The notes below the pieces were generated by a model. It saw only the letters and a list, made by a program, of their open reading frames with translations. It made no database searches and had not been told where the DNA came from. A DNA stretch of 63,221 bases, filler included, from Bigelowiella natans CCMP2755 (taxonomy: Eukaryota > Protista > Cercozoa), in the NCBI GenBank assembly GCA_000320545.1. It is 5 parts of 5 records of this genome, joined end to end, with 100 filler letters (N's around TTAATTAATTAA, not from the genome) between each part and the next. Parts side by side here need not be neighbours in the genome. Positions count along the whole stretch, not along the records: positions 1 to 28,579 come from ADNK01002765.1; 4 more parts are not named here. One strand, given 5' to 3'. Shown one piece after another: positions 1 to 63,221 of the stretch (position 1 is its first letter; every line of letters starts with the position of its first letter). The translations under genes and the position numbers were made by a program.

Positions 1-119
1 CTTGCTAGGTTATTGGTTTCCAATGCTTTAGTATCTTATTTACGACGTTGATAGCAAGCTTCACACCCTCCTCCTCCTCCTCCTCCTCCTCCTCCTCCTC
101 CTCCTCCTCCTCTATCACA

Positions 120-609
120 TCAACCTGGAAAGAATCGGAGCGAAAACGGTCCTTTCGGAAACATGTTATACAGCTCTCTCAAGAGCCGAGAAGCGACCTG
201 TAAAGTGATGGCAAGGAGGGCGTTAGAGCAGACCAAGGCACACAACAATAAATAAATTAAAAAGACTCTGCGAGACGACTGATTTTTGTCCCGAAAGTTG
301 CTCCACAGCAAATGCACAGTATTACCCCTTTGCGTCTGTGACCCTTTCCTACTTCAACGGGGTAGACATATACCTGTACGACGCCCTGGAAATATGATGC
401 GCCAATAAGACTTTCTTCAGTTGAAAAAATAACGGTCAAAGGCGTATCACCAACGCCATATTCCGCCGCTAACTCAATTCACCTCTGCGCCAACTTCTGC
501 ATAGCTGAGCTCCCCTGCCTGAGGTTGAGGTTGATCGTCCTCTTTTTTGTCGGAATCCTTGTTGTCATCTTGACTGGTAATATTGCTCTCTGGGAGGATA
601 TGCGCAAAC
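120..609 (-). CDS. GNAT-family N-acetyltransferase (partial, multi-exon)
   Basis: GT-AG exons ~483-609, 326-385 and 125-197 join to ...YAEVGAE|GVVQVYVYPVEVGKGHRRKG|VASRLLRELYNMFPKG. This contains the GNAT motif A acetyl-CoA signature (V..xxHRRKGVAxxLL). Start and true end are not resolved. Confidence 0.6.
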
Positions 610-665
610 CTGCGGGGAATGGGGTTGAAACTACGCTTCGCAACACTGCATTCAAAATAAATATG

Positions 666-737
<72 letters not shown>

Positions 738-1737
738 TGTGCGCGCGCGTGTCGTGTTACTACCAGTCGTAGTTGATTCTTCCTAGGCTGGTCCTTGCTC
801 ACCACAATCTAACAGTTATCCGAGCAGTTGGATGTCAATCCTCATGCAAATATCATTCTCCCCCTCCCCTCCCCCCCCCCCGAATGAACCGGTCGCCGAA
901 CCTGAACATTACTACGCAACTTAGATGTCGTCAGAGGAGCTCCGCAGAGCTTATTGCAGCTGGTGTTAGAGTTTGACGATGTCGTATCCACTGGCAAACG
1001 TAACGAGGAAGACCTGAAAAATCGACTGAGCAGGCTGTCTTACACGTAAAGGACGGCGAAAACGACCTTTTCATCATGAACAGAAGGAGAGGGAGCGCGA
1101 GGATGAAGAGGGAGAAGGCAGAAACAAGGGGACGACGATGACGGAGCTGCCCTGTCGCAGTTCGCTCCATGCAATGATGCGGTCGTCGATCGGCTTCTGG
1201 GTCCGGGCAGAAGAGAGAACAGAGCGCGTGCGATTTTGATCAGAAATGCTCCATAAATCCAGGTCGCAATTGAGAAAAGGATGCGGTTTTCACAGGAAGA
1301 AATGGACAGGATAAAGAAAGGGGAAATCGGGGATTCTCGCATCACCGAAATGTGCGATGGATGGCCCTTTCACCAGAGTTTTCCCTCAACACAATGGGAT
1401 CACAATAACACACCCCGAAAACATCTAACAAGAAATGGTCTAGATCTATGCCTCACGAATCGTTAGGAATTGCACCAGAAGGGAAAAGCTGCGTTGGTCT
1501 CCTTACAACGACTTTGGTGAATAATGCTTACAAACCGTGTCGTTTTAGTACCTGCGACATCCTTCTAGGAACTGTTTTTCGCGTAAATCGCAAACGGCTT
1601 TTTAGAGCATCGAATACCAAGCGCACAAAGGCCTTCAGCCATCGGCCCGTTCCCCACCAGGAAGAGCCAGCTGCAGGCATGACACGATGGCTGGCCAGCT
1701 CGCCCGATAGGGTAGGCCCGGGTAGCTCAAATGCTAG

Positions 1738-2996
1738 GGTGAAGCGATTGCGATCAAGCTCCTCTACGAAAGCGAAAAGCAAAGCGAAAAGCAAAGAACG
1801 GCATCTTCTCCTCAGACGGGCTCGCAAAAGTCAGCCATTAGTAGCCCCGACTATGGCAAAGTCATGGACATTAAGAGACCGAAAAATAGCCAAAGGGACC
1901 TGGAAAAACAACCCTCGGAGCCTGATCCTTCCCAGAAGAAGCTGAAAACGATAACTTTCAAAACCAGTTCTAAAGAGAAAGATGAGCCGAATCCTGGCGA
2001 CAAGCGAGTAGGCTGCTACCGTGGCAAGAAAATGATCCGTCGTTCACTTTCAACGCACATCATCCAAACGATACGACACATTGACGATATTTCAAAGGAC
2101 CTATGGCTGAGCGCGGTGATTGTCGGGTTCAACGCCATTCTTATGATGGTTACTGAAATCATTATTGAGGTTTTAATTCTAACGGAATTATACCCCAAGC
2201 TTCCATTTCGCTTAGACTTCTTCTTCCTGACGATATTGTCTGCTTTGCTGGGATGGCAAGCTCTTGAAGGCATAGCACATAAGCAATTTGACACGAGTAT
2301 CAACGCTCTACAGGTACATCCCTGAAATATCTAGAAAACAAGGGCCGATTGGATTTTACGATGATTCCGTGAGATGAGGGAATAGACTCCTGTCAAGAGG
2401 ATGAAACAACCCGACGCCACTTAATGATGCCGTCACATTGTGGGGCCAAGAAATTATTAAGATTTCGAATTCTCTCTCGATTCCGTTCTGATTTTCGCGA
2501 TAAGAGGCTGGATAATATCTGACTGTTTTGCAAGAAAACAGGAATGTAGACAGCCATATCTCCGGACGATGAAATAAGATAACTGTATGCGCTTTCTCCC
2601 CTTCAGGTAAGTGGGCTCGTGGAGGCGGCCTTGATTACCGGGGATGTGGTGTTCATGGAAACTATGAAGGTGAATACAATGCATCGCTTGCTGCCAAACG
2701 ACAGTCGAAACTTGCCACTGATATCATAACGAACGTGCTTTAGATATTTATTTTCTCTCTGCATTATGACTATGGTTCTCCATCATTGACTTGGTAGTAC
2801 CTAGCCTTTACAACCGTCGATTGCATGCTTGTCACTACCAACGATTTAGGATGAGTATCCGGCGGCCATTTCAACCCGCGCGCCGTTTGCAATCCTCACT
2901 GGGACAAACCTGGTGTTAGTTGCGTACATGTACGCGAATTTGTGGTGGTTTCATCACGAGGAGGACGAGAAAGGAGGCTCTCGATGGAAACTATAA
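1738..2996 (+). CDS. Hypothetical multi-pass membrane protein (5' exons unresolved)
   Basis: Open exon 1738-2312 with two hydrophobic segments (LWLSAVIVGFNAILMMV; FFFLTILSALLGW). In-frame exons follow at ~2607-2669 (VSGLVEAALITGDVVFMETMK) and ~2850-2996 (APFAILTGTNLVLVAYMY...WKL*). Confidence 0.6.
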
Positions 2997-3163
2997 TTCA
3001 TAAACAGACGAATTATTGCTGAATGCCGGATGTAATGTACATGGGCCCCATTGTGTCGCATGCATACATGTAAATGCTGATGGGCAAGAGCACGAAATAA
3101 CAAGGGCGCATAAGTCTCCACTCTGTTGATCGGTCACATGTTCGCAGCTTCGCCTATGCCTAA

Positions 3164-3211
<48 letters not shown>

Positions 3212-3263
3212 TTATATAATTTTTTTTATAATATACATATTATGTATAAATTATTATTATTAG

Positions 3264-3342
<79 letters not shown>

Positions 3343-4138
3343 AGCGGCATCTGTTATATTAGAAGCGTAATATTGGCACCTCATATCGCATTGTAACTAG
3401 CTAGACTGCTCATAGCTTCCATAGGGCTGTGCTAGTGTGATGAGCAACGAGGGCGCACAGTGCCAGAGTGCTGTGCGAGTAGCGAGGTGATGATAATGCC
3501 AAATTATGATAAGGCTTGCTGCACAGGCAGCTGAATGCTCCCCTTTGTACGTAGCTAGCGTAGGCGTGACTGGTGGTTATCTTGTTCGCATGACGTCACA
3601 GAGTGGAAAGCTAGAAAATTTGTGAACGCATGATAAGACTAACACATTTGACAAGCTATGAGCGTTATAGGCGCTGCATTGCACGCAGCTACATGAAGAT
3701 GACTATTATGAGCAAAATTGATTGATCAATTACATTCGTCTCACAATACAATAGACACAATAATTGTAGACAATTATAAATTGTGAATCAGGCAGGGTGC
3801 CTACCGTGCATACCAAGCGCCATGCCCATGTGCACACAATGCACACACAGACAAACAGAGCCACACGCGCGCCTTTGTATATTTATGTCCAGAATCGTCA
3901 AACACACACACACACATGTGTGCCAACAACTACTCATATTGCAGCGTGCACGCGCACGCACACGCACGCACGCAAGCACGCAAGCGCAGAAGTACTGCAT
4001 CGCAGCAAACTTGTGTGTGCCCCCTAGCAAATGTTGTCGCAGGAGGGTGACGTGTGGCATTGTAGGCAATGGCAAGAGACTTTTGCTTCAGCTGCCTTCC
4101 AACGTACGTAGCGAGATTGCATTTTCCATTTATTACTA

Positions 4139-4709
4139 TTAGTCTTCTTCAGACTTTTTGGCATCGTCGTCATTCGCGCCGCTGCCACTGCTTTCTCCTA
4201 TTGCTGCCGTCGCCGCCAGATTTGGATTATTGTGTATAAATTTCTGGAAGTATTGAACAACCATGCTAGCCTCAGGGTCATAGTCCTTCTCCGATTTGAG
4301 CGATACCTTCAAAAAGAAAGGAAAGAGGCAATGAGCAGATCTCGTTTCACTCGAGAGCGACCGCGACGGATGAGTCGAGAAAGAGTTGAGGTAAATATAT
4401 GTAGAGTGTAGGCGTTTGATTCATCTGATCTTCCTTCTTCATTAAGTCTTTTTATTTGTCTTTTTGTGTAGATGGGATGGCGCGTAAGTTGCCAATTAGG
4501 CAGGTCTCTCACCTTGTACACAGTCTCGCCCTCGCCATTCTTCGCGTTTTTAGGTTTTGCGCGTTCTGCCGACTGCAATCGCGCCAAAACAACGAGGGCA
4601 CAGAACGTGATGAAAACGACGGCAAGAAGTATTCGGCATCAATTTTTCTCCTTTCACCAACCATTTTGATAACGATGAGTAGTAGTAGTAGCAGTAGTAA
4701 TTATGGTAA

Positions 4710-4746
<37 letters not shown>

Positions 4747-5255
4747 GGAAGTACCTTCGCGTACGCCTTATCGTAATGCGTCTCCAGAAGAAGTGCAACG
4801 AGCTGTAAAGTAATGAAACCGTGGAATCAGGGAAACGCATACCACAATATACACTCCCAGCAGTAAGCGCCGAAGTCTATTCGTTCTGTCTCCGAAACGG
4901 CAATGTGACCAACATGCGTGGTGGACGGGTGATGTGGTTTCGCACCTCATCCCAGCTGCCTTCCTTCGCTAATTCGAGGTATCTTTGCCACGCGGGTAGG
5001 AGAACACGTGCGATCGAAGGAAGCAAGGATGCATAGAAAACGAGGAGGAATAAGCCCACATTAACAACGGCGTCGATGATGACAAAGCATTTCGAAAAGC
5101 CGAAATCGTCTCTACATGGCTTTGATGATACTGAAAAACTCTCGCAGGGTCAAATGGGGTATTGCTGACCGTGTGATATACAAGAGCAGTTTTCACGTAA
5201 TATCATATCTGATTTCATCTCGACTTCCGTATTCATGATGCTTGTCATTATCAAT

Positions 5256-5287
<32 letters not shown>

Positions 5288-6534
5288 GATCTTCTTCTTC
5301 TCCCTCCTTGCCAGTGTTTGTTGTCTCTTGGCTGACCTATCGACGCACTCCTTCCCCACCCGCCGATGCAGGCCTTTGAGCCGGGTGCAAAGCGCGTCCA
5401 TCTGGCATTTTTATTCGCGGCAAAAGACAAAGGCATGAATGGACACGGTTTATTGGCCATCTCCAAGAGGACCCAATTCCAAAACTCAGCACGTTGGGCA
5501 AAGCTCACTATGGTTTTTGAATATCAAAACGAAGTAGATCTTACGTGCTCTTTCTGCTCAAAGTACTTGTAATCGTCGCGGATGCAGCGGACGCGGAAGT
5601 CCACTGGCACGATGAGGCAGCAGCGCGGGGCAAGCTTCTTCGTATTCCAAAGCTCAATCGGAAGATGCCTAATCCCTACCCTAGAACCCTCATCTGGTGA
5701 AGAGAGAGGGAGAGAAAGAGAGAGAGGAGGGGGGAGATGGCAAGAAAGCAAGTAAGAAGGAGAAGAAGAAGCAGCAGCAGCAGGACGACGCCGAAAAATG
5801 TGATCGGCTAGGTAACTCTGATAAATGCGATTAGTGTAGCCTGTAATATACAAGTGTGAGGCACAAAGATGAAGATATTACCTTCGATAAACACAGGCCG
5901 TTTAATGTCCATTTCCTCCGCCTTTGCAGCCAAAAGCCCCTCAAAGATCTAATGGGAGATCCCACCCAATACAATACAACGATGATACAAATTAGTAACA
6001 AAAACAAGACAAAAGTAATAACGCGTAGTCCTCCTGCTGCCCGTCCCCCCCCCCCCCCCCTCCCTCTTATTCTCCTTCAACGGCAATGCACTCTGAACGA
6101 CCTTTTGCGTTGGTTGCGGTGTTGTGAGGCTATCACCGAGAATGCTGCCTTTATGGCCTGCACACGCCTCGATATCGATCATCTGCCCTCCTTGTCGCTC
6201 AATCGCCTTGAGGAAATTCGTCTTTCCGCTTCCTAATTCGATGGTGATGTTGTGATAGAGAATGAGGCGTATTGCTGACGAAAGCGCAGGAGCTTTCAGG
6301 AGCAAAATGCTTTGAAAATTATACGTGACTTTTTATTATAATTATTACTATTATTATCATTATTATTATTGTTATCCCTCAGGCACTTGCTGCGACCGCA
6401 AGCATTGGCATTGTTAAGCCGTCGAGCTCTCTCCACTCTTGATATGATACCTGTGGGACCGCTGATGACGATGTATTTTAGGCTTTTCATCTTTTCGAGG
6501 TAAACACGCACTCGTCTACGGTAGGCCTGATGAC

Positions 6535-6570
<36 letters not shown>

Positions 6571-6963
6571 AGTGATGATGACGATGATAGTGATGATGAT
6601 GATCGGAAGTGATGATGATGATGATAAACATAACAATTATTTTCAATAAAACTATAAACATTGTTTTCCAAGTCATATGTGGAAGGCAGCACAATAAGGT
6701 CGGAACAACAACTGCGTAGCTGTTGGCGTGTGCCCCCCCCCCCCACCCCCCCCCAGCTTGCGCGTCCGACCTGATATCCGCCCTTGAGGACGCCGACTTT
6801 GAAACCTACTCGTGCTAGAATCGTCGCCAAGGAATGGCTTCGTTCCCCCCCCCTCCAACAGATGACCAACACCCTCGAATTGCTGCAAATTACATCCAAA
6901 AAAAGGGTTGGGGGGGGCGGGGTACGTTCGGATGCTCAGGAAACAACAACCTCAAATATTATA

Positions 6964-7001
<38 letters not shown>

Positions 7002-7447
7002 TGTGTATATATGCCTATGCGCACTCATGCGTCTATTTCTTTGCTTGTGCGGAGTGGGGAGAAGCTGGTATACGTCATCTTCGAGAGGAAATCGTGATAG
7101 ATCGCACAACACCAACGGAGAGATGATGATCTATTCTACGCCGAATTCAAAGTGTGGCAAGGGCTCTAGATGAAACCCACCACATCTGCCTATTCGGCGG
7201 GGACTCCATTATTATTATTATTATTATTCTCATTACTATTATTATTATTATTATTATCATTATTCTCATCATCATCATCAAAGCGTTTTTGATATATGAG
7301 TACAATTATACGTCATCTTCGAGAGGAAATCGTGATAGATCGCACGACACCAACGGAGAGATGACGATCTATTCTACGCCGAATTCAAAGTGTGGCAAGG
7401 GCTCTAGATGAAACCCACCACATCTGCCTATTCGGCGGAAAGCATCA

Positions 7448-7506
<59 letters not shown>

Positions 7507-8549
7507 CATAATATATATGAGCATATTTGTGTTAAAATAGGACAGTCTCTTCGATGGTTTTCATATCGAATAAAGCCGCAAGAAACACAAGTGACCTCTT
7601 CAGCTGGCTAATGACAGGGCTACGCAATATCTTAGCGATGGACTCCGAGATCAAAGCAGCTCCTATACGCCGTGCCGTAAACCGGTCAGTCTTATACCTA
7701 CGTGGGAAGAAAGACTATTATCGGAGAAACCTGAGAAGCGCGAAGCTTCCGGGTGTGTTGTGTGGCCATTACTTCGTTCCCACGACAGCCCGCTCACTGT
7801 TGTCTAGGACCGGAGTGCTGATTGCTCTGCAAACGATGGGGTTTATATGAGATGAACATTGAAGAATTGCATGTCAGTGATGACAGAGCTGCTTCTACCC
7901 GGGTACATGATCATCTTTGTATTCCGCAGGACTCCTAGCATCTAGGATAAGATCCCAGCCGGTTCCTTCCATGTCATCCTATTAGTATTTTATGGTTAAA
8001 ATAAGTAATGTGTGAGAGGGTATCTTCTTTCCCTCATAGCCGATAATCGTGCGCTGCAGCGTTTTTGTACGTCCAAAACCGACCTTCGCTGCCAGTTTGG
8101 GAACCTTTCCCGTTTTCTCCATATCGTAGAGCCAGATGCTTTCTCGTGCAGGGCTTAGATACATACCCGGGAAGGGTGGCTCGTATTTCTTCTTGGGGCT
8201 GCTTCTTCTTGTCTTAACGTCCCCACTCTGCCCACCGCTGTCTTTCGGGCCACTAGCTTCAGCGCCACCCCCATTCTGCGAGGAAAATGGAACAACACAC
8301 TAAGAATTTCGCAGTCTACAAGATGTTGATCTGTAGCCCCAATACCCGTGGACAACAAAAATCCATCAACCACTAACATCCTGACGAGAGAACACATGAT
8401 CCACGGACCTTTTGCTGACTAATTGGCTCGCAACCACTCGTGGGCGCGGCTTGGAGCGCACTGGCCATATGCCTCAGAACCGTTATCAGTATAGCGATAA
8501 TCCATAGGCTTGCTTTGGTCAGTCCTGCTCGGACCAACCGGATTGGCAT
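4139..8549 (-). CDS. selU: tRNA 2-selenouridine synthase (MnmH/SelU/YbbB; rhodanese plus P-loop) with N-terminal targeting-like extension
   Basis: Stitched exons give LILDARSPAEYKDDHVPG|AISTPVLDNSERAVVGTK|YKTDRFTARRIGA, the rhodanese loop VLVICWRGGERS..LKGGYQ|AYRR and the P-loop ISGPTG|SGKT. Downstream are IDIEACAGHKGSILG, QPTQK|IFEG, RPVFIE|DEGSRVG, RVRCIRDDY and LLETHYDKAY. This is the MnmH motif order. An alternative in-frame start lies at 8645. Confidence 0.92.
7066..7200 (-). ncRNA. Candidate intronic box H/ACA snoRNA, copy 1
   Basis: Hairpin-hinge-hairpin-tail on the host strand: stem CGCCGAAU/AUUCGGCG, H box AGAAUA, second stem (C)AUCAUCU/AGAUGAC(G), terminal AUA box. Both pockets lie 14 nt from their boxes and are complementary to conserved 18S rRNA sequences. 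Confidence 0.75.
7304..7438 (-). ncRNA. Candidate intronic box H/ACA snoRNA, copy 2
   Basis: Direct repeat of copy 1, 238 bp away, with 2 substitutions. Both substitutions fall in stems and outside the guides. It has a perfect CGUCAUCU/AGAUGACG stem, H box AGAAUA and an AUA tail. Confidence 0.78.
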
Positions 8550-8857
8550 AGAAAATCCGTGGCAGGGGGGGGTTCCCCAGGCCAGACAGCAGAGAATTAT
8601 AAGACGTAGTATAAATCGAATATGCGACTGAGAATATATTTCCATTTCTGCAAAAACGGCGAAACTGTGGGGGAGTTTTCGAACCCGCAGTGGATTTATG
8701 AAAAGTAGATGTTTTCGGTTCGAATAAGTTTCCTATTTTCGCTGATCACCGCAACAATAACAACCACAACTGCCCACAAAGGAGAAGAACAGGTGCCCCG
8801 ATCGGATACACACCCGGCCCTGATTACTCCAGCAACGCTCTCAGTTTCTCCTGAGGA

Positions 8858-9680
8858 ATGGGAGGCGGTTGCAGCGCTTCAGTCGATGTGCATACGTCGG
8901 CTTGGGCTCAGGATCCTTCTTCGAGAAACAAGCACATACGAATGTATTCCACGTGCCATTCCATTGCAATCTAACGTATGCTTTAACAGCCTCACTCGTA
9001 CAACAGAGTCTTCGTCGGGCTTGACGGAGGTGGAAAATCTTCCATATGGAACAGGATACAAGGTCTTATTCAGGACGGCGAGCACGTCTTCGAGCATGTG
9101 CCCCTCTGTGAGCCTACATGCAATGTCCGACGACGGGATCTATCGTACAACGGGAAGAAGCTCGTGCTCATCGACACACCGGGGAAATTTTGGTGAGATC
9201 TTCAACCCCAAAAATTATTATTTTCCTTCAGGCTAATCAATGTCCAAATGGCTATGAACCTAAAAACATTCAAATGAGCACCCTCGCCGACTTCCACGCC
9301 CTTGTATTTAGGCTTAGAAGCACGTGGATAGAAGAGGTACAGAATTCCAACTGTGTGGTATATGTTATTGATTCATCGGATAGGATGCGCCTTCAGCTAG
9401 CAAAGGATGAACTTTTTGCCCTTCAAACACAAGTTCTAGGTAGTACCGTCTAATCACGCAAATATTGCGAGTTTCGAAACATTTCTTTGCATATACAGAC
9501 TTCAAAGAGAGGAAGGTTATAGTCCTGCTTACCAAAGCAGATCATCCAAATGCGATCTCCAAAAGCTGTATCCAGAAAGAAGTCGATTTTTCCGAAATAT
9601 ATGCGAAAATTTTATCATTCTCTGCTAGAAAAAATAAAGATGTTAAATCCTTGCTAGATCGATGTATTGGCGTGCTGTAA
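8858..9680 (+). CDS. Arf/Arl-family small GTPase (divergent)
   Basis: Stitched: MGGGCSAS...HIRI|VFVGLDGGGKSS (G1), PT (G2), LIDTPGKFW|LRSTW (G3), VVYVIDSSDRMRLQLAKDEL, LLTKAD (G4), FSAR (G5). Gly2 myristoylation context. Confidence 0.85.
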
Positions 9681-10538
9681 TATCAATATAATTCACTATG
9701 ATTGTGTTGTTTATACACTGTGGATTGTGACCAAATGATAGCTAGATAAACAATGAATGATTCAAAGCATGTCTATTGTTTTAGAACTCAGAATAGCAAA
9801 TAGACGATCGATGCATTAGCAACATCTTCGATCACAACCTCTAGCTAGGTAGCTAGACCTACGGCCTAGAGGGTGTTTACATTTAGAAATTTAGACACTA
9901 TGATTAATTGCGTCATTACTCAGACAACGCAATTGTTTGATCTACTTTATTTGATGCAACACGCTCTACTAGTCTCTAGGTCCAGCCCTGTTGCGACATC
10001 ACATTGTCTAGATTGTTGCAGCGCTCTGAGTTCGTTGTTGTCTGTTGTGCCATCACTGTTGGCCCTGCGTGTGCACTGCACGTGCAGAGATAGCACACGG
10101 CTGCACTTAATTACACATGGCTGGATGACTAGATGAATATGCATTGCGCGTTGTGCGTGTGCTTTGCATGTCATCGCATCTAATCATTGCATCGTACACA
10201 TGGGAAATAATGTGATGTAAATCATACCGCATGGGCTATGAATTGTTAGAATGTCATCTTTCTCTGGACTGAGATGAGATAAAGTACATGTGTACATGCT
10301 AGCACATGGCCACGTCGTAAAAAAGTTGAGCCTGAATAAGATTGCTTTGACCAAAGTTGTATATATTGGAAGAGCTAGAGGTGTGCACACATTTATGTTG
10401 CACATTTCCTTTGAGTGACTACACCTTTGACCCAGTTTCTCTTAGGATTCCTCGTCTGCTTTCTCGTGTTGACATTCCTATTCCTGGAATTCAATCATTA
10501 CGACAAAATGCTTTAACTTTAGGGTGTAAGAGTTTTAT

Positions 10539-11879
10539 CTATTTCATACCTGTATCAGCTTCAAGCAAAGTCTGTGACAATACTTTTCCATGCAAAGGAC
10601 TCCGAGGTCGATCAACTAGACTGACAGTTTTGGCTTTATTTTCTACTTCATTTGGGTTTGCTTGGGCACTGTAAATAACTCTAAAGGGATCTATATTGTA
10701 CACATAATCGTGTAAATGAATCATAATAAATATTACCGCGGCATAAGCAGCAGTAACGAGTGGTAGAGTAAGTGAAATCACTTCCAACCAAGTGAAATTT
10801 CGACAAGATTGGCAAGTAAAAGGGCTGCCAACTCTAAAAGTCGAGAAGTAGTCGGCGTTTCCAGGTCTAAAAACAACTGAAGGTCCAACGAATCGAAGAG
10901 AAGATTCTTCAGTGCACAGAGCCCGCCTCACCCAAGTTCGAATGTAATTGAAAACTACAGGATTTGTAATTTGAGCGTTGGATAGACTACCCAGCAGTTG
11001 AGGTGTATCATCATCTTCTTCATCTTCGAGTAATTCTTCAATTTCTGGGACGGTAGATATCTCCGACATAAAGGAATACGTGTTCGACCCTCCCCGACGA
11101 TCATTTTCAATACAATCAGTTCTATTCATGTAGCAACTTACTTCGACAAATGAATCTTCATCATTTCTAGGTGTTGGAAATTCCGAGGAAGGCAATGTAT
11201 TAACACTTGTTAGCGAAGGACAAAATGAAATTTCACCGTCGTCGTCGAAGATGGGATCCGTAAAACAGCAATCGGTAGTTTCATTACATGGTGATGGGTA
11301 CAAAGTTCTGAAAAATTCAGGAAGACCTTCACCATCACCCCATCGGGACGATTGCAACACTCTTATGCTGAAATTATCGCCGATGAGAGTTGCATCGACA
11401 TTTGTCTCACCTCGAGCTTCCCCCACAATGTTATGCTCACAGATGTACGTTGTGTTCTCCGTGGACTCAGAGAGGACAGCAAAGTTGTTTGCAATGGGAA
11501 GATATTTACAAGTGATACTTGTTGCGAACAGTCCAACTAAAGTGTGCACACTGTCAAGGTAATCGTTGCAAACGTTATCGTATCCGCTTCTTTGATTGAT
11601 CAATGAGGTGTCGCCTGCAAATCTGATCGACATGGGAGTGCCAGTGTGTGGGTCCAAAACGTTTGCTGAAAATGTGAGTTCCTCGACTTGGCATGAGGGA
11701 TCAGGTTGCTCATTGCGCACGTTCACACATATCTGTGTAGTAGTGTAATACGTCACCGCCAACGCAAGTACCAATACAAGTGTGGTAGCCAACAGCGCAT
11801 CCCCAGCAGGGTTTTCCCACTTGAAAGCAGGCCGCAAGACAGGTACTCGAATCAATCTGAGGCCAGTCGGAGTCCCCAT
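10539..11879 (-). CDS. Intronless 446-aa hypothetical protein with two TM helices flanking a Cys-rich ectodomain
   Basis: Single long ORF. Hydrophobic segments ALLATTLVLVLALAVTYY and WLEVISLTLPLVTAAYAAVIFIMIHL enclose many Cys residues and NxS/T sequons. Confidence 0.75.
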   Translation of the reverse strand: MGTPTGLRLIRVPVLRPAFKWENPAGDALLATTLVLVLALAVTYYTTTQICVNVRNEQPDPSCQVEELTFSANVLDPHTGTPMSIRFAGDTSLINQRSGYDNVCNDYLDSVHTLVGLFATSITCKYLPIANNFAVLSESTENTTYICEHNIVGEARGETNVDATLIGDNFSIRVLQSSRWGDGEGLPEFFRTLYPSPCNETTDCCFTDPIFDDDGEISFCPSLTSVNTLPSSEFPTPRNDEDSFVEVSCYMNRTDCIENDRRGGSNTYSFMSEISTVPEIEELLEDEEDDDTPQLLGSLSNAQITNPVVFNYIRTWVRRALCTEESSLRFVGPSVVFRPGNADYFSTFRVGSPFTCQSCRNFTWLEVISLTLPLVTAAYAAVIFIMIHLHDYVYNIDPFRVIYSAQANPNEVENKAKTVSLVDRPRSPLHGKVLSQTLLEADTGMK

Positions 11880-12828
11880 GGAGGAAATGCAGAATGTTTG
11901 AATCCAAGCGGCCTTTGGTTTGCGGGTGCGACATGCACACGATCGAGTCGCAAGATGAGACTACGTCTCCAAGCAGCCTTTCGTTTGTGAGCGCGACATG
12001 CACATCATCGAGTCGCGATGTGAGACTGCGTAAATGATGACTTTGTTTTGGTTCAGATGCAAGTGTGGAGGGAAAAAATGGTGAGAGTTCATTTTCGGCT
12101 TCACAATTTTGTTCGAGTTGCTCTGGCGCTCTTTTTGCGCGATGAACATGATTCAACTATGAAGTTGCTGAAGTCATCGAGATTCCAATCCTTTGAGAAC
12201 CTTCAACTCCCAATGGTTTCCCAGATTTCAACACTGCACACATGCCACCAAGTTCAACGGGAACAACCTCACTGTTGCACACAACGACAAAGCTCGATTT
12301 GGAGCATTTGCAGTTGAACTGTTCGACCTGTGTTCACACTTCACGATTCCGTGCAACACTCCAGGGACCCCGCATCAGTCCAACATCCCAGCTAGCCAGT
12401 CTAGTAGTGGTTCTCTCTGCTGCATCAACACCAGCTTGTCTGACTTCGCAAGCTGGCTAGCTGTGCTGGGAGCCCACGCATTGATGATTCACGGTTGATG
12501 TGTAACAGTGACGTGAAAATCATGCACAGCATCAGAACACGTGTTGAATGGCATCGCAGTCAGAACTCACAGCCACCAGTTTTCTGGTTTTCAACCAGAG
12601 GTTCTAGGGTGAGAGCGCAGCCGGACAACAATCCCTGTTTGACTGCCGCACAAAGACCACGTGCAAAAATCTGGACATGTTTGTTTGTATTTTGTAGATG
12701 AAAATGCACGTCACAAAATCAGGCTGCAAATTACTTTGATGATAATCGAGCAGTTTTCAACAGCATGCATTTAATTAAGACTAGAAACTGAACTATTGAG
12801 ACGTTTATCTGTGATGAACCACATTGCT

Positions 12829-13913
12829 TCAGAAGGATCCATGGGCGAGAAATGAACATTGTAGATTCCGGTATGAGTTCTCGGGAAAAGGGCCTGGAGA
12901 ATCAAGATATGTCATTACAATCTTAATAAACTAGAAATACATATGCAAATGTTTAACAAATCAACAAGGTACTGTAAATGGGAAAATATACCTGTCCATT
13001 CATGAGCAAACTACTGACGTATGAGAATGTACTTGGTGACATAATTAAGATGTCAGATTTCACAAGGCTAATAAAATCTGATAGCATTCCAACAGCTTTG
13101 TCAATATGTAAAACCACATCTGTTTGCCCGGCAAGTTCTGCAAAATCCGCAGGATCCCCCTCTGAGTAAACATGGAAAAGAAACTTCTTCCCTTCCGATC
13201 TAAGCTGTCTTCTTACTTCATTCATTATTTCTATAAAGGTTGCCATATAGACGAACCGAGGTTTAGCCGGTGTAACATCACCCCTTCGAATATGCACACC
13301 AACATTTATGTGATCACGAGGGTGATCAATAGGTTTTACTCCTAGTGACTTCATACCCTTGAACAAAGCTTCGCGTATTTGTGTTTTTATACATGGGTTC
13401 CAGTTTTGAAGGATCGTACGAGCAATGTTATGTCGTGTCTTAGAGACAAAGTTCGGATAAATTCCACAACGATAGCAACTATTTCCTGCTGCTAGACCAA
13501 TGGCAGCATTGCATTCGGTAATATTTACCCAATGGGCCATAGTGGCAAATTCGCTGTGACAATAGTCCAACCCTTTGGAAGCTGCCGCAGTCATAGCTTC
13601 CAGAACATATTCATATTGGGCACCGAACCCATCAATTCGGGACCCAGCTGTTATACATCTTTCCGTGAAGCTGTTTAAATCAACAATCATAAGAGTTAGC
13701 TAGGCATCAATCGTGTAATATGCATTACCGAGGAACTACGTTTGCAGTCGAGCAGCCATTATTTCCAACCACGAACTTTACATAGTTATTGCCATCTCCT
13801 AGGTCCGGAACTCTCACACCTCCAGTTCTAATTCCCGACTGGAGAAGCATGTCAGGTTCCTTCCAAGCTGCCCAACAGAGGTGCAGCATCGAAAGGAGGA
13901 GCACAACCATCAT
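12829..13913 (-). CDS. Secretory-pathway glycosyltransferase, GT11 (alpha-1,2-fucosyltransferase)-like
   Basis: Signal peptide MMVVLLLSMLHLCWA in exon ~13728-13913. The main exon has DGFGAQY, VGVHIRRGD (HxRRxD GDP-fucose motif), FHVYSEG and DILIMSPSTFSY. A probable short last exon ends near 12829. Confidence 0.75.
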
Positions 13914-14238
13914 GGGTAGAGATTGGGTAATGAGGAAATTATAGTCACAGAAATTTGTCACAAATACAGAAAATTGTCACAAGTACTATGTGAGTTGGAG
14001 GAGATTTGATAGTCGCGACAACCCCTGCTACCCTTGTTCAAAGTAAAATAACTGCAGCATCGCCAATGCAGCATCGAGAGAAACACCAAGCTCGCCGGGC
14101 ACTCCATCCCGATTTTTTAAAGATGAAAAAAAAATTGTTGGAAAATCGCGGGATATTTATCATCATGGCAAACATTCCATTCTGTCCCGATTTTTTAAGA
14201 TGACTAAAAAAATACATTTCGCATCAAAGCACCAAATA

Positions 14239-17200
14239 ATGGCTTCCAAAAAGGTGCAGCAGCTTTCAGATGTAAACATGGTACACGGTCTAACTACGAA
14301 TTTGGGCATATATTGCCTTTGCTTAGAAAGTGGAAAAGGCAGATGTGAATGTCTGCGTGCGAATCCGTCCTCTGAACAGGTTAGAGAAGAGGACCGGACA
14401 GGTACATGTACTCAAGAGATTCTATGAAATGTCCTTTGTTTGATTTGATAAGCAAGTGACAAATGGATCCTTAGTGTGCAGCTAGCTACATGCTATCTAA
14501 TTTTCTATGGTCCTATGGTAGGTTGAAGCATGGTCATATCAAAATAATCAAATTTATTTGACGGCCCAGCCAAAGGCAAAAGCCTTGAAAGCAAGATTCA
14601 AAGATACATTTTTCACAGTAGACACAGTTTTCTCGCCATCGACTTCAAATGTCCAGGTATAGTCTAACAAATAACATTTTAAATCATGTCAATATTAACA
14701 TTTAAATTTCAAACTTAGGTGTTCGATTCTATGGGAAGCAAAATACTGTCAGGTGTCATGAGGGGTTTTCATGGATGTATATTTGCATATGGACAAACAT
14801 CTTCAGGTCCAATGATCTATCAAATGAATACCGACGGTGGGTATATAGTGCTATTTGACTTTTTCACCTTATCAGGAAAGACCTTTAGCATCCACGGATC
14901 CCCTGAACAACCCGGAATCGTTCCTCAGGTTTGACGAAGCAATTCGAATGTGTCGTAGCTACCACATAATCACAAAATATTTAGGCTGTCAAATACGTGT
15001 TTGATTATATTGAAGAGCACCCAAATCGCGAATTCGTACTCCGAGTTAGTTACCTGGAGATTTACAATGAAATTATCAATGATCTTTTGAATCCATCGTC
15101 TACAAGGTTAAAGGTTTGGACCATATCTATTACTTATTATTTTTCAATAAAACTCACATAATTCATACAGATCAGGGAAAATAGAACGAACGGTGTATAT
15201 GTTGAAGGACTAAAACAAGAGGTTGTAATGAGCGCAGAACAAGTAAGTTTGAATAGTTTCAATATATCTTTAGTCTCAAATGTGTGTACACCCAAAGGTC
15301 CTTGCTTTGATTGCCGCTGGAGAATCCCATCGGCATATTGGACGAACAAATTACAATGAAGTGTCGTCTAGATCACACACTCTTTTTCGACTAATAGTCG
15401 AAAGCTCCTCAATAGACAGAAAGACACGGAAATCTAGGTACTACATTTTACTCGAATGATCCAAGGTTTAAAGGGCTATTTTTCGTTCTTCAGAATCTTA
15501 AAATCATGTTTAAATATTGTTGATCTGGCGGGCTCAGAGAACGCTGTGAAGGCAGGTCCCTGCATAGTTAATTGTTTTCATCACAGTCAATGCATACATG
15601 GACATAAAATTATAATCCACAAAAACAGGAAATTCAAAGCGAGTCAAGGAGACTGGGTTCATCAATAAGTCCCTCTTAACTCTTGGTAATAAATGATACA
15701 CAGATGCTTATTTTTTGAAAAATATGACTCTTGATTCTTAGGGCATGTAATATATAAACTAAGCGAAAAGACAAGAGGCCATATCCCGTAATAGATTTTC
15801 ATTTGTTGTGCCTGCGCGAGATTTCACAGCCTATATTTGTCTTGGTGTGTAGGTATCGCGACTCTAAGCTTACCCGTATTTTGCAGAGCAGCCTCAATGG
15901 AAGATCGTAACATATTATTTTGACTTACGATCAAGTGCATTCTAAGCTTTACTGCCATATCTCACAGGTTTGTATCTATAATATGTTGCCTATCTCCGGC
16001 AACATCGAACATTGAGGAGAGTGCTCAGACTCTTAAATTTGCTACTCGTGCCAAGCGTATTAAAAACACTGTCGGTATAAACGAAAAGATTGACGAAGCT
16101 ACTCTCTTGGAGAAGTAATTGCACATTGCAATGAGAGAAGCCTCAGATATAAAGGTATTTTTATTTTACAGATACCGAGAGGAGATTACAAAATTAAAAA
16201 AGGATCTTGCCGAGGTGAAACCAAACTTTATTTCTTAAACTTGAACATTCTCACATATGTTGGTGTGCAGGCTCAAAGTAAGGTCAAAGCTGCCCAGGTC
16301 AGTATTAAAGGACCAAAAAAGATAAAATATATTTTACTAAGCGTTCACAATGCAGGATGACACCAAGACCATTGTTGATCCAGCGGCAATGCGAAAACTA
16401 CAAGAAGAACGAGAAGAATATATCCAGGTTAAATCTTTCGATATACCCTGAATGAACATCCTTTTATAAAGGAAGAGAAAAAGCCTTAGGAAACTAAAAT
16501 AATGCTCTCAGAGAATTGAGCAATTAGAGCGTATTATTCTTACGTCGTCAAAGGTAATTGTTTTATATATTTTTCTTCGTGTAAGCGGAGTTCTAATATT
16601 GTTTATATTAGACCCAACGTCACCATGAGGCTTCAGTACAGGGTCTACATCTCGATCCCAGGGGGTAACTATATCAAAAATTCCACCATTCAGTTTATAA
16701 TATTTCTAAATCAAGGTCATTCAAATCTGGAACCTTTGGAAGAACACGTGCACATAGGACTCGTTCGTGTTACACAATGCCGAAATCCTTCTTCCAAGCT
16801 CTTGCAAAGGTTGAATACAACATTATCGTACATAGTAGTTTAATAGAATATAAAACCAACATATGTAGTGAATTAGTATAAGAACAAGACATCGCAAATA
16901 GGCTCCCATGGAGGCTGATTATACAGAAAAGGAAGATGAAAAAGACCCAACAAGGTAGTATTTCTCTGATGCCAAATTGTATAAGATCTTAATCGTTTTC
17001 AACTTTGGCAGTGCAAAAGCTTTAAACACATTCGAATTCAAGCCACAATTGAATTCAGGCGAAAACAATGTATGTAAACCAAATTTGCATCGTAATAGAT
17101 GGAGGAACCGAAAATCTTTATATCTAACCATAGATTGCGCAAGTGTCTAAAGAGCTGGCTGAAATGAAAAATACTATTCAGGATCTCAAGCAGCAACTGA

Positions 17201-17554
17201 AAGTGATTATTTTGAAATGCGCATACATTCGTTTTTAACATTTATGTTTATTAGCAAAAGGATAACCTAATAAAAAAGATGAGAAAAGAAGTTAACAAGC
17301 TTCGGTCGGAGGTTGAAGAAAGGGTAGTGTGGCACTTCTATTTTGCGAAATATTTAGTTTAAGGACGTATTTTCTAGGACGAGGCATTGAAAGAATGGGA
17401 AGCGTTTTGGCAAGCCGAATCCAATGTCCAAGCTGAATTAGATGCCCGAGGAAATGGTGAAAATGGTGTAACTAATAATGGCCCTGAATCCAGAAAATCT
17501 GATTTGCTTGCAACAGCCGATGCAGACTTTGGCGCTCCTTTGGTCCAAATTTAG
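14239..17554 (+). CDS. Kinesin, kinesin-7 (CENP-E-like) family, about 20 short introns
   Basis: Motor motifs [20 protein letters not shown]|GKT (P-loop), [23 protein letters not shown] (switch I), [10 protein letters not shown] (switch II) and HIP|[11 protein letters not shown]. These are followed by [22 protein letters not shown] and a coiled-coil tail. Confidence 0.93.
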
Positions 17555-17699
17555 ATTGCAAACGTAAATAATGAGCATCACTTAAACGAATTTTGGAATA
17601 AACAAAGGCATCTTAAAAGTCCAAATTATTCACATTGTGATGAAATTCGTGGACAATAAAAACAACAATGCAAGAACTTGCATGTTCTCCACGAAAATC

Positions 17700-18350
17700 A
17701 TGCTCGCACGCTAGCACGTAGATGATGCCTAAATTCGATGTTGGCTGCATGCTAGCATGTGTAGAACCCTACAACTCAATCACATGCATTTCTAGATCTA
17801 GAATGCCTAGCCATAGCTAGATAGCTAGAATGCGTGTGTGCGCTCAGTGAGCTAGTAAGCTCACAGACGTCAAAATCTAAAAATGCATTGACGTGCAGCA
17901 TGCCAGCTCTAGACTAGTAGAGCTAGCCAGCATGTCTAGCTAGCTAGTTAGCATGTGCACATCTAGACATCTCCACTTCTCCACATCTGAACAGACACAT
18001 CCGACATCCCTAGCTAGCTAGCTAGCTAGATCCCCAAATCTAGAGATCTCTAGCTAGCTAGATCCACTCTAGCACTACTAGCTAGTTGGTCTAACTGCTA
18101 GAGCTAGCTAGTCCATCCATCCCACAGCGCAAAGTTGAAAATTTCAACAATTTTGCTGCATTGTTAGATTTGGAGATCAGCTAGCAGTGCTAGCTAGCTA
18201 GAGTAGCTAGGTCTAGAGCTAGAGAGGTTGCAAGCCATTCCATCAATGTGCTGAGTTGAGCATGCTAGCACGCCTGCGATCTCAGAACTACACACATGAA
18301 TGTTGGAGACTCCGATGTGCTCTAATGCAGACTAAATATGCATGTATAGG
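17700..18350. repeat. CTAG/GCTAGC/TGCA/CATG-rich low-complexity intergenic spacer
   Basis: Dense (CTAG)n runs, e.g. near 18010-18030, and few CpG. Lies between the convergent kinesin and G-beta 3' ends. Confidence 0.75.
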
Positions 18351-18558
18351 TGCCTCGAAGCAAAGCAGGCAGGCAAGTATCGGACAATTTATCACACTAC
18401 AACTGAATTACTGCTGTCACAACTACTGCATCTAACTACATTTGACGCGTAAACTTGATATTTAATTTGTTCTGTCACATACAAAACAACTGATGAAGTG
18501 GCACAAAGCAAGGGATTCTGCGGAGAATTTCTATTATCAAATTCACGTGATCCAAAGT

Positions 18559-19680
18559 CTATGATGAATATATTCGCAATTCCATATCCCATCCACCAGT
18601 ACACAAAGCGTCGCCTCTCTTATTGATTCCAAGAGTGCTAATTCGATCTTCATGGTCTTGAATATCTTGTGAAATTTTTGCAGTTTTTGTGTCCCACATT
18701 GAACAGCGAGCACTTCCATACCCTGCAAAAAGATGACTACCTGTCCTTGAGAACGCAATCGATGTAACTGGAGAGGCATTCTTGGTGTCCTCTATGTCAC
18801 CGTATTTTTGAATTTGCTTTGCAGCCCTTATGTCATATAGCCTACAAGTGGAGTCTTCTGAAGCAGTGGCAAAAGCTCGTCCAGTAGGGAAGAAATCTAC
18901 AGAGTTTACATCTCCAGAATGTCCTGCAAATGTTTGTACTTTTGGATCTTTCGATCGAGAATCCCACAAAATAGCTTTACGATCACAAGAACCAGAAACA
19001 AAAGTACCATTAGCCTCAGTATGGGCAATGCACATAACATCTAATGAGTGTCCAGTAAACGTCGTGGTTCGCGTTTTTTGCTCTACATCCCACAATATGC
19101 ATGTTTGATCTCCGGAAGAAGTCAGCATTTTATTGTCGTTAAGAAAATGACAGGACGATAGGTAACCATCATGACCAGAAAGCTCGGCACGTGGTGTACG
19201 TTTCGAATATTCACCCTGGGTTTCTGGTATTGGATACACAGTACAGAGATTGTCTAAACCACCCGATGCAGCAAACCGCTGGGTTGGAGAAAATGCACAG
19301 GTCATGACCCATGTTGATCGTAATGGAATCACGTGCACTTTAGTAAGAAAGTATGCATCCCATACAATTAATTTTCCATCTTGAGATGCACTGACTAAGT
19401 TATAGGTTTCTTCAGATCCCCACTGCATAGCAGATATTTTCCCATAGTGTCCCTTTAAATGGCGTCTGTTTTCGATGTAAGATGAACAATAAGGTCACTA
19501 TAATCATTACCTTGTTTTGTCAACATTGTAGGCACTAACCTTTTCTGCAAATTTCCGGGTATGGTTTTCTTTTCCCCCAAGTGGGTATCTAATGGTTGCT
19601 CTTTATCGTTGTAGTATGAAAGCTCTCTAAGTTCCGCAATCTTCTTTCTCAAGTCTTCAATTTGAGCAAGGAGTTCCTTC
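18559..19680 (-). CDS. GNB: Heterotrimeric G-protein beta subunit (WD40)
   Basis: N-terminal coiled coil KELLAQIEDLRKKI, one intron, then RRHLKGHYGKISAMQW, LVSASQDGKLIVWD, IPLRSTWVMTCAF, ASGGLDNLCTVY, LSGHDGYLSSCHF and TSSGDQTCILWD. The first exon and start codon are not resolved. Confidence 0.93.
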
Positions 19681-20437
19681 TATTATATGGTAAATTTCAG
19701 AGTAAGTGATCATGACGGGCATTATGAGCAGGAAAGTGCGGAATAACACATATAGTCAAAGTGGTCATAATCGAATTGTAGTTTCGATGAAGTCCTCGAT
19801 TATATGAAACTTTATCTGAGTACACCGAGGCGTATTTCACCAGAAGATATTGCAGCATGTATTAATGGGATTCTTTCTCAAACATTTTCATCCAAAAGAA
19901 GAAAATGTAACAGGAATTCAATGAAAAGAGTAAGGACGCGGTAGCGAAGTAGTATTTATTTTGGCAATTTCATTCCAAAAGCGATATCTTCCCTCGAGAT
20001 ACCAGTATTCTTCTAAAGACATAACCAACGGGTAGGTTGTGCAGTTTATAGACCTCCTCATGTGGGTGATCCCCACCGGTGGTGTCCATCGAAACAAATC
20101 TGTACTTTGCCGACAAAATAAAAGTTCATACGTTTAGTACTCGTGCCGTGTACCAACAACACAAATGCAGGGGGTATTTCTTCATTTGATATATTTCGCG
20201 CGATATCCGACAAAAACACCCGTTGGTCTTGTAAGCCGAGAAGGAACATCAACAATGATTTATTTTTGTGTGCGAATGCGATTGGTGACCTGGACAAAGT
20301 AATTCAGGAACAACGCGCGAGGATGGGGGGGGGGAGACGACAAAACGAGCCCGAATTATTGTTGCCCTCAGAAGAATTATTTTTTCGGGACTAAAGATGA
20401 CTCGGAACAAACTTTAATAATTAAAATTTCGGTCCTC

Positions 20438-21519
20438 ATGGAAGTATTCCGTGAGCGAGCGGAGCGAGCGGGATTATCTGTGTTCCTTTTGAGAGCATAG
20501 GAAGTAACCATAGCAGACCAGCAGGAGTACTGACTACTCACGATACTGAAGAATGCAGCACTGGCCTCAACGAATCGTCGAACAAATCGGATACAATTAA
20601 GGTAGCCATGTAGTGCGAGCATGCATGAAATAAAGAGGGAAATGATATCAAAAATGTACTGCAAACAGAACGCTCCATGACACAAATTAAACTTGGTTTC
20701 ATCAGTGCGTCGTATTTTATGGTAACGTAGAATAAGTCTGTGACTTACCCACCTGCAATGGATGCAACACATCCAACGTACAAGATTGCAGAGGTGCTCA
20801 TGCGAGGCTTGCGAAAGTAATCACATTCATTCCACGTTTCACTGTTAAAACTATCACTGGCGTGAAACTGAGTTAATTGTAGACTTTATGGACTTTATGA
20901 GGAGAATCCCTACGATACGAAGAAGCGTGTCATAGTAACTGTGGAACAGTTTGAGGATGATGCTCCGACTAAATATATTTTGAAAAAGTACATCTCTCGC
21001 ATTTAATTGTGATAACTGCATGCAGGTGTTTTTAATGAAGATATTTTTAGCAAATTCAAAAAAGATAAAATGACAATGAACCTAGTTGCATTTCATCCAA
21101 CGCTATTCAAAGAAATTCGGGAAATGTTCAACCTGGAGAACGCATTTGATGAGTTCGTATTTCGTCAAAAGGTTGGCGATTTTAAGGTACTTATGTAACT
21201 ATAATTTTACATATAAATTTATATTAGCATCTAACTCTACAAGTAATTTCTTATCAGGCTCGCGTATCACCGTACCAACGAACTTCCAACTGTCATTTTT
21301 TTTACTCTAAACAAAGAAAATTTCTCATCAAGACTATCAGAGTTTGTTAATGTTTCTTGATTGTAGAAATGAGATTTCAATTAATTAACAATTGGTTGTT
21401 TAGGATTCGGAGTCGCAACTTCTGCATAGTCTGACACAGCCGTACTCGGGACATATGAAGAAAAATAAAGAATCATTTTTACAAAAGATACTGGTAAGAT
21501 AGCGTAAATATAATATATG

Positions 21520-21568
<49 letters not shown>

Positions 21569-24500
21569 TACTTTGTGCGCACTCGATATGCACATATATT
21601 ATATTTTATATATCGATATTCATATATTCTTTTATATGTATAAATGTAAATCATATTATCTACACATAAACATGAGTACAAATATTTGAAACGTAGATAA
21701 TACAATTTATGACCAACTCTTAGGGGCATTATCAACTGAATATGGGCAAGGAAAGCGTGAACGTGATGATTCTGGAGTCAGCGTTCAGTGAGCGAAAAAT
21801 CCCAATCCTCTTTGGTATTTCGTCATTTGCAAAAAATGTTCCGACTCAATGGTCATGATATAATAATTTCAGGTTTAAACCGCAGCAGTTTTATAAAGTA
21901 TAACAATGATCAGACCCAGACCAACAATGAAAGCACAAATCAACAGGTCAGTAAAGTCTTGTTCTTGAAATTCACACATCCAAACTATCTTAGTTCAGAA
22001 GTGGCACTTAAAAACAGGGAGGAAAGAGGATATATATTGAGAAGGAATATCTCAGCATTATTGAAATGCAAATATCAAAAGACAGTGAATTTCTCAAGTC
22101 ACAGGTCATTATGCCTCGTAAGATGAAGTTATTAGTATATGTAAATATTGTCGCTATACTATAGGCCATAGTGAACTACAGTCTCATTATTGGTGGTCGA
22201 GTACATACTATGGACGACACAAAGTTGGTCACATTATCTTCGCCTAAATCAAACACGAAAATCCTCCGGCGAAAAACTCCTTCACAGTTCTCCAGGTATG
22301 CGAAATACGAGACACTTGTGCGGAATATGAGATATTTGAGCTCGATATACCATAAAGATTTTTCAAGCTATCTGAAGCTGCCTTTCTTATGTAACGCGCT
22401 TTCTTATGTAACGTCTAACTTGTTTTGCTTCTTAGATCAATTCCATACTCTGACCATTCGCCTCCCAACGTTCGTCCAATTTTGGGATCCTCCAAATTAA
22501 AGCTTCCTTCTTCAACACTTCCTACTATTCCGAACAGTATCCCTAATAACTACCATCATCGACCCCGCAACTGTCGAAGAAGTGCTAGAAGTCGGGGGAA
22601 TTCTCCTACAGAGGCGCTAGTATTTTTCCAATCACAAAAATCACAGATAGAAATTATTTCTTCTTTATCTGAATATATTTACCTTTATCCAGCATCATCG
22701 CAACAATTCCTCCCCCAATACATTGGAGGCGTTTGCGGTGCAACAACTGAAATCACACTCGTCCCGAAGACAAAATTCTCCAGATAAATCCTTCCAAGGT
22801 GATGTTTGCTCGTAGATTTTATTTTCGAATAACTTTACCTCGATCCCTTTCAGGATTTGTTCGACCTGGTGGGTACTCATCCAAATCGAGTATCAGTAGA
22901 CATAAGCCCTCTATTTATGGAATATCGAAGTCCAGCATAACAAGACACAGGCCTTCTGTTTATGATGCATCCAACTCTAGTATTCTTCAATCTAAGTCCA
23001 GCGTTGTAACGCATAGAGCATCGCTTTATTCAAGGCATTCACCTTCAATCTACGCAAACGATACTGCCAATGATAATTCCTACCCGCATCGAACTATGAG
23101 CCATCATGCAGATGGCAAGGAGAAAATATTGCATTCACCTTACTCAAGCGGTGAAGGACATAACCAAATGATCAACAATAATATTACGAGAGTCTCCTCG
23201 ACACTTCTCGGCTTACCCTCACTCCCGCACAGTCCGATGCAGTCGCCTTCCGTCTCAATTCTCTCTACATCTAAAATGATTCCTCCACCAAACTCAGAGG
23301 TATTCTTGCAATTTATCCATGTAATACCCATTCGATATTTACACTTGGGTTTGTGTCAGATTCGAAGTAGGGTTATTTTGCGCAGTCGCGGGGAAAGAGT
23401 GGATGCGGTTGACGGCGAAGATTTAGTGAAAAGTGTTTTTTTATCAACGCATGCTATTCTACCATCTCTTGTCGTTCCTAATGACGAAGACTCACCTCCT
23501 GTATCCCCGGAGAGGAACAATAAAAAGCATATACTTCGTAAAAGTCAGTTACAACTTCAACGATGCCAAGTACTACTGATATCGAAAATAGAGTAACCCC
23601 AATTGTATTGTATATGTATTTCTTAGACGGGTCCTGTCAAGGAAATCTTAATAGCACGAGCAGCCTGGCACAATGTATACACTCTGTCAGTCATATATCT
23701 ACACCTTCTCTTGTCGAGCAAGTAACGCCTCCGCCCTCAACATCGAATCTGCGTGTAAGCGATATTATTGCCGAAAGCAGCATTGCCAACCTTGGAATAG
23801 AAAATAGCGCTGGAAGTACCATAGAGTATGGAGTTAAAAATCGGATTACTGAATACTTTGGGGAATATCATAAGAAATGTACCGTTGACAATAATGAAGA
23901 ACCCGTAGATTCTCTCAAATCGCCCCTTCCAATCTCATTCCAGGTATTTATACCCTCCATTGCATATGCTTTTCTATTAATATGCCATAAAAAAAATGCA
24001 ATTATTCTAATACAAAGGCATTGGAACTTCAAGATGCAAAGTCACAAAAAGCTTCGCAAAGGAGCAATGTATTGCCAAGGAAAGCTAAAATTCTAAAGAG
24101 GCTTAAGGGCCGAAGTGCTAGTGTTGGCAGTGTTGGAGATATTATTGGCAGTGGTTTACAAATGAGGGCAGGCTATGGGGGCAAAATAATCTCACAATCT
24201 CGCTCAAAGGTTAGCTTACATAATGTTACTATAACTAGAAAACTGTAGTGGTTATTAAATTCAGTTAAATTTTCATCAGACCACTTCACGTAGTCGATCC
24301 TACGGTCATAATCGTACAAACAGCTCTTCAAATATTACTACCAGTACCGTTACTAGAGGTAGCATGGTTTCAAGTCGTTCCTCTTTGTCAAGACGAAATA
24401 ATAATCTCCACAACGACAGAAGATCCCTGCGAGTTTTCTCTGTCTCTGACAACTGTGACATTGAACTAATTGTTCGGATAGTTGACATTTTGGACCGAGG

Positions 24501-24928
24501 AGAATTGAACACTTTATTGTCCCACGGAACAGATGCAACTGTGTCCGATGCGAGTGAAAAATACTCCGTCAAATTTCAGAAAAATTTTAAAAAAATTATC
24601 GAAAAACATGTTAGGTCTTCATGATCATCATCATGGCATCAACATTACATTTCTTATACAAATTATTAACATCACAATGTGAACACTTTACCTATTTTAC
24701 AAGAAAATTATTAGTTGAATCAGCATTGGTCTACATCGTATTGCTGAAGACAATATTTCTTCAGCTGTGCAATACGCGCTTTGGTCAAACCCCATGACAA
24801 ATGAAAAATTTTTAATGACAAAGTTCATGGATGCTGTAGTGCCATCTGCCATCGAGAACAGTAGCTGGACGGATGACACCACCAATTTTGTCTCGAAATT
24901 GCAAAGCTCTGCTATGAGACGATTGTAA
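20438..24928 (+). CDS. Phosphatidylinositol-phosphate kinase (PIP5K)-fold protein with degenerate catalytic motifs and a very large Ser-rich insert
   Basis: Ordered PIPK landmarks across exons: AFHPTLFKEIREMFNL, FFTLNKENFLIKTI, ESQLLHSLTQPYSGHMKKNKESFLQKILG|HY, VMILESAF and FLKSQ|AIVNYSLIIG. After the insert come LIVRIVDIL and KYSVKFQ. The start is tentative. Confidence 0.72.
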
Positions 24929-24949
24929 TGAATTGATCAATTTTTTCAA

Positions 24950-25770
24950 TCGAAAGTGCCGCTATCTAGCTATGATTCATGATCTCCTTTCCTAGTCACA
25001 TGCAAACTGGCATGCAAAGATGCTCCAGTGGTGGACACGAGTGAAATTTGAGCTACCTAGCTAGAGAAATTTCTAGATTTGTGAGTTTTTTAGATTTGGC
25101 AAATCCATGCAAGTGCAAAAGTCTGAATGTGCTGCTAGCTAACTAGACTCTAGGACTGCAGATTGCAAGTCACTGATGTGTAGATGGCTAGATGGAGATG
25201 AGATGTGTGCTCAGGACTACTCTGGCTAGCTAGCTAGCTAGCACCAACTAGCCAAATGAAGGCAACATTGGAAATCGCAAGCATCTCTAGCAAGCTAGCC
25301 ACAGTGGCGCGCATGCTAGCATGGCATGCTGAACAACATGCCAGTCTAGCAGTCGTTCCAGTCTAGTCAGGTAATGATAGACATGTAATGCACAATGTGC
25401 ATGATATGCATAGTGCATTGCTGTGTCTATCATGGTAGGCCAAGCTAGCAAGTGCCGCTTTGCACCGACAAGACTTTCAATGCATACTAGCATGCTAGCA
25501 TGGCTCGATGACAGCCAACTAGCTAATAGCACATTTGCATTTGCTAGAGCAACACAAAAGTTTGCAAGTACAACAACGTAAAGAGATGGACAATTTTGAG
25601 GGTGGTCTAGATGAGAAAAACCATCACAAACTAGATCCTTTACATCATTTTGTGCAGATCTCACATCGTACAAATAAAATGTATGTCTAAACATCCTGTC
25701 GTAGTTTGATAGTTAGATGGTTTGAATTGAGACATTTTATCACTTAGTATGCTATCAAACTAGCATGGAT
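24950..25770. repeat. CTAG/TGCA/CATG-rich low-complexity intergenic spacer
   Basis: Same composition as the 17700-18350 spacer, between the convergent PIP5K-like and PI4K genes. Confidence 0.75.
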
Positions 25771-26604
25771 AAGGAACATACCTTACGCATAAATCAGATT
25801 ATTTTTGTAAAAGTTCTTTTCTGGACAATTTGTCGACGCTACCGAGCCACATAGAATCTCGCCGGTCTTAAAATGCGAACCGGGCAAAGATCTTGCGCAA
25901 TATCCGAAATGTAGTATTCATTTTTGTTGAATAGATAAGCCTTACGTTGGCTCTCAACCATGCATCCCCCAGTTTATACCGATGATATCCCGTAGGGATG
26001 GCGGCTCCATATTTTTAAAATAACTAACGTGATTCAATTGTTACATTACTATTTTCTGAATTGTCCTATCGATGATACGCGATGTGATGCAGAGAAAAAT
26101 CCTACAAAACAAAATTCTGTCAACACAAAACGAAATGCCAATCCTCGCACAAATCATGCTTTCGGAACTTACACGCGCAAGTTCGCATACACGCATACCT
26201 GGCAGGACGGTTCCACCTCAAATCCCATTCATTGTGAATCCGGTGCTTTCTGCTTAACATCATTTCCAGAGCGTCGTGTTGCATGCTATTGAACGCCCCG
26301 CTCCCCATTATCTTCCTCCTCCTCGACGCTATTTTCTGCTGCTTCTCCTGACTGAACAGAGATGCGGCTAAACGGTTCCTACCACCGCTACCTTTGCTGA
26401 AATTAATCTTTTTCCGTTTCTCCTTCCGTATCTCACACGTCTTCAAAGGACGGAGGAGGCGGGGGTGCGCAATCGGATATAGTTTCCTCTTCGAGTGGCC
26501 TAGTAGACACAATGGTGAGTGCACAAGCATGAGGCATGAAAGCAAGGGGGGAAGGTGCTCAGGCACCACAACATCTACATATTACTGCTCGGGTGATGGT
26601 GAGA

Positions 26605-27523
26605 TCAACGAGGTAGGCTACCCAAGCATTGCTGAATGCTGAGTGTCCTTGAGAAAGACGGGAGCTTTGCCTGTGAAGTCTTCTCAGAGAGGAAACGGCT
26701 CATCAGCAGCCTTCTCTTCTGCACGCTCCTACTGCCCTTCGATTTCACATCATCAGCTTCTCCTTTGGTAGCTTGAAACGATGACGTAGACGACCCCATT
26801 TCATGGAGGGAACTATGATCTTCTATCCGCTTGATGACATATCCTTCCTCTTCCCCCTTCTCCTCTTCCTCCTCAAGCCCCCCCCCCCTGTTCAAAGGGC
26901 TGCACTGCCTGCTGTCTCTACTCGCTCCCTTCCTTCTCCCAATGGCCTCCTCGTGTTCTAGAAGTGCCTCGGAGACTATATTCTCCAAAACGGAGGGGGA
27001 TTCCCCAACTCCCTGACGCTGGATCATGTCGCCGATCTCCGAAAGGGTCATCCCCGCGGAGACGCAGCGCTGCAAAAATAGCGTGGTGATGACGACGGTA
27101 ATGGCGCACTCCTCTGGGATGCCGAGGCGAATCAGCACCGAGGCATCGAAGAATGGGTCAAGCGATAAAACATAATCCTTCGTTTCCTCGGAGAACGGTT
27201 CTCTTGCCTGTCGCCAGTACAGCCACTCGAAATTTGCGTCGGACAGCTAAAGAAGTGGGAAGGGGGCCGGGGGGGAGGGGGGGGGGGACAGGGGACAGAA
27301 CGGAAGAGAAATCAGCGAGTCTTTCAATATAGCACACCGCCATTGAATATGATTTTTGGGAATAAATCGATAGGCTGCACGCATGAGGAGTACGTACCTG
27401 CCTGAAGTTTGGAAGAGTGTAGGCGTGGTCAATAGGGACGAGTTTCATCGTCGCAGCTTTCCTCGTCTTCTTCGCCTTCTTCTTATCATCACCATGTTGC
27501 CTTGATGTAGTAGCGGCAGCAGC

Positions 27524-27555
<32 letters not shown>

Positions 27556-28499
27556 CAGAAGTAGTAGAAGTAGTAGAGAAGGAGGTGGAGGCCGAGGAGG
27601 ACGGGGAGGTATTGCACCTGCTTCTACTCACACTGCTGCTTTCCGTGGAAGTGGATACGCTATCACCAAACTCCATGTCTACGGCGGCAAGAGCAGGATT
27701 TCGAGGGGTCGCTTCCTTACCCTCCCCCCCCCCCCTTCCAAGCTCCTCGTCGCCGCCTCCTTTGCAGGGGGAAACGAGGAGGTTGCCGAGATGACGATCC
27801 ATATTGAATAGCCTGATATCCAATATACCGATTCTGTGGACGTTCTCGCGATCGAATGCGCTGCTACCGTACTCATCAGCGCTCCCAACGTTGGAAACAT
27901 AGGCCTGGACACTTCCGACCTGAGAAGGGGGGGGAGAGAAGAAGAAGAAGAAGAAGAAGAAGAAGAAGGAAAAGAAGGAGAAATCAGCTTACGATCGGAA
28001 ATAAGAATCCTAAATCCCTGGAAGGGACTGCTACACATACGATATAAAACGTTTCTCTCTCTAACCCTTTCTCTCTCTCCCTCTCTCTTTCCCTCCTCCG
28101 TGATCATAACTCCCCGTGTTCTTACGTCTCCCTCACTCCACCCTCACACAGCGTTGGGACTGACCTTCCCAGCGTTCTGCGAGACGTTAAACCGCTGCTT
28201 GACGAGCCTTATACAGGGGTTGTTATCAGCGAAGAGGCGGCATTCGTACCAGTGCTGCGTGCCTCCTTTCTGCTTGCTCGCTGCAAGGTGAGGCTTGCAG
28301 AGGATGATGGTGGGCACGATGAAAGCGATGTACTAACTCCTTCCTTTCTATCTGCAACGCTGCTGGCTGGGTTATCATTCTTGTCCAAGCTCTGTTCTCG
28401 CTCTCCCCCCCCCCTCGGCCTCCTCCTCCTCCTCATCTTTGGACTGCAGTCCTCTTGTCGTTTTTCGCTCAAGATTCGAACAAGTTTCTGGATCTCCAT
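26605..28499 (-). CDS. Type II phosphatidylinositol 4-kinase (PI4K gamma-like), partial
   Basis: GSVQAYV, VHRIGILDIRLFNMDRHLGNLLV (catalytic DRH..N), LVPIDHAYTLP, FEWLYWRQAREPFS and AGMTLSEIG. The 5' part is cut by the contig end, and further 3' exons toward ~25785 are possible. Confidence 0.85.
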
Positions 28500-28579
28500 C
28501 CTGTTCCAAGGGGGGGGGGGGGGGGGGAAGGGGGCGAATAATCAGTAGTAACATTAAGAGTGTAATCCTAAGTGTTTTA

Positions 28580-28679
28580 NNNNNNNNNNNNNNNNNNNNN
28601 NNNNNNNNNNNNNNNNNNNNNNNTTAATTAATTAANNNNNNNNNNNNNNNNNNNNNNNNNNNNNNNNNNNNNNNNNNNN
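28580..28679. other. Artificial contig linker
   Basis: N44-TTAATTAATTAA-N44, which places stop codons in all six frames. Confidence 0.97.
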
Positions 28680-28717
28680 GAAGCCGCGCCCTGCGATTGG
28701 GGGGGAATAATGCCGAT

Positions 28718-28752
<35 letters not shown>

Positions 28753-28847
28753 TGATGGTGATGAATCAACTAAAATGGACGAGGAAGGAGGAGAAAAGGC
28801 GAGATGGCGGCGCGTTGGGCGCTTGAGCGCCTCCAGCACGTCACACC

Positions 28848-29246
28848 TGTGATCTCCCTCATCTGATTCACGAGCGCGACGAAGTTGACCTACGGCGGTA
28901 TATCATCGTCGGCTATGGATGGTTTGTGACAATGGGATCGTTGCGCGCAACTTGGGAAGCTACCCCCACACGCTCGCACCTCCGGCGAAGATGAATGCAT
29001 ATGAGAGCGAGCATGGACGCGTGCTGCATGCATATGTGCACAAAACTCGCATGATCGATGCTGTCGCTCGGTCGCTGTTTCCTTGGTCATACCACGTCGC
29101 TGACTCTGCTCGCGATGTGCTGAATCCCTGCCAGGAGTCCCGACGACGACGACGACGACGATCATAGCAGGAGGGGGGGGGAGGGGGGATGGACGGGTAG
29201 CGTATCCGTACAAACGTATAAACACACATATGTATAATCAGGAAAT

Positions 29247-29289
<43 letters not shown>

Positions 29290-29473
29290 GATGATGATGA
29301 TAGTTCATAGAGGGGTTTAACTTCTGGCCAATGATTGAAGAGAGAAACCTAAGCTGCTGTGGAATTCATCCACTCCTCCCTCCCCACCCCCTCCCCTGCT
29401 CCCTCGTTTTCAGTATTATAATGATAATTTCCTATGATATTACAATGCACGGAAAACAACTCCCTCTTCTTCT

Positions 29474-29515
<42 letters not shown>

Positions 29516-29726
29516 ATCCCCCCCCCCCCCCCCTTCCCACCTTGCCCCATCTGGTTCAGGAACAGATGCACGTGCCCAACCGTCGAGAGAGCGTTGTTTA
29601 TCGGAAGATACACCTATCGTCGTAGCAGCAGCAATGGGAGGACGGGCGGAGAACAACCCACATTTTGCTTATACCCGCTGTCACCATCATCCTCATTACC
29701 ATTCTCTTTGTTTCACACATATATTA

Positions 29727-29759
<33 letters not shown>

Positions 29760-30815
29760 TGTAATATTAGCACCTGGTCATGCGATTTTAGCGCATGTTC
29801 AATGGACGTTAGCGGTTGAGAGTTGTTCCCCGTAACAGTACCTAGTAAGCAAGATGGGGGGGAGGGGGGGGGAAGACGATAAAAACGACGAAATATACTC
29901 AATTCATTCACGTATTTTTGCCTCTATTTCTCCATAGAGTATTGCCTCATAATGACCAAAATACACGCCGTCAATTATACCGCCCCCCCCGCCCCCCCCG
30001 CCCCCCCACTCCTCCTCCCTTCAAAAGCGTACTTTCGATAATAGCCTCGCCGGCCGCAACGACACCGGCATTGAAGTCAACCTAAGAGAGAGTCACACGC
30101 GCATATAATGGCTGATGGTTGTTTGTAGCCGCGCATTTCTTTCCTGCTATTGAACAAAATCAAACTACACACACAAACACAAACACATGCCACGATCGGT
30201 GCGCGGGGGGGAAGGGGGTAGCCGTCACCTTGGGGGTGAATCCAAGGACGTCGTTGAGCGTCTGCAGGAAGCGCTTGCGATGGTACACGTTGGAGACCTT
30301 CGCACAGACGAATAATCATCATCATCATAAGCAGCGGCATATATAAGCAGCAGCATATATCAATATTTATATAAAACACAAACGGCATTCACACTCACGC
30401 ACGCACGCATACAAATAGACTTACCCAGTGGTCGCAATAGGCTGGATATACTAGTTCTGGGTACTCTGCGTTCACGGGGGAGAGGCCAGGAAGAAAGCGA
30501 TGAGGAGCGTCTCCGGAGATCTCAAAGAACCTTTTAGGATTGGGACGAGGAGGGAGAGGATTTTGAGCTAATCTAAAGATGCAGCATCGGTCGTCTTCTA
30601 TGGATGATCGATGATCTATGTCATGTTATATTGTTGTTGTTGTTGTTGTTGATGATGATGATGATGGTGAAAATGCTTCTACAGCACACTACGGCCGACC
30701 TGATGACGGTGCCGGGGTCCGCTTTCTCCCCGTCCTTTGCATAGTACGCGTACATCTCTCCCACCATATACTCGCCTTGTTTGTTTAATTTTTGTTTAAA
30801 AACAATGACGACGAG

Positions 30816-30858
<43 letters not shown>

Positions 30859-30912
30859 CGTTGACATATTGTATATGCAATAGAGCTCATTGTTGGAAAT
30901 GTATTCTGACGA

Positions 30913-30944
<32 letters not shown>

Positions 30945-30979
30945 ATGATGAAAAGCACCGGTGATGACGATGGGAGACT

Positions 30980-31022
<43 letters not shown>

Positions 31023-31150
31023 GCGTGGGGAGGATATTACCGTTTCCAACCGAGTACTTCTTCGGCCCATCATCATCGGGATGGACGAGGAGTCCTGGGT
31101 GCATCTTTGCATATCTTTGTCATTGTTATAAGGCAGCATGAGAAGAAAAG

Positions 31151-31198
<48 letters not shown>

Positions 31199-32236
31199 TC
31201 GTGAGCATTTGTTGGGAGCCTATTTATTCATTTAGGTATCTATTCACTTAGATCTTATTCAAACAATAGCCTTCTCTCTCTCGCATCATTACTTCTGCAT
31301 GATTTCTTTCAGGCCTCCGGGAGATACGACTTCAAACCTTTCCGTCACAGCAGTGTCAGATATCTGTCGTCGTTGTTGTTGTTATGGTTGTTGCATGCTC
31401 AATGTTCCGAGCAGGAGGAAGGGAGGGAGGGGAGGAGGCGAGAGAGGACAATCTCTGGAAACTGAATGGAGTATAACCCGAGCACAGCCACTCCTGCCCT
31501 TCCAGCATGTGCTTTGTAAAAGCGGTTGATCTGGATTGTGTGTGCCCGTTCCACCAATCGAATGGAGGAGGAGGGGGGGGAGTAGGAAGAGTGGTTTATG
31601 TCAACAAGCGGCAGCAATCAATGTTTTGCGACCTCTGCTGGGATGTGGTGGTATTGGAAATGTGCACAATCTATTCTGCCCCCTCCCCCCCGCTGTCACT
31701 CGTCTTCTCTCCGCTCCACACGTATATGCGTGTCCGCGCGTTTGTATGAATAAATGTAAACTGTAACTATATATGAATGCATGCATGCATTCGAGCGCGT
31801 ATGATCTCTGCTCGAGTGCGCTTGGGATGATGGTTCTACATGGGATGCAGAGAAGTGATTTGGAACAGGAGACGACTCCCTCGTAGTAGCAGCCTCCCGA
31901 CGGCTAGTAACAACAAACTTCACGCCCTGAGCCGCAAAATAACCGTCGTTCAATCGAAATACGTCGAATCTCGGCGGAGAAAACAAACGCAACGGAATGT
32001 GCAGGAAGGGAAATCTGCCTGTCAAGCTACAAATGCTGCAATCGGGCCGCCTCCCCCGGTGCCTCCCGCGCTTTCCCCTTTCTTGTGCCGGTTAACCACC
32101 TTTGGGTCCCGGGGAGCGATAAGCACGGATGCTGTTTCCGCACATTCGTGGTGTGCAATCACACGCCAACTCGCGCCGATAATGAGCTGCAAGACCAATG
32201 TATTATATACATAAAATATATATAGATATAGATATA

Positions 32237-32274
<38 letters not shown>

Positions 32275-32700
32275 ACGCGCACGCGCGCTCGCAAAATTCG
32301 GTAGGCTTCATGTGGGTTTGACCTGTTCCACAAGATCCTGGCCGCTTGATGTGAACGCTTTCGGATCTTTCAGGGGCGTTGAACAGGTATCCTTCCAGAT
32401 TTTCCTTGCAGCCTCACACTCTGGACGCTTAGCGTCGCTGTAGCCTTTCGCAAACGCTGTAGAGTCCTTCTCCAGAGTCTTATACGTCTCTGTGGATAAC
32501 GATGGAAGGGACGGCGAAAGCACCGACACGCAGGAACAATAAGTAACACCAATTGCGGATCTTGCACAGTAGAGTCTACATAAACGAGGTGTCCCCCCCC
32601 TCACCCCTCCTTCCATCCCCGCGTGCTCACCTAGGCTCTGCAGCTTGTCAACATAGAATTGGACGTGGTTGTACACCAGTGAATCACCAAGGATCGGCAT
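28848..32700 (-). CDS. 4-hydroxyphenylpyruvate dioxygenase-like (VOC/glyoxalase fold) protein, 3' truncated
   Basis: NHVQFYV, FYKAHAGRAGVAVLG, AYCDHW|VSNV..LGFTPK|VDFNAGVVAAGEAIIEST|VTGNN and VYLPINNAL..HVHLFLNQMGQG|IQHIASRV. These match the HPPD DHxVxN and GxQHIA iron-ligand motifs. Confidence 0.78.
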
Positions 32701-33063
32701 GGGACGCAGGGGGCGGCAGTACGGGGAGGAGGAGGGAGGTATTGAGGTGTGCATCCCGAAGGAAGATCTTTTCGGAGAAAAAACCGCACGGACTTACACA
32801 ATATTTACGGGTAAAATCATTGTCGCATCACGACGATCGCCTTCGTTCTGGCCCGACCCCCAAGGAAGGGGGGGTACCAGTACCACTGATCGATTTTTCT
32901 TTGATATTCTCGGGTATCCCGGATATTATCGGGACATTGACGGATTCGCCACATCGACGGCTCTGCGACATCGAAAAACGGAGCGGAAAAGGTTGTCGCA
33001 TAGTAGTTTCCCCCACGTATTTTTCCTATGCCGAATTGCCCCCGAGGGATACTCGCATGGGGG

Positions 33064-33673
33064 ATGGATGGCGGAGGCGAGTGTGTCGGGAAGATCTCGG
33101 AGCTGGCAAAGGCAAAGAACGGCCTGTTGCGGGTTGAGGTACGTATTGTTCGTCGTCATTTCTCCAGCAACCCCGCGACCCTGGGCCGTCTTGTGTAGGT
33201 TTCCCAAAGCAGGAGTAAGATCCCGAGGCAGGTGCTGCTAGTCCTGGACAAGAAGGACGGCGGCAATGTAAGCGAGGTGCCAAAGGCGCCTGCCCACCAA
33301 AATCATTTCAATTCTCGCTAATTGTTCAGGTTTATGCTCTGGATGGAAGATGCTTCCACGCCGGGGCTCCGCTGGAGCTGTCGGACATTGAAGATGTGCG
33401 TTATTTGCTTTTTATGTTGATTTATATTTAATGTCCAATTGCGCGCCACCATTCATTCTTATGCATTACTACCTGGGGAGCAAGATTGGAGGCCGGTCGT
33501 GCTTGCGCTGCCCAATGCACAGCTACCGAATCGACATCAAGACAGGAGAGCACATTCTTGGAGGGGCCAACGATAAGAAGAAGCATGGAATAAAGGTGGT
33601 GATATTTGCCGTCCCTAAGACCTCATCCTAGCGCACGTTAGTGGTATTTTCTTGTTTCATATATGTATATATA

Positions 33674-33723
<50 letters not shown>

Positions 33724-34503
33724 TGAAGTTTATGAATATATTATGTTTATAAATACATATTTACATATCAAGCATACGCGTACGCATAAACAAATACTGC
33801 ACCCCCCCCCTGTCCCTTCTTTGGGAACGTATAGAAGGTCAAATCGAGGGGTGTGTGCCAGAGGACCCACAATGTAAGAGTCGACTCACAAGGTGGCGAT
33901 GAGCAATACTACGTCGTGTATACTACTTCATCCTGAAATTGGGCAAAATGGATTAGTTGTGAAGGGAACTCGCGCTCACGACTCGGTGTTTTTCAGTGAT
34001 GATGATGAATGCGAACGCTTCCGCTCGATGATATGGAAATCATGGCTAATATCAGCATACATGTTATGCCATTGAGAAAAGAGAGACTTTCGCGACATGT
34101 CCTTTTTTACGATAGGGAACATTTACGTGGAGCTGGACGAACCGAAGCGCGACAAGTCAAAAGATAAAAGTAAGTACCGCAGTCATCGTCGAGAGATCAA
34201 CGCTATCGTATCAACTCAATCTATTAAATTATTATTTACTACATTGGCTCATTTCCGCCCTCGATGTTATAGCGGATGTATCTCACAAAACGCACACTGG
34301 ATCACAGCTCATGAGTCCAATGTGGCACTATGCGTAATGATAATAAAGCAGGCCTGTCTGTTATACAAAAAAATGATGACGGTGCGGACGGGCAACAGCC
34401 AGCACAGAAATTCGACTCAATAGAGACATTTGAGATTGCTTCTGATCGATACGCTACCACACGAGATGAGGATCCTCCCAAGACTTTCACTTTCACATTT
34501 TAG
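33064..34503 (+). CDS. Rieske [2Fe-2S] domain-containing protein (RFESD-like)
   Basis: MDGGGECVGKISEL, VYALDGRCFHAGAPL (CxH), DIED|IGGRSCLRCPMHSYRIDIKTGE (CxxH), QRTHNVRV, GNIYVEL and ASDRYA. Confidence 0.87.
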
Positions 34504-35116
34504 AAGCTTTACAGATTTCTACTACGATTCAAGCGAACAAACACAATTTATATATGCGCTGCAGCCACAGCTTTGCACAGGCATGTACTGCACTAGAATG
34601 AATACGTACTGATGGAATGGCTTCATTCTATTACGCCCGTCTTACAATTCAAGTGGGTTTTGGGTTAGAATCCATTGAAACAGTAAGAGCCATGCGCTGT
34701 AGGTGTAAATGCACCAACGTAGCACCGCTCCCGATGTTGCGCATTTGCATTCTCATGCGCTCACCGCCTAGCTCGTCCAGCCTCGCTAGCTCGCTCTCAT
34801 AGCCTGTAGTTGCAGCTAGCGCACATGGGCATTAGATTACAACAATATGTTGGCGCTACTGCGTAGATGTACTATAAGCGCAACATGTGCATGCGAAGAG
34901 GATTTTTCTTCTTCGCTCCTTCTTCATACCGATGCACACAACGTGCCGTTTTCACATTTTTCACTAAAGAACTTCCATATATCCACTGAAGCCACTCATT
35001 TCTTGTACCATGCCAGCCATCAATAACAACTAAGATTTTTTTTCAAGGGAGCGGGAGGAGTTGGGCGCTAGTGTTTGGCCGTGGTTGTCGTTCTAATAAA
35101 GCTGCCGCCGGGCTTT

Positions 35117-36233
35117 CTACTTGCTATTTCTTGCACTATTTCTGTTGTTACTACTACTACTACTACTATTATTACTACAACTACTACTACCAAGCTTGTT
35201 ACTGCTACTATTCTTGCCTCTCGTCGCCGATGAAGAGGCGGCATTGGCAATTATGCGCTGCCGTATAGGGGGTGGCTCTGTTTCGTCAAGGAGTTGGTAT
35301 CCCCCTGCTCCAAAGGGCCCCGTAGTGGCGGTCCGGCCGTGAGAATAGTAATTTTGCTGTTGCTGGTGGTGGTGGTGGCGGGGGGGGGGGTGCCGCGATG
35401 GATGCTGCTGCTGATGGTGGTGGTGGTTGTGCTTAGTGTCGCGCCCCGCTCCCCCTAGCTCTCCTGTGCTCTCCTCCGCTCCAGCTACTAATGCTGCTGC
35501 TGCTGCTGCTGCTGCTGCTCCTGCATCGTCATTGCTGGGAGAATGCAGCCGCTCATAGAAGCCTAATCCCTGAGCCGAGTAGTAAGGGAATCGACTGACC
35601 TTGTTGAAGAAAGGCCGTATGTAGTTCAGGTCAAGGTGAGCGAGCCATGACGAGAAATCGTCAACCTCGCCACCGCCCCCTCCCCCCCGCCTGCTGCTGC
35701 TGCTGCTGCTGGCTCGGCGCCCTGCCGGCTCTCCGGGGAGCGCTTTGTAATCGTCTCCTGGGGGAATGGGGGACGGCACAACACGTGGCAGTGGGCAGGA
35801 GAGGAGAGGGAGGGGGGGCGGTGGTGATGGTGAGGCTGATGGTCGGCACTGATGACCGGACGTATTAAAGATTCTCTCTCTCTCTCTCTCTCTCTCCCTC
35901 CCTCTCTCCCTCTACTCGCTGCGTGTAAAACACACACACACACACACACATACACACACTCACGCACGTGTAAGTAAATCTCAACACTCAGTAAGAACCC
36001 CCCCCCCTCTCTCACCACCTTGAACGTTCCCGAGAAGGGCTCTGTCATCCTCGTCGTCACCACCGCCGCTTTCGTCGCCGTGCGGATAGTGGTTGCCATC
36101 GCCATTGTCCTCACTAACCACCATTATCGTCAATGCCATCGTCAACATCAATTTGCGACAAGCAAATCATCATCTGAACACTCTCATTTTGAAGCGAGCA
36201 GGCTTGGTTGGTCATTCTCTCGTTTCTCTTCCT

Positions 36234-36304
<71 letters not shown>

Positions 36305-37222
36305 CTACTCACATCCAAGACCCCGAGAGAATGGAGTCGCTCCGTGGCTTTTTGGTTGTGCTGTTGGACGCTCGCTGCGAGGAAGGGCATCATTCATTAA
36401 AAAGAAATACGGGCATACATGTATACACACATGTGTATATGTGTATAATATACATATTGGATGATGACACACACGTGCGACCACTATTTTCAGGAATGCT
36501 TGATGTCTCTTTCTCTCTCTCTCTCTCTCACTCAAATACTCTCTTTCTCTCTCTTTCTCCCCCACACACACACACACACACACACACAAACCCCACATCC
36601 GCACATGGTCAAGTCACAAAATTATCTGAATTCAGGCAATACGCACACGCACACGCACACGCACACGCACACGCACACGCACACGCACATCTTTTCCGAT
36701 CTACGTGCCTCTTCCCTCCCCCCCCCCAACCCCCCCCCCCTTCTCTCTGCTTATCTCTCTCTCCCCCTCACTGTCGTCTCCCTACTAAGTACCCTTGGAG
36801 CTTTGAGTCCCTTCATGCCTACGCCGTGTCATCGTAACGAAGAAGAAGAAGAAGAAGACGAAGAAGAAGAAGAAGAGAAAGAAGAACAAAGAGGAAGGGA
36901 AAGAAAGCAAGATGATTAGGTACGGCGGCGACCAAAAAGTAGTTTCAAGCCAACCTACACTACAACGACAATTGACAAAACAATAAAAGCTCTCCTCCTC
37001 TTTCCTCTTGCGTTGGTTCTTTTTCTTCTTCTCTCTTCTTCTTCATCATCATCACCCGGAGGCGAGCGCTGCGACATAATGCCGCGGATGGGGGTTGTGT
37101 TTGGTGGAAAAAGCACTCGAACGACCGGCCCCAGTGCGCTGTGGCAGAAAGAGAAGAGGGACATGGGGGGGGGAAGGGGGGCATGAGGAAATCATTGGAA
37201 GTCTGCGTGCTTCTAGCAATCA

Positions 37223-37266
<44 letters not shown>

Positions 37267-37498
37267 GGGGCATGCACAGTAACAGATTCTCATCAATGAT
37301 ATCTCGATGACGACGTTGATATTAAGACACTTCACAATTGTATCAACTCATGTTCTCCCCCCCCCCCCCGGAGAGAGAGAGAGGGAGAGGGGAGGGAGGA
37401 AAGAGCTCCTTTCCCTGCTGTCGTTCTTACCTTCCGAAGAAGAAATTCGTGAATAGCACAACCTGAGAGGAGGAGGAGGAGGAGAGGAAGGGCAAGAG

Positions 37499-37539
<41 letters not shown>

Positions 37540-38041
37540 CACCCCAATCGCAGGCAGCATTGACATCATCACCCTCCTCCCCCTCCTCTTCCTCTTCCTC
37601 ATCATCATTATCATTTAACTTTTATTTTTACATCCCTGCTACTCCTCCGCCTCCTCCTACTACTACTACCCCGAGCGTTGTGGTGTGCACGGTCTCGGCA
37701 TTCGCGTCGTTTGGCCACACCTGTTGGATATACATAACATACATATCACTGGCTCGCCAGAGGAGCGGTAGCAGCAGCAGCAGGACCATCGCCGCAGGGC
37801 ACGTTGCTTCTTTTTGTATGTATTTGGCTACATCCGTTAGTAGTAGTAGTACCAAACATAAGGCGTAGGACACTGCACCCCTCACCGAAGCAAGATTCAG
37901 CACAACCTGTCATCAAATCACCGGTGTTAATGATCATCGAGGTCGGCTCTCGAGCGGAGAATGGCAGGAGAGAAGGACGGGAGGGGAGGGAGCAAAAGCA
38001 ATAATCCCAGAGGCATATCCGTGCTGATGATCGGATACTGG

Positions 38042-38073
<32 letters not shown>

Positions 38074-38401
38074 GTCATTATCATCATCAACAAGCGACCT
38101 GCTCCTTCCAGGATAGCGTCTCATAACCGAATAGATTGAGGTAGGCGCAGGTCAGCAACACGACGATGAATCGTAAGACCACCTGAGCCAATTTGAGGGG
38201 TGATAACGATTAGATTATACACGACGGGTATTGATGAAGACAACTAGGATGAGGATGAGGGGGTGAGGATGATGATTATGATGACATCAACGATTGCCGT
38301 TGGACGAAATCATGGTACTTGGAGAGGAGATCCAATCAAATCAAAGAATTGCAACCTCTTTACAGAAGAGAAAAGCAAGACCGTATCATCGCATTTTTGT
38401 G

Positions 38402-38443
<42 letters not shown>

Positions 38444-39228
38444 GGGAGGAGGGGGGGATGGTTCTGCCGCACATCTTCTATGGTTTTACCATGAGCACTA
38501 GGGCTAAGATCAGGACGGGAACGCTTTGGGTCCACGCCCACGAATCGTCATGAAGGCTACGAAAAATGCAGAGGAGAGACCGACAGATCAGCACAACTGC
38601 AAACACAAAAACTAACTACATGTGTTCCCCTCGTGGATGGTTTTTGTAGACATCATGTAGTGTTACCTCCCCCCCCCCCCCCCTCCACCTCCACTAGCAG
38701 TACATTAGGAACAATTGGAAAGTGACCTTACTGACGTGTTTACCCCGATTTGAAAGAAAATGAACGTCTCGGCCACCTGAGAAGAACGACGACTTTTTAA
38801 TTTACTTTTTGTTGGAAAATCAAACATACAATACTATGTTTGTGTTTACATTGCATACAGCACTTCATGGTACACAAAAGATACTCATAATCTACACGAC
38901 TACTGCCACCATTATCACCACTATCATCATCATCATCATCATCATCATCATCGTCATCGTCATCGTCATCATCGTCGCCACTCCTCCTCCTCACCCATCC
39001 CCAGCTCTTAAACAGCGTTCTTGTCGCCAGCCGTGATTCAGGACTCAGGTGACTATCGTTGAAGTGAGCAAGGGCAAACCCTACAGCAACAGCAGCAGCA
39101 GCAGCAGTGTTATTCGTCTCCATGAATCCCACACAAACACACAAACACACTTCCTCTTAACACCACCAAAACCTACTTCTTCTCCCTGCCCCACCCCCCT
39201 TCGACTACTGGCTACTACCATTACTACG

Positions 39229-39262
<34 letters not shown>

Positions 39263-39400
39263 GCTGCTCGCTTGTGGCCACTACTACCGCAAGAGAAAAG
39301 AGAGATGAATTCGGAGAAGATTGGAATGGGCGCGAATACGAAATACGAAAGATAGCCGAAGGCCTCCGGTGATCAAGAACTCCCCCTACACGCAGGTATG

Positions 39401-39436
<36 letters not shown>

Positions 39437-39504
39437 CAAGGAAGGACAAAGAGAAGAGAGGGGGGCATTAAAGAGAACGGATGAATATGGAGAAAATATA
39501 ATTT

Positions 39505-39545
<41 letters not shown>

Positions 39546-40183
39546 ATATATTATGCTTTAACTACTATACTCATCATCCGGCGCGATGTGGACGACTTTA
39601 GCCGAGATTGCAATGGAGCCCACCCCCCCCTCCCCCCTCCTCCCTCCATCCTCTGTCGCCGAGGCGGATCATCTATGTGGCAGAGATTACCTGGGGACGG
39701 TTCTTCAGCCGTGTGTAGCTGGTGGTAACAGCACACAGTATAGCGATGGCGCTCCCCCCCAGGATCGAAATGGCAAAGATCAAAGGCACCAGTACCGACC
39801 TGGTGCACCTGTTGAACCAAGTGCGTGTGGGGGGGGGAGGGGGAGAGATTTGAAGCCATCACACCTCGTCATCATCAGCATCATCAGCATCATCATCATC
39901 ATCATCGTCATCATCATCCTCATCCTCCCACGTACCGAGGTAATCTTGCCCCAGTCGTCTGGGAAATAGTTCTCTGGGAAAGCGTGGCCTGTGTGCCTAC
40001 GCGATGATGTGGGAGAAGAGGAGGAGGAAGAGGAAGAGAGCAATGACCGCCGTCATGAGAATGCGCAGCGGAATGAAGAGAGAAGAGGGGGTGGACGGGT
40101 GATTGGGAAAGGGAAGAAAGGCGAGGAGCCATCCGAATTAGCTCTGATAAAACGAATACATATCTATATTACTGCGCGTGCGT

Positions 40184-40214
<31 letters not shown>

Positions 40215-40884
40215 CTGCTGCTGCTGCTGCTGCGACCAGAAGAGAACTATTCCGACGCCGTCGTTGACTAAGCTTTCCCCTTCCGTTATAGAGATGAGAG
40301 ATTTTGTCTTCGATGTGGCCCTGCATGGACAAGCAAACGGATTGAGCAAAAAAAAGCATCGACGAATCGACTACCAACGCGCAGCACTACTTTAAGATGC
40401 AACTACAGATACTGGACAGCGAAACACCACAACGAGCAATGAAAAATGGCAATGAACGGTTATATTCTTTACTACGTGTGTGCCCCCCACCCCCCCTCCC
40501 CACACGCACATAGCACGTTTCAAATCTTTTTTATTATCAAATACGGGATATTCTTGAAGATAGACAGCACGGCAACAACGTCTGTAGGAGCGATAAGAGC
40601 AGCTAGGAATAATTGGAAAAGCACAAAAATACGCATGGGGAAAGGAGGGAGGAAGAGGGATTGGGTTAAGCTTCAAGCATTAAACTCGAAGTGTGAAAAT
40701 CATCGTATTTAGTCTATTCTCGGCCTCGGAAATCGTCATGAATACATGCATTTTACCCAGGTGAATGGAATCCTCCATCGTGAATGAGTCACCGATCTTG
40801 TTGTAGCCAAAACACACACACATACACACACACGTGTCAAACACACACACACAAAACACACACATATCTACACATTACGAAATG

Positions 40885-40928
<44 letters not shown>

Positions 40929-40940
40929 GGTGGGGGGGGG

Positions 40941-40978
<38 letters not shown>

Positions 40979-41250
40979 GGTGGGGGGGGGGAAGAGAGAG
41001 AGATCTGTGTCGCATTGTGCTGTATCTTTACCATGAGGCCACAAGGGTCGACATACCATACAAAACGAGTAGAAACAAACTGCGAACAGTATAGCATTGA
41101 CGTACCTAAACAGGAAGAGATATTAATATTTCGTGCGGGAGGGAAGGGTGGGGAGGGAGGGCAATTAATACTTACGTGCCAACTATTCCCAACATGAAAA
41201 TGCTGTGGGAGTGGTCAAAGAACAGCTTGCGGTTCATATTGTAGCTGAAG
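35117..41250 (-). CDS. Na+/H+ exchanger (CPA1/NHX-NHE family), 5' truncated
   Basis: YNMNRKLFFDHSHSIFMLGIVGT, SLIAPTDVVAVLSIF, ITEGESLVNDGVGIVLF (GESxxND), VAETFIFFQIG, SVRGAVSYAL and TTTLG|VLFTNFFFG, followed by a low-complexity C-terminal tail. Confidence 0.88.
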
Positions 41251-41516
41251 ACAAATAATAAGAATTCACGAGTAAGACACGTGAAAACGTATTCGTGTAT
41301 AGCAAATTTTGTACAAGCGCGGGCGGGCGCGTGAATGTAGGTGGATGGTGCGCATGTGTTTGTTTTGCGTCAGTGTGTGTATGTGTGTGATCCGATTATT
41401 GGGAATTCGTTGCATCTACATCATTTATCGTCAACACATAAGAATTTCATAGGCTCAAAACACGTGCGCGTGCGCGCGCGCACACACACATCCAGAGAGA
41501 GAGAGAGAGAGAGAGA

Positions 41517-41616
41517 NNNNNNNNNNNNNNNNNNNNNNNNNNNNNNNNNNNNNNNNNNNNTTAATTAATTAANNNNNNNNNNNNNNNNNNNNNNNNNNNN
41601 NNNNNNNNNNNNNNNN
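41517..41616. other. Artificial contig linker
   Basis: N44-TTAATTAATTAA-N44. Confidence 0.97.
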
Positions 41617-41706
41617 GAAATCATCACTCCAATGGCCACGGTCGTGGGACGAATGGTGTATGCTATCACCCCCTTGAGCTTGGCTATATAATATTTTATA
41701 TGTATA

Positions 41707-41743
<37 letters not shown>

Positions 41744-41873
41744 CACCGTCATCCACGCGCTGCTGTTTTCTTTTTGGTGACTCTTGAGGCTGAATCCAAT
41801 GCATGTTTCGAGCCGAGCTAAAGACGGATTTACTTCGTGTTGTTTGTTGTGGTTATGTGCATGATAATCGTAG

Positions 41874-42078
41874 TATATCCTCGTGCCGATCTACATCGTC
41901 AGGACGGGAGTCATGAATTGGTTGTTTGCTGGGCGATTTTTTGCCTGAAATTGTGCCGAGAGCTGCGGCATGCGCCTGCGTTATTGCCCAGCTTTCGATG
42001 AGGATGATAGCGCCGATGGGGCCTTTTGTGTAGAAGATGAGACGCCCCCTCCTCTATTATATATCAATATATAAATGA

Positions 42079-42122
<44 letters not shown>

Positions 42123-42124
42123 TA

Positions 42125-42155
<31 letters not shown>

Positions 42156-42668
42156 GTGTGTGTGTTTGTGTGTGCAAGTGAGAGAATGATCGTCTACATT
42201 TGTTTGCGTCAGCACCTACCCCTTGGACGAATCGATATTGATGGATTTCTGCCGCAAGGTGTGTAGCGGTGTAGTCGCTCGTGGAGGGTGGCATGATGGT
42301 GATGATGATGACGATGATGACGAAGACGATGTCTCTTTGCAGCATCTTTGCAGCACGTTGATATGATGAGATGGTGTTGTTGTGAGCGGCCAACTCGTTT
42401 TATATATAGTTTTAGAATCCCGATGTTACAGTGATGATGGCAGCTATGCATCCTTTACTCTACCCAGCGTTTGCATGTTCTCCCACCCTCTCCGTCCCCC
42501 CCCCCCTCTCCTCTCTCTCCTCTCTTTTCTCTCCTCTCTTTGAATGGGGGAGATTGAGGAAAATCTGTTATTCTTCCGGGTTTGATTTGCCGCTGTGAGT
42601 GCCAGTAATGAAAAGATATATATATTTTTAATGAGTTCTGTACACATATTATTAATAGTTGTGTGTAT

Positions 42669-42699
<31 letters not shown>

Positions 42700-43677
42700 C
42701 GTGCTCGCGCCTTTCGCCTACAAAGGAGCAGCGGGCGCGTTGGAAGAGCTTGGAGTCTATCTCTGCCTTTGGGTGGTGTGGGTCAGCGGTGCTAGGGGTA
42801 CTAGCTACTAACGAATAACTACTAACGAATACTAACTACTAACGAATAACTACTGCTACTGTCACTGTCACTGCCACGACGGCGAAGAAGAAGAAGAAGA
42901 AGAAGAAGAAGAAGAAGAAAGAGGAATGATGTCAGGGGGTTCTCGCATTTGCAAGCAGTCTTTTACCCAAAAAGCATCGTTAAACAACCCCCCCCCCCCG
43001 CCTCCTTCTTTCCTCGGTTGACGAAAGACTCTTTATTCCCCCCAATGATAAATCCCATTTGACCCCCCAAGCTTGCATTGCACACCCTTTGGGGAGAAAG
43101 GAGAGAGGAGGGGAGGGGGTAGGACAAACGTCAGAACAATGGTAGTAGCTTTCTCGTTGAATGAATAAAGCTGTTGGTCCTCTTGTGAGCTTATTGTTTG
43201 TGCTGTGGTTGCAGGGAATCTTAGGAGACGCACATGGATATAGCTTCACATTCCTAATCACAGCGATGATCCAGGTCGAATTGGTGCTGTCTCTGGTTGT
43301 TGTTGCTGCTGCTGCTGCTGCGTGTTTTCTGGGGGGGGGGGGGGCAGCGCCGGGGAGAGAAAGAGAGCTGCCCCCTTTTGCAATGTGGACTAGGCTGCGT
43401 CTTTAAAGCGCTCTCCTGTGATGTTCTAGGGATCGTCGATTCTCCTCACTGCGTCGTTGCTGCCTCTTGTCCCGGTTGATGAGAAGGCAAGATCCGAGGT
43501 GACGGCTCCTTGCTTTTTATATTTTTCGATGACTAATGTATGCATTGCTTATGGCGTGGTCGGCGAACGATGGGCTGCGTCCATTGTCCTTCGCTACAGG
43601 CCCGAACGATCATGACTAGAACGTTGGTGATTACGATGATGACGATGATGACGATGATGACGATGATGATGATGGCG

Positions 43678-43748
<71 letters not shown>

Positions 43749-43896
43749 ATCTTGTGTGTGCTATGTCACATTTGTACAGTCTATCAGCACTGCTTCCTAC
43801 AATGAAGAAGAAGGCTTGTGGGATGGGAAGTCTGATGTGAGAGCTTTGTTGGACCCTTGTGAGGGAGATCGGGGAGTTGGGGGATCCATTCAATAA
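41874..43896 (+). CDS. MFS transporter, C-terminal portion (5' truncated)
   Basis: Stitched: YILVPIYIVRTGVMNC|STYPLDESILMDFCRK|EQRARWKSLESISAFGWCGSAVLGG|ILGDAHGYSFTFLITAMIQ|GSSILLTASLLPLVP. This is the typical MFS TM10-12 pattern. Confidence 0.8.
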
Positions 43897-44436
43897 TAGC
43901 TATAATGTAACTAATGATCACTATAATCGACACGACATCAACATCTAGACATGCATGTTCAGCTACATTGCGAGGTGTCAATGTCACGTAGTTGTTAGCA
44001 TCATTTATTGCTGTTGCATGCGCATCTCGCATGCTAGCATGCATGTCTAGATGTGCATCATGATATCATCATGTGCTGTCTAGCTGTGCCGCATGCTTGC
44101 ATGTGGCGCACATGCATGTGTCATCTGTCCTACTAGCTAGCTAGCGGTAGTCGCAGCATGTCGATGCGAGCGATGTAATTTGTTTTCCGCCGCTGGATCC
44201 TTTCATCTACCTAGCTAGCTAGCTAGTCATTGTGTTCGTGTGCGATTAATATCAACAATATTTTTCAACGCCAAAAATGTGCCCCCATGCATGCATACTA
44301 AGTAAGGTCGCGGTCACTGCACAGTCAAAACAAATTGGTTGCTGTCGTTCACCACACGCTAGCAAGACACCGCCCACACTAGTATATATGCTACTATGCG
44401 TAATCGTGTTGTTGCAGACTAGCAGAGTAGTCTTTG

Positions 44437-45437
44437 TTAAACATCAACTTCAACGCTAGATGCATCCCTCTCTAACACGAACACAAACGATTCCATGCTA
44501 TCCTTCTCTGCGCGCCTTGCTCTCATTATCCTGAGATCGTCGTCCAGGTATACAATCTGAATTTCAACGGAGTTTTAACATGATTATGTGAACTTGGAAC
44601 TTCATCTGAGCGAAGAGGGAGTGCAAGGTGTTTCCGTGTTGATATTTTCCGTGCGTCATTATTCGCCAGAGGATGTAAATTGAAAAATACCTCCCACAAT
44701 CGGATTTGATCACCAGGCTCAAACTGTTTCGTCGGCAACTTGAAAGGGCCTAGCATATTCCCCACCCTATCGAATTCTATCTCCCTGCGATGGGAGAAAA
44801 TAGCATCAGACGACTGTATCCCTACTATATCTGACAACAGCAATAGCAAGAACATACACGCCTCCTCCACACATGATAATTTAAAATGTAGTAAATCGTA
44901 TCCCTACCACGTATTAGGGTCCCGCACTCGTTGGTTTGCCACCAAGGCCCCCTTCAGGAGGGGCGGAATCACCAAGATGTTTTTAATTATGCCCTCCGAT
45001 AGATCCTGATAAACATCCCCTACGAAAGGGCCGAGCTGGCCACTGGACGGGGCAGCGGGTGAGAAATCGGTGTACAACATGCGCCAAAATCCGTACATTA
45101 ACGGAGAAAGTGCCGGCCTTCCTGTGGGATTAGCACCTTCCAACACATCAACAAGGTCATTTACTTTCGCCCTCTGTGTCGGGGAGGCATTGATGCCGTT
45201 TGGCCGGGTTTCACGGCAAGCCTCGCGCAGCTGGGTCTTAATCTCCTCTCGGACATCGTTCGGTAGCCGCTGTCGCTTGAGCTCAAATAGCCCGTCGAAG
45301 AAAGCTCTTGTCGCAGCAGCTCCCGAAGCTCTGCCCCTTAATATTGTACCGCCTACGCCGCCCCTTCGCGCAAGGGGTGTCCCAGCGCAGCTAGCGGCGA
45401 GGAGGGAAAGGAGGAAAGCTGTGGAGACGCCACCCAT
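44437..45437 (-). CDS. Plastid lipid-associated protein / fibrillin with bipartite targeting leader
   Basis: Signal-like MGGVSTAFLLSLLAASCA, then an R/G/A-rich transit-like segment. The mature part has LVDVLEGANPT..PLMYGFWRMLYT and a last exon IVYLDDDLRIMRA..FVFVLER. Confidence 0.87.
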
Positions 45438-45956
45438 CGTCCACGAAAGTGGCCGGTAGTCAAATCCATCAGCCGAGGGGTTGGGTTCCGTTTATGGAGT
45501 AATTTCCAAATTATCGCTTGTCGCAGTCTCTAAATCCAGAGAAATAATTCCCATCGTATTTCCAAAGTCGCTAAGGAGACGAGACGGGATTCATTCGAGC
45601 GCTGCGTCATCACCGAAAGGCATATTTTGGAGGGATCACGCGGCGTTATTTGTGCGACGGAAAACAGTAGGAAAAGACATTTTAAGATCTTCTTACCGGG
45701 AAGAATGGCTGTCCGTCGGGCAACCAGCCATTGCAGGCCGCAATGCCTCACCTACCGCTCGCTTCACAATTCCAGTTCGGTTCAAAGGTAAGGCTCACCC
45801 CTCCTGCACCAACGCTTTTCCCCAGCCTGTTTGTATTCTCCACAATTCTTTGTTTGAGTCGTAGACTTCTCCTTGCCGACTGCATTCAGACTAGCCTCAT
45901 GGTTTGGGAGACCAAAATCGCAGTGCCCCGAGAAGCGAGGAGGTTATCTTTCAGGA

Positions 45957-46859
45957 ATGGCTTCGCGAAGGTGTTTCATCGCACCTACGCGAGTTGCATT
46001 GCACGGCAGCTTCGAGAGGCAGGTCGGAAAGCACCGAACACGCTTTCAAATTGGACACATAAAATACATAATAGCACCTGCGCAATCTATATCCCCCAAC
46101 CCTCGTCCACGCTCTATTTTCGCAATTATTATTAGCTATTGAATATCATAAATGGGGACGCGCCGCCTCACTTTATGAATGCGCGTTGTTTTTTGTTTTT
46201 CTGGATTAGCCGCCATCGTCGCCGGACGAGGTTGTGGGATTTACTGTGGTGGACCGAGAAGGCAAAACACATAGCATGAAGGGGAAAGTTGGCGATAATC
46301 TCTTGTATCTCTTTCATCACTTCCAGGTAGCAGTGATGGTTTTTTGTACTAGAGAGCGGCCGCCTTCTCCAGGCGAAGATTGAACGAGTCGTGAACGCTT
46401 ACACCTCGAAAAAGCACATTTGAAGAATCCATCCACGTCTCACAATGTTTACCTGTTCGCACATTTCAATAGTGCTTCACTGGCGAATCCGACCAGTAAG
46501 AAGAGGCGCTTTCAAATATTCGCTTGCACTCAATCATTTTGTTGCCGACAGGAATCCGATGAGAAGCTGTATTTGGAAGGCGCGTGCGAGGCATCACTCG
46601 CATGTTCTACGTGCCACGTCATCTTGGATGATGATTCTTATGATAAGGTCGCGGAGTGCTTTTACTTCCATGCGGTGATAGTAGGGCAACGATATGTAAT
46701 ATATGAGAAGCTTCGGCAAGAAATGCACGGGGATTGAGTATCTACGACAGCAGCATTTACAATTAGCGCTTTGAAGCGAGTGTATGTGAGATGGTTAGTT
46801 GTGCTATTAACGGTCTATGATTCGTGCGTGCGTGCGTGCGCGCGCGCACGTGTGTATGT

Positions 46860-46902
<43 letters not shown>

Positions 46903-47363
46903 TGCGTATTTTTACACCGAGGAAGATCTCAAAAGCAAAATGGCAGAGTTGCTGCTGCCAAGCATTTAATTCCTGACTTTCGTGCACCATGACTTAAAAA
47001 GCAGCCAAAAATATCGCTGTTCTTAGTACAATATCATCATAATCATAATCACGTGAAAAATTGTAAATCTTCCACAGCTCGATCTACCGGAGGAGGAGGA
47101 GGATGATATGCTTGATCAAGCTGTAAGTGTGTGAGGTGTAGAAGCAGATATATAGATGTAGGATATGTGTGTGTGTGTGTTATATTATATGTGAGGGAGG
47201 AAGGGGACCGGATGGAGAAGCTAATGTTGGTTTTACGTGACAATTTATGCAGACGTGTCTAACTGCTACCTCTCGCCTTGGGTGCCAGATTATTCTCTCC
47301 AAAGTTGACACTACAAATATTACAGAATCAAATCATGCGTTGGATAATATCCTAATGTGGAGA

Positions 47364-47403
<40 letters not shown>

Positions 47404-47584
47404 TTATTTATTTGTATATAAATGAATGTGGCGCACATACGAATAAACAATGAAATGGCCTGCTTGTTGAGATTTGCGTTGGTGCCTGTACGCATCGTAG
47501 GAGCTGGATGGAATGACTGTGACGTTGCCAAAGTTCAGCAAAAACTTTTATGTCGATGGTAGCGTTTTGATACATCTCCCTCTC

Positions 47585-47633
<49 letters not shown>

Positions 47634-47801
47634 ATGCTCTTACTCGATATATGAAAGTTTTTCTTTCTCCTCGAAAGTATGATATTTCCCTGTTTTTGGT
47701 ACAATCATCAAATACTTTTATCTGCATCTTTCCATTGAGCGTAAATCAATGGAGTTCATTGTGTTTTCGCTCATCTAGGCCACATCCCGCAGCCGCATTA
47801 G
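45957..47801 (+). CDS. Mitochondrial adrenodoxin-type 2Fe-2S ferredoxin
   Basis: KGKVGDNLLYL, LEGACEASLACSTCHVIL, PEEEEDDMLDQA|TCLTATSRLGCQIILSK|ELDGMTVTLP..NFYVDG|HIPQPH*, with a basic presequence. Confidence 0.93.
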
Positions 47802-48774
47802 CTAAGAGGTTGCTTCGAGGAGGCGGCGCATGGTGCCCCGCCAATGTGCGTGCAACTTTGCTGCTCGCAGCTCCGTCCAGAATTCGCGATGGTACGATTG
47901 GCCAAACACGGTATGAGGCGGCTATATTGAGGTGTTTGACGTATACTATTTGCATCAAAGACAACTTAACAATTCACACATTTGCATGTGTGTGTTTGTT
48001 GTACACACTCGATTTGCCACATACGCTGCCGGGTTAGCTACATCTATAGACATGCGTACGTCAGCAGCAATATTCAGCAGCCTGCGATGTAGCCGGCGGC
48101 GGCATAGGGCATGCAGAGACGCAGCCTAGTATCGTGAGCCGCACGCGTATGCGCACGTGCATACGTGGCATGTACATATGAGACGGATACGATGTAATGA
48201 TGTGATTGAATCTTTTCAATGACCCCTATCTAGCTATGTGCAAGACTATGTACACATGCATATGCTAGCTAGCTAGCATGTGTGGCCATGTAAATACAAG
48301 CTAGTATGCTGCTAGCGGCTGCGCAGCGGTGTACGCTTAGGACCATTGTGCATAGACCATATGCTAGCATGTAGGCCATTATTCATGCGCACGATGCATA
48401 CATGCGTAATGCGTAGAGTGACACAATATATAATACCGACTATACTTGTACATGCACAGCAGCTCAAGGCAGTCTAGCAGTGGCGGAGCTACACGCAAAA
48501 GCTATTATTAGATGTTGCAAAAATGCGTTCCAGCGACACGCAATGTAAATGCATTCTGATCGATGCTACATCATGCATGGCAACAATTAAGCCATTAGTG
48601 TGATCCAATAAGCTACAACATATATCTGCTGCGGCTCGCATGGCACGCGTGACACATCTAGACATAGCACACGTATACATGGAAACGTCTTGATATGAGC
48701 TGCCAGCGGCATCACCAGCAATGATAATGATAATGTATACGAAATAAACCACGCTTGGGGGCGAATTGTACCTA

Positions 48775-62800: not shown

Positions 62801-62927
62801 GCGTGTCGACAGCAACAACGCTCGCGGCTGTCCTGGGCGCGCAGAAAACACGCCCATCGTTTGCTGTAGAACATGTTGAGTACATGCGTTGTCCATTGAG
62901 GCTTGAAACGGTGTCGGACAGTTGCAC
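59892..62927 (-). CDS. Beta-propeller repeat protein with a Ser/Thr/Pro-rich (PTASP) stalk, probably cell-surface; both ends missing
   Basis: Repeats of ~42 aa with consensus A-x-DG-x-IY-x-x-PY-x-A-x-x-VL-x-IDP-x-x-NT (e.g. NDGRVFCAPRTAASVVAVDT, GDGIIYAAPYNAERVLAIDP, GDGRIYAVPYDASRVLVMDP, GNGHLFAAPLGSDYSLEIDP). They are followed by SPTSASPVTAMPTSAPSQAPTGSP repeats. Confidence 0.78.
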
Positions 62928-63027
62928 AACGATTGGATGTCGATGTCCTTTAGAAGAAGGGATAGATCAGCGCAATGTGGAAGCATAGGAGAGAAGATGC
63001 AAGAGCAGTGCAAAATGAGCACAAGTG

Positions 63028-63198
<171 letters not shown>

Positions 63199-63221
63199 GA
63201 GAGAGAGAGCGCGCGCGCGAG

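Follow-up and report, generated by a model that had tools for sequence, protein, structure and literature searches.

The Host Gene and Its Intron

The window considered here is the whole stretch of DNA to which the positions refer, 63,221 nt of the Bigelowiella natans CCMP2755 assembly (GCA_000320545.1) with filler included, of which positions 1 to 28,579 come from ADNK01002765.1. On its minus strand lies a gene that, judged by the profile matches of its exons, is a homologue of SelU/MnmH, the tRNA 2-selenouridine synthase. Three minus-strand exon ORFs match NF008752/TIGR03167 in order (profile positions 90-129, 145-202, and 220-267), with E-values of 1.6e-12, 4.3e-15, and 2e-4, the exons having been scored singly and not as a whole protein. 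The N-terminal exons include DARSPAEY...HVPG and ERAVVGT, and the upstream exons read ...DLILDARSPAEYKDDHVPG, ...NSERAVVGTK, and ...YKTDRFTARRIGAALISESIAKILRSPVISQLK. The exon ending in ...YKTDRFTARRIGAALISESIAKILRSPVISQLK occupies 7596..7699 on the minus strand (its 5' limit is approximate), and the exon downstream of it, SNSRVLVICWRGGERSHSLATILARVGFKVGVLKGGYQ, occupies 6771..6882 on the same strand, contains the rhodanese active-site Cys loop, and is the one that matches NF008752 (MnmH) over profile positions 90-129.

Between these two exons is a GT...AG intron of 713 nt (6883..7595, minus strand), with the donor AAGAG/GTCACT at 7596/7595 and the acceptor TTTGCAG/C at 6883/6882. The phase of the intron fits, AG and C joining to form a Ser codon, and the flanking exons share a reading frame over the junction. 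This is the intron between the ISQLK and SNSRVLVIC exons in which the first-pass annotation had placed a tandem pair of candidate snoRNAs, and its existence is borne out. Both snoRNA copies are sense to the host gene; 157 nt separate the donor from the start of copy 2, and about 180 nt separate the end of copy 1 from the acceptor.

The SelU introns are filled with dense microsatellites of the types (TGA)n, (AT)n, (ATT)n, (CT)n, and (TA)n (6528-6625, 6956-7012, 7208-7278, and 7452-7518), and such tracts bracket both snoRNA copies. Homopolymers are also found here, including a nine-G run on the coding strand inside a SelU exon (6844-6852, within the codons for WRGGE) and C/G runs of 10-13 in adjacent introns (6733-6756 and 6908-6921). 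Length errors arise easily in long homopolymer runs and could throw the annotated SelU exon out of frame. The neighbours of the locus are ordinary eukaryotic nuclear genes. Immediately upstream of SelU, an Arf-family exon lies on the other strand (about 9310-9430, plus strand), and the minus strand carries a family-11 glycosyltransferase-like ORF (12953-13690), a G-protein beta subunit (18559-19428; PF25391, E 2e-91), and a weak piece of a PI3/PI4-kinase (27158-27823). An ORF of 446 aa that lacks introns and has hydrophobic segments towards both termini (10539-11879, minus strand) had no Pfam match and was absent from the protein collection searched; it looks lineage-specific.

A Duplicated Unit in the Intron

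The host intron contains a direct repeat with a unit of 132 nt, located at 7069-7200 and 7307-7438. The two copies start 238 nt apart and are identical at 130 of 132 positions in the plus-strand comparison, so that the repeat of about 132 bp with two mismatches described in the first-pass annotation is confirmed. When each copy is aligned together with about 90 nt of flank per side, identity breaks off sharply at both unit ends and the flanks cannot be aligned, the sequence outside the repeat unit being mostly microsatellite of the (ATT)n, (CT)n, and (TA)n types. Read on the strand of the host gene, identity between the copies stops exactly at an AUA trinucleotide, and the next three bases differ (CCA vs. 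AUU), as is expected if constraint is limited to the body of the RNA. Taken together, the sharp limits of identity and the fully diverged flanks indicate that purifying selection, or else gene conversion, has probably acted on exactly an RNA-sized unit.

Only two copies are found by BLAST in the 91.4-Mb assembly. A covariance model (R1) built from both copies and the H/ACA structure scores copy 2 at 174.5 bits and detects no further or diverged copies in the same genome. The count of two excludes a dispersed repeat, and together with the lack of a tRNA-like part it rules out a transposable element or SINE. A second copy that arose in assembly, from a genome with one unit only, might be suspected at a locus ringed by misassembly-prone microsatellites. 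The copies nevertheless differ at two positions and have flanks that are different and unique on both sides, which argues against simple assembly duplication and makes such an artefact exceedingly improbable.

Anatomy and Fold of the Candidate RNA

Box H/ACA snoRNAs carry an ACA box, or one of its variants (AUA, AAA, AGA), 3 nt from the mature 3' end. They recognize their targets by two-part complementarity around an unpaired U-N, with a distance of 14-16 nt from the target position to the H or ACA box. Read on the minus strand, as the host gene is, each repeat copy corresponds to a candidate H/ACA snoRNA of about 135 nt, counting 3 nt past the AUA. Copy 2 (7304..7438, minus strand), the closer of the two to the 5' end of the intron, folds better than copy 1 (7066..7200, minus strand), which is closer to the 3' end.

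The first hairpin is built on a lower stem of CGCCGAAU/AUUCGGCG, with the pocket arms AGGCAGA (5') and CUUUGA (3') and an upper stem-loop of UGUGGUGGGUUU-CAUCUA-GAGCCC-UU-GCCACA, in which the pairing is UGUGGU-GGGUUU/GAGCCC-GCCACA. A single U after AUUCGGCG leads to the H box AGAAUA, which fits ANANNA and was identified both in the sequence and in the descriptor scan outlined below (7370..7375, and 7132-7137 in copy 1, minus strand); GAU comes next, and then hairpin 2. The latter comprises a lower stem of CGUCAUCU/AGAUGACG, a 5' arm of (U)CUCCGUU, an upper stem of 8 bp, and a 3' arm of UCUCGA, and is followed by 1 nt (U) and the tail box AUA (7307..7309, and 7069-7071 in copy 1, minus strand). 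Direct counting gives 14 nt from the first base of the 3' guide arm to the box in both pockets, as had been claimed. One extra unpaired guide base is present below the upper stem in each pocket.

Folding with RNAfold, the check that the first-pass annotation had proposed, gives a hairpin-hinge-hairpin-tail shape with a single-stranded hinge in both copies. Copy 2 has a minimum free energy of -49.7 kcal/mol (z -4.4), a stability attained by none of 200 shuffled sequences, and copy 1 has a minimum free energy of -42.4 kcal/mol (z -2.3), which 4 of 200 shuffles attain. In the minimum-energy fold, pairing of CAGA with UUUG closes part of pocket 1. The stems, the H box, and an AUA tail box at the point where inter-copy identity ends had all been proposed in that annotation, and all are found in the sequence and in the predicted folds.

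Both differences between the copies fall in hairpin 2 and leave the guide arms and boxes untouched. At RNA position 93 (window 7108) copy 2 has C and copy 1 has U, replacing a C-G pair by U.G with pairing kept; this is the pairing-preserving substitution noted earlier. The second change, which had been left undescribed, is found at RNA position 74 (window 7127), where G in copy 2 is A in copy 1. Here a G-C pair becomes an A.C mismatch at the second pair of the hairpin 2 lower stem, near its base, and pairing is broken. The two substitutions weaken hairpin 2 and make copy 1 the weaker copy.

Predicted Targets in 18S rRNA

The genome is eukaryotic, and the Rfam models for eukaryotic SSU and LSU rRNA located several rDNA units in it, which provided an 18S sequence of 1797 nt, an ITS region, and a 28S sequence of 3329 nt for the target search. 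Full 18S copies number at least six, over six contigs. On two contigs the rDNA units are not arrayed head to tail but have opposite orientations, at distances of 30-50 kb (C1238, 9457-15263 plus and 46969-51679 minus; C1247, 48-1144 minus and 53823-59641 plus). Every U in the 18S, ITS, and 28S sequences was evaluated as a potential target in a scan similar to snoGPS, in which 0-1 unpaired guide base was allowed beside the upper stem and G.U pairs were counted as 0.5.

For pocket 1 the 5' guide arm is GGCAGA (7423..7428, and 7185-7190 in copy 1, minus strand), which pairs with UCUGCC at 18S positions 291-296, and the 3' guide arm is UUUGA (7385..7389, and 7147-7151 in copy 1, minus strand), which pairs with UCAAA at 284-288 and leaves U289 and U290 unpaired. 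The 18S carries UCAAAUUUCUGCC at 284-296 (UCAAA-UU-UCUGCC), the very pairing site anticipated in the first-pass annotation. Over all rRNA scanned, SSU U289 is the top target of this pocket, with 6+5 bp and a score of 11 against 9.5 for the runner-up; the match rises to 6+7 bp and a score of 13 if two lower-stem pairs open. When the pocket arms are shuffled, 2-8 of 1000 shuffles score as high. The complementarity of pocket 1 is convincing on its own, and 18S U289 is very likely the target of its hairpin.

The corresponding arms of pocket 2 are UCUCCGU (7353..7359, and 7115-7121 in copy 1, minus strand), which pairs with ACGGAGA at 18S positions 347-353, and CUCG (7320..7323, and 7082-7085 in copy 1, minus strand), which pairs with CGGG at 341-344 and includes one G.U; U345 and G346 are unpaired. 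SSU U345 is the highest-scoring site for this pocket in all rRNA scanned (7+4 bp including the G.U, score 10.5, runner-up 8.5), and the earlier prediction holds to that extent. The 18S reads CGGGUGACGGAGA at 341-353 (CGGG-UG-ACGGAGA), and not CGGGUAACGGAGA as had been expected, so that a G and not an A follows the target U. The pairing is unaffected, because this base is itself unpaired, 3' of the target. Among shuffles of the pocket arms, 87-121 of 1000, or about 10%, score as high, and the complementarity of pocket 2 alone is only suggestive, being marginal against chance. The joint probability for the two pockets estimated from shuffling is about 5e-4. U345 is somewhat more likely than not to be a target of the candidate RNA.

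The marginal score of pocket 2, with a 3' arm of 4 bp that includes a G.U, is what would be seen if the RNA were a real H/ACA snoRNA in which only the 5' hairpin guides, at U289, and the 3' hairpin serves assembly and stability, U345 being coincidental or the hairpin having some other target. A further point for such a division of labour is that the yeast pseudouridine table lists none at the position equivalent to U345 (PMC5699541). Set against this are the rank of U345 as the single best site for pocket 2 over all rRNA, the distance of exactly 14 nt from the pocket to AUA, the guide arms free of substitutions, and the coincidence of U345, by anchor counting, with the known human pseudouridine U406. 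On balance a role for the 5' hairpin alone is unlikely, and guidance by both hairpins is the preferred reading.

Probable Correspondence to Pseudouridines of Yeast and Human

Both of the predicted sites appear to be equivalent to pseudouridines of other eukaryotes. In yeast 18S rRNA, Psi302 is guided by snR49 (PMC5699541), and in human 18S rRNA, U406 is guided by SNORA71A (PMC6584411). Published yeast sites at C414, A420, A436, and U466 map with an offset of 13 to C401, A407, A423, and U453 of the 18S of this organism (PMC5699541). Offsets of 12 and 14 fail for these anchor sites. Human and yeast 18S numbering are presumably offset by 48 (C462/C414 and so on), by which human 406 would correspond to yeast 358 and to U345 here. 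U289, which lies 56 nt upstream of U345, would then correspond to yeast 302, provided that the conserved stretch is without an indel. A literature search for the sequence context of yeast U302 or human U406 found none. The assignment of the two sites to yeast U302 and human Psi406 made in the first-pass annotation agrees with this count from anchor sites, an equivalence that is one of counting and not of alignment.

Occurrence by Chance

The candidate could be a duplicated piece of intron that fortuitously folds like an H/ACA RNA and matches rRNA, with no functional RNA produced. The frequency of such structures was assessed with a descriptor of the H/ACA architecture. It called for 6 or more base pairs in the lower stem, a 5' pocket arm of 4-10 nt and a 3' arm of 4-9 nt, an upper stem-loop at least as stable as -6 kcal/mol, a pocket-to-box distance of 14-16 nt, an ANANNA hinge, a second hairpin of the same kind that begins no more than 8 nt from the H box, and a final ACA or AUA. 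Copy 2 is accepted by the full descriptor. Copy 1 is rejected, because the upper stem of its hairpin 2 does not reach the required -6 kcal/mol. Elsewhere in the window the descriptor accepts a single stretch, at about 23600-23700 on the minus strand, whose best rRNA scores are a poor 8 and 9 and which is probably a chance occurrence.

The descriptor has a single match, with guide scores of 8 and 9, in 174 kb of further DNA of the same genome (both strands scanned), and five in dinucleotide-preserving shuffles of the window that total 5.03 Mb. The summed guide score is at most 17.5 among these decoys and 23.5 for the candidate. A linear motif consisting of GGCAGA ... UUUGA-N9-ANANNA ... UCUCCGU occurs 73 times in a metagenome collection, where no match forms more than 5 of the 8 lower-stem pairs or combines the 3' pocket with an ACA box. 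Many of the 73 are one repeated sequence from gut-metagenome contigs, which is bacterial-looking and is not taken as human DNA. Given the descriptor nulls and this control, the combination of architecture and guides is very unlikely as a chance product within a stretch of 28 kb.

Single-pocket patterns occur 125-153 times in the organism's own genome, a count that is about that of reversed-pattern controls and is for that reason uninformative; the ease with which one pocket recurs by chance is compatible with a fortuitous structure. The failure to detect relatives is likewise compatible with it. The exact hinge pattern had no matches in the metagenomes, a word search with the SelU exon ORF for an orthologous locus gave no match, and orthologues of the candidate snoRNA were detected neither by these routes nor by the covariance model in the organism's own genome; no Rfam family is reached at threshold (see below). 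A fortuitous structure is harder to reconcile with the rarity of the full architecture, with decoy guide scores that never come near those of the candidate, with the joint probability of the pockets, and with identity that ends precisely at the predicted ends of the RNA amid completely diverged flanks. A chance origin is accordingly regarded as quite improbable.

Proposed Processing and Function

The features of the class that can be read from DNA, which are the fold, the H box, the spacing, and the pockets, are all present, and the tandem pair very probably represents real, canonical box H/ACA snoRNA genes. The reading as a whole, in which two tandem genes for one H/ACA snoRNA of about 135 nt lie sense in an intron of SelU/MnmH and the RNA guides modification of 18S U289 and U345, is given a probability of roughly 0.8. 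From the sequence we infer that the RNA would be expressed, processed, and bound by protein, and that U289 and U345 would be modified.

The RNA is envisaged as being released from the spliced host intron. As one intron holds both units, the spacer would have to be cut and the ends trimmed for each RNA to be freed; endonucleolytic cleavage between the units and exonuclease digestion up to the bound proteins, the scheme of the intronic clusters of plants, would provide for both. The mature RNA would assemble with Cbf5/dyskerin, Nop10, Gar1, and Nhp2, and would place the two 18S uridines in the active site of Cbf5. A Cbf5 gene is found elsewhere in the genome (291 bits, above the curated cut-off), so the enzyme for guided pseudouridylation exists in this organism. 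The 5' hairpin is predicted to guide U289, the equivalent of the snR49-guided yeast Psi302, and the 3' hairpin, less certainly, U345, the equivalent of the SNORA71-guided human Psi406.

SelU is a bacterial-type gene. If it was acquired by transfer, it would later have gained spliceosomal introns, one of which was colonized by a dual-guide H/ACA snoRNA particular to this lineage, which then duplicated in place. This history is speculative and rather doubtful; if true, it would furnish a datable example of the mobility of a snoRNA gene into a transferred gene. The locus as it stands would show that a non-ribosomal, bacterial-type tRNA-modification gene can act as a snoRNA host, and the layout of two units per intron implies processing by a spacer cut. 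The analysis further contributes an H/ACA snoRNA family that has no annotation and escapes all Rfam models, from a eukaryote whose snoRNAs are probably poorly catalogued, and predicts two specific 18S pseudouridines, at U289 and U345, that are directly checkable. Current understanding of H/ACA RNPs is unchanged, the host gene and the tandem arrangement being curiosities and not surprises.

Relationship to Known H/ACA snoRNAs

A search of the whole piece against Rfam at gathering thresholds returned no family. The one near-match is RF01658, the H/ACA RNA ceN81 of Caenorhabditis, which aligns end-to-end with both hairpins and both boxes in register and scores 22.7 bits for copy 2 (E 0.03-0.1) and 14.4 bits for copy 1. 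These values fall far short of the gathering score of 50 bits, and the consensus has other guide arms, which leaves a likeness at the level of the class only; a literature search on ceN81 found nothing. No other H/ACA family of Rfam appeared even at E-values up to 10 in a search of the 143-nt locus. Permissive searching otherwise yields only noise: miRNA models (mir-297) align to the (TA)n tract below threshold, and C/D models, with E above 5, align to the other strand. A C/D snoRNA on the plus strand was considered and is ruled out: UGAUGA in copy 1 is UGACGA in copy 2, there is no D box, and the orientation is antisense to the host.

Dual-site guides and intronic hosting are the norm for H/ACA snoRNAs. 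The candidate shares with this class the hairpin-hinge-hairpin-tail shape, the ANANNA hinge, the ACA-type tail box, the length of about 135 nt, the sense intronic position, and two internal-loop pockets, each pairing in two parts around an unpaired U-N and lying 14 nt from its box; nothing that defines the class sets it apart. The first-pass annotation had presented the AUA box, the guiding of two sites by one RNA, and the intronic location as unusual, a view that does not hold, all three being ordinary and AUA being a documented and accepted variant of the ACA box (PMC7991803, PMC6984369). The pair is best described as an unannotated example of a well-known kind of gene, for which dual guiding, AUA, and intronic hosting are already known. 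In having two units in one intron it resembles the clusters of plants and some protists, whereas yeast and vertebrates have one per intron.

The yeast snR49 RNA guides 18S Psi120, Psi211, and Psi302 as well as 25S Psi990. Pocket 1 of the candidate is predicted to guide the U302-equivalent uridine, but sequence and structure similarity to snR49 is not detectable and the second target differs, so that the likeness is functional and not one of homology. Human SNORA71 (RF00056) is comparable through pocket 2, which is predicted to guide the U406-equivalent uridine, but its model matches neither the whole piece at the gathering score nor the 143-nt locus at E-values up to 10, and the target of the other pocket is not common to the two. 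The candidate would act like snR49 at one site and like SNORA71 at the other, but is not a demonstrable member of either family. If both predictions are correct, a single RNA would serve two targets, Psi302 and Psi406, of which the first is otherwise known from yeast and the second from human.
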